Below, in pieces: positions 1-64,000 of a stretch of 64,000 nt of DNA. Source of the stretch: Acidobacteriota bacterium (GTDB lineage: Bacteria; Acidobacteriota; Thermoanaerobaculia; Gp7-AA8); assembly GCA_003223645.1 (NCBI GenBank), contig QHVT01000007.1, forward strand, positions 106,531-170,530, read 5' to 3'. Position numbers and translations under genes: made by a program. Position 1 is the first letter of the stretch, and each line of letters starts with the position of its first letter. The notes beneath the pieces were generated by a model. That model was not told the DNA's origin and searched no databases. It saw nothing but the letters and a program-made list of their open reading frames with translations.

Positions 1-1508
1 CGCTGCTGCCGTCCGCGGACCGCGATGATCTGCGCATCGGGCGACGGACCTTCGGCGCCGGAATTCCAGGAGCGGTTGTCGTCCGCGCCGTCGTGGTTGT
101 TCTCGCCGTTGGCTTCGTTGTGTTTCTCGTTGTACGACACGAGATCGCGCAGCGTGAAGCCGTCGTGCGACGTGATGAAGTTGATGCTCGCGTACGGCTT
201 GCGTCCGTTGTCGGCGTAGAGATCGGAGCTGCCGGTGAGCCGCGTCGCGAGGTCATCGATCATCTGATCGGAGCCGCGCCAATAGTCGCGGATCGCGTCG
301 CGATACTTGCCGTTCCACTCCGACCAGAGCGAAGGAAAGTTTCCGACCTGATATCCCCCTTCGCCGACGTCCCACGGTTCGGCGATCAGCTTCACCTGCG
401 AGATGACCGGGTCCTGCTGGATGACGTCGAAGAATGCGGAGAGGCGGTCGACGTCGTGCAGCTCGCGCGCGAGCGTGGCCGCGAGATCGAAGCGGAACCC
501 GTCGACGTGCATCTCCAGCAGCCAGTAGCGCAGCGAGTCCATGATCAGCTGCAGCACGTGCGGGTGACGCATGTTCAGGCTGTTGCCGGTGCCGGTGTAG
601 TCCATGTAGTACCGCCCCTCGTGCGTGCGGTAGTACGCGGAGTTGTCGATGCCTTTCATCGACAGCATCGGACCGAGGTGATTGCCTTCGGCGGTGTGGT
701 TGTACACGACGTCGAGGATCACCTCGATGCCGGCGTCGTGCAGCGCCTTCACCATCTGCTTGAATTCCGTCACCTGCTGCCCGGCCTGACCGCTGGCGGC
801 GTATTCGTTGTGGGGCGCGAGGAACGAGACCGAGTCGTAGCCCCAATAGTTGCGCAGTCCCTTGTCGAGCAAATGCTTCGCGTGGATGAACTGATGCACC
901 GGCATCAGCTCGACCGCGGTGACGCCGAGCTGCTGCAAGTACTTGATCGCCGCCGGATGCGCGAGTCCCGCGTAGGTGCCGCGCAGATTTTCGGGGATGC
1001 CGGGATGCAGCTTCGTGAATCCCTTCACGTGCACTTCGTAGATGATCGTGCGGTGCCACGGCGTGCGCGGACGCCGGTCCCATTGCCAGTCGAAGTACGG
1101 ACTGATGACGACCGACTTCGGCATGAACGGCCCGCTGTCGGCGTCGTTCGACTGGTCGGGATCATCGAAGCGGTGTCCGAACACCGCGTCGTCCCATTGC
1201 ACCTGGCCTTCGACTGATTTTCCGTAGGGATCGAGCAGCAGCTTCGCCGGATTGCATCGATGTCCGTTCGCCGGATCCCACGGTCCGTACACGCGAAAGC
1301 CGTAGCGCTGTCCCGGTCCGATGTTCGGAAGGTAGCCGTGAAAAATGAGTGCGGTGGTCTCCGGCAATTCGACGCGCGTCTCCGCGCCATTCGCGTCGTA
1401 GAGACAAAGCTCGACGCGATCCGCGACTTCGGAGAAGACGGAGAAATTCGTCCCGACGCCGTCGAACGTCGCGCCGAGCGGGTACGGCTTCCCTGGCCAG
1501 ATTTTCAT
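1..1508 (-). CDS. glgX: glycogen debranching enzyme GlgX (GH13 isoamylase type), N-terminal ~500 aa; 3' end runs off left edge
   Basis: Minus-strand translation from ATG (complement of 1506-1508) reads [27 protein letters not shown]... followed by GH13 motifs ([41 protein letters not shown]). Absent from ORF track because edge-truncated. Confidence 0.85.
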
Positions 1509-1569
1509 GTGGCGAAAAGCGACCGCAAGAGTTTTGCCATGGCATTCGTTTCGCTCATGGATCGAAGCG

Positions 1570-2460
1570 ATGCGCCGCGCGCCGAGAGACTACAAATGCA
1601 GTTACGTCGTCGTCCTGAACCGGACCGACGACCTTCGCGAACTGGCGCGCTACCTCTCGACAGTCGGCCTCGACTGTGAAGTGGTGATCCTCGATCCGTC
1701 GCCGCGGTTTCTCTTCGCGACGAACGCGCGCACGCTGCGCTGGGTCGGGCGGCACTTGCACATGCCGGGCGGTCCGTCCGATCTCACGCGCGCGGCGACG
1801 GCGGTCGCATCGTGCGAGAAGGTGATCGTCGCGGCGGACGACATTCGCTACACGCCGGATGCGATCACGCGGATGTGCGCGCTGCTCGAGCTGCACGACG
1901 TCGTCGAGCCGCAGGATTATCTCGATCCGCTTCCGTGGTGGAGCGGACTCGACGCCGGACGGATTCTCATTCACCGCGGCATCGAGCCGCAGCCCGATCA
2001 CGGCGAGACGTTCGCGTTCCGCCGCAACCCGCGCCACGCGCGGAGCGACACCTATCCCGCGGCCGATCTCTTCGTGCGCCGCGCGCCGCGCACATTTTCC
2101 GAGTGGCTCGCGCTGCGGCCGAAGCTCGCCGGCGACGACTTCGCGCTGCCGGTCAAGACCGCGTTCTTCATGTCGCTGATCCCGCTCCTGATCCTGTTCG
2201 CGGTCTCGGGAGGTTTGCAACTCGCGACCGGCTACGCCGGCACGATCGCATTCACGTCGATCGCGCTGGCCGTCCGCGGCCGCCTCGGCGCCGCGCCGTT
2301 TTTCCCGCTGCGCACATGCCTCTTCGCGCCGCTGTGGGTCCTCGAGCGCAGCGTCAGTGTGTATTGGGCGCTCTTCCGCAAATTGAGCGGAGGCGAAGGC
2401 GAGCCGCCGCACACGGCGGCGCCGGACCGCGCCGGGCAGAGGGTGGCGAGTGGGGAGTAG
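1570..2460 (+). CDS. GT2-like glycosyltransferase with C-terminal transmembrane segments (start uncertain: track ORF begins 1507)
   Basis: [22 protein letters not shown]...[10 protein letters not shown] (GT2-like N-terminal beta-strand/acidic patch), [15 protein letters not shown] (DxD-like), hydrophobic C-terminus; divergent from glgX. Confidence 0.5.
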
Positions 2461-2484
2461 TCGACTTCAATCCGCGCAGGCGCG

Positions 2485-2796
2485 CTATAACGGAGGCCCG
2501 CTGCCGCGCCGTGCATGCCAGAAGGCAACGACTTCGACAATGCGGGATTCGCTATTCGGTCTGTAGTAGAGGAAGTAGTTGACTCGATTGAGAAGAATCC
2601 GCCGCACTCCCGCTAGCGCAACGTTCCGGGCAATCGCGCCGATGCTGGGTGTTGTTGCGATCAAATCCAGCGTAGTGCGAAGCTCCTCCTCGAGCGCATC
2701 CGGTGCCTTTGTACGGTTCGTGCGCCACCAACGCTTCGCCTGATCCACTTGACGCGATGCTCGCGGCGTAAAGGCAACCGCGAATCGCTCGTTCAA
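2485..2796 (-). CDS. type II toxin, ParE/RelE family
   Basis: 103 aa; ...RILLNRVNYFLYYRPNSESRIVEVVAFWHARRG typical ParE C-terminus; 4-nt overlap with upstream small gene. Confidence 0.8.
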   Translation of the reverse strand: MNERFAVAFTPRASRQVDQAKRWWRTNRTKAPDALEEELRTTLDLIATTPSIGAIARNVALAGVRRILLNRVNYFLYYRPNSESRIVEVVAFWHARRGSGPPL

Positions 2797-3023
2797 TCCG
2801 GATCTCGAAACGAGCGCAGAACTTCGTCAGCCGGAATCAGTTCGCCTCGATCTGCCTCAGCCAAAGAGAGCAACAGTTCGGCTTCGGTAGCCGCATCGAG
2901 CTCGAAGCTTTCGTCGGGATCGCGGGCGAGCACGGTCACGACCGAGCCGTCGACGAGAGGCTCACCTTCGATCTCGATGTGCCCGGATACAACCTTTCCA
3001 GATGTCACTCGCATGAATCTCAT
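2793..3023 (-). CDS. putative antitoxin (ParD/RelB-like) partner of ParE toxin
   Basis: 76-aa acidic protein immediately upstream and overlapping toxin gene (ATGA-type overlap); ELLLSLAEADRGELIPADEVL C-terminal region. Confidence 0.55.
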   Translation of the reverse strand: MRFMRVTSGKVVSGHIEIEGEPLVDGSVVTVLARDPDESFELDAATEAELLLSLAEADRGELIPADEVLRSFRDPD

Positions 3024-3041
3024 TTTACGCCGCGCCGGCGA

Positions 3042-5033
3042 TCAAGTGACGTCGACTTCGATCCGCGCGGGCGTCGATCCCGTTTGCGCGAACCACGTCA
3101 CTTTGTTAGCGACGCAGTCGAGCTCGATGATGTAGCGGCCGGGATCGAGCGGCGCGAGGTCGAACGAGATGGTCGTCTCTTCCTGCGGCGCGAGCGCGCG
3201 ATCGAGCGGCTGCCACGCGTAGTCGAAGCGGATCAGCCGTCCGTTTTCGGCGTACAGGTGCGCGCCGAGGACGACGCCGCCGTAGAGAACGTCGGAGGGG
3301 AGCCACTTTGCACGGCCGATATTGCGCACGGTCGCGCGCACCGTCATGCCGGTGATCGATGCGTCGATCGATGCGCGCAGGCCCGCGGGATGACGACTGT
3401 CGATTTCTTCCGCGCCCGCCTTTGTCAGAAAGAAGTCGCGGACGTTGTGGAGAAACGCGCGGGTCGACTCGGCCCAGCGCGCGTACGTTGCGCCGGCGGC
3501 GAGGAGGTCGTCGAACTCGGCGAGCGAGACGTGGAAGGGCGGGACGTTGTAGGCGGCAATTTTCAGATCGGCGAAGCCGAGGCGCTGCGCGGCGTCCCAG
3601 ATCGCGTGAATGTCGACGTCGTTCTCGACGACGCCATACGTGCGCATCTCGTACTGCGACTGCGCGGTCGTCGAATGCAGCGGCCCCGGCTCTGCGAATG
3701 CGGCGATGCCGCCGGGCTTCAGCACGCGTCCGAACTCGCGCAGCACTTCTTCCGGATTCGGCGCGTGATGAAACGCGTCGAAGCAGACGATGCGATCGAC
3801 GCTCGCGTCGGGAAGGTCAATGTGTTGTCCATCGAAGACGAGGAAGCGCGGCTCGGGACGCGTGCCGATCGGCGGCTGCCGCGCGAACAATTCACGCGCG
3901 ATGTTCAGCGCGGTGGGGGAGACGTCGAGCAGGATCGTGTTGCATCCGAGCTGCGCGAGGAAGCGCGAGAGCCATCCCGTGCCCGCGCCGTATTCGAGCA
4001 CGGTCATTCCGGGAGTGAGGTTCAGTCCCTGGATCGTGACGCCGAGGTTGATCAGCAACTGCGGCGCATCCTCGGCGCGCGAGAACGGCTTGGCGAGGTG
4101 ATCTTCCCAGTCGCTGAGCGAAGCGAAATACGCCTCGGCGGTCCGGTTGAGTTCTTCGATCGACGTGGTGGCGATCATCTGTTTTACGTCGATTACTTGT
4201 GGAGCGGCGGCCGCCCCCGGCCGCCGAAACGGAACGGCGTCGATCGCTGGGACGTTTGTTTTTTCGGCGGCCGAGGGCGGCCGCCGCTCCACAGACTCGA
4301 GCTGCGCCCGACGTTGCGCGTAAACGATCACCGAATCCAGATCCCCATGCTTCGAGAAAACCACGTGCGGCGAGTCGAATCCCGCGTCCTGCAGAATCGC
4401 GAATACCTCGTTGATGTCGTAGGTGTTGCTCTCAATGAACGGCTCCGCCGCCGGTTTTCGTCGCAACACGTTGATCGCGGCGTTCACGCCCGGCACGCGT
4501 GCGCGCGCCTTGCGTGAGACGGAAACGAGCGGCGAGAGCTCCGCGCGATACGGAAACTGGAACACGCCGGTGCCGCCTTCGCGCACGCGCTTCGTCAGCG
4601 TGCGCAGCAGGTCGACGCCTTCGCCTCGCGGCAGTCGCTGCAGGACAAGAAAGCAGTTGACGAGATCGAACGTCCGCTCATGGAGCTCGCGTTGCAGCTC
4701 GACGTTCGTCACGCCCGCTTTCGCGATGTGCGTGCGCGCGGTGTCGAGCATCGACTGCGAGATGTCGACGCCGGTGACGTTCGCCGCGCGGCGTGCAAAC
4801 GGAATGAGCAATCGTCCGACGCCGCATCCGTACTCCAGCACCGTCTCCGGAGCGAAGTGCGGCGCGACGCGCGCACGCACGATGCCGTACAGCTCCGACA
4901 CGTACGCTTCTCCGCTGTCGAAGAACTCCGCCTCGGCCGCGGCATCGAAATGTTCGCGCAGGTAGCGCGCGTGTGTGAGGACCGCGAAGTACGGCTCGCG
5001 CGCGGCGAACGCGTCCCACGCGGCGATGTTCAT
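3042..5033 (-). CDS. fused tandem class I SAM-dependent methyltransferase (two MTase domains plus ~170-aa C-terminal domain); linker encoded by a palindromic repeat element
   Basis: Two glycine-rich SAM motifs (VLEYGCGVGRLL and VLEYGAGTGWLSRFL; DRIVCFDAFHH...LKPGGIAAFAEP); continuous 663-aa ORF; residues ~246-280 (ERRPPSAAEKTNVPAIDAVPFRRPGAAAAPQ) are encoded by repeat at 4198-4293. Confidence 0.7.
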   Translation of the reverse strand: MNIAAWDAFAAREPYFAVLTHARYLREHFDAAAEAEFFDSGEAYVSELYGIVRARVAPHFAPETVLEYGCGVGRLLIPFARRAANVTGVDISQSMLDTARTHIAKAGVTNVELQRELHERTFDLVNCFLVLQRLPRGEGVDLLRTLTKRVREGGTGVFQFPYRAELSPLVSVSRKARARVPGVNAAINVLRRKPAAEPFIESNTYDINEVFAILQDAGFDSPHVVFSKHGDLDSVIVYAQRRAQLESVERRPPSAAEKTNVPAIDAVPFRRPGAAAAPQVIDVKQMIATTSIEELNRTAEAYFASLSDWEDHLAKPFSRAEDAPQLLINLGVTIQGLNLTPGMTVLEYGAGTGWLSRFLAQLGCNTILLDVSPTALNIARELFARQPPIGTRPEPRFLVFDGQHIDLPDASVDRIVCFDAFHHAPNPEEVLREFGRVLKPGGIAAFAEPGPLHSTTAQSQYEMRTYGVVENDVDIHAIWDAAQRLGFADLKIAAYNVPPFHVSLAEFDDLLAAGATYARWAESTRAFLHNVRDFFLTKAGAEEIDSRHPAGLRASIDASITGMTVRATVRNIGRAKWLPSDVLYGGVVLGAHLYAENGRLIRFDYAWQPLDRALAPQEETTISFDLAPLDPGRYIIELDCVANKVTWFAQTGSTPARIEVDVT
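4198..4293. repeat. palindromic element family B, copy 1 (inside dual-MTase CDS); copy 2 at 16172-16244
   Basis: tgtggagcggcggccgcc-cccggccgccga ... cggcggccgagggcggccgccgctccaca with ~30-bp arms; second copy has a shorter centre. Confidence 0.8.
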
Positions 5034-5377
5034 GCCTTCGCTGCGAACGCCGTCATCGCCTCGTCTTCACTCTCGTAGACCTGAAACATCGGAAGGAGAT
5101 TGGTGAGGCGGAGGGTCTTGGTCACGCGGTCCTGCGGCTTGAGCAGGCGCAGCGAAGCGCCGCGGCGTTGCGAGTCGCGGAACGCCTGCACCAGCTCGCC
5201 GAGGCCGTTGCTGTCGATGTAATCCATCTCGGAGAGATTGAGGAGAATCTTCTTCCCGCCGGAGTCGAGAATCTCGGCGATGATCTGCGGCAGCACCGAG
5301 TCGCCCACCCCGATCGCGAGCCTCCCGCGAAAGTCGACGATCGTCACATCCTTTGATTTGCGTACGGCAATGTCCAT
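5030..5377 (-). CDS. STAS-domain anti-sigma-factor antagonist (SpoIIAA/RsbV-like)
   Basis: 115 aa; IVDFRGRL...LNLSEMDYIDSNGLGELV STAS signature with conserved Ser; stop overlaps start of downstream dual MTase. Confidence 0.8.
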   Translation of the reverse strand: MDIAVRKSKDVTIVDFRGRLAIGVGDSVLPQIIAEILDSGGKKILLNLSEMDYIDSNGLGELVQAFRDSQRRGASLRLLKPQDRVTKTLRLTNLLPMFQVYESEDEAMTAFAAKA

Positions 5378-5396
5378 GGGGCGGGATCATATGCGC

Positions 5397-5507
5397 AGAG
5401 GCTCACAGGCTCAAAGGCGCATGGGCTCAAAGGCGCAGAGGCTCAAAGGCTCATGGGCGCATAGCGGTTTCTCTCTGAGCCTATGCGCCTGTGAGCCTAT
5501 GCGCCTG
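5397..5507. repeat. octamer tandem array (GGCKCANN x8) followed by inverted octamers (TGAGCCTA/TGCGCCTG x2 each) in divergent promoter region of STAS gene and response-regulator operon
   Basis: ggctcaca ggctcaaa ggcgcatg ggctcaaa ggcgcaga ggctcaaa ggctcatg ggcgcata ... tgagccta tgcgcctg tgagccta tgcgcctg. Confidence 0.8.
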
Positions 5508-5547
5508 TCTTCACAACTTCTTCACGAATCTGACTACCATCGATCAG

Positions 5548-6206
5548 TGCGCAGGAAAGTTCTCCTCGTCGAAGACGACCCGAAGATTCGCGGGACGGTC
5601 GAGTTGTACCTGCAGCGCGAGGGCTACGACGTGGCGATTGCGGATGACGGCGTGCGCGCGCTGGAAGTCGCGCGTGATGTGAAGCCGCATCTCGTCTTGC
5701 TCGATCTGATGTTGCCGCGGATGGATGGACTCGAAGTCTGTCGCGCGCTGCGCGCGAACGGCGACGCGGCGATCATCATGGTGACGGCGCGGTCGACCGA
5801 GGACGACAAGCTGACGGGACTCGACCTCGGCGCGGACGACTATGTGACCAAACCGTTCAGTCCCCGCGAGCTGATGGCGCGCATTCGCGCGGTGCTGCGG
5901 CGCGTTGCGGACGATGACGTGATCGAAGTGAGCGGGATGGTGATCGATCGAGCGCAACGCGAGATCCTCGTGGGCGGCGAAGCGATCGGCGTGACGCCGA
6001 CGGAGTATCGCCTGCTGGAGACGCTCGCGCGCGCGGCGGGGCGGACGTTCACGCGGCAGGAGCTGGTCGAGCGCGCGCTCGGCGAGGACTACGACGGGCT
6101 CGATCGCACGGTCGACGTCCACATCATGAATCTGCGCCGCAAGCTGGGCGATGCCGGCAAGGCGATCGTCACCGTCTTCGGCGTCGGCTACCGGTTCGCG
6201 AAATGA
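5548..6206 (+). CDS. OmpR-family response regulator (REC + winged-helix); start uncertain (GTG ~5548, or ATG 5494 inside repeat array)
   Basis: KVLLVEDDPKIRG...LDLMLPRMDGLEV...DDYVTKPFSPREL...TVFGVGYRF; ATGA overlap with downstream kinase. Confidence 0.85.
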
Positions 6207-7474
6207 TCCTGCGCTCGCTTCGCTGGCGTCTCGCGATCGCGATGGCGCTGATCATCGCCGCGGTCTTCGCGGCGGCGGGCGTGTTCTCGAGCCTCACCGT
6301 CAGGCGCGAGTTCGATCAGTTTCTCGTCACGCAGCGAAAGAGCGACATGCGACCCGCCGCGCGCGTCGTCTTCAACGCGCGCGGCGAGATCGTCGAGCGC
6401 TTTCCGCCGGAGTTATCGCAGTTCGACATCCACCGCGACGCGGACGGCACGCTGCATCTCACGCGTCGCAACGGCGGAGGCGCCGAGTCGCTCGTGGTGA
6501 AGACGAGGCCGCTGCGGATCGGAGATGCGAGCGTGTACTTTCTCCCGCGGCCCCAGACGCACGACGCCGTTTTCAAGACGAGCGTGAATCGATCGCTCAT
6601 CGCCGGAGTCGCGATCGCCGCGCTGCTCGCGATCGCGGTGATGATGACGCTGTTTCGCCGCGTGTTCGCGCCCGTCGAAGAGCTGACGCGGGGCGCGCGT
6701 GCGCTCGCCGATGGAAAGCTCGATGCGCGCGTCGACGTGCGGGGACGCGACGAAGTCGCGGAGCTGGCGACGGCGTTCAACGGCATGGCCGAGGCGCTGG
6801 AGCGGAACGAGAAGGCGCGGAGAAACATGGTGAGCGACGTCGCGCATGAATTGCGCACGCCGCTCACGAACATCCGCGCGCAGATCGAGGCCGTGCAGGA
6901 CGGCGTGATGGTCGCGGATGAGAAGTGGCTCGCGTCGATCGAGGAAGACGCGGCGCTGCTCGCGCGGCTCGTCGACGACCTGCAGCAGCTCTCGCTCGCC
7001 GAGGCGGGGCAGTTGCGATTGGAGATCGAAGAGATCGAGATCGCGGAGCTCGTGGAGCGTGCGGTGAGCGGACTCGATGCGCGTGTAGAGGAGAGCGGGC
7101 GTCCCGCCCGCCCCCGGGAGGCGGGCAAGATGCCCGCGCTCCTCCACGATGTCCCGCAAGGTTTGATCGTGCGCGTCGACGCGCAGCGGATGGTGCAGGT
7201 GCTGCGCAATCTGCTCGTGAACGCGATCGCGCATGCGAAGTCGACGGTCGAGATTCGCGCGACGGCGAACGAGATTCGCGTCATCGACGACGGTCCCGGC
7301 GTGCCGCCCGAGCACGCGGAAAAAATCTTCGATCGCTTCTATCGCGCCGATGCCTCGCGCTCGCGCGCAACCGGCGGCACAGGCCTCGGCCTCGCGATCG
7401 CAAAAGAGCTCGTCGAACTGCACGGCGGAAAGATTTGGTATGAAAGGCCGACGTTCGTGATCCGCTTGCCATAG
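6203..7474 (+). CDS. sensor histidine kinase (TM-HAMP-HisKA-HATPase_c) carrying an in-frame palindromic-repeat insertion
   Basis: AHELRTPLTNI H-box, NLLVNAIAHA N-box, DDGPGVPPE, GGTGLGLAIAKELVELHGG; residues ESGRPARPREAGKMPALL encoded by repeat 7089-7145. Confidence 0.85.
   Translation: MILRSLRWRLAIAMALIIAAVFAAAGVFSSLTVRREFDQFLVTQRKSDMRPAARVVFNARGEIVERFPPELSQFDIHRDADGTLHLTRRNGGGAESLVVKTRPLRIGDASVYFLPRPQTHDAVFKTSVNRSLIAGVAIAALLAIAVMMTLFRRVFAPVEELTRGARALADGKLDARVDVRGRDEVAELATAFNGMAEALERNEKARRNMVSDVAHELRTPLTNIRAQIEAVQDGVMVADEKWLASIEEDAALLARLVDDLQQLSLAEAGQLRLEIEEIEIAELVERAVSGLDARVEESGRPARPREAGKMPALLHDVPQGLIVRVDAQRMVQVLRNLLVNAIAHAKSTVEIRATANEIRVIDDGPGVPPEHAEKIFDRFYRADASRSRATGGTGLGLAIAKELVELHGGKIWYERPTFVIRLP
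7089..7145. repeat. REP/MITE-like palindromic element family A, copy 1 (inside histidine kinase CDS)
   Basis: aggagagcgggcgtcccgcccgcc-cccgggag-gcgggcaagatgcccgcgctcctc; further copies 45045-45095 (partial), 54908-54950 (partial), 59578-59635 (full). Confidence 0.8.
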
Positions 7475-7498
7475 GGTCTCGTGCGCATTCGCGATACG

Positions 7499-7582
7499 TT
7501 TGTGGGTGCCGCTGCCCTCAGCGGCACCGCGACCGCTGAGGGCAGCGGTCGCCACAGCTGAGGGCAGCGGTCGCCACAAAGG
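7499..7582. repeat. palindromic element family D, copy 1; copy 2 at 12664-12764
   Basis: tttgtgggtgccgctgccctcagcggcaccgcgaccgctgagggcagcggtcgccaca(gctgagggcagcggtcgccaca)aa; both copies in 3' intergenic gaps. Confidence 0.8.
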
Positions 7583-7588
7583 TTACGC

Positions 7589-8293
7589 ATGAATCTCATT
7601 CTTCTTTTCGAGGACGACTTTGTCTCCGACGACGAAGTGCGGCTCAGCGGCCGCCGGCTCGAGCACGTGATGAATGTGCATCGCGCAAACGCCGGCGACG
7701 AATTAAAGGTCGGCGTGTGCGGCGGCCGCATTGGAAGCGGTATAGTCACGCGACTCGATGACGCGCTCGAAATGCGCGTCACGCTCGACCGCGATCCACC
7801 GCCGCCCATCCCGCTGACGCTCATCCTCGCGCTGCCGCGTCCGAAAGTGCTCAACCGCGTGATCGCATCCGCGACGTCGCTCGGCGTGAAGCGCATCCAT
7901 CTCGTCAACGCCTGGCGCGTCGAGAAGAGTTACTGGAAGTCGCCGAAGCTCTCGCACGAGAACCTCCTCTTGCAACGAACGCTGGGGCTCGAACAGGCGA
8001 AAGACACGATCCTGCCGGACATTTCGTTGCACCGCCTCTTCCGTCCGTTCGTCGAAAACGAACTGCCATCGATCGCGAACGGCTCGCTCGCGCTCGTCGC
8101 GCATCCGCACGCGCAGGCCGAATGTCCGCGCGCCGTCGAAGGCGCGGTCATGCTCGCGATCGGCCCCGAGGGAGGATTCATCGCGGAAGAAATCGCGTCG
8201 CTCGAGAGAATCGGATTTCAGGCGGTCAGCATCGGCGCGCGCGTGTTGCGCGTGGAGACGGCGGTGGCGGCGTTGATCGGGAGGCTGTATTGA
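7589..8293 (+). CDS. rsmE: 16S rRNA (uracil1498-N3)-methyltransferase RsmE
   Basis: 234 aa; LALPRPKVLNRVIASATSLGV, C-terminal AIGPEGGFIAEE motif characteristic of RsmE/SPOUT. Confidence 0.75.
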   Translation: MNLILLFEDDFVSDDEVRLSGRRLEHVMNVHRANAGDELKVGVCGGRIGSGIVTRLDDALEMRVTLDRDPPPPIPLTLILALPRPKVLNRVIASATSLGVKRIHLVNAWRVEKSYWKSPKLSHENLLLQRTLGLEQAKDTILPDISLHRLFRPFVENELPSIANGSLALVAHPHAQAECPRAVEGAVMLAIGPEGGFIAEEIASLERIGFQAVSIGARVLRVETAVAALIGRLY

Positions 8294-8302
8294 CGCGCTT
8301 TT

Positions 8303-8364
8303 GGTGTGGGGCAGGCTTTCCAGCCTGCCTCCCGGGGCACAGGCTGGAAAGCCTGTGCCACACC
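8303..8364. repeat. palindromic element family C, copy 1; copy 2 at 33206-33265 flanked by 20-bp direct repeats
   Basis: ggtgtggggcaggctttccagcctgcc-tcccgggg-cacaggctggaaagcctgtgccacacc; shares CCCGGGRG centre with family A. Confidence 0.8.
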
Positions 8365-8377
8365 AGCGCGGCCTATA

Positions 8378-8893
8378 ATGCGCGCGCCCATGCAACGGCC
8401 CCAGGTCCTCTTCCTCGTCAAATTCTTCGTCATCCTCATCGCCGCGTATCTGCTGATCGCGTGGAATCCCGTGAACGACAACGTCATCGTTCCGTTCACC
8501 GCGTGGATCGCGCGGACGTCGGGATGGCTGCTGAACCTGATGGGGCAGGGCGTCACGATGAACGGCACAATCATCGCGTCATCGAAATTCGCGGTGAATA
8601 TCAACAACGGCTGCAACGGCGTGGAGGCGATGCTGATCCTGCTCGCGTCGATCGGCGCATTTCCCGCTCCGATCAAGTCGCGCGGGATCGGTCTCCTTCT
8701 CGGCGCGCTCGCGATTCAGGTGCTGAACGCGGTCCGCATCATCACGCTCTTTCTCATCGGCGCGCATTACCCGAAGTACTTCGACTCTTTTCACACCGCG
8801 GTCTGGCAGGTCATCATCATCCTCGCCGCGATCGTTTTCTTTTTGATCTGGAGCAGCCGCGTTGCCCGCACTCGATTGGCGACTAGTAGTTAA
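8378..8893 (+). CDS. exosortase/archaeosortase-family-like polytopic membrane protein (putative)
   Basis: Multi-TM; NINNGCNGVEAM (Cys motif resembling exosortase active-site ACSG) and LNAVRIITLFL (N..R motif); track ORF starts 8306 inside a REP element, first ATG at 8378. Confidence 0.4.
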   Translation: MRAPMQRPQVLFLVKFFVILIAAYLLIAWNPVNDNVIVPFTAWIARTSGWLLNLMGQGVTMNGTIIASSKFAVNINNGCNGVEAMLILLASIGAFPAPIKSRGIGLLLGALAIQVLNAVRIITLFLIGAHYPKYFDSFHTAVWQVIIILAAIVFFLIWSSRVARTRLATSS

Positions 8894-9437
8894 GGCGCTC
8901 GCCGGCTTCGTCGCCGGCCTCGCGGTGTGGCTGCTGCTCTCGCCGCAGTACGACCGGCTCATTGCGCGCTGCGCGGAAGCGACGCTGCGCACGTTCGAAA
9001 AACCGCCGGTCACGCGTCTACGTCCTGGAGAAGATCAGTACGTGACGGTCGATCGCACCGACTTCGGTTCCGGTTCGCAACGTCCCGCGATTCCGCTGCG
9101 CGACCTCACGTTCAACTTCGTCCTCCTGACCGCGTTGTTCGCGACCGGAAAGCGTCCATTCTCCGATCGCAACATCGCCGGCTTTCTCATCGCCTCCGTG
9201 CTCCTCGGCCTCACGCACATCGGCGCTGCAATCACCGAGGTGATGTCGATTTACGTCGCGAAACTCGGATTGTGGAGCAACGTTCACTACGGCTCGTTCG
9301 CGCGCAACTTCTGGGGAGTCGCGAATCACTTCTACCGCCTCGTGCTGATGTACGCGATCGCGTTTGCGCTCTGGTGGATTTTTCGCGGGAATGACGGAGA
9401 CGAGCGCACAAAAACGAGAGGTAGACGGCGACGCTAG
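8862..9437 (+). CDS. hypothetical 4-TM membrane protein, overlapping and probably co-transcribed with exosortase-like gene
   Basis: 191 aa, four hydrophobic segments, basic C-terminus; 32-nt overlap with upstream gene. Confidence 0.4.
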   Translation: MPALDWRLVVKALAGFVAGLAVWLLLSPQYDRLIARCAEATLRTFEKPPVTRLRPGEDQYVTVDRTDFGSGSQRPAIPLRDLTFNFVLLTALFATGKRPFSDRNIAGFLIASVLLGLTHIGAAITEVMSIYVAKLGLWSNVHYGSFARNFWGVANHFYRLVLMYAIAFALWWIFRGNDGDERTKTRGRRRR

Positions 9438-9476
9438 CGGCGATGTAAAACAGTCCTTTCGGAGGGCACTCGACGC

Positions 9477-10382
9477 ATGCGGCTGGTCACCCGCGGTGAC
9501 CTCGACGGACTCACGGGCGCCGTCATCATCACGATGAAGGAGCCGGTGGACGAAATCCTGCTCGTACACCCGCAGGACATCACCGACAAGCGCGTCGACA
9601 TTCGCCCGGACGATATTCTCGTGAACCTGCCGTACGACCCGCGCTGCGGCATGTGGTTCGATCACCATCTCCTCACCGACAGCAACGAGAAGCCGCCAGC
9701 CGATTACAAGGGACGGTACGGACTCGCGCCGTCGGCCGCGCGTCTCGTGTACGACTACTACATCGAGCGCGATCCCGATGACGCGGCGCTGAAGAGATTC
9801 GCGCCGCTGGTGGATGAAACGGATCGACTCGACGCCGCGCTCCTCACTCCCGACGATGTCGAGAATCCGCGCGAGTACATCCTCCTCGGATACACGATCG
9901 ACAGCCGCACCGGCTTCGGTCAGTTCGAGGATTACTTTCACAAGCTCATCGAGGCGCTGAAGACGAAGAGCATTCAGGAAGTGCTGGCGATGCCGGAGGT
10001 GCGCGAGCGCATCGACCGCCTGCGCGCCGACCAGTCGAATTTCAAGACCCTGCTCTCGCGCAACAGCTTCCAGTTGAACAACGTCGTCGTGACGGATTTG
10101 CGCGAGATCGAACAGCTTCCGGCCGGCAACCGCTTTCTCGTCTACACGCTCTTCCCCGACGCCAATGTGTCGCTGCGCGTGCACTGGGGACCGCGCCACG
10201 GCAGCGTGATCGCGGCGGTGGGACACAGCATCTTCAACCGCACGTGCAACACGTCGGTGGGCGAGCTGATGTCGCGCTTCGGCGGCGGCGGACATCGCGG
10301 CGCGGGGACGTGCGTGCTGCCGATCGACTCGGCTGCCGACGCGATCGACGAGATCCTGTTCGAGCTGCAGGCGAACGGGTGA
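9477..10382 (+). CDS. DHH/DHHA1-family phosphoesterase (NrnA-like nanoRNase/pAp phosphatase)
   Basis: RGDLDGLTGAVII (DxDG), MWFDHH (DHH motif), C-terminal GGGGHRGAGTC (DHHA1 GGGH..AG). Confidence 0.7.
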   Translation: MRLVTRGDLDGLTGAVIITMKEPVDEILLVHPQDITDKRVDIRPDDILVNLPYDPRCGMWFDHHLLTDSNEKPPADYKGRYGLAPSAARLVYDYYIERDPDDAALKRFAPLVDETDRLDAALLTPDDVENPREYILLGYTIDSRTGFGQFEDYFHKLIEALKTKSIQEVLAMPEVRERIDRLRADQSNFKTLLSRNSFQLNNVVVTDLREIEQLPAGNRFLVYTLFPDANVSLRVHWGPRHGSVIAAVGHSIFNRTCNTSVGELMSRFGGGGHRGAGTCVLPIDSAADAIDEILFELQANG

Positions 10383-10825
10383 AGCTGCGCGTCGCGACCG
10401 CGGACGACGCGCGTTGGATCAACGAGCGCTACGCCGAGGTGCGATTCCTCCCGTCCGATCTCTCGCACGAAGTCATCGTGATCGCGTCGATCGACGACGA
10501 GCCCGCAGGCCTCGGACGCATCGTCGACGTCGACGAACACTCGTGCGAGCTGGGAGGCATGCTCGTGTTCGAGCGGTTCCGCGGCCGCGGCGTCGCGCGC
10601 GCGATCATCGACGAGCTCCTCCGCCACGCGCGCGGACGCGACGTGTACTGCATCCCGTTCGCGGAGTTGGAAGCGCTCTACGCAAGCGCGGGATTCACGC
10701 GCGCAAGCGAAGCGCCGCGCGAGGTGCGGGAGAAGTTCGAATGGTGTCAGCGGACGTATGAGAAGCCGGTGATCCTCACCGTCATCCTGAGGCGCAAAGA
10801 CGCCGAAGGATCTCAGGATACGTAG
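10379..10825 (+). CDS. GNAT-family N-acetyltransferase
   Basis: GLGRIVDVDEHSCELGGMLVFERFRGRGVARAIIDELL acetyl-CoA-binding R/Q-x-x-G-x-G/A motif; GTG start overlapping upstream stop (GTGA). Confidence 0.7.
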   Translation: MKLRVATADDARWINERYAEVRFLPSDLSHEVIVIASIDDEPAGLGRIVDVDEHSCELGGMLVFERFRGRGVARAIIDELLRHARGRDVYCIPFAELEALYASAGFTRASEAPREVREKFEWCQRTYEKPVILTVILRRKDAEGSQDT

Positions 10826-10857
10826 CTTGAGATCCTTCGCCGTCTGCGCGGCTCAGG
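10783..10857. terminator. ~31-bp imperfect inverted repeat between convergent genes; putative bidirectional terminator hairpin
   Basis: cctgaggcgcaaagacgccgaaggatctcag ... cttgagatccttcgccgtctgcgcggctcagg; spans GNAT stop (10825) and thioesterase stop (10868); no clear U-tract. Confidence 0.4.
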
Positions 10858-10867
10858 ATGACGAGAG

Positions 10868-11347
10868 TCACCACCGGAAAAACGCCGGATGCCCTTCCTT
10901 CACCGCCACGAACGTTCCGCGACACGTAGCCGTCACTTTTCCGTTCGCTTCCAGCGTCGCCTCGACGGTCGCGCGGTCTTCACTCGCCTCGACCACGTGT
11001 GCGCGGAGGTGCAGCGTCGCGTCCATCGGCGTCGGGCGTTTCAACGTCACGTGAAAGTCGAGCGTGACCGTGGCCGGCAACTCGGAGGCGCCGCGCTTCT
11101 TCATCAGATACACGGCCGCGGTCCAGTTGCTGTGGCAGTCGAGGAGCGATCCGATGATGCCGCCGTTGACGATGTTGTTGAAGGCGAGATGGTGCGGCTC
11201 GGGGCGCCAGTCGCACACAAGCTCGTCGCCCTCTTCGAAACTGCGGATGCGCAGTCCCTTCTCATTCGCCGGTCCGCAGCCGAAGCAGCGGTTGTTCGGC
11301 GCAAAAGTCTCCTGCAACGACTTCACGGCCGGCATCGTATAACGCAC
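10868..11347 (-). CDS. PaaI/YbgC-type hotdog-fold thioesterase
   Basis: 159 aa; FGCGPANEKGLRIRSF...HHLAFNNIVNGGIIGSLLD typical PaaI thioesterase pattern. Confidence 0.7.
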   Translation of the reverse strand: MRYTMPAVKSLQETFAPNNRCFGCGPANEKGLRIRSFEEGDELVCDWRPEPHHLAFNNIVNGGIIGSLLDCHSNWTAAVYLMKKRGASELPATVTLDFHVTLKRPTPMDATLHLRAHVVEASEDRATVEATLEANGKVTATCRGTFVAVKEGHPAFFRW

Positions 11348-11352
11348 CTGAC

Positions 11353-12663
11353 ATGATCGCGATCCTCCTCGCTACCGCGCTCACCGTGCACGTACCGGAG
11401 AAGCCGGGCGGCCGCACGATCAACCTCAATGTCTCGGTCATCGAGTCGAAAGAGAAGCACGACGACGCGATCTTCGCGCTCGCCGGCGGCCCCGGCGTCG
11501 CCGCGACCGGCATGGCCGGCTACATGACGCGCACGTTCGCCGGATCGGGACGCGACATCGTGCTCATCGACGCGCGCGGCACCGGCAAATCGAATCCGCT
11601 GCACTGCGACTTCGGCGGCAGCGACAAAGACCTGCAGGGGTACTTCAACGACTTCCTGCCGCTCGACAAAGTGACGGAGTGCCGCGACCAGCTCGCGAAG
11701 CGCGCCGATCTGACGCAGTACACGACGTCGCGCATCGTCGACGACGTCGAAGCCGTCCGCAAGAAGCTCGGCTACAAACAGATCGATCTCTACGGCACGT
11801 CGTACGGCACGCGCGTCGCCATCGAGTACATGCGCCGCTATCCGAAGAACGTGCGCGCGGCGATCCTCGACGGCGTCGTGCCGCCGTCGCTGCACATATC
11901 CGAGACGTTCGCCGCCGACGCGCAAAGCTCGCTGGATCGCGTGATCGATCTCTGCCTCGCCGACGCGGATTGCGGAGAGACCTATCCGCGACTGCGCGAC
12001 GACTATGCGACGGTGATGGACCGTGTCGCCGACGAAGGCATCGACGTCGCGCTGGAAGGGAAGAGCGTGCACATCAACCGCGGATTGTTCGGCGAAGTGC
12101 TGCGCAATTTCCTCTACTCACCCGAGGTCTACAAGAAAGTGCCGCAGGTGATCTACAACGCGGCGCGCGGCAACTGGGTCCTGTTCGGTGACATGGCGCT
12201 GAAGTACGTGCGCGGCATCCGCGAAGGAGTCGACGTCGGATTGTTTCTCTCCGTCAGCTGCACCGAGGACGTGCCGTCGATGGAGATCGCCAAAGCGCGC
12301 TTGGCCGCGAAGGGCACGTTCCTCGGCACCTACCGCGTCAATCAGCAATACGAGGCGTGCAAGATCTGGCCGCACGGAAGCGCCGTCGACAACTCGACGA
12401 TCCATCAGCCGCTCGTGTCCGCGATCCCGACGCTGCTGGTGTCGGGCGAGCTCGATCCCGCGACGCCGCCGCGCTTCGGAGACGAAGTCGCGCGCGGTCT
12501 CAAAAACTCGCTGCACGCCGTCATCAAGTACGGCAGCCACTCCGGCGACACGGGCGGATGTCAGGAAAAGGTGATGAGCGAGTTCGTGCGCGAAGGATCG
12601 GCGGCGAACCTCGAGCACGACTGCTTCGAGTCGCAGAAGAAGCCGTCGTTCACCGGCAAATGA
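11353..12663 (+). CDS. alpha/beta-hydrolase (peptidase S33-like)
   Basis: 436 aa; nucleophile elbow GTSYG, ALAGGPGVAATG oxyanion region. Confidence 0.65.
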   Translation: MIAILLATALTVHVPEKPGGRTINLNVSVIESKEKHDDAIFALAGGPGVAATGMAGYMTRTFAGSGRDIVLIDARGTGKSNPLHCDFGGSDKDLQGYFNDFLPLDKVTECRDQLAKRADLTQYTTSRIVDDVEAVRKKLGYKQIDLYGTSYGTRVAIEYMRRYPKNVRAAILDGVVPPSLHISETFAADAQSSLDRVIDLCLADADCGETYPRLRDDYATVMDRVADEGIDVALEGKSVHINRGLFGEVLRNFLYSPEVYKKVPQVIYNAARGNWVLFGDMALKYVRGIREGVDVGLFLSVSCTEDVPSMEIAKARLAAKGTFLGTYRVNQQYEACKIWPHGSAVDNSTIHQPLVSAIPTLLVSGELDPATPPRFGDEVARGLKNSLHAVIKYGSHSGDTGGCQEKVMSEFVREGSAANLEHDCFESQKKPSFTGK

Positions 12664-12765
12664 TTTGTGGTGACCGCTGCCCCAGCGGTCACACCGCCGC
12701 CATTGGCGGCGGCTCAGCGGCGCGTTGCGCCGCGCGACCGCTGAGGGCAGCGGCCGCCACAAGAA

Positions 12766-13341
12766 TCACCACAAAGTCCGCGCGTACTCCATCACGTCAG
12801 GAAAAAAGATCTCGAATCGTCGCTCCAGCTCCGCGCGCGCGTCGACGAGCAGATGCGTGGCCGGCGCGAGCTTCGGCTGTCGCGAGAACCTTCGCGAGAT
12901 GCCTCGCAGCGCGGTCTCGATGCCTTCGAGCGTGCGATACGACAGCAGCCACTGCTGATCGCGCATGCGCGGATAGACGACGCGCAGCATTCCGGGAAGC
13001 GTCGCCTCGTGCGGATCGAGCCGCGCGTACGTGCGCGAGAGAAAACTCTCGAGGGACTCGCCGGCGAACTCGTCGAAGCGAGAGGCGAGGAAGTGATCGA
13101 TGAAGATGTCGGCGATGACGCGTGCGTAGTGGCCGTGCTCGGCGGCGATGACGCGGCGGAAGTCGCCGACGTGCGGATGCGCGTCGGTGTACGCGTCGAT
13201 CTTTCGATGCTGCACGACGCCGGCGCGGATCGCGGGCGGCAGCTCGTCGCCGAGAACGCCCTTCACGAAATCGCCGGACAAGTTACCAATCAGCGAATCT
13301 GTGGACGAACCGGCCAGAAAAAGATGAGCCAGGTGATTCAC
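12766..13341 (-). CDS. acpH: acyl carrier protein phosphodiesterase AcpH
   Basis: MNHLAHLFLAG N-terminus and overall AcpH-like HD-related pattern (HRKIDAYTDAHPHV). Confidence 0.75.
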   Translation of the reverse strand: MNHLAHLFLAGSSTDSLIGNLSGDFVKGVLGDELPPAIRAGVVQHRKIDAYTDAHPHVGDFRRVIAAEHGHYARVIADIFIDHFLASRFDEFAGESLESFLSRTYARLDPHEATLPGMLRVVYPRMRDQQWLLSYRTLEGIETALRGISRRFSRQPKLAPATHLLVDARAELERRFEIFFPDVMEYARTLW

Positions 13342-13433
13342 CTGAAAATAATCTTGCCTTCATCCGGCTTTTCCTGCACAGTAATTTCGCGTCTCGTCCA
13401 AAGACGTCCAAAAATTTCAGGGGAGCGTCCCGG

Positions 13434-14693
13434 TTGCCACGAGTCTTCGTCCGATTTGCGGTCGTGCTCATCGTCGTGGTTGGTTCTCTCCGCGCACGCG
13501 CGGAAGTGATCTCGACTCACTGCAGTGAATCGGAGGTGGCGATCGACGCGACGCACAACGTCGCGCGGCTCGATCGCTGCGGCGCGGACGCCGAGGGCGA
13601 GCTGCTCTGGTACCTCGACCGCATCGACCAGATCGGCGGCGTGCTCGACGGAGCGTTCGACCGCACGAGCGGCGGCGCCGGCAGCGTCATCTACGTGATG
13701 GACACCGGCGTGATGGCGTCGCACGGCGAGTTCGCGCGCGCCGGCGGCAGCCGCGTGATCGCCGGCATCGACACGACGTCGTCGGTCGACATCGGACGCT
13801 CGCGCTGCACGAGCGGAAACAAGGCGACCGCGCCGTGCTTCGAAGGATTCGAAGAGTTGTCTTCGGCGTCGCACGGCACGAGCGTCGCGTCGATCGCGGC
13901 CGGCAACCACATCGGCGTCGCGCCCGGCGCGTCGATCGTGAGCGTGAGGATCATGAACGAGCGCGGTCTCGCCACGACGCGCACGTATCTCGACGGACTC
14001 GACGGCATCATCAAGCACGCATGGAATCCGTCGACGCCTGCGTTCCGCACCGCGGTCGTGAACATCAGCGGATGGGTGCTCGAGCGGCTGGCCGGCACGA
14101 GCCAGAGCGGTCCCGTCGTTTCGTACGCGGCGGTCGAGAAGAAAATCCGCGACATGATCGGCGGCGTCGACGCGAACGGCAATCCCGATCCGAACGGCAA
14201 GCGCTTCTTCTTCGTCGTCGCCGCGAACAACGTCGACGGCGGCTGCGGCTCCTCCGGCGTCATCGATCGTTTCCCCGCAACCCTCGGCACCGCGATCAAC
14301 GGCGTCATCACCGTCGGCGGCATGACCGCGAGCAACACCGCGTGGAACGGCTCCTGCCGCGGCGGCGTGGAAGTGCTCGCGCCCGCGCAGTCGATCTTTT
14401 CCGCGACCATCACCGGCCCGCAGGATTATCGCGGCCGCCGCCCATTCCAACGCTCCGGCACTTCATTCGCCGCGCCGATCATCTCCGGCATCGCCGCGCG
14501 TCTCCTCGGCGAGCGTCCCGACCTCACGCCGCAGCAGCTCGAGTCGTGGATCGAAGCGACGCCGTCACGCGTCGTGAATCCCGACGCGACGCTCGCGAAC
14601 GGCAAGGTCGCATACGTTCGCTCGATCGCGGCGCCGGTTGCGCCCGCGGCGCCGACGCTCGCGAGCGCCATGCGCGCGGCGCTCGAGCCGTAG
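13434..14693 (+). CDS. secreted subtilisin-like serine peptidase (S8 family)
   Basis: Signal peptide; catalytic triad motifs VIYVMDTGV (Asp), HGTSVASIAAG (His), GTSFAAPIISG (Ser). Confidence 0.85.
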   Translation: MPRVFVRFAVVLIVVVGSLRARAEVISTHCSESEVAIDATHNVARLDRCGADAEGELLWYLDRIDQIGGVLDGAFDRTSGGAGSVIYVMDTGVMASHGEFARAGGSRVIAGIDTTSSVDIGRSRCTSGNKATAPCFEGFEELSSASHGTSVASIAAGNHIGVAPGASIVSVRIMNERGLATTRTYLDGLDGIIKHAWNPSTPAFRTAVVNISGWVLERLAGTSQSGPVVSYAAVEKKIRDMIGGVDANGNPDPNGKRFFFVVAANNVDGGCGSSGVIDRFPATLGTAINGVITVGGMTASNTAWNGSCRGGVEVLAPAQSIFSATITGPQDYRGRRPFQRSGTSFAAPIISGIAARLLGERPDLTPQQLESWIEATPSRVVNPDATLANGKVAYVRSIAAPVAPAAPTLASAMRAALEP

Positions 14694-14752
14694 TACGCGG
14701 TTACGCCGTCGCGCGGTCTGTGCTTCGCTTCTCCCGCGTAACCGCGCAACTG

Positions 14753-16159
14753 TCAGTTCCAAACCCCGACCAATCTTCGGTTCCACCAGTTGCCCGTGCG
14801 CGCGCGCTCTTCGCGCGTCGTGAACCAGTACTGCCACAGCACCGCGCGCACCTCGCGCGGCGGTTGCTTCGCGAACGGATTGCCGCGAAACAGACGCAAC
14901 ACGTCGGGATCGTTTTCGATGAGGCGCTGCTCGACCGCGAGCACCCACGGATTGTCGGATGGCGTGCCGAGCGACGCGAACCAGAGGTTCCAGTCGAAGC
15001 GCGGCTGATACGGCGCGTAAATGCCGGGCGCGCGGCGCGGGTCCTGCGGTTTGAAGCGGAACGGATAGGCGATCCAGGTTCGTCCGTCGCGCGTGCCCTG
15101 AAACTCAATTTCGTAACGCTGCCGCGTCATCACCGCGAAGAGGCCGTAGTTGTTGACGATGCGGAACTGCGCGATCGGATCGAAGCGCGTGAAAAACATC
15201 GCGATCGAGAGGGTGAAGATCAGCGGCAGGACGATCAGCTGCGGGATCGCGAAGCGGCGTTGCGGCATCTCGACGGGCGCGCGGTCTTCGAGCAACAGGA
15301 TGCCGAGGGCGAGGACGAGATAGTTGAGAAACGCGTAGTTTGCGGTGAGGATGATGCCGATCTGCAGCGGAGTCGTGATCGCGAACGCGACGAGGCGCGC
15401 GCGTTTCGACGGAATGAACAGCAACCAGCAGACGAACAGCTCGGCGAGCAACGTCACCAGTGCGGTCGCGGCGTGGAACCAGTGCGGGAAGTGCTGCACG
15501 TGCCACGCGATCCACGTCGGCAGCGGACCGTTCTCGTAGTACTTGTCCATCGCCGTGAGATTGCGCCACTGCTCATCGCCGCTGAGGATCTTCACGACGC
15601 CGGACTCGAAGTAGATGCGAAACCACTCCCACTGCAGAAGAAAAACGGCGGCGCGCGTCGGCGGATCATGCGCGCCGATGCGCGGCAGAAATCCGCGCGG
15701 CGCGAGAAAGAGCGAAAGGAACGCCGCCTCGAGCAGCATCCCGTCCGATTGATATCCCGAGAAATCCTGCGCCGCGCTGACGAACGAGAGGAAGCAAATC
15801 AGCGCGACGCCGATCGACACTCGCGGCCACAAGTTGAAGATGATGGCGAGCGACGCCGCGAGTCCCGCGACGACGAGCAGCGTCAGCGCCGTCCGGCTCG
15901 CATCGATCCAGAGCACCGAAGGAATCAGCCAATACGCACGCGCGCCGACGACCTGCTTCGCGTACAAGAGGTAGTCGCGCGCCGGCAGAATCCCGCGCGG
16001 CCCGATCAGTCCGTGAATCTGAAACCAGAGTGCGTAAAACGCGGAAAAGAAAATCGCGCCCAGCGCGCGCAGCCATAACCAGCGCGCGGTGAGAAACGGT
16101 GCCGCGTCGCGAAACCAGCGCGCGAGGAAGGGGCGGTCGGAGGGGACGCTTTCGAACAC
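14753..16159 (-). CDS. lipase maturation factor (LMF/DUF1222) family polytopic membrane protein; start uncertain (GTG 16159 or 16147; track start 16243 lies inside REP)
   Basis: Multi-TM body and C-terminal VLWQYWFTTREERARTGNWWNRR typical of LMF family. Confidence 0.65.
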   Translation of the reverse strand: MFESVPSDRPFLARWFRDAAPFLTARWLWLRALGAIFFSAFYALWFQIHGLIGPRGILPARDYLLYAKQVVGARAYWLIPSVLWIDASRTALTLLVVAGLAASLAIIFNLWPRVSIGVALICFLSFVSAAQDFSGYQSDGMLLEAAFLSLFLAPRGFLPRIGAHDPPTRAAVFLLQWEWFRIYFESGVVKILSGDEQWRNLTAMDKYYENGPLPTWIAWHVQHFPHWFHAATALVTLLAELFVCWLLFIPSKRARLVAFAITTPLQIGIILTANYAFLNYLVLALGILLLEDRAPVEMPQRRFAIPQLIVLPLIFTLSIAMFFTRFDPIAQFRIVNNYGLFAVMTRQRYEIEFQGTRDGRTWIAYPFRFKPQDPRRAPGIYAPYQPRFDWNLWFASLGTPSDNPWVLAVEQRLIENDPDVLRLFRGNPFAKQPPREVRAVLWQYWFTTREERARTGNWWNRRLVGVWN

Positions 16160-16252
16160 GCTCGATTGTAGTGTGGAGCGGCGGCCGCCTCGGCCGCCGA
16201 CTTCTCGCGAGAAACCGGCGGCTGAGGGCGGCCGCCGCTCCACAATTCTTCG

Positions 16253-18463
16253 TTACGCCGCCGCCGCCACCGTCCCGATCGCCGCGAGCAGCTCCGTCAG
16301 CTCGTACGGCTTCATCAGCGCGAGGATCCGTTTCTTCGCGCAGCCGATCGTCAGCTCGACGTGTCCCGTCGACAGAACGATCGGCAGGTCCTCGTGCTCG
16401 ACGCGCAGCAGTCCCACGAGATCGATTCCGTTTCCATCCGGCAGGTTCACGTCGATGATCGCGACCTCGGGTTGAATGCGGCGTGCGGCCTCGCACACTT
16501 CGGCCGCGCAGCGCACCCACGTCGTCTCGTATCCCTCCGCCGTCAGCAGCGCTTCGAGCCCGGCGCCGACGGAGTGATCGTCTTCGACGAGGAGGATGCG
16601 TTTCACTCCCGTGGTCGTGCAACCGAGCGGTTGCACGACCGGAGTCGCGGACTCCGCGGCCGGGACGAGCGCGTGAAATGCGGCTCCGCCTTCCGGCCGG
16701 TTCTCGACCGTCAGCGCGCCGCCCTGCCGCTCCATGAGGCGCCGCGCGATGGCGAGACCGAGTCCCGTGCCGTTGCGCTTCGTCGTGTACAGCGGCTCGA
16801 AGATGCGGTCCATCATCTGCGGCGCGATGCCGGAGCCGCTGTCGGCGACGGTGATGCGCAGGAACTCGCCGTCCGCGCCGAGGGAGACGCCGACGTCGAT
16901 CGTGCCCGCAACGGTGATCGCTTCGCGCGCGTTGAAGACGAGATTCGTGATGACCTGCTCGAGATGTTCGCGGTCGCCGCGCAGGAATCGCACGCGCGAC
17001 TCGATCGAGCTGCTGAGCAAGATCGACGGCGGCAGCGCTGCGCCGAGCTGTGCGAGAAATGCCGGCAGCCAGCGCCGCACGTCGACGGTGAAAAGCTGCG
17101 GCTCTTTCGGATTGGCGAAGCGCAGGATCTCCTGCGACGCGCGCTTGCCGCGGCTGATCGCGCGGCGGATGTGGTCGAGCGCGTCGTCGACGCCGTGGGC
17201 GGCGGGAACGTTGCGCGCGATGACTTCGACGAACGGCTGGATGCCCATCAGCACGTTGTTGAATTCGTGCGCGAGCGACGCCGCGACCTGCCCGAGGCTG
17301 TTGAGCTGCTTCGCCTGTTCGAGCTTGCGCGCGATGTTGCGCTGCTCCGTAACGTCGCGCGCCATGCCGATCGTGCCGGACATCACGCCGTCGACGAAGC
17401 GCGGCTGCAGCGACACTTCGACCGTGACGACTTCTCCCGATCGCGCGGGCAAGTCGTACTCGCGGATGACCCGCGAGTCGTTGGGCGCGTGTTGCAGCGC
17501 GGGCGGCATCGCATGCGGCGTGAACAGCTCCGTGAACGGACGGCCGATCCATTCTTCGATGCCATATCCGGTGCTGCGCTCGAAGCTGCGGCTCAGCGAA
17601 ACGAAGCGGCCTTCGCGATCGAGCGTGAAGAGGATGTCGGTGACGTCTTCGACGAGCTCGCGGTAGCGCTGCTCGGATGCTTCCAAGGCCTGCTGCGCGC
17701 GCACCTTCTCGGTGATGTCGCGCGCGATGACCTGCACGGCGTCGCGATTGCCGTAGCGAAGCGGCAGCGCGGCGACTTCGACGTCCAGCAGCGATCCGTC
17801 GACGCGAACGATGCGCTCGCGAATGTACGGAACGCTCTCGCCGGCATTGAGCTGTCCGAAGCGATCGCGTACATCCTGCTGATTGCTCGGATCGACGAAC
17901 GACAGGACGGTCCGGCCGATGATCTCCGATTCGCTCTTCGCGCCGAGCAGCTGCACGAACGCCTGATTGACATAGGCGAACGTTCCGTCGACGTGGACGC
18001 CGATGCAGTCGGGCGACAGCTCGACCATCCGCCGGAAGTTCTCGCGGCTCTCCCGCGACGCCTCCTCGGCCGCATGCTCGCGCGTGATGTCGACCATCAC
18101 GCCGAACAATTCGACCGCCACTCCGTCCACGGAATGCACGTTCACGTAGTCGCGCAGCCACACGTCGTGGCCGTCGGCGGCGACCATGCGATAGACGAGC
18201 TCGTGATCGCGGCAGGCCAGCGTCTCGTTGTGGCAGAGCATGGCGACGTGCTCGTCCTCAGGGTGAAGATGCGAGACCCAGAACTGTGGCTCGTTCAGCC
18301 AGCGCTCGACCGGATATCCGAGAAGCGTCTCGGCTGCCGGGCTCACGTACGTGAACTTGAAATTTTTTGCGGACGCGGACCAGGCAATGGCCGGCATCGC
18401 ATCGAGCAGACGCGAGCGGCGCTCCTCCGGGCAGTTTGTGGACTGGTGCATAGCAGTAACCAT
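16253..18463 (-). CDS. hybrid sensor histidine kinase: 3x PAS - HisKA - HATPase_c - C-terminal receiver
   Basis: 736 aa; repeated PAS cores, SLAHEFNNVLMGI H-box, NLVFNAREA, DSGSGIAP, GTGLGLAIARRL, then RILLVEDD...DVNLPDGNGIDL receiver. Confidence 0.85.
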   Translation of the reverse strand: MVTAMHQSTNCPEERRSRLLDAMPAIAWSASAKNFKFTYVSPAAETLLGYPVERWLNEPQFWVSHLHPEDEHVAMLCHNETLACRDHELVYRMVAADGHDVWLRDYVNVHSVDGVAVELFGVMVDITREHAAEEASRESRENFRRMVELSPDCIGVHVDGTFAYVNQAFVQLLGAKSESEIIGRTVLSFVDPSNQQDVRDRFGQLNAGESVPYIRERIVRVDGSLLDVEVAALPLRYGNRDAVQVIARDITEKVRAQQALEASEQRYRELVEDVTDILFTLDREGRFVSLSRSFERSTGYGIEEWIGRPFTELFTPHAMPPALQHAPNDSRVIREYDLPARSGEVVTVEVSLQPRFVDGVMSGTIGMARDVTEQRNIARKLEQAKQLNSLGQVAASLAHEFNNVLMGIQPFVEVIARNVPAAHGVDDALDHIRRAISRGKRASQEILRFANPKEPQLFTVDVRRWLPAFLAQLGAALPPSILLSSSIESRVRFLRGDREHLEQVITNLVFNAREAITVAGTIDVGVSLGADGEFLRITVADSGSGIAPQMMDRIFEPLYTTKRNGTGLGLAIARRLMERQGGALTVENRPEGGAAFHALVPAAESATPVVQPLGCTTTGVKRILLVEDDHSVGAGLEALLTAEGYETTWVRCAAEVCEAARRIQPEVAIIDVNLPDGNGIDLVGLLRVEHEDLPIVLSTGHVELTIGCAKKRILALMKPYELTELLAAIGTVAAAA

Positions 18464-18534
18464 GTAATTCCTTAGTGATTGATTGTCGTAGTCGAGCGCC
18501 TAATCAGGAGAGACGCGCATAAATTCCGTTCGCA

Positions 18535-18563
18535 TCGCAATGTTGCAAACCGCATTGCACGAG
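18535..18563. promoter_or_regulatory. inverted repeat GCAATG-N11-CATTGC (contains TTGCAA), candidate enhancer/UAS upstream of sigma54-type promoter
   Basis: cGCAATGttgcaaaccgCATTGCac located ~50-75 bp upstream of the -24 element. Confidence 0.3.
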
Positions 18564-18608
18564 TCTGCCGAACGGCAGGAAGCTCGTCCGGAAGAGTGCA
18601 CATCCATC

Positions 18609-18624
18609 TGGCATTTTTGGTGCT
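18609..18624 (+). promoter_or_regulatory. sigma54 (RpoN)-type -24/-12 promoter
   Basis: TGGCATttttgGTGCT: GG and GC spaced exactly as in consensus TGGCACG-N4-TTGCW; followed by strong SD AGGAGGAGG (18661-18669) and ATG 18676. Confidence 0.5.
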
Positions 18625-18675
18625 TCTCCTTCCAGCAGTAGTTGCAGACGTTGTTGTTGTAGGAGGAGGCTCGAG

Positions 18676-19134
18676 ATGCCATACGTCGCATTGGAATGGG
18701 ACCACAAGATTGCGAAACCGGTCGTGAAATGGCTGGTCGTGAAATGCAAGAGTGTCGGGCGGAAATTCGGAGGTCCTCAGGCGCTGCCGCCGCGCCGCGA
18801 CATCGCGTATTTCGTCGATCCGCACACGGCTGAGCGCGATGCCAAGGCGTTCGCCGAGTACAAAGCGCGTCAGGAAAAAGGCGAGAGCGAGGAGAGTCTC
18901 GGCACGTCCGAGGCGTATAGCAAACGCCACGCGGCGTTCGGTTGGGACCACAACATTTTCAATCCGCTGATTCAGTGGGCCGTCCTCGAATGGAACGGCG
19001 AGAACCCGGCCGGCGAGAGCGTGCGCAACGATGTCGCGTACTTCCTCGATCCCGAGACCGCGGAAGCGGACGCGAAAGCGTTCCGTGTGCTGCGGGACCG
19101 GTTGATGATGGAGCAGTTCGCGGCGGCGAGTTGA
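18676..19134 (+). CDS. hypothetical small protein composed of two tandem homologous halves
   Basis: Half 1 EWDHKIAKPVVKWLVVKC...DIAYFVDPHTAERDAKAF versus half 2 GWDHNIFNPLIQWAVLEWNG...DVAYFLDPETAEADAKAF; strong SD; lower G+C than neighbours. Confidence 0.6.
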   Translation: MPYVALEWDHKIAKPVVKWLVVKCKSVGRKFGGPQALPPRRDIAYFVDPHTAERDAKAFAEYKARQEKGESEESLGTSEAYSKRHAAFGWDHNIFNPLIQWAVLEWNGENPAGESVRNDVAYFLDPETAEADAKAFRVLRDRLMMEQFAAAS

Positions 19135-19192
19135 GTTCTCGTGACGTTCCGAGCCGTCTCGTGCGACTCGGACCGTCACGTGCCGAATAAAG

Positions 19193-21310
19193 CTACTTAT
19201 CGGTCCGCGGCGCGAGCAGGTTCTTGATCTGATCCGCGCCGACGCCGAGCGCAAACAGCGCGACGAGGCCTGTTACGAAATCCAGCTTTGCCAGTTGTTC
19301 CTTTGCGCCCGCGAGCAGGCCGAGGAGGACGACGAACAGGGCGACCATGAGCCGGATCCACTCGATCCGCGTGCGCGCGCCGATCAGATCGCCGCCGGCT
19401 TTCTCCACGGTCACGGTGACGGGATCGATGGGGAACTGATGATTGTCCCGGTCCGTCAACGTCGGCGTTACGCTGAATTTGCCGGACCGCGCGAAATAGT
19501 GCGACACGCGCCAGCCGTCCGCGTGGTAGCCGTCGCCGAAAGACCAGTGGCAGGAAATCGTCTGGATGGCCGCCGAGGCGTTCAGCGCCGGGTCGGTGAC
19601 ATCCAATTCGAAGGTGACGAGTGAATTCAGAGCCGGCCGTATCGGATGAAACGACAGGCGCACCTTCTTGTCCTTGAATGCCTGCTCCAATTGTCCGGGG
19701 ACTCCGGGATCTTCGCGCAACTGGCGCGCCAGCCGGACTGCTTCGAGGTATGCATCGAGCGAATGCGTGCGCAGCAGCTTGACGAGCTCCGGCTGCGCGG
19801 ACACCGGCACGCTCACGGCGACTTCCATTTTCGTCACGGCGTAGTCGAGCTTCCAGAACCCAACCGGCCATCCGACGTCTTCGATCTTCGTGACCTCCAA
19901 CGCGGGCGCCATCACTACCGCGGACTCGACAAGCTCGTCGAGCTTGAGGGCCGTCTTCCGCTTCTGTAGGTTCTGTGCGCGCGTGAACACTTCCTGCGTG
20001 AGCTTCGGATCTTCCGCGGCCGCGCCCAGGCTTTGTTTCGCCTGATCGACCGCGGTCTCGACGGCGCGCAGCTCATCTTCCGTGAGCTGCCCCTGCTCGA
20101 GCCGCTCGACCGATTTCTGCAACAGCCTTCTGTTGCGCTGCAGGATCGTCGGCCCCAGTCTCATCGCTCCGCTTTCCCATTCGCGCTCGATGTCGATCAG
20201 GAGGAATTCGATTCGTTGTGTCAGCTCGATGAGGCGCTCCAGCGTCTTCACCTGTTGCAGGCACTCCGCTGCCAACGGCGGAAAATCGAGACTCGTCACG
20301 GCGCGCGAGTCGAGCAGCGCCCGCAATTGGTTGCGCCGGACGCTGAGCAGGACGCGCAGGGTCGAAGGCGTGAGGCGCAGCTGATGAATCTTCTGCGTGA
20401 GGTCCTCGATTTCCCCTCGGACGTCGTTCTTCTTGAGCATGTTCGGGACCCAGTAGGTGAGGTAGAGCGAGGTGATGCCGCCGAGGAACAGGAAAATGAG
20501 AATCAATCCCATTTGCGGGAAGTCGCGGCGCGCTCCTTCACCCGTCGTGCGCTGCAGTTGCACCGGAATCTCTTTCGAGACCCAGTATTCTCCGATTCCG
20601 GCAGGCCCCCGCGGGACTGCGCGCAGGAGCAGAGTGCCCGGCGCCTGCGGCGCCTGCAGCGTCCCTTCGAGCCACCCGAGGACACCGTCGCCCGGCTCGC
20701 GCGGGATGTCGATGTCGACCGTGGCATTCGGACGAAGCAGCGGTACGCGCCCGCGCGCGAGCTCGCGGCTTCCCTCGCGAAGCGACCAGACGAACGAGTG
20801 CGTCATCGGATCCGGGTTCAGGAGCGTGACGCTGCTCCGTTGGCCCTGGATCTGGTGAATCAGGAACGGTTGCTTCCCATCGAACCCGAGCGGCGCGACG
20901 TTGAAGGCAAACACTCGCTTCAGCACGTGCAGTTCGCCGATCGGTGCCGCGTCGTTCCGGATCTCCGCCTTCGCGCGGCCCGGCTCGGTGACGTTCGACA
21001 GCTCTACGGCGATGAGCTCGGTCATCCCTTTTTTGATCAGCTTCGCCGTGGGCTTGGCGACGATCGGCAGCGGCTCCCCGCCCGGATCCGCGAAGAACGG
21101 TCCAATCGTGAGCTGAGGCGTAATGTCTTTCTTGCTGTTGTTCTGGAGAGTGATCGTTCCTGTCGCGGCCGGCGTATCGGACGCGATGACGATTTCGGAT
21201 GTGATGACGATGAGCGGTTGCGGCGGCGTGGCCGCCCGGTTGGTCGCCGCGGCCGCGTGGACAGCGCTGCTCAGCACTGCGATGCACAAGCTCGCACGGA
21301 ATCGGTTCAT
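19193..21310 (-). CDS. large hypothetical envelope protein: signal peptide, long helical/coiled-coil region, PKD-like module, C-terminal TM
   Basis: Start at MNRFRASLCIAVLSSAVHAAAAT (second Met of track ORF); heptad-like charged segment (EIEDLTQKIHQLRL...), CHWSFGDGYHADGWRVSHYF resembles PKD WxFGDG motif; C-terminal hydrophobic helix. Confidence 0.55.
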   Translation of the reverse strand: MNRFRASLCIAVLSSAVHAAAATNRAATPPQPLIVITSEIVIASDTPAATGTITLQNNSKKDITPQLTIGPFFADPGGEPLPIVAKPTAKLIKKGMTELIAVELSNVTEPGRAKAEIRNDAAPIGELHVLKRVFAFNVAPLGFDGKQPFLIHQIQGQRSSVTLLNPDPMTHSFVWSLREGSRELARGRVPLLRPNATVDIDIPREPGDGVLGWLEGTLQAPQAPGTLLLRAVPRGPAGIGEYWVSKEIPVQLQRTTGEGARRDFPQMGLILIFLFLGGITSLYLTYWVPNMLKKNDVRGEIEDLTQKIHQLRLTPSTLRVLLSVRRNQLRALLDSRAVTSLDFPPLAAECLQQVKTLERLIELTQRIEFLLIDIEREWESGAMRLGPTILQRNRRLLQKSVERLEQGQLTEDELRAVETAVDQAKQSLGAAAEDPKLTQEVFTRAQNLQKRKTALKLDELVESAVVMAPALEVTKIEDVGWPVGFWKLDYAVTKMEVAVSVPVSAQPELVKLLRTHSLDAYLEAVRLARQLREDPGVPGQLEQAFKDKKVRLSFHPIRPALNSLVTFELDVTDPALNASAAIQTISCHWSFGDGYHADGWRVSHYFARSGKFSVTPTLTDRDNHQFPIDPVTVTVEKAGGDLIGARTRIEWIRLMVALFVVLLGLLAGAKEQLAKLDFVTGLVALFALGVGADQIKNLLAPRTDK

Positions 21311-21411
21311 GTCGAGGCCTCTATCAATGGGAGAGACACTCCCGTCGTTCTTCCCTGTCAAAATTCGCGTTCGGCTAGAATCGCATTGCTCGCGAGGAAC
21401 GGAAAGCGTGA

Positions 21412-23334
<1,923 letters not shown>

Positions 23335-23362
23335 CCCACTGTGCCAGTGCTACACTGAAACT

Positions 23363-23644
23363 GTGAAGCGGTCATCCAAACCTGTCGCGGCTTCCGCGGC
23401 TCGCCGCCGCAATGTGACCTTGACGATCTCCGAGGAGGTTTTCCGCCGCGCGCGGCATCTTGCGGTCGAGCGAGGTGTGTCCTTATCGAAGCTCTTGTCC
23501 GAGGAACTGGAAAGCCTGGCCGTCCGAGACGAACAGTACGAAACCTCGCGGAAGCGTCTCCTTGCCCGCATGAAGAAGGGATTTGACCTGGGCATTCGCG
23601 ACCGGCGGGTTTCCTGGTCACGTGACGATCTGCATGGGCGCTGA
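23363..23644 (+). CDS. ribbon-helix-helix (CopG/antitoxin-like) DNA-binding protein
   Basis: 93 aa; RRNVTLTISEEVFRRARHLAVERGVSLSKLLSEELESL = beta-strand + two helices of RHH fold; no obvious toxin partner. Confidence 0.45.
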   Translation: MKRSSKPVAASAARRRNVTLTISEEVFRRARHLAVERGVSLSKLLSEELESLAVRDEQYETSRKRLLARMKKGFDLGIRDRRVSWSRDDLHGR

Positions 23645-23897
23645 GTCTGGGATGCGCTGATTGTTTGGTCAGCACTCGGTTCGCGTTGCACGACTGTCTG
23701 GACTGAGGGATCAAAACTCGCGAAGGCATCGCTGTGGCGATCGCCGCGCTACGCGCTCGGAAACGCTAGCACTTCTGGGTGCCGCGGCTACAGAACGCAC
23801 CATCCGCAAAACCGCGATCTGCTACGCGTACGCGAACCGTTTCACTTCCACCGCGCGGTCGCCGCAGCGCGTAGCGCATCAGTTCTGTTCGCCACGA

Positions 23898-25064
23898 TCA
23901 CGACACTTTCTCGCTGATCGGCTCGTACGATATCAGGAGATCGCTAAGAATTTTTCTGGCTGCGTCCGCGTCGATTTTCTTGAGTTTCCGTTGCGCAGCT
24001 TCAGCCAGCACGACTCCGCAGATCTCGATGATCTGTCGCGGTAACCCCTGGCTCAGTTGATAGGCGTAATCGACATAATCATCAGTAAACGGGATGATCT
24101 CGTCCCTCTTTTGCCCATCTCGCGCTTCGGACATACGACTCACGATAAGCCGTCTAGCTTCGTCGGGAGCCAACTCTGCCGGCATTTCGACCACCTCGGA
24201 CGCCCGAATGCGTGCAAAGAAAGGGGTTATTCCGACTCCAGATTCCCCCCGGCCGCCTTCCATCATGACCTGCTGCCTCAGTCGATGCCAGTAGTCTGGA
24301 GTGGCGGCCATGAGAATCAACAATGTCGCAGCATTCGCGCCTTTTGAGAAGAAATCCACTTGCTGGTCCCAAAGATGCTTCAGGCTGTCGAGTACCGCCA
24401 CTCGTTGCGCCCTGGGAAGGGCGTCAACGTACTCGACTTCGTCGATGAACATCGCGATTGCTGTGACGCCGGCGGCATGTAACACCAGTTGAAGCGCCTG
24501 GATCACCGCAATGGCATCGTCCGACGTCCTAATTTGAAGCGTTTCGGCGATACCTGCCGCTTCAGCCTCTCTGCGAAGAATGCGGCTGCCGATCAACACT
24601 TTCCGAGCGACGGCCGCGGCATCAGGGCGCGTCAACGCAAGCAGCAAACCAACAAAGGGGCGAAGAGCGGACGGCCACCCAGCCTTAGGCGCCGCTACAT
24701 TTCGCAAGATCGGAACCAACTCGTTTTCGATATCCATGCCTCGGACGAAGAGGCGCAAAACGAGGCTGCGAGTAAAATCCCTCTTCTGTTCTGGGTCAAC
24801 GAGACGTATTGGCCCCAACCCCAACACTCGTGATTTCGTAGCTGGTTGAAGCGACCGGGCTAGCTGCCACAAGAGAAAGCTCTTGCCTGAGCCGTACGTT
24901 CCCAAGAGCACAGCATTTACTGGAGATCGCGACTGTTGCGCAAAGTTCACGATCTGCCGCAACCGCGTCCACTCAACATCGCGGCCAATTCGCTGTACGT
25001 CATAACGACCCAGCTCGAAAGGTTGCCCCTTAAGTCGATAGAGATCGAATGCTTTTGTAGACAT
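23898..25064 (-). CDS. P-loop NTPase (AAA/ORC-like ATPase), terminal gene of block 1
   Basis: Start MSTKAFDLYRLKG (ATG 25064, GGAGG 13 nt upstream; track ORF extends further 5' by overlap with next gene); Walker A LLGTYGSGKS, Walker B AMFIDEVEYVD. Confidence 0.6.
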   Translation of the reverse strand: MSTKAFDLYRLKGQPFELGRYDVQRIGRDVEWTRLRQIVNFAQQSRSPVNAVLLGTYGSGKSFLLWQLARSLQPATKSRVLGLGPIRLVDPEQKRDFTRSLVLRLFVRGMDIENELVPILRNVAAPKAGWPSALRPFVGLLLALTRPDAAAVARKVLIGSRILRREAEAAGIAETLQIRTSDDAIAVIQALQLVLHAAGVTAIAMFIDEVEYVDALPRAQRVAVLDSLKHLWDQQVDFFSKGANAATLLILMAATPDYWHRLRQQVMMEGGRGESGVGITPFFARIRASEVVEMPAELAPDEARRLIVSRMSEARDGQKRDEIIPFTDDYVDYAYQLSQGLPRQIIEICGVVLAEAAQRKLKKIDADAARKILSDLLISYEPISEKVS

Positions 25065-25080
25065 TGGCGAGGCCGCCTCC

Positions 25081-26019
25081 TTAGTGTTTACTAGTACTCT
25101 GCTTATCTGTAGTGGGCTTGAAGCGCACCGACACGAAGCCGGCGTACATATTTCCGAGCTGCAGGCCGTCGCGAGCAGGACCGCTAAATGGCGAGAATGA
25201 AACAAAATGCTCCGTAAGGAGCGTAGGTGCCTGCCGAATGATCTCGTCAAGTTGGGTATCAGATAGGAGAGTGCCGCAGTGTTGAAAGATGCGCCCAAGA
25301 TCGTCACGCAGCACGTTGATAGGCAGATACAGTTGCGTCCCAATCCTGCGAGTTGCCTTTGAATATGCTTCGAGAAGGGCTTCGCGCCGTGCTTGATTGG
25401 ATAGCGACGCAGCCGATAAGTTCGTACCTGGTGTTCTGAGAGCTTCAACGTGGCGACGATTAGCAGTCCAGATTACACCTCTATCCGTCGGGTTTTCCCT
25501 AATTACCCCAAAGAAGATCAAGTAACCGCCCCATTTCCCAAGCCGGTCAAGCGTACTGATAGCTTCGTCTCCAGTCAGGCCGAGCCTCTGCTCGATGAAT
25601 CGTCTCAACATAGTTTTGCGCCTCTCAGCCTTATGGGATGCCTCAGCAAGCCAGCCGACCAAACCGACGCGAGCCGCGTCCAGCTCGAGGAGATGCCGCG
25701 CCATGAGTTGACGTGCGTTCTCATCGTCTGCGGTTGCTATCGCTTCGGCGTAGCGTGTGACCTGTCCAGATCGAAGTGTGCCCTTAAAAAGCCGCAATTC
25801 GACAAGGCTCGGAAGCACGTACGCATTCAGGAGTGTTCTCGGCGGAATGTCTGGACGTAAGGCGACAAGTGCTGTACGGCGCCCTTCTGGCGTGCGGTGG
25901 TCCAGCAGTACGCGCAACGCCGGCAGAGTCAGGTCCGGTGGCATCTTCAAAACGGGGACCGTGAGAGGCGTCTTCGGCGGCCGACGTTTTGGCTTCGCTT
26001 TGCTTGCACTCTTCATGGC
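25081..26019 (-). CDS. hypothetical protein (block 1, gene 3)
   Basis: Start MKSASKAKPKRRPPK; no recognised motif; 7-nt overlap with upstream gene. Confidence 0.4.
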   Translation of the reverse strand, partial: AMKSASKAKPKRRPPKTPLTVPVLKMPPDLTLPALRVLLDHRTPEGRRTALVALRPDIPPRTLLNAYVLPSLVELRLFKGTLRSGQVTRYAEAIATADDENARQLMARHLLELDAARVGLVGWLAEASHKAERRKTMLRRFIEQRLGLTGDEAISTLDRLGKWGGYLIFFGVIRENPTDRGVIWTANRRHVEALRTPGTNLSAASLSNQARREALLEAYSKATRRIGTQLYLPINVLRDDLGRIFQHCGTLLSDTQLDEIIRQAPTLLTEHFVSFSPFSGPARDGLQLGNMYAGFVSVRFKPTTDKQSTSKH

Positions 26020-27152
26020 AGGCCTGCAGTTGAAGCTGCCGGAGAATGTGGCGCGGGCAATAACGGTGTGGTGCCCGGATAGCCACCCTCCCAGCAATGA
26101 TGACTATATGGGCAACGGCTACACCGCTGAAGGTCGCTGGGATGCGGTGGCACAGAGCCTGACCGAAGTATTGTCAGAGCGGAGTCTCGCTGGGTAATCC
26201 AGCGTTGGCGCTGTTGATCATCGGCCCGTATCCGATAAATTCGGTGCGACCGTAGTTTCCCTGCGGTCAAGTCGAGATCGATCGACAGTATGAATGCAGT
26301 GTTGATGCGCCGAGCCAAGGCAAATTCAGCAAAAATTGCATAACCAATCGCGACGCCCTCGTGAAACTGTTCATACGGGCCAGTCTTTAGGTCTCCGACT
26401 AACGTGACTGCGTAAAGGAAATCCGGGCACACACCGTTCCGTACGCCGAACACTCGGGCAGGGTACCTTTTGTTATCGAGGGTCACCCCAGTCTGAAGCC
26501 TTGTCAGGGCTGCCCGGGCCTCAGCCATCCAGTTGCTTGACGGCGTGAAATAGCCGAGCCCGAATCGGCCGCGGCGGCAGCGACGAAGATAGGCAATTAG
26601 AAGCTTCGTTTCGTGCCGGATTAAATCAACGATCGCCGCGAGGGTATTTGCAATCAGGTCTGCGCCACCCTCGCCGGCCATGCGCTCGGCGAAGTCATCA
26701 AGTGTGAGGTTTCGGAAATCAGGATGCTTTCCCGGGTATGTCCATTCAGAAAGAAGCCGTCGCCGTGCCGCGTCCTCCGCGGCAGTGATGATATTTGTTT
26801 CAAGATCCCTGAAGCTGACGGCTCGCCCGGTTCGGACGGACTTTTCGAATGCGTCATCCAGTTGGTCCATGCCGATCGTGTGAAGATCGACCAAAACCGG
26901 ATCGACAACTTTGCCGATTACTGAACGCGGCCATGAAGGTGTTTCGAGCTTGAGAACCTTTTCGAGGTAGATATCACGACCAGTCGGACAATATCTGGCC
27001 GACAAGCCTGTAATCGACACACCCTCGGTTCCGACCGCGGCCCGGATCTGCGATTGCTCGCCTGCATAACCGCGAAGATCCGGGGAAACTGGCAGCGGTC
27101 GATAATGCCTAAGCGTGCCGACAGCTCCGAGTTCGATTGCGACGCTAAACAT
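26013..27152 (-). CDS. putative PD-(D/E)xK nuclease of Cas4/RecB-like type with C-terminal C-x2-C-x5-C (Fe-S-like) cluster
   Basis: CPDFLYAVTLVGDLKTGPYEQF (D...D-L-K core), C-terminal CSRCPYSHHC plus N-terminal Cys (RYCPTG); 9 nt downstream of MTase stop. Confidence 0.45.
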   Translation of the reverse strand: MFSVAIELGAVGTLRHYRPLPVSPDLRGYAGEQSQIRAAVGTEGVSITGLSARYCPTGRDIYLEKVLKLETPSWPRSVIGKVVDPVLVDLHTIGMDQLDDAFEKSVRTGRAVSFRDLETNIITAAEDAARRRLLSEWTYPGKHPDFRNLTLDDFAERMAGEGGADLIANTLAAIVDLIRHETKLLIAYLRRCRRGRFGLGYFTPSSNWMAEARAALTRLQTGVTLDNKRYPARVFGVRNGVCPDFLYAVTLVGDLKTGPYEQFHEGVAIGYAIFAEFALARRINTAFILSIDLDLTAGKLRSHRIYRIRADDQQRQRWITQRDSALTILRSGSVPPHPSDLQRCSRCPYSHHCWEGGYPGTTPLLPAPHSPAASTAGLP

Positions 27153-27161
27153 CTAAGCCTT

Positions 27162-28628
27162 CTAGCTCACAGCCGGCGGCTTCCGGAGTACCAGAACGTG
27201 TTCGTGGGTGATAACGCCGGCGGTTGGATGCCGTTTTGTAAGTAAGCCACGTGACGGAATTTTGTTGCGAATACGCAGAGTTTGGGCGAAACCTAGCTTC
27301 GAGGCTAGTTCGGCGAGAATCGCCGCGTTATCAAGGAGGTGTCCCCGTACGTGATTGTTGCCGATGACAAAAACTACGTGCCCTCCTGGCTTAAGCGCCG
27401 CGTAGCAGTTGCTAACCACGACGTTCATGTCGCGGACATACTTGCTTATAATAGCGGCACGATACCGATCCTGCCGGAGTACTGACGTGATAGTTTCGTC
27501 GGCGCTCGGTGCGCCGGTCGGTTCCAACAGACTCGCCCATTCACGCTCAGGAACGCGCTCTGTGCCTATCTGCAGACGGTCGAGAGCAGACTCGTCCTGA
27601 CCATTGGCTGTATATCCAAGCACGAAAAGCTCTAGCCTGAGAGATCGAGTGTAGCGCTGAGCGTTAGCGTAGGGCGGAGAAGTAAGTATCAGGTCGATTC
27701 CGGAGACGGAGTCACCTGTTGGGTGGCCTAGGCGGCCAGCGCCGATGTAAGGGGCCGTGGCAAAAGTCCGTGCGTCCGCACCGTGGATGGTGTCGTTGGT
27801 CACGGGAATGGTTGTCGCATCGACCCAGGCCCGCAGTCGCGAAGCGTTGCTTCGGACCACGGTGTCGAGGATCGTCAAGACATCGGCGTCTTGGCGCTCT
27901 CGAAGATTTGCACGAAGCTCCCTTCGGACTGCAGCATCGCGGAATCTTCTCGGGTCGATTTTCACGGGAACGCTCACGCCAGGGTCGGCAAGAGCCACTT
28001 GCCTGACAACTGACGATGCGGCAACCAGGAAGAAGTCGCGGAGATTAGGGTCGCGTAAGCCTTCCATTGCGCGGAGCACGCGAGCGAGACGCCGCTCCAC
28101 CGATGGCGTAAACCAATGGCGTTTGTTTGGGAAATCTGGCAAGCCAAGTCGAGAAGTATCGGCGTTAAAACGGGCGACGATCCGCAGCCAAGAATCGAGA
28201 ATCGCGCGGCTTTCCAGCGGTGAAGTCTTCACCTTCGCGATGAGGCGCGCGAGCGGATTGATTTCGAGACCGACCGGGTGCATCGGGTGCACCGGGTGGA
28301 TCGGTGCCTCCACGAGAACGGTTCCACAGCCCGCAAAGGGGTCCAATAGCCGACCGAAAGGAACGGCGACGCCTCGCACCGCCAAGAAAAATAGTGGGAT
28401 ATACGGGGTCAGCCGACCAGGGTACCGGTGGAGCCGGTGAGTCATATGGTCGCCGCGCGCGGTCCAATCAGCACAATGGCGCCGGAAGTCGAAGTTTAGT
28501 GACCTTCCCGTTGCTTCGAAGCGGTCGCAGAGTCTACCGTACGCATCGGTCGCACGATCAGCGATCTCTTCTGGCTGTAAGCTCGAGCGAGTCATCCGAA
28601 ACGCCCCTTTTGAGGCTGAAGTCAGCAT
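27162..28628 (-). CDS. SAM-dependent amino-methyltransferase, probably DNA N6A/N4C MTase (motif I before motif IV)
   Basis: LLDPFAGCGTVLVEA (motif I) and LILTSPPYANAQRY (motif IV S-P-P-Y); paralog of 36580..37851; resemblance to RlmL/Trm11 m2G RNA MTases means DNA versus RNA target is unresolved. Confidence 0.6.
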   Translation of the reverse strand: MLTSASKGAFRMTRSSLQPEEIADRATDAYGRLCDRFEATGRSLNFDFRRHCADWTARGDHMTHRLHRYPGRLTPYIPLFFLAVRGVAVPFGRLLDPFAGCGTVLVEAPIHPVHPMHPVGLEINPLARLIAKVKTSPLESRAILDSWLRIVARFNADTSRLGLPDFPNKRHWFTPSVERRLARVLRAMEGLRDPNLRDFFLVAASSVVRQVALADPGVSVPVKIDPRRFRDAAVRRELRANLRERQDADVLTILDTVVRSNASRLRAWVDATTIPVTNDTIHGADARTFATAPYIGAGRLGHPTGDSVSGIDLILTSPPYANAQRYTRSLRLELFVLGYTANGQDESALDRLQIGTERVPEREWASLLEPTGAPSADETITSVLRQDRYRAAIISKYVRDMNVVVSNCYAALKPGGHVVFVIGNNHVRGHLLDNAAILAELASKLGFAQTLRIRNKIPSRGLLTKRHPTAGVITHEHVLVLRKPPAVS

Positions 28629-29072
28629 CTGTATTGGTCCGCCGCTCGCTCATTGTCGCTCGCATCCCTCGAACGGCAAAGACTCCTGGATATCACCACG
28701 GGTAGGGACGACCAGCCCAGCCGCGGCGGTCGACGCACCACGGTACAACATCATGGCCCTGCCGCGCGCAGCGTTCGCGTCCGCCGCTTTTGCGGTTGCC
28801 TCGCGGTCGAGGAGCGCGATCGCGCGCTACGCGAGCTGCGGCTCTCAGCAACGGCGACGACCAGGCGATGATCTGCCGCGCGACATCCGGTTTGTGGTGG
28901 ACCTCTTCCGCGACGGCGTGCGTGTCGGCACGCCGCGGACGGTGCTTACTTGCAGGCGCCCATACCGAGGCCGAGGAGGAGGACGAGGAAGGTTCCCTTC
29001 ATGGCCTGATTCCTTCCAGCCGCCGGCGCTTCGCAGGCGCCGGGTTCGAGGGTCCTCGCCGACGAACGAGAA

Positions 29073-29094
29073 CCATGTCCAGTATTGGACATGG
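29073..29094. promoter_or_regulatory. perfect 22-bp palindrome CCATGTCCAGTATTGGACATGG in ~800-bp non-coding region
   Basis: Exact dyad symmetry, operator-like. Confidence 0.3.
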
Positions 29095-29427
29095 CTCTAC
29101 CAGTCGCGGATTCGCCCGTCGCCCCCGGCCACGACGGTACGATCACCTCGTGACACGCGACGAATACCGGCGTCGCATCGCGGAGTCGCAAAGTGCCCCG
29201 TTTTTGTGCGTGGAACACATACGTAAATCCGTGGAACATTCTGTTATTAGCTCGCTATGCCCGACTCTCGGCGAGCGTGGCCGCTTCTCCGTTAGTAAGT
29301 ACACCAGTGACCTGTGCCGGCTCGATGTCGGAGACTACCCCCGGCGACCTCCGGCCGGTGCTCCATTGGCTCGACGACAGGCCATGTGGCGGTGCGGAGA
29401 GTCCGCACCGCCGCGCGGGCAAGGAGC

Positions 29428-31311
29428 TCAGCGGCCCATCTTCGTGAGCGCCGCTTCCATCTCGTCCATGATGCGATTCATCTTTTTCATCGTGAGATCG
29501 AGCGGTTCGGACGTCGTCATGTCGACGCCGGCGTCTTTGAGGAGGTCGATCGGGTACTTCGATCCGCCGGCCGACAGGAATGCGAGGTATTTCGCGGTCG
29601 CACCCTTTTTGTCCTGTCCATTGAGGACTTTCTCGGACAACGCGGCCGACGCGGTGAAGGACGTTGCGTACTGGTAGACGTAGTAGGTCCGGTAGAAGTG
29701 GGGGATGTAGGCCCACTCGTGCTTGACCACGTCGTCGACAATGCACACGCCCTTGTCGTGTCCGTAGTATTTGCGCGTCATTTCGAGATACAGCTTGTCG
29801 AGGGCGTCGCCGGTGATCGGCTCGCCCTTCTCGGCCATGTCGTGGATGGCCTTCTCGAAATCGGCGAACTGGGTCTGACGGAAGACGGTGCCTTTGAACC
29901 CTTCGAGATAGTTGCCGAGGAGCGCGAGACGGGTCGCCGGATCCGTGATCTGTTTCAGCATCGAGTCGATCAGCAGCGACTCGTTGAACGTCGAGGCCAC
30001 CTCGGCCACGAAGATCGGATAGCCGGCCGTGATGTAGGGCTGGTTCTTGTTCGAGAGATAGGTCTGCATCGTGTGCCCGAGCTCGTGGGCCACGGTGCTC
30101 ATGTCGTTGTACTGACCGTTGTAGTTGATGAGCATGTAGGGATGGACGTCGTACGCGCCGCCGCTCGAGTAGGCGCCGGAGCGCTTCCCGGGCGTGGGAT
30201 AGAGGTCGATCCAGCGGTCCCTGAATGCGCGGTCGATCACGGCGGTGTAGTCCGTGCCGAGCGGAGCGAGCGCCGTGGCGATGTTCTTGCGCGCCTCCTC
30301 CGCGGTGTACTTGAGGTCGACGCTGGAGACGAGCGGTGCATAGAGATCGTAGTAGTGAAGCTCGTCGAGCCCCATCATCCGCTTGCGAAGCTCGAGATAG
30401 CGGTGAAACGTCGGCAGGTTCGCGTTCACGCCGTCGACGAGACTGGTATAGACGCTGGTCGGGATGTCGTCGGTGTCGAGCGCCGCGTCGAGCGTCGTCG
30501 GATACTTGCGAGCCCGGATCGTGAACATGTCCGCCTGCAGGTTCGCGTTCATCGTCGATCCGAGAGTGTTGCGGTACTGTCCGAGAGCGCCGAAGAAGGC
30601 CTCGAAGACCTTCTTGCGGTCTTCTCGATTCGGAAGCGAGCGTGAGACCGCGAAGGTCGAGGCGTCGAGCCGGCGCGTCGTTCCGTCGGCGAGCGTCACC
30701 GTCGGGAACGGGAAGTCGGAGTTCACGAAGATTCCGTAGATGTCGCTTCCGGCCGGCGACATGAGACTCGCGTCGGCGATCAGCTTCTCCTCTGCTTCCG
30801 AAAGCGTGTGCGCCTTCCTGCGCTGCAGGTCCTGGAGGAAGAACCGGTAGGGCTTCAGCTTCGGCTCCGCGGCGAGGAACTTGTCGACGGCCGCCGCGTC
30901 CATCTTCAGGATCTCCGGCTGCAGCCAGGCCGTTGCCGCGGCAAACGTCGACCCCAGCTGGGACATCTCCTGCTTCATTGCCTGATACGTCGAGTTTCGG
31001 GTGTCCGTGTCGGAATTCAGCGACGCGTAGACGAAGAGCCGCCCGTACTCCTTGTTGAGATTCGTGATCGCCTCGGCCGCCGCGAGCATCCTGGCCGGCG
31101 ATTCCGCGATCGTTCCCTTGTACGACCCGACCTTCTCCATCTTCGCGACGAAGTCCTCTTTGGCAGCCCTCCAGGCGTCGTCGGACGCGTAGATGTCGGC
31201 GAGATTCCACTTGTATTGATCCGGGATCGTGCTGCGTTCCCGTGTCTGGCTCGCCGCCGTGAGCCCCACGAGAAGCAGGAGAGCAAGCGCCTTCGCGCGA
31301 AATACGTGCAT
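29428..31311 (-). CDS. secreted M3-family oligoendopeptidase (PepF-like)
   Basis: 627 aa; signal peptide; zinc motif HELGH...E. Confidence 0.85.
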   Translation of the reverse strand: MHVFRAKALALLLLVGLTAASQTRERSTIPDQYKWNLADIYASDDAWRAAKEDFVAKMEKVGSYKGTIAESPARMLAAAEAITNLNKEYGRLFVYASLNSDTDTRNSTYQAMKQEMSQLGSTFAAATAWLQPEILKMDAAAVDKFLAAEPKLKPYRFFLQDLQRRKAHTLSEAEEKLIADASLMSPAGSDIYGIFVNSDFPFPTVTLADGTTRRLDASTFAVSRSLPNREDRKKVFEAFFGALGQYRNTLGSTMNANLQADMFTIRARKYPTTLDAALDTDDIPTSVYTSLVDGVNANLPTFHRYLELRKRMMGLDELHYYDLYAPLVSSVDLKYTAEEARKNIATALAPLGTDYTAVIDRAFRDRWIDLYPTPGKRSGAYSSGGAYDVHPYMLINYNGQYNDMSTVAHELGHTMQTYLSNKNQPYITAGYPIFVAEVASTFNESLLIDSMLKQITDPATRLALLGNYLEGFKGTVFRQTQFADFEKAIHDMAEKGEPITGDALDKLYLEMTRKYYGHDKGVCIVDDVVKHEWAYIPHFYRTYYVYQYATSFTASAALSEKVLNGQDKKGATAKYLAFLSAGGSKYPIDLLKDAGVDMTTSEPLDLTMKKMNRIMDEMEAALTKMGR

Positions 31312-31403
31312 AGACCTCTTCCTTCCGAACGAGATTGTTCTGGATTGTCATACGCGAAAATAGAGCGGCGGGTTGGTTACGAAGGGGTGAAGGATCTTCT
31401 CTG

Positions 31404-32228
31404 TCACCCTATTGCCGCAACGTCCTCGTCCGACAGCCGGATTTTCCGCGCGGCCATGTTCTCTTCGAGATGCTCGACGCTCGCCGTTCCGGGAATCGGC
31501 AACAGGACGGGTGAGTGCTCGAGCAGCCAGGCGAGCGCGATCTGCGCGGGCGTGGCGTCGTGTTTCTGCGCGATGCGCGCGAGCGCGCCTTTCGGCGCGG
31601 CGAGCTTGCCGACCTGCAGCGGGTACCACGGAATGAATCCGATGTTCTCTCGCGTGCAGTAGTCGAGGACGGGCTCCCATTCGCGGTCGGCGAGGTTGTA
31701 GCGGTTCTGCACGGAGACGACGGGAAAGAATTTGCGCGCGCGCTCGATCGCGTCCGCGTCGACTTCCGACAATCCGATGTGCCGCACTTTTCCTTCGCGC
31801 TGAAACGCGGCGAGCGTCTCGAACTGATCTTCTTCCGGCACTTTCGGATCGATGCGATGCAGTTGATAGAGATCGATGCGCTCGACGCGCAGCCGGCGGA
31901 GGCTTCCTTCCAATTCTTCGCGCAATCGCTCCGGCTTCGCGTTCTCGACCCATGCACCGGCAGAGGGGCGGTCGAAGCCGCCTTTCGTCGCGATGACGAG
32001 ATCGTTCGGATACGGATGGAGCGCCTTCGCGATCAGCGCCTCACTCGTATGCGGTCCGTACGACTCCGCCGTGTCGATGAAATTCACGCCGAGCTCGATC
32101 GCGCGTCGCAGCACGGCGAGCGCTGCTGCTTCGTCGGACGGCGGCCCCCACACACCCTTGCCGGTGATGCGCATCGCGCCGAAGCCGAGCCGGTGAACGG
32201 AGAGATCGCCGCCGAGTTGAAACGTCAT
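31404..32228 (-). CDS. aldo/keto reductase
   Basis: Start MTFQLGGDL; GFGAMRITG, IDTAESYG, LYQLHRIDP, IGLSEV AKR signatures. Confidence 0.8.
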   Translation of the reverse strand: MTFQLGGDLSVHRLGFGAMRITGKGVWGPPSDEAAALAVLRRAIELGVNFIDTAESYGPHTSEALIAKALHPYPNDLVIATKGGFDRPSAGAWVENAKPERLREELEGSLRRLRVERIDLYQLHRIDPKVPEEDQFETLAAFQREGKVRHIGLSEVDADAIERARKFFPVVSVQNRYNLADREWEPVLDYCTRENIGFIPWYPLQVGKLAAPKGALARIAQKHDATPAQIALAWLLEHSPVLLPIPGTASVEHLEENMAARKIRLSDEDVAAIG

Positions 32229-32382
32229 GGGCGCATCGTACTGCGGAGCCCGTGCCCGCGCCTGCTTCCGCGCCCCAGGGTGGAGCATGAGCTGAGAAGC
32301 CGCCCACCCCGGGCGCGGGAGCGGGCACGGGCGCGGGCGCGGGAATCCGAAATCGTGACCACCAATCCGGCGACGGCGTGCG

Positions 32383-33183
32383 TTAAAACCACAAGCGAAT
32401 CGGTCTCACCCCTTCGCGCTCGAAGAACGGATCGAGTCTGCGCGCGAGCGCGGGCCAGTTGTGATGCGGGACTTGCGGGTAGAGGTGATGCTCGAGGTGG
32501 TAGAGGTGCTCGAGCGCGACGAGCGAGAGCACGCGGCCGCGGAAGAGTCTCGTCTGCTGCAACTCGGTGCCGCCGCGCGGATCGTGCGGAATGAAGGCGG
32601 TGACGAGCGGAAAGATCCAGCTGCCCGCGATCATCAGCGCGGCGTACGCGAACGGGAGCGGGGTGATCGGGATGATCGCGATGCAGATCCCGAGTCCGAT
32701 TACGACCGCCGACGCCTCGGCGATCATCCACGTGCGATCGCGTCCGTTCTTCTTCATCGCGAAGATCCAGAGCCGCGGCTGCAGCGTGATGCCTTCGAAC
32801 AGCGCGCGCACGAACGACATCCGCGACGCAGCGCCTTCGAGATCGTCCTCGGCGGGGAAGCGCGCGTGGTGATGAAGATGCACGGTGCGATAGGCGTGGC
32901 CGCTGCGGAACGAGAGCAGCTCAATCGCGCTGAGCAGCGACTCGTTCAGCCATCGCGGAATGCCGAGGTTGCGGTGAACGAGATCGTGCGAAATCGAGCC
33001 GTAGGTGAGGAAGCTGAGGAGCACCGGACACGCGAGCGCTGCGACGTACCACTGCCGCGACGCGAAGACGAAGAAGAGCGCGACGAGCGCGAACGGCGTG
33101 GCGAGCGTCAGCGCGAGGCGCCAGCGCGGAACGACCAGCAGGTCGCGTCCGATCTCATTCAGCGACGGCTGCATCGGCGTCAT
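32383..33183 (-). CDS. membrane fatty-acid desaturase family protein
   Basis: Three His boxes: HDLVHR, HLHHH, HLEHHLYP; multiple TM segments. Confidence 0.8.
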   Translation of the reverse strand: MTPMQPSLNEIGRDLLVVPRWRLALTLATPFALVALFFVFASRQWYVAALACPVLLSFLTYGSISHDLVHRNLGIPRWLNESLLSAIELLSFRSGHAYRTVHLHHHARFPAEDDLEGAASRMSFVRALFEGITLQPRLWIFAMKKNGRDRTWMIAEASAVVIGLGICIAIIPITPLPFAYAALMIAGSWIFPLVTAFIPHDPRGGTELQQTRLFRGRVLSLVALEHLYHLEHHLYPQVPHHNWPALARRLDPFFEREGVRPIRLWF

Positions 33184-33285
33184 TGTTAACCAAATCCCGT
33201 CTCATGGTGGTGTAGGACAGGCTTTCCAGCCTGTCCCCCCGGAGGCGGGCTGGAAAGCCCGCACTACGCCGGGGCTGTTAACCAA
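33184..33285. mobile_element. family C palindromic element bounded by exact 20-bp direct duplication TGTTAACCAAATCCCGTCTC (MITE-like insertion with target-site duplication)
   Basis: tgttaaccaaatcccgtctc at 33184-33203 and again at 33266-33285, bracketing the 60-bp palindrome in the desaturase / beta-lactamase-family divergent intergenic region. Confidence 0.6.
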
Positions 33286-33312
33286 ATCCCGTCTCGCGGG
33301 TTGAAACGACAT

Positions 33313-34980
33313 ATGAGACGGCTCCTCTTCCTTCTTTTTCTTGCGCGCGTCGTGTCCGCGGACGCGGCGTCATCGATCGACGAATACTTCACACGCCTGG
33401 CCGCGCACGGATTTTCCGGCGCGGTGCTGGTCGCGCGCGGCGAGGACGTATTGCTGCGCAAAGGCTACGGACTCGCCGACAAGAAGCGCGGCATCGTCAA
33501 TCGCAGCGACACGGCGTTCAACATCGCGTCGCTCGACAAGCAGTTCATCGCCGCCGGAATCCTGCGGCTCGAGGAGATGGGAAAGCTGCGCGTGAGCGAT
33601 CCGATCTCGCGCTTCTTCGACTTCATCCCCGACGACAAGAAGAACATCACGCTGCATCAGGTGCTGACGCACACGGCCGGCTTCAGCGACGAGTATTGGG
33701 ACGAGCATCCCGAGCTCACGCGCGCGGAGTTCATCCGCTGGGTCGTCACCGAGCGCAAGCTGCTTGCGCCGCCGGGAAAGGAGTGGTCGTACGCGAGCTT
33801 CGACTACTGGCTGCTCGAGGAAGTGATCGAGCGCGCGTCGGGAATGCCGTTCGAAGAGTTTCTGAATCGCGAGCTGTTCGCGCCGACGGGCATGCGCTTC
33901 ACCGGCTTCGCGATTCCGAAGTGGGACCGCGACAATGTTGCGCACACGAGTCTCTGGACGGTTCCGTCGTCGGCGCTGCCGGGCGAGATGAAGTTCGAGA
34001 ATCCGCTCGATCGTCCGGCCGCATGGCGCGTAATGCTGTCGACGCCGGAGGATTTGTATCGCTGGTATCTCGCGCTGCGCGCGGGACGCGTGCTCACGCC
34101 GGACTCGCGCAGGAGACTCTTCACGCCGGTGATGGAGAACTACGCGTACGGCTGGTACGTCGCGCCGACGATTCGCGGCACGAAGCTGATTCATCACGGC
34201 GGTGGCGGAAGCGGTGTCGGGACAGTCGTGACGTTCGACTGGTTCGTCGACGAAGACACGCTCGTCGTCATCACGAACAACTCGATCATGAGCGGCTTCG
34301 GCGCCGACTTCATCATCGCGGACGTCGAGGCGATGCTGTTCAGCGGCGCGGCGATGATGCCGCCGCCGTCGATCGCGCGCAAAGAGCCGGCGAGCGTCGG
34401 CGGCACGTATCGACTTCCGCGCGGCGGCACATTCGACGTCGTGCAAACGACAGGTCCGCTCGTCGCCGTGAGCCGCGACGCCGAAGCGATCTCCGCACTG
34501 CTCCTCGGCGGCACGGACGCCGGCAGTCTCTCGCAGGACACGCTCGCGCGAGACGTGCTCCTCGCGGCGAGCCGCGGCGAATTCGCGGCATTCGATGCCG
34601 TCAGCGCCGACGATCATCAATGGATCGCGTCCGTGTTCGAGCGCGCGAAAATGCATGGCGCGCTGCAGGACATCACGACGATGCACTATCGCTCCTTCAT
34701 CCGCGACGGCGTTCCCGAGCTGCAGTCGTTCGTGAAGCTGCGTTTCGAGAAAAGGGATTTGTATCTGCGCGTCATGCATCACGCATCGGGAAAAGTGCAG
34801 ATCGATCGTCTCAGTCCGCCCGAAGGAATCGAAGCGGCGCTCGCACCCTCGCCGCAAGGCGGCTACACGACCTGGGAGCCGCGCCTCGGCTCGTCGGTGC
34901 GCGTAGACTTCGCCGAGAAATCCGTCCGGCTGCAAGGGAGCGCCGGCACCGTGATCGCGTCCCGAGTCGCAAAGCCATGA
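33313..34980 (+). CDS. secreted serine hydrolase, beta-lactamase/PBP-like family, long C-terminal extension
   Basis: Signal peptide MRRLLFLLFLARVVSADAAS; S-x-x-K motif (SLDKQF); track ORF uses TTG at 33301. Confidence 0.8.
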   Translation: MRRLLFLLFLARVVSADAASSIDEYFTRLAAHGFSGAVLVARGEDVLLRKGYGLADKKRGIVNRSDTAFNIASLDKQFIAAGILRLEEMGKLRVSDPISRFFDFIPDDKKNITLHQVLTHTAGFSDEYWDEHPELTRAEFIRWVVTERKLLAPPGKEWSYASFDYWLLEEVIERASGMPFEEFLNRELFAPTGMRFTGFAIPKWDRDNVAHTSLWTVPSSALPGEMKFENPLDRPAAWRVMLSTPEDLYRWYLALRAGRVLTPDSRRRLFTPVMENYAYGWYVAPTIRGTKLIHHGGGGSGVGTVVTFDWFVDEDTLVVITNNSIMSGFGADFIIADVEAMLFSGAAMMPPPSIARKEPASVGGTYRLPRGGTFDVVQTTGPLVAVSRDAEAISALLLGGTDAGSLSQDTLARDVLLAASRGEFAAFDAVSADDHQWIASVFERAKMHGALQDITTMHYRSFIRDGVPELQSFVKLRFEKRDLYLRVMHHASGKVQIDRLSPPEGIEAALAPSPQGGYTTWEPRLGSSVRVDFAEKSVRLQGSAGTVIASRVAKP

Positions 34981-35390
34981 TTCCCGACTATCGAATCGAC
35001 AACCTGATCGCCGTCGCCACGTCGATCCTGTTCCTGGTCCTGACGGGCGGCGGACTGCTGTTCGTCATCCGCCGCCGGATGAAAGAACAGCACGAGCTGC
35101 GGCGGGCGCTCATCGAGAAGTTGTCGGCCGAGGAGTTGATCCGGCTGGCGGAAAGCGAGGGGGGAAGGGGATGGCTGCGCGACGTGCTCGTCGGCGTGCG
35201 CGATCGCCACGCCGCGGTCGAGCGCGCGCTGCAGGTGATCTTCGCGGGCGTCGCGTGCGGGATCGCGAGCGGCTATCTCCATCAGAAGCCGCTCGGCGCG
35301 GCGGGGATGATTCTCGTCGCGGCCGGACTCGGACAACTCGTGGCGACGCTGATCTTCAACCGCCGCGACAAGGCGAGCGATGAGAAGTGA
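34976..35390 (+). CDS. small hypothetical membrane protein
   Basis: MIPDYRIDNLIAVATSILFLVLTGGGLLFVI...; ATGA overlap with upstream gene and GTGA overlap with downstream sigma factor. Confidence 0.4.
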
Positions 35391-35842
35391 TCGGCGCCGG
35401 CGACTTCGAGCGCTTCTATCGCGACACGCTGCCGCGGCTCGAGAAGTTCGTCGCGCGACTCGCGGGCTCGCGTGCGGCGGCCGAGGAGATCGTCCAGGAG
35501 ACGTACTACCGGTTTCTGCGGTCGCGATTCGAAGGCGGGTCGGACGAAGAGCGGCGGCGGTATTTGTATCGGATCGCGGTGAACCTCGCGAAGAACCTCT
35601 GGTCGCGGCAGCGGAGCGAAGAAACGATCGAGCTCGTCGCGCATGCAGACGCGTCAAACTCGATCGACGTGAACGGCGTGCTCGCGCGCATGGCGCCGCG
35701 CGAGCGCGCGCTGCTGTGGCTCGCGTACGCGGAAGGGTGTTCGCATCGCGAGATCGCTGAGGTGATGGACGTGAGCGCGCTGAGCGTGCGCGTATTGCTC
35801 TCTCGCGCACGGAAGCGATTCGTGGAGTTGATGGATCGATGA
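35387..35842 (+). CDS. ECF-type sigma-70 family sigma factor
   Basis: Region 2 (YRFLRSRF..., RYLYRIAVNLAKNLWSRQR) and region 4 HTH (CSHREIAEVMDVSALSVRVLLSRARKRF). Confidence 0.8.
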   Translation: MIGAGDFERFYRDTLPRLEKFVARLAGSRAAAEEIVQETYYRFLRSRFEGGSDEERRRYLYRIAVNLAKNLWSRQRSEETIELVAHADASNSIDVNGVLARMAPRERALLWLAYAEGCSHREIAEVMDVSALSVRVLLSRARKRFVELMDR

Positions 35843-36138
35843 ATGACGATCAACTGAAAGCCGCATTCACCGCGGAGCTGCAACGCGACGTGCAACTGAC
35901 GCGCGCCAGCGCGGCCGATCTCTGGAATCGCGCGCGCCGCGACGAGATCGTCGAGCAATACGCGCGCGACGCCCGCTCGCGCCGCATCGCCGATCGCGTG
36001 TTCGGCGTTGTCGAATTGTTCGCAGCCGACGTCGCGGCCGCGGCGCTGATCCTGCCGGCGGGAGGACTCGTGATTGCCGTCATCGGCGCCGCGATCATCC
36101 ACATGGCGGGAACGCTGGCGTTGATGGTGCGCGCGTGA
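35839..36138 (+). CDS. putative anti-sigma factor / small membrane protein downstream of ECF sigma
   Basis: 99 aa, 4-nt overlap with sigma gene, C-terminal TM segment. Confidence 0.35.
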   Translation: MNDDQLKAAFTAELQRDVQLTRASAADLWNRARRDEIVEQYARDARSRRIADRVFGVVELFAADVAAAALILPAGGLVIAVIGAAIIHMAGTLALMVRA

Positions 36139-36165
36139 GATTCATCGCGTGGACATCAGCAGGGC

Positions 36166-36483
36166 TTGGACCGTGCGGCGGAACACTTCCTGCGGGATTG
36201 CTATCGGCGGAAGAAGCCGGCGCGTGGGAAAGACTTCGCGCAGTCGCTGGACCTGACGCCGGAGTACTTCAGCTGGTTGGCGGCGCAAGCTCTCGGCGAG
36301 TCGCTGCACGTGTTCCTGCGCAAGAAGCAGGTTGAGTACGCGGCGCGGCTGCTCCGAAGGACGCCGCTATCCGTCGAAGAGATCGCCGTGCGCAGCGGAT
36401 TCGGGACGCGATCGGCAATGCACCGCTGGTTCGTGAAGGTCCACGGGATCGGTCCAGCAGCATTTCGGGAGCGGAAGAAATGA
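36166..36483 (+). CDS. AraC-type HTH domain protein (only C-terminal DNA-binding domain; possibly truncated regulator)
   Basis: EEIAVRSGFGTRSAMHRWFVKVHGIGPAAFR second-HTH signature of AraC/XylS family; only 105 aa. Confidence 0.5.
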   Translation: MDRAAEHFLRDCYRRKKPARGKDFAQSLDLTPEYFSWLAAQALGESLHVFLRKKQVEYAARLLRRTPLSVEEIAVRSGFGTRSAMHRWFVKVHGIGPAAFRERKK

Positions 36484-36657
36484 GATCGGCCGCGATCCGC
36501 TGTTCGACGTGATGACGATGTTAGCGCGCTTCGCGGAATGGGATGAACTGGCCGGTGCTTGCGTCACGAGCGATTTTGAGTGTCGGCATCGCGCGATGTG
36601 ATCGCGAGAGCGGCACGATACAATCCGCTCGCGCGATCTCTTTCTGCGCGACGAGCG

Positions 36658-37851
36658 ATGAAGAACGAAGCGATGACATCCGATCACCGGACCGTTGGAG
36701 CTTCTGGCTCCATGCCGCCGACCATGGCGAAAGTCAACGGGTTGCCACCATGGGCTGGCAGTGCGTGGCCCACCGAGAGTACGTTTCATCAACTGGCGCC
36801 CTACATCGGCAAGACGAAATCCACCATGGCTGCGGCGCTCATCCGAGAGTACGCGAAGCCTGGGGACGTTGTGTGCGACCCGTTTTCCGGCTGCGGCACT
36901 TTCGCGCTCGAGGCGTGGATAGCTGGGTGCCATGTAGTAGCGAATGATCTAAGCCCCTACGCGCACCTTCTGACGCGCGCGAAGCTCTTCCCCTATGAAT
37001 CTTCGGATGATGCACTTACAGATCTCGCCGCCGTCGCGAAATCGGTGGCACGTCGCCGCGCTCGGCCTGACCTCCGAACAGTTCCGCGTTGGATTCGTGA
37101 CTTCTTTCATCCCGACACACTGAAAGAAATTCTTGTGTGGACCGATGTCTTGCTGACGCAGGAGCGGTGGTTTTTGCTTGCCTGCCTCATGGGTATCCTT
37201 CATCATCAGCGACCGGGGTTTCTTTCTTTCCCCAGTAGTCACACCGTTCCTTACCTGCGCGTGAAGAAATTCCCGCGGCAACAATTTCCCAACCTCTATG
37301 CGTATCGTTCTATCCTTGATCGCCTGGAAGCGAAAGTCACGCGAGCGTTCAGGCGAGAGCCGAAGCTGAAGTTTGCGCTTCAGCGGCACTGTTTTTCAAC
37401 GCCGGCCCAGAAGCTGAAGCTCGCACGAAGCGTTGATCTAATCATCACCAGTCCGCCTTACATGCGTCAACTCGACTACGGGAGAGACAATCGCCTGCGA
37501 CTGTGGTTTCTGGGCTGCAAGGATTGGCATTCTCTCGATGACGTAGTATCGCCCGATCAGGAATCTTTTCTTGCGCTAATGGACCGATGCTTCGCGCGCT
37601 GGCATAAGTCCCTAAAGCCTCGCGGCCACTGTGTACTCGTGATCGGCGATCAATGCAGTCGTGAAGACCGAAGCGATCTACCCGATGCCGTCACTCAAAT
37701 TGCTCTGAAAGAGCGTCGCTTTTCTCTCGTTTCTTCGTACGCGGACACGATCCCAAACGAGCGGCGCGTTCGACGAGGAATCACCGGCAGCACCTCAGAG
37801 ACCGTATTGGTGCTTCGCCGAGCTCCGGAACGCGGAACGCGGCGAGCATGA
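36658..37851 (+). CDS. SAM-dependent amino-methyltransferase, paralog of 27162..28628 (alternative GTG start 36580)
   Basis: VVCDPFSGCGTFALEA (motif I), LIITSPPYMRQLDY (motif IV). Confidence 0.6.
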   Translation: MKNEAMTSDHRTVGASGSMPPTMAKVNGLPPWAGSAWPTESTFHQLAPYIGKTKSTMAAALIREYAKPGDVVCDPFSGCGTFALEAWIAGCHVVANDLSPYAHLLTRAKLFPYESSDDALTDLAAVAKSVARRRARPDLRTVPRWIRDFFHPDTLKEILVWTDVLLTQERWFLLACLMGILHHQRPGFLSFPSSHTVPYLRVKKFPRQQFPNLYAYRSILDRLEAKVTRAFRREPKLKFALQRHCFSTPAQKLKLARSVDLIITSPPYMRQLDYGRDNRLRLWFLGCKDWHSLDDVVSPDQESFLALMDRCFARWHKSLKPRGHCVLVIGDQCSREDRSDLPDAVTQIALKERRFSLVSSYADTIPNERRVRRGITGSTSETVLVLRRAPERGTRRA

Positions 37852-38263
37852 GATCTGGAAAACGGCGTGAGAAGTATGCAAACGCGACGAGCATTTCCCA
37901 GTCGAATGGATCGTGCGGCACGGTCGATGATGATACGTGGTGTTTCGAGCAGTGTGAAGGAAGCCATGGGTAGTGGCCGCGCGGCGAGGCTGTAACGGGA
38001 CGATTGCGGCACCGCGCGCGGCGTGGGCCGACGGCCAGCCGGCGTGATTGCAGACAGCCGCTGATTGCTTTCCTTGGGATATTCAGTATTCTTGATCTGC
38101 GGTCGCATGACCAACTCGAGCGATCTCACCGCGGAATGCGAACCCATGCGCGATGCGAGTTTGCCAAGGCGCTGACCGGCGGCATGCGCTTCTCACCGCG
38201 ACTGGCCGTGGTTGTTGTTCCGGGGCACTCGCTGAATAAACTTTTGGGACGGACACCTAGCGC

Positions 38264-41023
38264 ATGAATCGGCGTAACGACGACCAGTGGTGTCGAAGCT
38301 TGGCGGGCAAGATCGTTGGTAAATACAAGCTCCTTGAGTTTGTCGGTGCGGGACGCATCGGTTACGTATATCGCAGCCAACTCACTGACTTGGCCGAGTC
38401 AATGCCCGGAGTGAATCGCGCGGTTAAACTCGTGTTCGACGAGCTCCGACCTGGATGGGAAGTCGAAGTCAAGAAAGTGATGAGCCTCGAACTGATCGAG
38501 GGTGTGGTCCACTTCCACGAGTTAGGCACAGCGAGGATCGATCACAGTGGTGTCACTCACCTGTGCCAGTATACGGTATGGGACTATATTGCGCCGGGCG
38601 AAAATCTACATCAGTACTTAGCCCGTGTAGAGAGGGTTCCGGCTAGCTTTCTCATTGCACTTGTCGAGTCTGTCCTGCGTGTGTTACATGCGTGCGAAGC
38701 GCATGGCGTTGTCCGCCACGGTGATCTTCATGCCGGCAATATCCTGATCGGCGATGAGAAGACGGCACGGCTTGACGATTCTCTGCAACCGCGTGCGCCC
38801 GTTTACGTCTCCGATTTCGGTTATGGTGCCACCGGGGGGACTAAAACGCCGAAGGATGACTATGATGGGCTCGCGAACATCATCAACACGATGATTTCGC
38901 ATGTCGATCATGCGACGGCTACTTCGACTCACCGTCAGATCTTGCGAGCAATGCAGCGTGATCTCGGGAAGCTGCTTAGAGAGCGCGCGGGAGCCGAGCG
39001 CCGTACACCGCTTGAGATCCTTCGAGTTTTAGCCGACATCAGGAAGAGCGCTCAGACAAGCGAGGCTCGCGCGTCGCTTTCGCCAATCAGTTCGACGCGG
39101 CCTACCGGCCCAGTCCCCATTGACGCGCCCTCGGTCGGTCAATTTCAGGTGAGCGAAATGATCGGCGATCGCTGGGAGTGGTGGCAACGACTGTTTGTCC
39201 CCACCGTTCCGGCACGGTCGAAAATCCTCGCGCTCGACATTCCAACCGTCGTTACTGGGCCGCGTGGTTGTGGCAAGACGATGCTCTTCCGACGTCTTAG
39301 CGAGCGGCTGGTGGTGGAATGTGGTGAAGTGCCAGGCCTTCCGATTCAAAGTCGTTTTGTGGCGTTGTATGTGAACGCGAACGACTTCGCGGATGCGTTC
39401 GCCCATTTCCCGGACGCCCCATCATCGGACGACGAACAGCGACTGATTTGTTACGCGAACCTATGCATATTGGCAGATCTCCTTGCTGTACAGTCGGCCC
39501 GCGCCGGCCGGCTCAACGATCCCGCTCCAGACAGTTTGCTCGCTCTAGTGCAACGGTGGCTCATTCCGGATACGTACAACACGCTACTAGTCGGCGAAGA
39601 CCGTTTGGAGCGATACCGCGCTGTACTTGAGCAAATTAAGTGGACCTTCGGCGGTGGTGGCGGAAAGAATTCGTTCCCTGGCTATGCGGAGCTTTCACAG
39701 CATCGATGGCTGACGCGTTTGGTGCAGCAGGCCCGTGGTGCATGCGAATGGATTGGAGATCGTTCGGTGCTCCTCTTTGTGGATGATTTCTCCACGCCGC
39801 GTGTGTCTATTTCAATGCAGCGCGTGCTGAACCGCCTACTATTGCAGCGTTCACCCGACTTCCTGACAAAGGTTGCGACCGAAGCGTGGACAACGTTTGT
39901 CCCAGAAGACTCAACCGGCAAGAATCTCCAAGACGGAGACGACTATCAGCTCGTCGATATGGGCGAGGAATCGCTGTTCCTACCTGACGCAGAACGTCTC
40001 GCTTTTCTGGAGGCAGTGTTCTCGCGGCGTTTGCAGGTCGACCGCCGTGTGCCTGAAGGTGGGGCGTCACTTTCGACCTTCCTTGGACGTAACGGTCTGT
40101 CGAAAGCGGAGTTCGCGCGACGCCTGCGCGTGTCAGTTCACGACCAGGCAGAGTCCGAGCAACCAGCGGTCAGCGGAGTTTCTCAGAGACGAGGCCGTTC
40201 ACGCGGACGAGTTCGGTATTTTGGCGAGGACGTGTTTTCGAACCTGTGGTCTGGCGATACGCGAACGATGATTCAATTGGTCACCGATGTTATCGATCAA
40301 GCGTCGCAGCTGAAGGCGACGCCTGCGACTGACCCAGTGTTACGGCTTCCTGTCGATCCGTCACTTCAAGACCGAGCATTTCGGAATCGGGGCGGCGAAT
40401 GGCTGAATTCGCATACGCGAAATGAACCGACAGATCCTGAGAAGATGAAGAAGGAGCTCGCTCGCGTTCAGGCGGTTCGTCCCGGTTACAAACTGTGCGG
40501 AGAATACGGCGATCATCTAAAAGCGATCGTCGAGGCGTTCGCCGCGGCAGCGACGCAGTTGCTTCTGGGCCCAATGTACAAGATCACCGAGGGCAACACG
40601 ACCCGTGAAGTGCCGCGTATGGCGTTTCGGGTGGAGATCGTCGATGAGTTCCGGATCGACGGGTTAGCGCTGGAGATCTATCGCGACCTTATCCGGTATG
40701 GTCTTTTCATGCGCGACAACCGTGGCAAGAGCGTGCGAGGCACCTTTGTCCCACGCCTGTACCTTCGCCGGTTACTTCTGCCCTACTGCACTCTTGCACT
40801 ATCGAAACGAGACAGCGTCCCCCTTACGTCTGATTCGTTCACACAGCTTCTGTTATCTCCCGATGGTTTTAAATCGTCGTTCGTCGGTCGACGAGCTACC
40901 GGCGACCAAATGACGATGCCCTTTGTTGAACGCTACGAGGAAGAGATCGATCCCGAGTACGATGACTTGGATGACAGCGATTCGGTCGACGACACAGGAT
41001 CGGGACCTGACGATGATGAGTGA
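38264..41023 (+). CDS. fusion protein: N-terminal eukaryotic-like kinase-fold domain + central P-loop NTPase (STAND/NLR-like) + C-terminal acidic-tailed region
   Basis: Gly-rich loop FVGAGRIGYVYRS, VKLV lysine, Brenner motif VVRHGDLHAGNILIG (HGDxxxxN, lacks the canonical STK Lys), VSDFGYG (DFG); Walker A TGPRGCGKTM, Walker B LLFVDDF; terminal DDLDDSDSVDDTGSGPDDDE. Confidence 0.6.
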   Translation: MNRRNDDQWCRSLAGKIVGKYKLLEFVGAGRIGYVYRSQLTDLAESMPGVNRAVKLVFDELRPGWEVEVKKVMSLELIEGVVHFHELGTARIDHSGVTHLCQYTVWDYIAPGENLHQYLARVERVPASFLIALVESVLRVLHACEAHGVVRHGDLHAGNILIGDEKTARLDDSLQPRAPVYVSDFGYGATGGTKTPKDDYDGLANIINTMISHVDHATATSTHRQILRAMQRDLGKLLRERAGAERRTPLEILRVLADIRKSAQTSEARASLSPISSTRPTGPVPIDAPSVGQFQVSEMIGDRWEWWQRLFVPTVPARSKILALDIPTVVTGPRGCGKTMLFRRLSERLVVECGEVPGLPIQSRFVALYVNANDFADAFAHFPDAPSSDDEQRLICYANLCILADLLAVQSARAGRLNDPAPDSLLALVQRWLIPDTYNTLLVGEDRLERYRAVLEQIKWTFGGGGGKNSFPGYAELSQHRWLTRLVQQARGACEWIGDRSVLLFVDDFSTPRVSISMQRVLNRLLLQRSPDFLTKVATEAWTTFVPEDSTGKNLQDGDDYQLVDMGEESLFLPDAERLAFLEAVFSRRLQVDRRVPEGGASLSTFLGRNGLSKAEFARRLRVSVHDQAESEQPAVSGVSQRRGRSRGRVRYFGEDVFSNLWSGDTRTMIQLVTDVIDQASQLKATPATDPVLRLPVDPSLQDRAFRNRGGEWLNSHTRNEPTDPEKMKKELARVQAVRPGYKLCGEYGDHLKAIVEAFAAAATQLLLGPMYKITEGNTTREVPRMAFRVEIVDEFRIDGLALEIYRDLIRYGLFMRDNRGKSVRGTFVPRLYLRRLLLPYCTLALSKRDSVPLTSDSFTQLLLSPDGFKSSFVGRRATGDQMTMPFVERYEEEIDPEYDDLDDSDSVDDTGSGPDDDE

Positions 41024-42152
41024 CACAATGCAGCCGCTTTCCGCGGAACATGCTGAGAGCCGAGGCATTGTCTTCGGTCGACTGCCAGTGATGTCGCGTT
41101 GCGACACCCTGACGCTTCACGGCCGCGACCTTATAATCCATGCTCCCGGTTTTGAGGATCGCACGATGGCGATCGCCGGGCTGATCACTGACTCGGCGGC
41201 AGGGCGCGGTATTCTGCTCGATTATCGGCCACTCAATCTCACAAACCGGCTCACGGACGTGCGCGCCGTACTCTCCGGTAAGGGAGTCAGTATCGATGAT
41301 ACCGATATTCTGATCTACGACCGATTCAGCCCGGGAGATTTCGAGAGGCGCTTGGCTGAACGGCTCGCGGTTTGCGATGCCGAGCGCGTGTTCGTTGATA
41401 TTTCGAGTATGTCGAAGTTGGCAATATTGCTTGTTCTGGATGTGTGTCGACGCCTCGGTTTACACATCGTCGTGCTCTATGCTGAGGCTGAACGATACCG
41501 CCCGACGAAAGAAGAGTTTGAGCAGGCTCGACTAGCGAATGAGATTCATCAACCAAGCCTGCAAGTCTTCACTGGTGTGCATGGTGTGGTGAGGGTTGAC
41601 TCTCTGGCCAGCGTGGCGATGCAGGGACAGCCTACGGCGGCATTGGTCTTCATGTCTTTCAACGATGTACTAACACAGGTTCTGCTGAACACCGTTTTCC
41701 CCGGTCGCCTCTTTTTGATTAACGGTCGACCGCCAGTGCATTCATGGCGAGAGGCTGCGACGGCGTGGATCCATGCTCAGGTTCGCTCGGAATGGGACGA
41801 AGACAACCCCCAGAGTTCGGAGTCCGATAGTTTGTTGCCGCTGCGAACCACATCGACCTTGGACTACCGTGAGTCCGTGCAACTACTCGTGGAGCTTTAT
41901 TGGAGCCTATCCGCGAATCACCGCATCTTACTGGCCCCTTCAGGAAGCAAGATGCAGGCTGTGGCTTGTCATGTCGTGAAATCTCTGCATCCCGACATAC
42001 ACATCGAATATCCGTCGCCAGAGGGTTTCGTGCCGGAGTACAGCACTGGTGTGGCGGCCGTCTGGTCGCTGGATCTGGGACGATGGCCCGATACGTTGGC
42101 GTCGATCGCGGAAGCTGAACGGCAAACATACCTAGAGATTCCCCCATGCTAG
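41012..42152 (+). CDS. hypothetical protein (block 2, gene 3), translationally coupled on both sides
   Basis: ~380 aa from MSDTMQPLSAEH; no motif recognised by eye. Confidence 0.45.
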
Positions 42153-43183
42153 GCAAGGGTTCATCACGTGGACGGACCCCCGGCACGAAGCGCGCGCGCG
42201 CGACGCGTGGTGAGCGTACAGGCCAACCTAACGGTGCGAAAGAATCGACCGACACTGACCGGGATTCTCCATCAGCTCTCACACGGCCGAACCAACCCGC
42301 AATAGATGTCATTTTAGGGCGGCCTTTTCGCGTGCTCGATGACGGTTTCGCTCGCGTAATTGATTACATGGGCGATGATGCCGCTATCGTTCAGGCGGCC
42401 CGAGTGTCATATGGTCGGGGTACGAAGCGCGTGCACGACGACCGGGGGTTGATCAGGTATCTAATGCGACACTGGCACACGACGCCGTTCGAGATGTGCG
42501 AACTCAAGCTTCACGTGCGAGTCCCGATGGACACCTGGCGGCAGTGGATCAGGCACCGGACGGCGAATGTGAATGAGTACTCGACACGGTATTCTGTTGC
42601 GATTGACGCGGCGCAACGCACAGCACCGGATGCTTGGCGACTGCAAGCACCGGGAAACCGCCAAGGAAGTGCGGGCCGCGTAGCGTCTGCCGTTGGTCAA
42701 CGCCTAACGGAGTCGGAGCGACGTGTACAGAAGCAATCGCGCAGCGTGTACGAGGAGCGGCTGGCGGCTGGCGTTGCACGTGAGCAGGCACGGAAGGATC
42801 TTCCGCTATCCACGTACACGGAAGCATACTGGAAAGTGGATTTGCATAACCTGTTGCATTTTCTCCGGCTCCGTATGGATCCCAATGCGCAGGAGGAAAT
42901 CCGTGCATACGCGAACGTGATCGCGGAGGAGATCGTCGCGAAATGGGTTCCACTCACATGGGAAGCGTTTCTAGACTATCGGCTCAACGCGTTGCAGTTG
43001 TCGAGCATCGCGGCGGCGATAGTCAATGCGCTGTCTGTTCCGGATCGAGAGCTTGCGTGCCGGATCGCGTCCGAACATGGGCTCCTTCAATCAGATAGTG
43101 AAGGGCACCTTCGGCCGAATCGAGAGAGAACTGAGCTTGAGGCGACACTGTTAAAGCTCGGCATTGACTTGCCATGGCGGTAA
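42146..43183 (+). CDS. thyX: flavin-dependent thymidylate synthase ThyX with ~55-aa Arg/Lys-rich N-terminal extension
   Basis: ThyX signature RHRTANVNEYSTRY (RHR-x7-S-x-RY); N-terminal MLGKGSSRGRTPGTKRARATRGERTGQ... tail; no alternative in-frame start before the catalytic core. Confidence 0.75.
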   Translation: MLGKGSSRGRTPGTKRARATRGERTGQPNGAKESTDTDRDSPSALTRPNQPAIDVILGRPFRVLDDGFARVIDYMGDDAAIVQAARVSYGRGTKRVHDDRGLIRYLMRHWHTTPFEMCELKLHVRVPMDTWRQWIRHRTANVNEYSTRYSVAIDAAQRTAPDAWRLQAPGNRQGSAGRVASAVGQRLTESERRVQKQSRSVYEERLAAGVAREQARKDLPLSTYTEAYWKVDLHNLLHFLRLRMDPNAQEEIRAYANVIAEEIVAKWVPLTWEAFLDYRLNALQLSSIAAAIVNALSVPDRELACRIASEHGLLQSDSEGHLRPNRERTELEATLLKLGIDLPWR

Positions 43184-43189
43184 ACCCGC

Positions 43190-43430
43190 GGTCGTCCACG
43201 ATGCCGGCTTGCTCACCGCGGCCGCGGAAGGTGCGATCGGCCTGCGTACGATCGGTGGCGCCGCCGCCGTGCGCGATCCACGTCCCGCCGCACGCGCGCA
43301 GGATCGGTTCGATGCCGGTCACGTGACCGCTGGCCGGCCGCTGCACGACGACGTTGCCTTCGGCATCCCATTCATGCGAGTACGGTTCGTGCTTCCGCAG
43401 ATCGACCGACAAGCGCAGGCGCCAGGACAT
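43190..43430 (-). pseudogene. 5' fragment (~80 codons) of a high-G+C host gene apparently truncated at the block 2 boundary
   Basis: MSWRLRLSVDLRKHEPYSHEWDAEGNVVVQRPASGHVTGIEPILRACGGTWIAHGGGATDRT... with strong GC3 bias for ~80 codons; track ORF (43023..43430) then continues without stop into lower-G+C DNA antisense to thyX. Confidence 0.3.
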
Positions 43431-43462
43431 CCGCGAGCGATTGTGTGGCTTAGACTCGCCGC

Positions 43463-44020
43463 ATGGGACTCTTGACCTTCAGCATCAACGTCACCCTGGA
43501 CGGCTGCGTCGATCACCAGGAGGGAATCGCCGACGACGAGACACACGCCTTCTTCACGCGCCTCATGGACGAGGGCGGGGCGATGCTGTGGGGCCGCGTC
43601 ACCTACGAGATGATGGAGAGCTACTGGCCGGCGGTCGCCCGCGGCGACGAGGAGGCGCCGCCGGCGATGCGCGAGTGGGCGGTCAAGCTGGAGGCCAAGC
43701 CGAAGTACGTGGTGTCATCGACGCGAAAGGACTTCCCGTGGACCAACAGCCACCACATCGCCGGCGACCTGCGCACGGGCGTGCAGAAGCTCAAGGACGC
43801 GACCCCGGCCGGCGTGCTCCTCGGTAGCGGCAAGCTCGCGACCGAGCTGGACCGGCTGGATCTGATCGACGAGTACAAGTTCCTCGTCCACCCCAGGATC
43901 GCTGGCCACGGCCCGACTCTGTACCAGAGCGGACTGCCCAGCACGCGACGGCTCGAGCTGGTCTCGGCGAAGCCGCTCCGCAGCGGCGCGGTCGCCATGC
44001 ACTACCGGCGCGCGCGCTGA
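43463..44020 (+). CDS. dihydrofolate reductase-family protein (RibD C-terminal domain type)
   Basis: 185 aa; MGLLTFSINVTLDGCVD...MLWGRVTYEMM...GVLLGSGKLATEL pattern of RibD_C/YwjB-like reductases. Confidence 0.65.
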   Translation: MGLLTFSINVTLDGCVDHQEGIADDETHAFFTRLMDEGGAMLWGRVTYEMMESYWPAVARGDEEAPPAMREWAVKLEAKPKYVVSSTRKDFPWTNSHHIAGDLRTGVQKLKDATPAGVLLGSGKLATELDRLDLIDEYKFLVHPRIAGHGPTLYQSGLPSTRRLELVSAKPLRSGAVAMHYRRAR

Positions 44021-44285
44021 CTCAGAGCAGCCCCATCGCGCCCAGCTCGCGGGCCAGCGCGTCGGTTGAAGCTGGATGGGTTCTGCGGAACGTTATCCGT
44101 CGAAGGACATCGCGGACGTTTCCTCTCGAAGACGAAGAAGCCGGTGAGACGTTTCGATCCGCTCGCGAACGCGATCGCGCAGGACGGCTAACTCCGCGCT
44201 TCGATCCCATTGATCACGCACAGCCCTTTTTCAAAACTCCAGCCGCAGCCCCAGCCGCGTTCGTAACCCGCGGCACAAGTAGTCT

Positions 44286-44315
44286 GGACCGGGCGCACTT
44301 CGGTGCGCCCGGTCC
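44286..44315 (+). other. perfect 13-bp stem with UUCG tetraloop
   Basis: ggaccgggcgcac-ttcg-gtgcgcccggtcc; 18 nt upstream of a 47-codon ORF with AGGAAA RBS. Confidence 0.4.
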
Positions 44316-44484
44316 CTTGAAAGGAAAACGCCCATGTCCAGGACGATGTTCACGAAAAAGCTGAAGGCGGAGCCGATCCTTCGCAAACTCGCCGAAACCG
44401 CTCAATGTCCTGCGACCCTCACTGAAACGAGACCGCCGCCTTGCCCAATCAGTTCGGCATCAACTCGGGTGCTATGATCGAGGC

Positions 44485-45039
44485 ATGGTCCGCGATCGCG
44501 CGCGCATTCCTCTTTCTTTCCTCGTCTTTCTAATCATTACTGCACCCGTTCAGGCGAAAGAAAAACCGCAAGCCACGATCCCCCTTTGTCCCGGCCAGAC
44601 GATGTCGCGGCTGGAGCTGACCGCGCCGGCACAGGCGACTTTCGGCCCTGACGAGAACGCAAGACTCAACCCCGGAAAAATGCGCGCGATGATCGTGGTC
44701 ATTCCCGCGGGCCGGTTTGCAAACTTCACGTTCTCGGCCGTGAAGCCGAAGGACGAAAACGCCGCGATTCTTTACGACTCGGAGTTTCATCAACTCGCCG
44801 TGCGCGGTACTGACCCTGCGAAAGGCTTCGAGCCGTTTCGCTATCCGGCAACGGCCCAGCCGACAGACACGATCGTCATCGTCTCGACGTGGGACAAGTG
44901 GCATAACAGGTGGAGCCAGTCCTTCGTGCGCATCGACTCACCGGCAGAAGGTGGCGGGATGTGGACGATTCGGGCAGAGGAAGCGGCGATCCTCTCCGGG
45001 GATTATCGGGACATGATCGTCAACATCACCTGCGAATAG
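44485..45039 (+). CDS. hypothetical secreted protein
   Basis: Signal peptide MVRDRARIPLSFLVFLIITAPVQA; no recognised domain. Confidence 0.5.
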   Translation: MVRDRARIPLSFLVFLIITAPVQAKEKPQATIPLCPGQTMSRLELTAPAQATFGPDENARLNPGKMRAMIVVIPAGRFANFTFSAVKPKDENAAILYDSEFHQLAVRGTDPAKGFEPFRYPATAQPTDTIVIVSTWDKWHNRWSQSFVRIDSPAEGGGMWTIRAEEAAILSGDYRDMIVNITCE

Positions 45040-45092
45040 CGGTGATCGCGGAGCGAGACGCTCCGCGATGGCGGGCGGGACGCCCGCGCTCC

Positions 45093-46445
45093 TCAGGACA
45101 GTTTGGCTACAACCACCGTCACGTCATCGTCCTGCAGCTCGCTCCCGCGAAAACACTCGACGTCTTTGAGGATCGCGTCGCGCAGCGACTCCGCGCTGCC
45201 GTCGTGTTGTTGCACGAGCGCGGCGAGACGTTCGAGTCCGTACGTTTCACCCGCCTCGTTGCGCGTCTCGTAGACGCCGTCGCTGTGCAGCACGAAGACG
45301 TCGCCGGGGAGGAGGTCGATCGTGCGCTGCGGAATCGTGACTGGGAGGCGCACGCCGAGGGGCGGCGCGAAGAGATCGATCGATGCGACGGAGCCGTCGG
45401 CGCGGCGAAGGATGACGGGTGGATGTCCGGCGCTGGCGATGATCGCGCGACGTTTCGCGCGATCGAGCAGCACGACGGTGACGGTGACGAGCATGCGCCT
45501 GCGGCTCGTCTCCGCGACGAGATCGTGCAGGCGGCGCAACACCACGCCCGGATTGTCGAGCGCGTCGCGCAGCAGGGTGAATCCGCTGCGGATCGCGGAG
45601 AGTACGAGGCCGCTGGCCATTCCGTGTCCGGCGACGTCGCCGCAGACGAGGGCGACGCGATCGCCGTCGACGAAGTAGTCGTAGTAATCGCCGCCGACTT
45701 CCGTCGCCGGGATCGAGATCGCGGCGAGGTCGACCCAGTCGAGCGCCGGCGCGAACTCGGGGAGCATGCTGAGCTGCAGCTCGCGCGCGTAGCGCAGCTC
45801 GTCGCGCATGCGGATCTGCTCGCGCGCGCCGGTGCGGCGCTCGGTCCACTCCGATCGCAGCTGGCGGCGCAGACGCCACGCGCCCCACAGCTCGATCGCC
45901 AGCGCGATCGCGTTGATCACGCCGACGCCAACGTAGTAGCCGATGTCGTCGTCGCGCTTGAAGGGATTGCCGACGATCGACGGCATGAGCAGCGCGCCGC
46001 CCGCGATCACCGCGTGCAGCAGCACGTGCTCGGCGACGTGCATCCGGATCGCGACGACGATCCACGGAAACGCGAACGCCCAGCCCATCCAGTTCTGTCC
46101 CGTGCGCGCGTAGACGAGCAGCAGGACGTATTGCGTGATCGTGAACGAGACGACGGTCGCGGTGACGTGATTGCTCAGCCAGCGGCCCGCGAAGGAGGGA
46201 TGCGCGCGATACGAGTTGCGCACGACCCAGAACACGATCGCGATGAGCGCGAGATTCGCGGTGCCGAGGAGGACGTCGAAGATCGTGTTCGTGCGGGGAT
46301 GCGCGACGGTGTGAATGAACGCGACGATCGCGAAGATGATGAGGAAAATCTGGAGCCAGAAGCGGTTCCGTTGATCGAAGCGGCGGCGGACCACCATCTC
46401 GTCGGTGGTGCGCGCGATCTCGTCGAGGGTGTACGGCACGGTCAT
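45093..46445 (-). CDS. membrane-anchored PP2C-family (SpoIIE/RsbU-like) protein phosphatase
   Basis: N-terminal multi-TM region; EVGGDYYDYF, VCGDVAGHGMASGLV, LHSDGVYE, DDVTVVV PP2C metal-binding motifs. Confidence 0.8.
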   Translation of the reverse strand: MTVPYTLDEIARTTDEMVVRRRFDQRNRFWLQIFLIIFAIVAFIHTVAHPRTNTIFDVLLGTANLALIAIVFWVVRNSYRAHPSFAGRWLSNHVTATVVSFTITQYVLLLVYARTGQNWMGWAFAFPWIVVAIRMHVAEHVLLHAVIAGGALLMPSIVGNPFKRDDDIGYYVGVGVINAIALAIELWGAWRLRRQLRSEWTERRTGAREQIRMRDELRYARELQLSMLPEFAPALDWVDLAAISIPATEVGGDYYDYFVDGDRVALVCGDVAGHGMASGLVLSAIRSGFTLLRDALDNPGVVLRRLHDLVAETSRRRMLVTVTVVLLDRAKRRAIIASAGHPPVILRRADGSVASIDLFAPPLGVRLPVTIPQRTIDLLPGDVFVLHSDGVYETRNEAGETYGLERLAALVQQHDGSAESLRDAILKDVECFRGSELQDDDVTVVVAKLS

Positions 46446-46525
46446 CGTTCCGGATGGTAGTTCGAAAATCCGTCGTTTGGAGTTTTGTCACCGGCGTACT
46501 ACGAAGACTTACGTATAAGGCGGAC

Positions 46526-47896
46526 ATGCGAACGTTGCTCGCCGTCCTCCTCGCTCTTCCGCTCGCGGCACAGACGATTCCCGATCGCCTCGATGAATAC
46601 CTGACCGCGCGCACGCGGCTCGGGCAGTTCAGCGGCGCGGTGCTCGTCGCGCACGAGGGAAAGGTGCTGCTGCGCAAAGGCTACGGCTACGCGAACCTCG
46701 AGCATCTCGTGCCGGTGACGCCGGAGACGAAGTTCGAGATCGCGTCGCTGACGAAGGCGTTCACGGCGTTCGCCGTTCACGATCTCGCGCGGCAGCAGAA
46801 ACTCAAGCTCGACGATCCGTTTTGCCATTACTTCGATGGCTGTCCGGACGCGTGGAAGGCGATCACGATCGCACAGCTCATTCATCACACCTCCGGCATT
46901 CCCGATTACGAGGAAAACCTGGAGATGGGCTCGGAGAAGTATTACTCCGCGCTCGCGCACGACGACTCGGCGAAGACGAACATCGAGTGGGCGCGCACGA
47001 AGCCGCTCGACTTCGCGCCCGGCACGAAATTCAAGTACAGCAACACCGCCTACCTGATCCTCGGCTTCCTCATCGAGAGAGTCTCCGGCAAGTCGTACGA
47101 AGACTTCCTGCGCGAGCGCATCTTCACGCCGCTGAAGATGACGTCGACGATGCACATCGACCGGACGCGCGTGCAGCGGAATCGCGCTGAGGCGTACACG
47201 CATCAGGCGCCGTTGTACGACGTCGTCGGCGGAATCGAGCTCACGTCCGATCATCTGCGGCGCGTCCCCGAGCTGCGGCAGCTGCCGCCGCAGGCCGACG
47301 GCGGTCTCCTCTCGACGATCGACGATCTTCACCAATGGACGCGCGCACTCCTCGGCGACGGCACGCTCGACGCCGCGTTCGTGCGCGAGCTGCTGACGCC
47401 GAACCAGCCCGGCGGCTACGCGTCGGGATGGCTCATCAACAAGCGCTTCGAGCGCGACCGCATCACGCACACCGGCGTCCTGCCGGGCATGGTGTCGGAG
47501 ATCGATCTCTATCCGCATTCGCAGACGATCGTGATCCTGCTCTCGAATCTCGACCGCATTCGCATCGCGAACATCATGCGTGACCTGACGTCGATCGTGT
47601 TCGGAATGCCGTACGACGTCGCGCGCGCACACAAGGTCTCGCACATCGATGCCGCGCATGCCGCGAAATATCTCGGGACGTACAAACTCGACGACGGCCG
47701 CGTGATGGAGATCAAACACGACGCGGAGAACGGCCGGCTCGAGGCGTCGGTGAAGGATCAATTCGTAGCCGGACTGTTGCCGGAGTCGGAGACGCTGTAC
47801 TACGCGCCGATGTGGGAGGGCACGATCTCGTTCGTGAACGGCGCGCTGATCATGCGGCAGGCGGGGAAGGACATTCGAGGGGAGCGGGTGAAGTGA
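46526..47896 (+). CDS. secreted serine hydrolase, beta-lactamase family (paralog-type of 33313..34980)
   Basis: Signal peptide MRTLLAVLLALPLAAQ; SLTKAF (S-x-x-K), YSNTAY (Y-x-N), HTG. Confidence 0.75.
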   Translation: MRTLLAVLLALPLAAQTIPDRLDEYLTARTRLGQFSGAVLVAHEGKVLLRKGYGYANLEHLVPVTPETKFEIASLTKAFTAFAVHDLARQQKLKLDDPFCHYFDGCPDAWKAITIAQLIHHTSGIPDYEENLEMGSEKYYSALAHDDSAKTNIEWARTKPLDFAPGTKFKYSNTAYLILGFLIERVSGKSYEDFLRERIFTPLKMTSTMHIDRTRVQRNRAEAYTHQAPLYDVVGGIELTSDHLRRVPELRQLPPQADGGLLSTIDDLHQWTRALLGDGTLDAAFVRELLTPNQPGGYASGWLINKRFERDRITHTGVLPGMVSEIDLYPHSQTIVILLSNLDRIRIANIMRDLTSIVFGMPYDVARAHKVSHIDAAHAAKYLGTYKLDDGRVMEIKHDAENGRLEASVKDQFVAGLLPESETLYYAPMWEGTISFVNGALIMRQAGKDIRGERVK

Positions 47897-47899
47897 TTT

Positions 47900-48030
47900 G
47901 CTCGCGCGCCCGCGTGATTACTGCCCAGCCCGGGCGCGGGCGCGGGCGCGGGCTCGGGCAGTGACGTGATTTTGCCCGCCCACCCCGGGCGCGGGCTCGG
48001 GCGCGGGCTCGGGCAGGGGCTCGGGAAGTT
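47900..48030. repeat. GC-rich palindromic/microsatellite-like element family E (CGGGCGCGGGCKCGGGC runs), copy 2; copy 1 at 32248-32343
   Basis: Shared core gcccgcccaccccgggcgcggg(c/a)(t/g)cgggc...; inverted arms ctgcccagcccgggcgcgggcgcgggcgcgggctcgggcag. Confidence 0.7.
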
Positions 48031-48086
48031 AGCGCGGAGAGAGCGGATGAAGTGGGGGCGGCTTTGGACTGCGGCAGTCCAAAGAA

Positions 48087-48738
48087 TTACTTGCCGGTGG
48101 CGAGCGCGCCGGTGCGACCGACGACGATGCCGATCAACTCGAATCGACTCGCTTCGACGTCGATCGGCGCGAAGCGGTCGTTGCGGCTGAGGAGGCGCAC
48201 GCGTCCCGCACGCACGTCCAGCACGCGAATGTATTCGACGTCGTCGACGCGGCAGACGACGACGCGGCTGTTTGCTTCGCGTGTTCCGCGCATCGGGCGC
48301 ACGTAGACGACGTCGCCGTCCAGGATTCCGGCTCCGCTCATCGCGTCGCCGGAGGTTTCGTACGCGAGCCGCGCGCCGCGGACGTGATACGCGCGTGGGA
48401 TTTCCGCGCTCGCGGCGAGCGCGTTGGACTCAGGGCGCTCGCGATGCGGCGTCGCGCCGGCGAGCATGTCGTCGAGGAAGCGGACGACTTCGCGCAGCTG
48501 CTTTTGCTCGTCCGTGGAAAGTGAGAAGCCGCGCTCGTCGAGCAGCCATCCGACGCTCTCGTTCAACGCGCGCGCGATGCGGATGACGACGTCGAAGCTC
48601 GGATTCGAAAGCGATGACGTGAGGACGCGGCTGAGGGTCTCCGGCGCGATGCCGGCTTCCTTCGCGATCCAGCTTTGTTTTCGCCCGCTGCGCACGACGG
48701 CATCGCGCAGACGCTTCCGCCAGTCGACCTCTTTCACC
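48087..48738 (-). CDS. LexA-like repressor (XRE-type HTH + S24 peptidase domain); start uncertain (GTG/TTG near 48738)
   Basis: HTH QSWIAKEAGIAPETLSRVL; S24 motifs TSGDAMSGAGILDGD (Ser nucleophile) and downstream Lys; divergent from parC. Confidence 0.6.
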
Positions 48739-48891
48739 AAAAACAATACTGGCGTCGCGGGGAAATGCCAGCTCAGCGTCGCTTTGACCTCCACCCGGGC
48801 AACGTACCTCGGTTCTGCCAAATCGATCAACGCAAACAACCGATTCTTGACGCGTCGAAAGTCTAGTAACGTATAGGAGTCAAAGGACGCG

Positions 48892-51201
48892 ATGGCCACC
48901 CGCAGATCGAAAGACCAGCTTCCCCTCACTCCACCACCGCCGCCCACCATCCCCGACGTCGAAACGCTGGCCGTCGGCGACTTCGCGCGCAAGGCGTACC
49001 TCGACTATTCGATGTACGTCATTCTCGATCGCGCGCTGCCGCACCTCGCGGACGGATTGAAACCGGTGCAGCGGCGCATCATCTACGCGATGTCCGAGCT
49101 CGGCCTCGGGTACACGTCGAAGCCGAAGAAATCCGCGCGCACGGTCGGCGACGTGATCGGCAAGTTTCATCCGCACGGCGACACGGCGTGCTACGACGCG
49201 ATGGTGTTGATGGCGCAGTCGTTCTCGATGCGCTATCCGTTGATCGAAGGACAGGGAAACTGGGGCTCGCCGGACGATCCGAAATCGTTCGCGGCGATGC
49301 GGTACACCGAGGCGAAGCTCGCGAAGTTCGCGCAATCGCTGCTCTCGGAGTTGGAGCAAGGGACGGTCGAGTGGGGACAGAACTTCGACGGCACGCTGAA
49401 AGAGCCGAAGCTGTTGCCGTCGCGACTGCCGCACGTGCTGCTCAACGGCGCGGCCGGCATCGCCGTCGGAATGGCGACCGACATTCCGTCGCACAACCTG
49501 CGCGAGGTCGTCAACGCGTGCATCGAGCTGCTCGACAATCCCGACGCGACGATCGCGCAGCTGACGAAACACATCAAGGGTCCCGACTTTCCGACCGCCG
49601 CCGAGATCATCACGCCGCTGGCGGAGATCCGCGAAATGTACAAGACCGGCCTCGGCTCGATTCGCCAGCGTGCGAAGTGGGACGAAGAAGACGGCAAGAT
49701 CGTGATCTCGGCGCTGCCCGCGGGCGTGTCGGGCGCGAAGGTACAGCAGCAGATCGCGGCGCAGCTGGCGGCGAAGAAGTTGCCGATGGTCGAGGATGTT
49801 CAGGACGAATCGGACCGCGAGGATCCGACGCGTCTCGTCATTTTTCCGCGCTCGAACCGCATCGATCTCAACGAGCTGATGACGCACCTCTTCGCGACGA
49901 CGGACCTGGAGAAGTCGTACCGCGTGAACATGAACATGATCGGCCTCGACGGCCGGCCGCGTCTGTACGCGCTGAAGGATCTGCTGCAGGAATGGCTCGA
50001 GTTCCGGATCGAGACGGTCCGGCGCCGCCTGCAGTATCGCTACGATCAGGTCAACGCGCGGCTGCATCTCCTCGAAGGGTTGATGGTCGCGTACCTCAAC
50101 ATCGACGAGGTGATCCGCATCATCCGCACGGCCGACGATCCGAAGGCCGAGCTGATGAGCCGGTTCAAGCTCACCGAGGCGCAGACCGAGTACATCCTCG
50201 AGCTGAGGCTGCGCTACCTCAACAAGCTGCAGGAGATGGAGATCCGCGGCGAGCAGAAGAAGCTGGAGGACGAGCGCGCGGAGCTCGAGAAAATCCTCGG
50301 GTCGAAAGCGCGTTTGCGCAAGCAGGTGCGCGACGAGCTGCTGCGCGACGTGGAAGAATTCGGCGACAAGCGAGTGTCGCCGATCGTCGAGCGCGAGGCG
50401 GCGAAGGCGATGGACGCGACGGCGCTCATTCCGTCCGAGTCGGTGACGGTGGTGTTGTCGGAGCGCGGATGGGTGCGCGCGGGGAAGGGTCACGACCTCG
50501 ATCCGACCGCGCTGCAATATCGATCGGGCGACGCGTTCCTGCACGCGGCGAAAGGGCGCAGCAACCAGCTCGCGGTCTTCATCGACTCGACGGGACGCAC
50601 GTATTCACTCCCCGCGCACGAATTGCCGTCGGCGAAGAGTCACGGCGAGCCGCTCACGTCGTCGCTCGCGCCTCCCGGCGGCGCGACGTTCATCGGCGTG
50701 ATGATGGGCGAGGCGGATGACTTGTGGCTGCTCACGACCGACGACGGCTACGGATTCGTCGCGCGCCTCGAAGACATGATGACGCGACTGAAGGCAGGCA
50801 AAGCCGTCGTGAACGTCGGCAAAGGGGCGAGCGTGCTGCGGCCGCAGCGCGTTCTCAATTACGAGACGGATTTCATCGCCGCGGCGTCGACGGAAGGGAA
50901 GCTGCTGTTGTTCGAAGCCGCGGAGCTGCCCGTGCTCGCGCGCGGCAAAGGCGTGCAGACGATCAAACTGCACCGCACGCCGATCGCGCCGGAGAAAGTC
51001 GTCGGCACCGCGGTCGTCCCGGCCGGCGGCACACTCGTCGTCCACGCCGGCAAGCGCTACACGAACCTCAAGGGCGGCGATGACCTCGACAGCTACATCG
51101 GCAAACGCGCGCAGCGCGGACTGAAACTGCCGCGCGGGTTCCAGAACGTGAATTTGATTCGCACGTGGAGCGAGCGGGATCGGGCGGAGCCGGTGAATTG
51201 A
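48892..51201 (+). CDS. parC: DNA topoisomerase IV subunit A
   Basis: 769 aa; [44 protein letters not shown], catalytic-Tyr region [10 protein letters not shown]. Confidence 0.9.
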
Positions 51202-51297
51202 CGTGTCATTCCGAGCCGCGCAGACGGCGAGGAATCTCCCGCCTCGCGAGCTGCAGGGGATTCCTCGCCGTCGTTGCGGCTCGGAATGACACGGTGA

Positions 51298-54033
51298 TTA
51301 CAGCTTCTCCGGATCTACCTTCGCGATCTCGCCGAGGTTCAACTCGCGAATCCCTGCCTCCACCTTCTTCAAATCGCCGACGATGATCCAAATCACTTCG
51401 TCGGGATGCACAACTTTTTTCGCGGCGTCGTTCAGATTCGTCTCGGTCAGCGCGCGGATGTTGTTCGCGTATTGGGCGTAGTACTCCTCGGGGCGGCCGG
51501 TGGTGAGCATGCCGATGGCGGCGGCGTTGAGCGAGCCGAGTGTCTCGTACGCGCCGGGGAGCCGCATCACCTGGCTGCGCATGATGCTCGTGAATTCTTC
51601 GCCCTCGATCGGGCGCGCGCCGGCGACGCCGGCGATTTCCTTTTGCACTTCGAGGATCGACTCTTTCGTCTTGTCGGTCTGCACCGGCGCGATCACGAGG
51701 AACGGGCGCGGTCCGCGCGTCGTGTTCAGCGCGCCGCTCGTTCCGTAGCTCCAGTGTTTGTCGAGGCGCAGGTTACGATTGAGGCGCGACGTCGACATGC
51801 CTCCGAAGTTGCGCAGCACGGTTTCAATCGCGAGGTCTTCCGGCAGTCCTCCCGCCTCGGAGACATGCGCCGCGACGACGACGGATTGCGGCGCGTCCGG
51901 CTTGTCGATGAGATACACCTTCTTGCCGGTCGAGCGCGGCACCGCGTCGATCTTCTTCGCCGGCGCCTGTCCCGATTTCCACGACGCGAATGCTTTCTCG
52001 AGCTCGGGCACGAGCTTCTCCATCGTGGTGTCGCCGACGACGACGAGCGTGCTGTTGTTCGGATGGAACCACGCGCGATGCCACGCGACGAGATCGCTGC
52101 GCGTCATCTTCGCGAGCGTCGACGCGTAGCCGGTGCCGGTGAACGGAGTGCCGTACGCGTGGTTCTCGCCGTACAGCAGCAGCGGCGCGATACGCAGTGC
52201 GGCGGTCTGCGGCTGCACCTGTTCCTGCTTGATGCGTGTGATGTGCTGTTGCCGCAGCAGCGACACCTGATCTTCGGGGAATGCCGGATGCAGAACGACG
52301 TCCGAGTAGATCGCGAGCGACGGACCGAGGTTCGTCGATAGCGCGGAGAGGGACACGAACGACAGATCGAGTGAGTTGCTGGTGAAGACCCGCGCGCCGA
52401 TCGCGTCGAGCTCGTCCTGAATCTTGAAAGCGTCGCGCGTATCGGTGCCTTCGTCGAGCACGTCCATCGCGAGACCCGCGAGTCCGGCAGTCTTCGCGCT
52501 GTCCGACGCCGAGCCCGCGTCGACGGTGAGCGTCGCGTTGACGAGCGGCACGTTGTGACGCTCCATCAGCATCACCTTGAGTCCGTTCGACAGCGTGGCG
52601 CGCTGCACTTTCGGGAACTTCACTTCGGGCGCGTCGCCGAGGATGGGGAGGGCTTTGCGATCGAGGCTCGTGCTGCCGGCGCTCAGTTGCGGGAACGGCT
52701 GCACGACCATCGTGTAGTGATTTGTGTCGAGCCACTGCTTCGCGGCCTTCGTCACTTCGGCCGGCGTCGCCGTCGCCATCGTCTGCAGGCGATCGAGGTA
52801 GTAGTTCGGATTGCCGCCGTAGGTCATGCTCTCCGCGAGGACGTCGGCACGGCCGCCGAATGCGCCGAGGCGCTCGGTGCCGCGAACGTAGGCGGCGAGA
52901 TTGCGCGACTGCGCGCGTTTCAGCTCCTCGTCGGTCGGACCGTTTTTTACGAGCTCCGCGACGACCGCGTCGATTTCTTTCTCCACTTCGGCCGGCCGCA
53001 CGCCCGGCTTCACCGTCGCCTGGATGATGAGACCACTCGCGATCTCGCCGTCGGAGATGAACGCGGCGACGTCGGTGGCGAGGTTCTTGTCGTAGATCAG
53101 CCGGCGATCGAGTCGCGCGCTCTTCGATCCGCTCAGCACATCGGCGATGAGCGACACGTATTGCAGCTGCAGGTCCTTCCACGCCGGCGCGTGGTAGAAG
53201 CGATAGACGCGAGCCTGCGGGACGCGGTCGAACATCGAGTCGCGCAGGTTGTGATCGAATTTCGGGATCCACGTTTCGGCTCGCGTGAGTGGCGGTCCGG
53301 GCGCGACGCCGTTAAAGTATTTCTTCACCACCTCGAGCGCGTGCTGCGGGGTGATGTCGCCGGAGAGGACGAGCACGCAGTTGTTCGGACCGTAGTAGGT
53401 CTTGTACCAGTCGCGCACGTCGTCGAGTTGCGCGGCGTTGAGGTCCTCCATGCTGCCGATCGTCGACCATGAATACGGATGCGAGTACGGGTAGACGATC
53501 TCGCTGATGCGATCGTAGACCTTGCCATACGGCTGGTTCTCGCCCTGCCGCTTCTCGTTCTGCACGACGCCGCGCTCGCGCTCGAGCATCTCCTTCGAGA
53601 TCTGTGCGGCGAGGAAGCCCATGCGATCGGCTTCGAGATAGAGCGTGCGTTCGAGCGCGGAGACCGGGACATCCTCGAAGAAATTCGTGCGATCGGTGTT
53701 GGTCGTGCCGTTGCGATTGTTCGCGCCGAGGTCGTCCATCGCCTCGCGAAAGCCGTGCGGATAGTTCTCGCTGCCGTTGAAGAAGAAGTGCTCGAACAAA
53801 TGCGCGAAGCCCGTCTTCCCGCGCTTCTCGTTGCGCGAGCCGACGTGATACCAGAGATTGACCGCGACGATCGGCACGCTGTGGTCCTCGTGCACGAGCA
53901 GCGTGAGCCCGTTGTCGAGCACGAACTTCTCATGCTTTATCTCAAACTGACTGCGGTTGAAGGAGGGCTTCGCCTCCGGAGCAGCGAGCGTCGGGAAGGC
54001 AAGCGTCAGCGCGAGAAAGGCCGCGAATTTCAT
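51298..54033 (-). CDS. secreted M16-family (pitrilysin-like) zinc peptidase, tandem M16 halves
   Basis: Signal peptide MKFAAFLALTLAFPTLA; inverted zinc motif HLFEHFFF (HxxEH); ~910 aa. Confidence 0.85.
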   Translation of the reverse strand: MKFAAFLALTLAFPTLAAPEAKPSFNRSQFEIKHEKFVLDNGLTLLVHEDHSVPIVAVNLWYHVGSRNEKRGKTGFAHLFEHFFFNGSENYPHGFREAMDDLGANNRNGTTNTDRTNFFEDVPVSALERTLYLEADRMGFLAAQISKEMLERERGVVQNEKRQGENQPYGKVYDRISEIVYPYSHPYSWSTIGSMEDLNAAQLDDVRDWYKTYYGPNNCVLVLSGDITPQHALEVVKKYFNGVAPGPPLTRAETWIPKFDHNLRDSMFDRVPQARVYRFYHAPAWKDLQLQYVSLIADVLSGSKSARLDRRLIYDKNLATDVAAFISDGEIASGLIIQATVKPGVRPAEVEKEIDAVVAELVKNGPTDEELKRAQSRNLAAYVRGTERLGAFGGRADVLAESMTYGGNPNYYLDRLQTMATATPAEVTKAAKQWLDTNHYTMVVQPFPQLSAGSTSLDRKALPILGDAPEVKFPKVQRATLSNGLKVMLMERHNVPLVNATLTVDAGSASDSAKTAGLAGLAMDVLDEGTDTRDAFKIQDELDAIGARVFTSNSLDLSFVSLSALSTNLGPSLAIYSDVVLHPAFPEDQVSLLRQQHITRIKQEQVQPQTAALRIAPLLLYGENHAYGTPFTGTGYASTLAKMTRSDLVAWHRAWFHPNNSTLVVVGDTTMEKLVPELEKAFASWKSGQAPAKKIDAVPRSTGKKVYLIDKPDAPQSVVVAAHVSEAGGLPEDLAIETVLRNFGGMSTSRLNRNLRLDKHWSYGTSGALNTTRGPRPFLVIAPVQTDKTKESILEVQKEIAGVAGARPIEGEEFTSIMRSQVMRLPGAYETLGSLNAAAIGMLTTGRPEEYYAQYANNIRALTETNLNDAAKKVVHPDEVIWIIVGDLKKVEAGIRELNLGEIAKVDPEKL

Positions 54034-54087
54034 GCGCGGCATTGTAGGGCGGGGACTTTGGATTGCGGTGACAACGTCACCGCTTTC

Positions 54088-54543
54088 TCACAGCGATTTC
54101 TTGTCCCTCAACTCTTCGAGGCGGCGCACGTCTGGAAGGTCCTTCTCAGCGTTTCCGGTGGCGCGTTTCATCTTGATCAGTTCGTCCACGCCGGCAAATG
54201 CAGTCGGGACACCGAGCAACTCGCTTTCCAGTCGCCCATTCCAGACCTCGTCCCAGGTGACGCCTGGGACGCGACTGTGAACGTCGATGCGCATGAGACC
54301 ACCGAAGGACAGGATGTCTCCGGAGATGAAATCGCGAGGGTCGTATGTCTCTTCGAACGAACCCCACGCGGCAACCGCGCGACGCACTTTTTCCGCGTTC
54401 TCGATCGTCGGTTCGATCAGCACATCAATGTCGCGAGTCGTCCGATACGGGACATGCGCGATCACCGCTATCCCGCCAATCACTACATAGGCCGCGCCTT
54501 CTCTGTTGAGTAGGGTGAGGAAATCGGCAAAGTCCTTCGTCAC
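54088..54543 (-). CDS. minimal nucleotidyltransferase (MNT)-fold protein
   Basis: VVIGGIAVIAHVPYRTTRDIDVLI = hG[GS]-x(n)-D-h-D NTase signature. Confidence 0.55.
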   Translation of the reverse strand: MTKDFADFLTLLNREGAAYVVIGGIAVIAHVPYRTTRDIDVLIEPTIENAEKVRRAVAAWGSFEETYDPRDFISGDILSFGGLMRIDVHSRVPGVTWDEVWNGRLESELLGVPTAFAGVDELIKMKRATGNAEKDLPDVRRLEELRDKKSL

Positions 54544-54948
54544 GTCCGAATCCTCTCACAGCCCACAACGCGTACGCCGTATCCAGCAGCGCCACCATCG
54601 CCTCGATGCGCTCCTCCTGCGTCGCCGCGAGCGCATCCTCGACGTCCTGCCGGACGATCTCCTCCTCGGAGCGAACGAGCGGCATACGGCGAGACTTTGC
54701 GCGTTGATTCGTCATTTGTCCGCCGCGTACGCCAACCCGTCCGGCTCCGTCCCCGTCTCTACTTCTCCGGCGAAAAACGCCGCGGCGAATTTCATGCACG
54801 GCATTGTAGGGCGGGGGCTTTGGACTGCGGTGACAACGTCACCGCTTTTTTGATAGGGCTCCGTGCATGCTCTTGAAAGCGGCGGCGTAGCCGCCGCAGT
54901 CCAAAGGACCCGCCCGCCCCACGGGAGGCGGGCAGGATGCCCGCTCTC

Positions 54949-55734
54949 CTATGAGCTCGGGCGCGTGGTGAAGTAGCGTTTGAGCCACTTCGACAAGCCG
55001 TCGAGTCCGGGGAAGAGCACGCGCTCGGTGATGTTGGCCTGATCGAGTTTGTCGCGGATCTCCCACTTCAATGCCGCGGGGACGATGATGCGCCGGTGGG
55101 TGTCGTCGTGCTGTGCGAGGAGGTCTTCCAGTCGCAGGGAGGCGCTCGACGGCAATGAGAAGAGCGCGAACTGGTTGACGATGCGCTCGTCGAGCGACGG
55201 CGGCTCGAAGAAGAGGACGAAGTCTTCGCGCGCCAGCGCATCGAACGACTCGAGGGTCGTGGCAACGCTGTTCAACAAGTCGGTGGTAAAGATGTTGACG
55301 TCCTCGGCGTCGAGGACTTTGCGCAGCGGGCGGGGGAGGAGGTCGTTGGTCTTGCGATAGTCGACGCACCAGATCGTTGCGTCTTCGTTGAAGTGCGCGA
55401 GCTCGTTGGTCGCGAAGTGCAGCGCGACGTACGGCGAGTACGTCCAGTCGAGAAGCCGCGTCGGCAGTCCGTGATGTTTGGCGAGCGAGAGCCAGTTCCA
55501 CACGAAGTCGCCGTGGACGGCGTTGCGCGCCGCGTATTTGCGGAAGCTCGTGAGGAGGTGCCGTTCGTGCGCCACGAAGTTGCCGGTCTGCAGACTCGTG
55601 TCGAGTCCGTGGCTCGCACGCGGGGCTCCGCGAAACACGAAGTTCGAGCGATGGCGCGAGAGCGAGTCCTGCCAGGAATTGTCGAACAGGGCCTCCTGCA
55701 GCTCGATCCACGTCGATACGCGCGTCTCTCTCAC
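54949..55734 (-). CDS. FRG-domain protein; start uncertain (GTG 55734; track ORF extends to 56064 through antisense of neighbouring gene)
   Basis: NFVFRGAPRASHGL (FRG motif) and downstream WTYSPYVALHFA. Confidence 0.5.
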   Translation of the reverse strand: MRETRVSTWIELQEALFDNSWQDSLSRHRSNFVFRGAPRASHGLDTSLQTGNFVAHERHLLTSFRKYAARNAVHGDFVWNWLSLAKHHGLPTRLLDWTYSPYVALHFATNELAHFNEDATIWCVDYRKTNDLLPRPLRKVLDAEDVNIFTTDLLNSVATTLESFDALAREDFVLFFEPPSLDERIVNQFALFSLPSSASLRLEDLLAQHDDTHRRIIVPAALKWEIRDKLDQANITERVLFPGLDGLSKWLKRYFTTRPSS

Positions 55735-55810
55735 GCCGCCGTCGGCTGCAAGGGGACTGCCGATGTGACGTGGATCACAAAATCGTTGGATTACACTGTT
55801 CGGTACGCCT

Positions 55811-56749
55811 ATGCTCGAACGAATCCGGAACGCGGTGCGTGCGAGCGCAGATGAGAAACCTCTTCCGCGCAAGACGACCGAGGTGCGCTTCGACGGCCTC
55901 GGCCTCCAGGATCCGATCGAGCGCGCGCAGACGCACGAGCCCGCGCTGATCCTCCTCGAGGGCGACTTTCCGGGACAGGTGTTTCGCCTGCGGCAGGGAC
56001 GGCAGATCATCGGACGCCGACCGGAGTGCGACATCCGCCTGCGCGAGCGCGCGGTCAGCGGCATTCACGCGGAGGTCGTGCGTATGCGCGACACCGTCAC
56101 GATCAACGACCTCGCCAGCACCAACGGCACGCTCGTCAACGGCATGCGCATCCGCCATCCGGTTCCGCTGGTCGGCGGCAATCTGCTGAAGGTCGGCAAC
56201 TGCGTGTTCAAGTACGTCGACTCGCTGCTCGACGTCGAGTTCACCGAGGCGCTGCATTCGCGCGGCATCACCGACCAGCTCACCGGCGCTTACAACAAGG
56301 CCTACATCGTCGCGCGGCTCGCGTTTCTGATCGACACGGCCTCGGACACGAAGCCGATGAGTTTGATCACGTTCGACTTCGACAACTTCAAACAGGTGAA
56401 CGATCAGTTCGGACACGCGGCCGGCGACTACGTGCTGCGCGCGACGTCGTCGCTGATCGTCTCGCAGTTCGTGCGGCCGCAGGACGTGTTCGCGCGGACG
56501 GGCGGCGAAGAGTTCGTGATCGTGCTGCCGGAGACGCCGCTCGACGTCGCGACGAAAGTGGCGGAGCGCATCCGGCAGATGTTCGAAGAGAAGACGTTCG
56601 AGTTCGAGGGACAGGAGATCCGGCTCACGTCTTCGTTCGGCGTCTGCAGCCTGACGAGCGCGGTGGAACCGCCGGAGGCGCTGCTCGAGCGCGTCGACGA
56701 TCTGCTGTACCGCTCCAAGCGCGAAGGCCGCAATCGCGTGACGGCGTAG
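55811..56749 (+). CDS. FHA-domain-containing diguanylate cyclase (FHA + GGDEF)
   Basis: FHA core (QIIGRRPECDIRLRERAVSGIHAEV...TNGTLVNG); GGDEF domain with RTGGEEF active site and RxxD-like region. Confidence 0.8.
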   Translation: MLERIRNAVRASADEKPLPRKTTEVRFDGLGLQDPIERAQTHEPALILLEGDFPGQVFRLRQGRQIIGRRPECDIRLRERAVSGIHAEVVRMRDTVTINDLASTNGTLVNGMRIRHPVPLVGGNLLKVGNCVFKYVDSLLDVEFTEALHSRGITDQLTGAYNKAYIVARLAFLIDTASDTKPMSLITFDFDNFKQVNDQFGHAAGDYVLRATSSLIVSQFVRPQDVFARTGGEEFVIVLPETPLDVATKVAERIRQMFEEKTFEFEGQEIRLTSSFGVCSLTSAVEPPEALLERVDDLLYRSKREGRNRVTA

Positions 56750-56950
56750 CGCCTTCCTCGGTCACGCAGTTGCGCGGTCACTCGGTTGCGCGGGGAAGCA
56801 GCGCCGCGCAACCGAGCGACTACGCAACCGAGCAACCGGGTGAGGGCGTAGCGCCTTCCTCGGTTACGCAGTTGCGCGGTCACTCGGTTGCGCGGGGAAG
56901 CAGCGCCGGGCAACTGAGCGACTGCGCAACCGAGCAACCGGGTGAGGGCG
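56747..56950. repeat. 2 x 102-bp tandem direct repeat, each unit with internal dyads
   Basis: Unit agcgccttcctcggtcacgcagttgcgcggtcactcggttgcgcggggaagcagcgccgcgcaaccgagcgactacgcaaccgagcaaccgggtgagggcgt repeated with few mismatches; contains ctcggttgcgcgg...ccgcgcaaccgag 13-bp inverted repeat; fills the whole gap between convergent genes. Confidence 0.85.
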
Positions 56951-56952
56951 AG

Positions 56953-58182
56953 CTACGCGAACGATTTCGGCCGGTCGTCCAACCTCGTGGCCAGGTCCGT
57001 CATCGCGCCGAGATAGATCGGCTCGCCGGCGACGAAGTCGATCGGCGTTTTCGTCCCGGACGCGCGGATCGTGACGCGGTTGGCGTCGGCGTCGACCAGG
57101 ATGTCGTCGATGGCCGGCACTTTCACTTCGAAGTGTTTCGGCCCGTCCATCATCACGCGCTTGTTCGTCACGTAAAGGTTCGTCGTCGACTGGCTTCCCG
57201 TCGGACGGATCTCCGCGCTGTACATGCAGTACTCGTGGAGTCCGAGCGGGATCTTCGACTCGCAGCGCGGCGCGTTGCGATGGTCGATGCCTCGTAGTCG
57301 AATGAACTGTGCCTCGGACGACGTGTCGATCGGAACGTCGTCTGGTTTGATCTTGAATCCTTCCTGAATCGCACGGACGACTTTCAGCTGTTGTTCGCCG
57401 AGACGATCGTCGGCGAGGAAGTGCCAGAGGATCGTCGAATAGACGGCCTGTTTCACGGCCAGCGCATCCTCGGCGATGAGGCCCGCGGCATCGCTGGCGC
57501 GGTCCATCAGCGCGGCGATCTCGGCGGCGCGGTCGGCGCCGATGCGCGCGAGAGTCGAGAAGCCGACGTGCAGCACGGTGCCGATGGCGGTGTCGGCCCA
57601 GATCGCGTAGGGGAGATCGAGTTTTTCGTTCTCGCGCTGGACGTACGCGAGCACTTCGTCGCTCGGATCGTCGCGCAGTTTCTCGAGCGCGGCGGTGTAC
57701 GCGGAGAGAAGCTCGCGGTTGCGCGCGTCGCGCTCCTCGCGCTCCTTGCGGATGCGCGTGTCGTGCGCGCGCACCACGCGGCGCTTCTGCAGGGTGATGA
57801 CAAACGGGATCGCGATCAGCACGAGGCCGAGGATGATCCAGAAGACGCCGGCGGCGCCTTTGCTCGACACGACGGCGAGGCCTAACAGCAGGAGCAGCGC
57901 GCCGAGCGCGATCAGGCCGAGCATGATGTAGCCGCGGCGCGTGCCGTCGACCATCGTGCTCCAGAACGGCTGCGTCGCGATGGACCGCGGCGGCGGCACC
58001 TCGGGGGAGCGAATCGTGCGGACGTCGGCGGCGTAGAAAATCTCGGGCCGGTGGCGGATGAACTCGCCGTTCGATCCGGTGCTCAGCTCGGGATTCTCGT
58101 CGATCGATCGTGCGTCGCGGCGGCGGCCGACGGCAAAGCGGAAGAAGTTGTTACCCAGCGACTTCTGAACTATGAAACTCAC
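56953..58182 (-). CDS. hypothetical membrane protein
   Basis: 409 aa; central TM pair (LGLIALGALLLLLGLAVV / VFWIILGLVLIAIPFVI); no recognised domain. Confidence 0.45.
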   Translation of the reverse strand: MSFIVQKSLGNNFFRFAVGRRRDARSIDENPELSTGSNGEFIRHRPEIFYAADVRTIRSPEVPPPRSIATQPFWSTMVDGTRRGYIMLGLIALGALLLLLGLAVVSSKGAAGVFWIILGLVLIAIPFVITLQKRRVVRAHDTRIRKEREERDARNRELLSAYTAALEKLRDDPSDEVLAYVQRENEKLDLPYAIWADTAIGTVLHVGFSTLARIGADRAAEIAALMDRASDAAGLIAEDALAVKQAVYSTILWHFLADDRLGEQQLKVVRAIQEGFKIKPDDVPIDTSSEAQFIRLRGIDHRNAPRCESKIPLGLHEYCMYSAEIRPTGSQSTTNLYVTNKRVMMDGPKHFEVKVPAIDDILVDADANRVTIRASGTKTPIDFVAGEPIYLGAMTDLATRLDDRPKSFA

Positions 58183-58216
58183 GGCGTTCTCAGCCGATTG
58201 CGTAAGTCATGCCCGA

Positions 58217-58270
58217 AAAAGCAGAAAGCAAAAAGCAGAAAGCAGAAAGGGGGCGGCGGGACGCCGCCGC
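58217..58270 (-). terminator. intrinsic terminator: GC hairpin followed (on minus strand) by U-rich tract built from AGCAGAAAGC decamer repeats
   Basis: ggcggcg-gga-cgccgcc stem immediately downstream of minus-strand stop at 58276; plus strand shows aaagcagaaagcaaaaagcagaaagcagaaagg. Confidence 0.55.
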
Positions 58271-58275
58271 CGTGG

Positions 58276-59232
58276 CTAATGGCGCGCCAGTCCCCACGGT
58301 CCATCATCTGTTTTGATCGTGTTGACGACGCGATTTGCGGCCGTGTCGATGACCGTGATGGTGTTCGACAAACTGTTCGCGGCGTAGACCTTGCGGCCGT
58401 CGTGGGTCATCGCGATTCCCCAGACGCGATTGCCGGCGGGGATGGTGGCGATGATTTTTTTCGCGGCGGTGTCGATCACGGCGACGCTGTTGCCGCGGCC
58501 TGTCGCGACGTACAAACGTTTTTCGTCGGGCGTGAGCACGAGTCCGACGGGGCGCGTGTTCGGGAGTTTGATGCGTTGCACGAGGCGATGTTTCGTCACG
58601 TCGATCAGCATCACGCTCGCGCCGATCTCCGCGGTGGCCCACGCGCGTTTTGCGTCGCGCGTAAACACGGTCGCGCGCGGTCGCGGGTCGAGGAGGATGT
58701 TGGCGACGACCTGTTTCTTCGCCGTGTCGACGACGGAGATGGTGTTGCTCGACTCGCCGGTGACGTAGACCCATTTGCCGTCCGGACTCGCGGCGACGCC
58801 TTCCGGCTCGGTGCCGACGACGAGCGTGGCGACGGATTTTCCGTTCGCGACGTCGAGGATCGACGCGGTCGCGGCGTCTTCATTCGAGGTGAAGAGCCGT
58901 TTGCCGTCCGGCGAGACGGCGACGCATTCGGGATCGGTCGCGGCGACGTAGTCGCGAATCGTCTTCAACGTATTTGTGTCCAGCGCGACGATCGCCTCGC
59001 GTCCGCTGCGCGGATGTTTGCCGTCGCGCCACCAGCTCAGCGCGACGTAGAGGCGCTTGCCGTCGGGGGAGACGGCGAGTCCGCGCGGACGGTTGCCGAG
59101 GTTGCGCGACGCGATCACGCGATCGGTGGCGGTGTCGATGATTTGGATCGTGCCGGCGCGCTCGTTGGAAACATACAGATGATCGGCGAATGCACTGGCA
59201 GCGAAGAGGAGGACGAGGAGAAGGCGTTTCAT
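58276..59232 (-). CDS. secreted YncE/YVTN-type beta-propeller repeat protein
   Basis: Start MKRLLLVLLFAASAFA; repeated V..SPDGKRLYV / T...V.VIDTA blades; ATGA overlap with upstream cytochrome c gene; track ORF N-terminus runs through a REP. Confidence 0.7.
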   Translation of the reverse strand: MKRLLLVLLFAASAFADHLYVSNERAGTIQIIDTATDRVIASRNLGNRPRGLAVSPDGKRLYVALSWWRDGKHPRSGREAIVALDTNTLKTIRDYVAATDPECVAVSPDGKRLFTSNEDAATASILDVANGKSVATLVVGTEPEGVAASPDGKWVYVTGESSNTISVVDTAKKQVVANILLDPRPRATVFTRDAKRAWATAEIGASVMLIDVTKHRLVQRIKLPNTRPVGLVLTPDEKRLYVATGRGNSVAVIDTAAKKIIATIPAGNRVWGIAMTHDGRKVYAANSLSNTITVIDTAANRVVNTIKTDDGPWGLARH

Positions 59233-59549
59233 TTCAGCGTGCGCAGGTACTCCGCGATCTCCTGCGCGTCCGCGTCGGGGATGTTGAGCGCGGGCATGCT
59301 GCTGGACGGATTGAGCGACGCCGGCTCGTGGATGAACTTCGCCATGTTCTCCGGCGTGTTCGGGACTTTGCCGTTGCTGATCGCCGGCCGCGCGCCGATG
59401 CCTTCGAGCCTGGGACCGATCGCGCCATGGCCTTCGACGCCGGGAATCGTGTGGCAGGTCGTGCAGCCGTATTGCTCGATGAGCTGCGGACCGCGATTCG
59501 ATTTCTTGCACGCGGCGAGGAAGAGCAGTGTGATTCCGAGCGCCAGCAC
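59229..59549 (-). CDS. small c-type cytochrome, probable lipoprotein (start uncertain, possibly GTG 59549)
   Basis: LFLAAC lipobox; heme motif CTTCH; paralogous to C-terminal domain of upstream CtaG-like protein; REP copy immediately 5'. Confidence 0.45.
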   Translation of the reverse strand: MLALGITLLFLAACKKSNRGPQLIEQYGCTTCHTIPGVEGHGAIGPRLEGIGARPAISNGKVPNTPENMAKFIHEPASLNPSSSMPALNIPDADAQEIAEYLRTLK

Positions 59550-59677
59550 TGCGCGATGCCCGGATATCGATCGAAAAGAGGAGAGCGGGCATCCTGCCCG
59601 CCTTCCGCGGGCGGGCGGGACGCCCGCTCTCCTCGGTGCGGGGAGCAGGTGCCCCGTGTGATGCGAACATCTCATCA

Positions 59678-60802
59678 TCACTTCAGAGTGTACAAATACG
59701 CGGCGATGTCGCGGCCGTCGCGTTCGGTGACGAACATGTCCGGCATCGCGCTTTTCGGATCGATCGACTGCGGCGCGCGAATCCACTTCATGAGATTCGC
59801 CGGCGTGTTGATCAGGTGTCCGGCGAGATAAGTGCGCACGCCGATCTGATCGAGCGGCGGTCCGACGGTCGCTTTCGCGCCGGGTACTCCCGGAATCGTG
59901 TGACACGTTCCGCAGCCGTAGCGCTGGATCGCCGTTTTCCCTCTCTCCGGTTCTCCTCCCGTCAGCTGCCTCGCCTCGGCGATGCGATCGCCGCGATATT
60001 CGTTCGCGCACGCGCAGAAAAGCAGCAGCATCAGCAGCGTCGTGAATGACGACGCCTTTGCGCGCCGCTCCGACTCGCCGAGCCATGCGGCGAAGAGCGC
60101 GAGCCCGGCGACGATGAAGATCAGGCCCGACGGAATCCACATGATCAGTCCCGCGAGCTGCTGGTCTTCCATCGAGTGATAGCTCGGATACCAGCGGCCG
60201 TGCGCGAAAAAGAGCAGCGCGCCGAGGATGCTGGTGTGCATCGCGGTGGCGAAGACGAAGAAGACGGCGACGCCGTATCCGAGGCGGCCGTAGCGGCCCT
60301 GAATGATCGCCCACCAGAAGAGCGCGGCGGTGACGAAGAACATCAGGTGTTGCACCGCGTGGATGGTTTCGTTGTGCAGCGCGCCTTCGAACGCGAACGG
60401 GATGTGCCACGCCCAGAGCACGATGGCGTGCACGATGAGCACGACGACGGGGCCGGTGATCGCGCGCCACGTTTTCAACACGGCGGGCGCGCGCGTGATC
60501 GCGAGCACGTTCGCGCGCGCGCTCGGCGAGAGTCCCCACAATCCGTAAATCATCGGACGGCCGATGACGATGAGCGGCGCGGCGACGATCATCAGCAGCT
60601 CGTGCTGCGTCATGTGCACGGCGAAGAGGACGTCGGAGAGCGTGTCCATCGGACCGACGAGCGCGGCGAAGATGGTGAGCCAGCCGGCGGCGAATGCGAT
60701 TGGTTCGTAGACGCGCGCTTTCGTGGAACGGACGCCACGGAAATACAGCGTCAGCGACGCGATCATCGCCAGCGTGACGAGGATGTCAAACACTAATCGC
60801 AT
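59678..60802 (-). CDS. caa3-type cytochrome oxidase assembly factor CtaG-like membrane domain fused to C-terminal c-type cytochrome domain
   Basis: Start MRLVFDILVTLAMIA; HMTQHELLM motif and multi-TM body; C-terminal RYGCGTCHTIPGV heme-binding site. Confidence 0.55.
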   Translation of the reverse strand: MRLVFDILVTLAMIASLTLYFRGVRSTKARVYEPIAFAAGWLTIFAALVGPMDTLSDVLFAVHMTQHELLMIVAAPLIVIGRPMIYGLWGLSPSARANVLAITRAPAVLKTWRAITGPVVVLIVHAIVLWAWHIPFAFEGALHNETIHAVQHLMFFVTAALFWWAIIQGRYGRLGYGVAVFFVFATAMHTSILGALLFFAHGRWYPSYHSMEDQQLAGLIMWIPSGLIFIVAGLALFAAWLGESERRAKASSFTTLLMLLLFCACANEYRGDRIAEARQLTGGEPERGKTAIQRYGCGTCHTIPGVPGAKATVGPPLDQIGVRTYLAGHLINTPANLMKWIRAPQSIDPKSAMPDMFVTERDGRDIAAYLYTLK

Positions 60803-61152
60803 GGGTGCAGCATCACCGTGGGAATCGTTTGTCCGAGAATCAGCAGCGCGAAAAAGAGACTGCCGAAGAATGCCGACGCGGCCATGAATTTCGCGCGGCT
60901 CAACGGCCGCGGCTCTTCTTCCTCCGGGCCGCCCGCACCGCCGCCCGTGTACGGCTGCGGCATCGACTGCCAGGTGGTGTACGCGCGCACCGAGTTGAAC
61001 GCGACGATCGCGAACAGCAGCAGCGACACGCCCCACATCGTGACGCGCGTGTTCGATGCGCAGACTTCCGCGTGGAGCGAGTAGCAGGCCTGCAGATGGA
61101 TCGCCCAGGCGATCGGCGGCAGCAGCAGCAGAATCCAGAGTCTTCGATCCAT
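60793..61152 (-). CDS. small membrane protein, possible cytochrome oxidase subunit IV-like
   Basis: MDRRLWILLLLPPIAWAIH..., 2-3 TM; sits between ctaE and ctaG-like gene. Confidence 0.4.
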   Translation of the reverse strand: MDRRLWILLLLPPIAWAIHLQACYSLHAEVCASNTRVTMWGVSLLLFAIVAFNSVRAYTTWQSMPQPYTGGGAGGPEEEEPRPLSRAKFMAASAFFGSLFFALLILGQTIPTVMLHPCD

Positions 61153-61154
61153 CG

Positions 61155-61769
61155 TCAGCTCTTGTCGAACATGATCACGATCCAGAACGGAATCCACGAC
61201 ACGACGACGAACCACCAGTAGATGCAGCTCAGGCGGATGTCGGGCATCAGTTTTTTCTCGACCGGACCCTTGAACAGCAGCACCGTCATCACCGCGTTCT
61301 CGACCGTGCCGGACGTGAGGTGAAAAGTGTGCATGAAGTAGATCGCCCAGACGATCGAGCCGTAGGCGTGGCTGTTCCAGTTGTAGCCGATCGTCGCCAG
61401 CTCGTAGGCGCGCGTGACGCACGCGGCGGCGCTCGCGAGCGTGCCGAGGAGAAATCCGATTTGAATCGGACGCAATCGAAATTGAATTGCCGCGCGGAAC
61501 GCCCACCACGTCGGTATCACGCTGAGGAGCAACGCCACGACGGTCAACGCGGTGAGCCACAGCGGCGCCTGGTGCACGCCCGGCGGCGGCCACGTGCTCT
61601 CATTGCCGCGCAGATAAAAATACGACGAAGCGAGCAGCACGAACATCGTGCTCTCGATCGCCAGCAGCAGCCAGAGTCCCCACCAGATCGGATCGCGCGG
61701 ACCGAACGCGAACATCGGCAGCTCGGACACGTCGACGAAGCGGCGTCCGACCGGCGCGGTCTCGCTCAC
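61155..61769 (-). CDS. ctaE: cytochrome c oxidase subunit III
   Basis: WWGLWLLLAIESTMFVLLASSYFYLR, HAYGSIVWAIYFMHTFHLTSG typical CoxIII; GTG start overlapping ctaD stop. Confidence 0.75.
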   Translation of the reverse strand: MSETAPVGRRFVDVSELPMFAFGPRDPIWWGLWLLLAIESTMFVLLASSYFYLRGNESTWPPPGVHQAPLWLTALTVVALLLSVIPTWWAFRAAIQFRLRPIQIGFLLGTLASAAACVTRAYELATIGYNWNSHAYGSIVWAIYFMHTFHLTSGTVENAVMTVLLFKGPVEKKLMPDIRLSCIYWWFVVVSWIPFWIVIMFDKS

Positions 61770-63655
61770 GGCTGCTCCTCCAAGAGCTCGTGATGCGGCG
61801 GCTTCGGCCAGAACCAGCCCGTGAGCGCGATGCCGGCGAGCAGCATCCCGAGCGGCACGCCCCACGGGGTGAAGATCGCGGTGATCACGCCGATGCCGGT
61901 CGCCCCCGCGAGCAGCGTCGGCCAGATCGTCGGACGCGGCGTCTCGATCTTGTGATCGGGAAACGCGTCCATCAGTTTCGTGATCAGCACTTCGCGGCGA
62001 TCGGGGCGGAAGCCGGTGACGAGCGGCTGATCGTCCGCCATCGTCCAGATCTCATAGCGGTCGCGCGTCGTCGGCAGATAAAGAAAGTTGTAGGGCGGCG
62101 GCGGCGAGGACGTGAACCATTCGAGACTGAACGAGCCCCACGGATTGTCGCCGGCGATCGCTCCGCTGCGCAGGCTGATCACCGCATTCGCCATGAACAG
62201 CAGCACGCCCACCCCGAGGACGTACGCGCCGACCGTCGAGAGCATGTTCAGGTTGTTCCAGCCCATCGTCGGCAGGTACGTGTAGACGCGGCGCGGCATG
62301 CCGTGCAGCCCGAGGTTGTGCATCGGGAAGAATGTCAGATTGAAGCCGACGAAGAAGAACGCGAACGTCCAGCGGCCGAGCGTCTCGTTCATCATCTTGC
62401 CGGTGAATTTCGGGAACCAGTACGTCAGTGCGCCGATCAGCGGAAACAGCATTCCACCGATCAGCACGTAGTGCAGGTGCGCGACGACGAAGAAGGTGTC
62501 GTGCAGCTGCCAGTCGAGCGGCGTCGACGCGAGCATCACGCCGGAGAGGCCGCCCATCACGAAGATGAAGAGGAAGCCGAGGACGTACAGCATCGGCGTG
62601 CGGACGATGAACTTGCCGTGGAAGATGGTGATGATCCAGGAGAAGACCTGGAACGCGGTCGGAATCGTGATGAGCACACTCGACGCGGTGAAGAAGCTCA
62701 GTCCCAGTTCCGGCAGCCCCGTCGCGAACATGTGATGGACCCACACGCCGAAGCCGACGAATGCGGTCGCGACGAGCGAGAGCACCATCCCGACGTAGCC
62801 GAACACCGGACGCTTCGTAAACGCGGAGACGAGCGTCGACATCATCGTCGTCCCGGGGATGAAGATGATGTACACCTCGGGGTGCCCGAAGAACCAGAAC
62901 AGGTGCTGCCACAACAGCACGTCGCCGCCTTCGGCTTTGTTGAAGAACTGCGTGGCGATCAACCGGTCCGACGCGAGCATCGAGCTCGCGACCATCACCG
63001 CCGGCATCGCGAAGACGATCATGAACGACGTCACCAGCTCGCCCCACACGAACAGCGGCATGCGGTTGAGCGACATCCCCGGCGCGCGATGCTTGAAGAT
63101 CGTCGCGATCATGCTGACCGCGCCGCCGAGCGAGCCGATCTCCGTGAACGTGATCATCTGCGCCCAGATGTCGATCCGTTTTCCCGGCGCGAACTCGGGA
63201 CCGGAGAGCGGCACGTACGAGAACCAGCCGGCGTCGGGACCGAAGTTGAGGAAGAAGCCGGCGTAGAGCAGCAGTCCGCCGATGAGATAGCTGAAGTAGG
63301 AAAATTGATTGAGACGCGGGAACGACATCTGCCGCGTGCCGAGCATCAGCGGGACGATGTAGATGCCGAGGCCTTCGATCATCGGCACGGCGAACAGGAA
63401 CATCATGGTCGAGCCGTGCGTGGTGAACAGCTGGTTGTAGAAATCGTTCGTGACGAAATGATTTTCCGGACGCGCGAGCTGCGTCCGCATCAGGATCGCT
63501 TCGATTCCGCCGAGGAGGAAGAAGACGAACGACGTGACGATGAAATTCATCCCGATCGTCGTGTGATGGTTGTCGGTGAGCCAGCCCCACAGCCCGCGCG
63601 GCTTGCGCCACGTCTCGGCGAGTTGGACGTGCAGCTCGAGGTCGATCATCGCCAT
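61766..63655 (-). CDS. ctaD: cytochrome c oxidase subunit I
   Basis: 629 aa; WFFGHPEVYIIFIPG, HHMFATG, VVAHLHYVL heme-copper oxidase signatures. Confidence 0.9.
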   Translation of the reverse strand: MAMIDLELHVQLAETWRKPRGLWGWLTDNHHTTIGMNFIVTSFVFFLLGGIEAILMRTQLARPENHFVTNDFYNQLFTTHGSTMMFLFAVPMIEGLGIYIVPLMLGTRQMSFPRLNQFSYFSYLIGGLLLYAGFFLNFGPDAGWFSYVPLSGPEFAPGKRIDIWAQMITFTEIGSLGGAVSMIATIFKHRAPGMSLNRMPLFVWGELVTSFMIVFAMPAVMVASSMLASDRLIATQFFNKAEGGDVLLWQHLFWFFGHPEVYIIFIPGTTMMSTLVSAFTKRPVFGYVGMVLSLVATAFVGFGVWVHHMFATGLPELGLSFFTASSVLITIPTAFQVFSWIITIFHGKFIVRTPMLYVLGFLFIFVMGGLSGVMLASTPLDWQLHDTFFVVAHLHYVLIGGMLFPLIGALTYWFPKFTGKMMNETLGRWTFAFFFVGFNLTFFPMHNLGLHGMPRRVYTYLPTMGWNNLNMLSTVGAYVLGVGVLLFMANAVISLRSGAIAGDNPWGSFSLEWFTSSPPPPYNFLYLPTTRDRYEIWTMADDQPLVTGFRPDRREVLITKLMDAFPDHKIETPRPTIWPTLLAGATGIGVITAIFTPWGVPLGMLLAGIALTGWFWPKPPHHELLEEQP

Positions 63656-63750
63656 CCTCCCACCCGATGGCGGATCGCGGATGGCAGATGGCGGAGCGCA
63701 CGATCACGCGCATCGTTCTTCCGCCATCTGCCATCTGCCATCTGCCATCT
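63656..63750. repeat. heptamer tandem array (GATGGCR x5) and inverted array (CTGCCAT x4) forming a long hairpin in the ctaC-ctaD intergenic region
   Basis: gatggcggatcgcggatggcagatggcggagcgca ... ccgccatctgccatctgccatctgccatct. Confidence 0.8.
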
Positions 63751-64000
63751 CATTTGAGGCTCTCCAGATACGCGACCAGCGCATGCAGGTCGTCGGGATC
63801 GAGCGGATTCGGCGGCATGAGCACGCCCGGTTTCACGCCGCCGGCGTCGGCGATCCAGCCGGAGAGGTTGCCGCGATTGTTCGGGATCACGGCTGCGCCT
63901 AGCGTTCTCCGGCTGCCGACGTGCGTGAGGTCGGGACCGACGCGAGAGCCGGCGGACGTGCCTTTGATGGCGTGACACATGCCGCAGCTCGTCGAGAGGA
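63750..64000 (-). CDS. ctaC: cytochrome c oxidase subunit II C-terminal cytochrome c domain (caa3 type); 5' part beyond right edge
   Basis: Heme-binding SCGMCHAIKG (CxxCH) reading leftwards from window edge; upstream of ctaD. Confidence 0.65.
   Translation of the reverse strand, partial: LSTSCGMCHAIKGTSAGSRVGPDLTHVGSRRTLGAAVIPNNRGNLSGWIADAGGVKPGVLMPPNPLDPDDLHALVAYLESLK

Follow-up and report, generated by a model that had tools for sequence, protein, structure and literature searches.

Pseudogene remnants and scars are known from genomic-island junctions in integration hotspots, in connection with genome decay and deletion bias. Illegitimate or microhomology-assisted short-patch replacement, for example by homology-facilitated illegitimate recombination, is known in transformable bacteria. 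The locus described here, from an uncultured soil Acidobacteriota MAG, can be compared with both. Within the window (the whole 64,000-nt stretch of DNA that was analysed), positions 43187-43430 are most probably a non-functional junction in a hotspot, left by serial acquisitions followed by deletions and not by one clean insertion. Like the known scars, the junction has a truncated gene at the edge of DNA of foreign composition, in a locus that differs in all relatives examined. Unlike a textbook split target, it lacks the other half of the gene, a target duplication, and an intact end of the element, and two independent acquisitions have cut the remnant back, one on either side. As in short-patch replacement, a foreign segment of less than one kilobase has taken the place of resident DNA, and imperfect matches of 7-8 nt are found at its two junctions (GGT.GATC on the left side of the patch, T.GA.GCT on its right side). 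In contrast to homology-facilitated illegitimate recombination, no homologous anchor was identified, and we infer the mechanism. The parts of the junction and their immediate neighbours are as follows.

36600-43186, plus strand: mobile, defence-like island with a methyltransferase (MTase), a Ser/Thr-kinase + ORC/CDC6-like AAA protein (919 aa), a CARF-like protein (409 aa), and ThyX
42146-43183, plus strand: thyX, intact, the last gene of the island (PF02511, E = 8.7e-51)
43023..43430, minus strand: chimeric ORF of 135 aa with an ATG start, made of four pieces and not a gene
43023-43186: tail of this ORF, antisense to thyX
43187-43232: orphan filler of 46 nt, containing the palindrome CCGCGGCCGCGG
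43233-43395, minus strand: otsA remnant, 55 codons (163 bp), approximately residues 10-65 of an enzyme of ~480-500 aa
43402-43430, minus strand: patch-derived start of the ORF, ATG (43428-43430) and about nine codons (MSWRLRLSV..)
43402-44064, plus strand: RibD_C patch of 0.67 kb, consisting of the gene (43463-44020), a 61-nt 5' flank, and a 44-nt 3' flank
44065-44207, plus strand: fragment of an ATP-dependent DNA ligase gene, about 47 codons, starting at motif I (KLDG), with its 5' part missing

The original prediction started from a minus-strand reading frame of high-G+C codon usage that opens at 43430, and this frame is indeed present. Read in the phase of the ORF, 43187-43430 has GC1/GC2/GC3 values of 0.72/0.54/0.84, matching the flanking high-G+C genes (0.66/0.46/0.93 for RibD_C and 0.69/0.43/0.89 for SpoIIE); GC3 is approximately 0.6 in thyX and the other island genes. 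As had also been noticed, the frame runs without a stop across the last 160 nt of thyX in antisense (the thyX stop codon lies at 43181-43183). Its chimeric nature was borne out as well, although it is composed of four parts and not of two. Because no in-frame stop occurs before 43023, the four pieces form a single open frame of 135 codons. DNA of 67% G+C contains many overlapping ORFs of this size, which makes ORF length alone uninformative. Since long open frames are common at this G+C content, homology was needed as the test of coding ancestry.

Neither the 135-aa ORF nor its 80-aa segment matched a Pfam family at E ≤ 1. In the form found in the window, the N-terminus of the ORF reads MSWRLRLSVDLRKHEPY.., and the only database proteins with the same architecture are identical in sequence and come from 17 contigs of one population. 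The 10 of these independently assembled soil-metagenome contigs that were fetched represent 10 samples and three assembly sources, and the recurrence of the identical junction on all 17 excludes misassembly. An Rfam scan and promoter and terminator scans of 42900-44600 returned nothing relevant. The ORF has no plausible function. An open frame with the same sequence on 17 contigs, in which the invariant residues of a protein family are kept (see below), might suggest that a functional small protein has newly arisen or that the frame acts on thyX as an antisense regulator, but this is extremely improbable. The frame unites four unrelated origins, has no family match and no homologue of like architecture besides itself, lacks any promoter-like site, and covers about 12% of a two-domain GT-B enzyme without its catalytic domain; as the contigs represent a single population, their identity is no evidence of selection. 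There is a small chance that a peptide may be expressed from the remnant ORF.

The coding ancestry of the central part of the ORF can be traced to otsA, the gene for the GT20 trehalose-6-phosphate synthase. A search with the 82-aa translation returned the identical 135-aa ORF and 23 N-terminal GT20 homologues (E = 1e-22 to 4e-6). Several of the homologues bear the annotation trehalose-6-phosphate synthase or Pfam PF00982, and none is a complete gene of ~80 aa. The homologues have the motif ..NREPY.H....RPASGLVTAL.P..RACGGTWIAHG.G.ADR in common. The closest relative, P0002, is 70% identical to the remnant at the amino acid level and is encoded on L011. In blastn, the remnant is 82% identical to L011 over 43389-43233 and 79% identical to L012 from 43395. 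On L011, the same N-terminus is followed by one in-frame stop and then by a 400-aa PF00982 ORF, from which a length of approximately 480-500 aa can be derived for the full OtsA. A profile built from the family alignment matches the solved OtsA structure 5JIJ of Mycolicibacterium thermoresistibile at residues 10-59 (E = 3.6e-6). Residues 12-66 of the ORF align to the N-terminal strand-loop region of the family, in which the pattern ..NR.P....RPASGLVTAL.P..RA.GG.WI.. is found. Compared to the family, the window has only ~55 of 480-500 codons, neither a catalytic C-terminal domain nor a native start, and the remnant falls under any Pfam threshold. Beyond 43233, the homologues go on with ..GRV.VPP..P.YTLRR.., and the window has ..TFRGRGEQAGIVDDRGF. 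Judged by these alignments, the segment is what remains of a real protein-coding gene and no small gene in its own right. It represents an internal part of otsA, without its own start and without the >400 C-terminal codons, and falls short of the complete two-domain GT-B enzyme (~450-500 aa, with the catalytic C-terminal domain). Thus, of the approximately 80 good codons originally attributed to one gene, 55 (43233-43395) do come from otsA, but the first 9-11 and the last ~15 are of other origin. The missing 3' remainder had been proposed to lie at one of the other block boundaries, around 36490, 28640, or 23890, or elsewhere in the genome; a tblastn search with the 400 C-terminal residues of OtsA gave no match at these boundaries or in any other part of the 64-kb window (best E = 1.4).

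The remnant has retained all 16 invariant columns of the alignment (16/16), with changes in the nearly invariant N-R, which is K-H here, and in SGL, which is SGH. As these 16 residues are kept and the frame is open, the decay of otsA is mild. The dN/dS ratio is ~0.20 for the remnant versus L011 and L012 and 0.04 for L011 versus L012 (55 codons, with saturated dS), which weakly points to a recent loss of constraint. Damaged otsA genes are also found in the two soil relatives, at L012:338-631, where otsA ends after ~73 codons and unrelated genes come next, and at L011:132-1682, where codon 82 is an in-frame TGA. This damage reflects either repeated otsA decay in the clade or assembly errors. We also considered a family of small N-terminal OtsA-like proteins. 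This candidate was rejected because L011 shows the in-frame stop and then the remaining gene; most of the short matches are frameshifted ORFs or partial ORFs at contig ends.

The start of the ORF has a different source. The gene at 43463-44020 on the plus strand belongs to the RibD_C/YyaP family ("dihydrofolate reductase family", DHFR-like). A search with its protein yielded 7,937 protein clusters at E ≤ 1e-20, and the gene matches 573 stretches in a collection with one genome per species. Of these 573, the best 80 (L013-L092) show 92-100% aa and 90.6-99% nt identity and are distributed over at least nine phyla (Chloroflexota, Acidobacteriota, Pseudomonadota, Actinomycetota, Myxococcota, Gemmatimonadota, Nitrospirota, Verrucomicrobiota, and Armatimonadota), with complete Sorangium and Cystobacter genomes among them. 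The maximal DNA common to the window and other loci is 43402-44064, or up to 44072 with mismatches, and this patch is 95-99% identical at the nucleotide level in Chloroflexota, Actinomycetota, Myxococcota, and others. The stretch with the ORF start is identical or nearly identical upstream of RibD_C in several phyla (L014, L017, L020, L025, L029, L045, L053, L064, and L065). In L014, L020, L025, L029, and L053, the patch stretch is kept through 43402-43407. In L017, L064, L065, and L045, the ORF-start stretch runs on into the unrelated sequence ..SVETILRLTPAVLG.., which in L017 is adjoined by the tail of an ISL3 transposase. The view of the segment as a 5' gene fragment therefore did not hold, as the ATG and about nine codons belong to the RibD_C patch and otsA homology starts only at ~43395. 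The residues MSWRLRLSV agree with the N-terminus of the closest OtsA (L011, MSNRERVTV) at 5/9 aa and 17/27 nt, in almost the same register. This likeness over nine codons could be due to chance or to microhomology that guided recombination, and there is a small possibility that an otsA 5' end was the source of the flank common to the other phyla.

Among the 80 loci, the flank shared together with the RibD_C gene never exceeds ~100-170 nt. Mutual flanks longer than those kept in the window are found on both sides in several loci, for example between L017 and L065 and between L020 and L065, and the truncated genes at the two patch edges, otsA' and lig', both lack their 5' parts and point away from the patch. 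Because other loci share longer flanks and both patch edges meet truncated genes, the window is a recipient of the patch. The ligase fragment on the right is 78% nt identical to L093:780-922. In L093, the ligase ORF reads ..GWLYELKLDGFRGTLYV..GRFLSKTKK.. and carries a Pfam DNA_ligase_A_M annotation; the upstream ..GWLYE.. is absent from the window. A ligase gene running on into the patch, which would have made the window the source context, was rejected, as ligase homology begins exactly at 44065. The homologous, frameshifted ligase of L093 (L093:706-1289) lies 1.6 kb to the left of an island copy, and the fragment in the window lies to the right of the island. The island and the ligase may be parts of one larger element integrating in different registers.

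On the other side of the otsA remnant lies the island, for which four other copies were compared.

L093:2519-11087, island copy
L094:2539-11087, island copy
L128:2654-8945, island copy
L129:995-9053, island copy

The island is 87-94% nt identical to the copies in L093 and L094 and ~70-75% identical to those in L128 and L129, all with unrelated flanks. The ThyX homologues are 94% and 89% identical, and the whole module recurs with both of them; the distant copies (ThyX 67-71% identical), from a Thermoanaerobaculia MAG and another metagenome, have the same core. The full module encodes a methyltransferase, a GmrSD_N/NsnA-like protein, a 211-aa protein, the Pkinase + ORC/CDC6-like AAA protein, a CARF-like protein of ~380 aa, and ThyX. 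The 919-aa kinase-AAA protein is conserved at 82-97% aa among the module copies. PADLOC, together with Pfam annotation, assigned parts of the island to the types MTase_II, CARF_STK_AAA, and CARF-like. ThyX passes the TIGR02170 equivalog model (175.5 bits versus a cutoff of 87.9), and its gene overlaps the preceding gene in the module. It is puzzling that a defence-like module should regularly end in a thymidylate synthase gene. Neither the island nor the patch has relatives on viral contigs.

Homology of the window to L093 and L094 covers 36600-37827 and 37828-43186. At 37827/37828, the window lacks 1.9 kb with the GmrSD_N/NsnA gene and the gene of the 211-aa protein. At the left end, ~100 nt common to L093 and L094 are missing. 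At the right end, homology stops 3 nt past the thyX stop codon, and at least 46 nt are missing, including the thyX terminator hairpin. This comparison with two other island copies places the end of homology at 43186/43187, within the originally proposed boundary of 43185-43195. Since the island copy is decayed, the present junction would be a deletion product and not an insertion endpoint. A search for direct or inverted repeats flanking 36.6-43.2 kb found only short chance matches. The 46-nt filler between island and remnant gave no blastn-short match in the fetched loci, apart from contigs of the same population. Local alignment of the filler with the rest of otsA in L011 and L012 gave scores inside the shuffle range, and its alignment with the island termini of L093 and L094 revealed no convincing similarity.

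The original prediction, i.e. a host gene split by one insertion of the thyX block, with a native ATG at 43430 and its 3' half located at a different block boundary or in some other part of the genome, is very unlikely in light of these data. It was correct in that a real otsA remnant of host-like composition is found beside a foreign mobile block; the first nine residues are also loosely similar to the closest OtsA. There was, however, no single clean insertion. RibD_C flanks from other phyla contain the ATG and nine codons at 95-99% nt identity, the 3' half is not in the window, the island termini are missing with no target duplication, and the relatives have no otsA at the locus (see below). 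Furthermore, the gene fragment does not directly abut the block, as otsA homology stops at 43233 and 46 unmatched nucleotides precede the block edge.

The variability of the region extends well beyond the junction. With SpoIIE (45093-46445) as an anchor, 33 related loci were fetched, and six of them come from informative relatives whose SpoIIE is 55-75% identical at the amino acid level. The genes following SpoIIE in these relatives are listed below.

L097: orthologue of window 33190-34977
L099 and L101: orthologue of window 32386-33201
L118: parE (window 21439-23331)
L095 and L098: unrelated genes

The otsA gene, RibD_C, a 184-aa gene, and the island are all absent at this locus in the six relatives examined. 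The empty-site comparison proposed at the outset thus did not yield an uninterrupted gene, as relatives with conserved flanks carry no otsA here. At the distance of these relatives (SpoIIE 55-75%), an otsA gene at the site in a species-level ancestor remains compatible with this result. Judged by gene content, 23.3-45.1 kb of the window is a variable hotspot between parE and SpoIIE-parC, with at least 35.0-45.1 kb being extra compared to the closest informative relative. In L118, the gene order is parC, S24 peptidase, SpoIIE, parE, and the topoisomerase IV genes lie close together in relatives. In the window, ~22 kb of variable DNA, including both low-G+C blocks, separate SpoIIE from parE (21439-23331), and parC is at 48877-51198. 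A set of DUF6249, ECF sigma, 99-aa, and 105-aa AraC-type HTH_18 genes (34977-36483) lies between a conserved beta-lactamase-family gene and the island. It is missing at the corresponding position in L097; in L099, an HTH_18 homologue (58% aa) is present, but on the opposite side of SpoIIE.

Such variability also bears on the source of the otsA piece. It may not be host DNA at all, having arrived either as junk cargo of a larger element together with the island and the ligase, or as one of several short fragments (46, 163, 670, and 143 nt) captured in one end-joining repair. No relative has otsA at the locus, the whole 23-45 kb region is variable, and the junction is a string of very short unrelated fragments. 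In addition, the ligase homologue in L093 lies beside the same island on the opposite side, as if circularly permuted. Nevertheless, we regard this origin as unlikely. None of the four other island copies or the 80 RibD_C loci has otsA nearby, which makes it improbable that the gene came with either of them, and its closest relatives come from soil Acidobacteriota/Thermoanaerobaculia, like the host itself. Moreover, the patch and the island do not seem to be of the same age, with 98-99% identity to other copies for the former and at best 94% for the latter.

The favoured explanation therefore remains a series of acquisitions and deletions, the order and mechanism of which, serial illegitimate and possibly microhomology-guided recombination, we infer. 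As the sequence shows, an otsA gene was formerly present on the minus strand at this site, either as a long-standing host gene or as an earlier acquisition, and only 163 bp of it remain. The 0.67-kb RibD_C patch has taken the place of the 5' end of otsA (start codon, ~10 codons, and promoter), and its other edge cuts the ATP-dependent ligase gene at motif I. By chance, the patch brings an in-frame ATG. The 3' side of otsA (>400 codons) has been lost, with the remnant being joined to the island via the 46 nt of orphan DNA. Later deletions may have removed non-functional DNA up to the edges of the selected genes, thyX and RibD_C.

The RibD_C ORF is also found elsewhere as an integron cassette, with a GTTAGGC core site, a 96-nt leader, the ORF, and an attC site of ~69 nt. 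These cassettes are located in arrays with an IntI-like gene in MAGs of Proteobacteria, Acidobacteriota, Gemmatimonadota, and Nitrospirota. Cassette features (attC and the GTTRRRY core) are present in the loci of context family B (L018, L036, L037, L040, L041, and others), with RibD_C cassette arrays in L037 and L041 and an IntI-like ORF in L018, L037, and L044. In contrast, the copy in the window has neither attC nor core site, and its flanks are those of the non-integron context family. Its similarity to the cassette form stops 1 nt before the ATG and 7 nt after the stop codon. When the flanking ORFs of the 80 loci were clustered, the only recurrent transposase or integrase neighbour was the IntI-like ORF of three cassette-type loci. 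On plasmids, the patch was detected only in five megaplasmids or chromids, all predicted to be non-mobilizable. A literature search for the RibD_C/YyaP gene as a cassette or as a case of horizontal gene transfer found nothing relevant. In some Chloroflexia loci (L015, L027, L050, L070, and L074), a homologue of window 44023-44064, a sequence placed 3' of the gene in the window and in many other loci, is located directly upstream of the gene, at ~36-78 nt, and downstream similarity stops at the stop codon. This layout resembles a circular permutation and suggests a circular or tandem intermediate. Tentatively, and at somewhat less than even probability, the RibD_C unit could be among the most promiscuous genes of soil bacteria, spreading as a cassette in some genomes and, in others, without attC through variable junctions of the microhomology type.

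For annotation, these results mean that the 135-aa "hypothetical protein" on 17 public contigs is a four-part chimera that would be better labelled as an otsA pseudogene remnant. The case also shows that a compositional boundary combined with an open frame can be misleading about the position of a gene start. The locus itself is a clear example of a chromosomal hotspot that gathers and erodes acquired DNA between the topoisomerase IV genes. The island at its centre combines an MTase, a kinase/ORC-like ATPase, a CARF-like protein, and a bona fide thyX, a combination not accounted for by known defence systems. Finally, a DHFR-like unit of less than one kilobase spreads almost unchanged between bacterial phyla, partly outside integrons. 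If the tentative reading of the RibD_C unit is true, the unit would spread by a second route not described so far and would be under strong selection at present, perhaps for resistance to antifolates or other xenobiotics.
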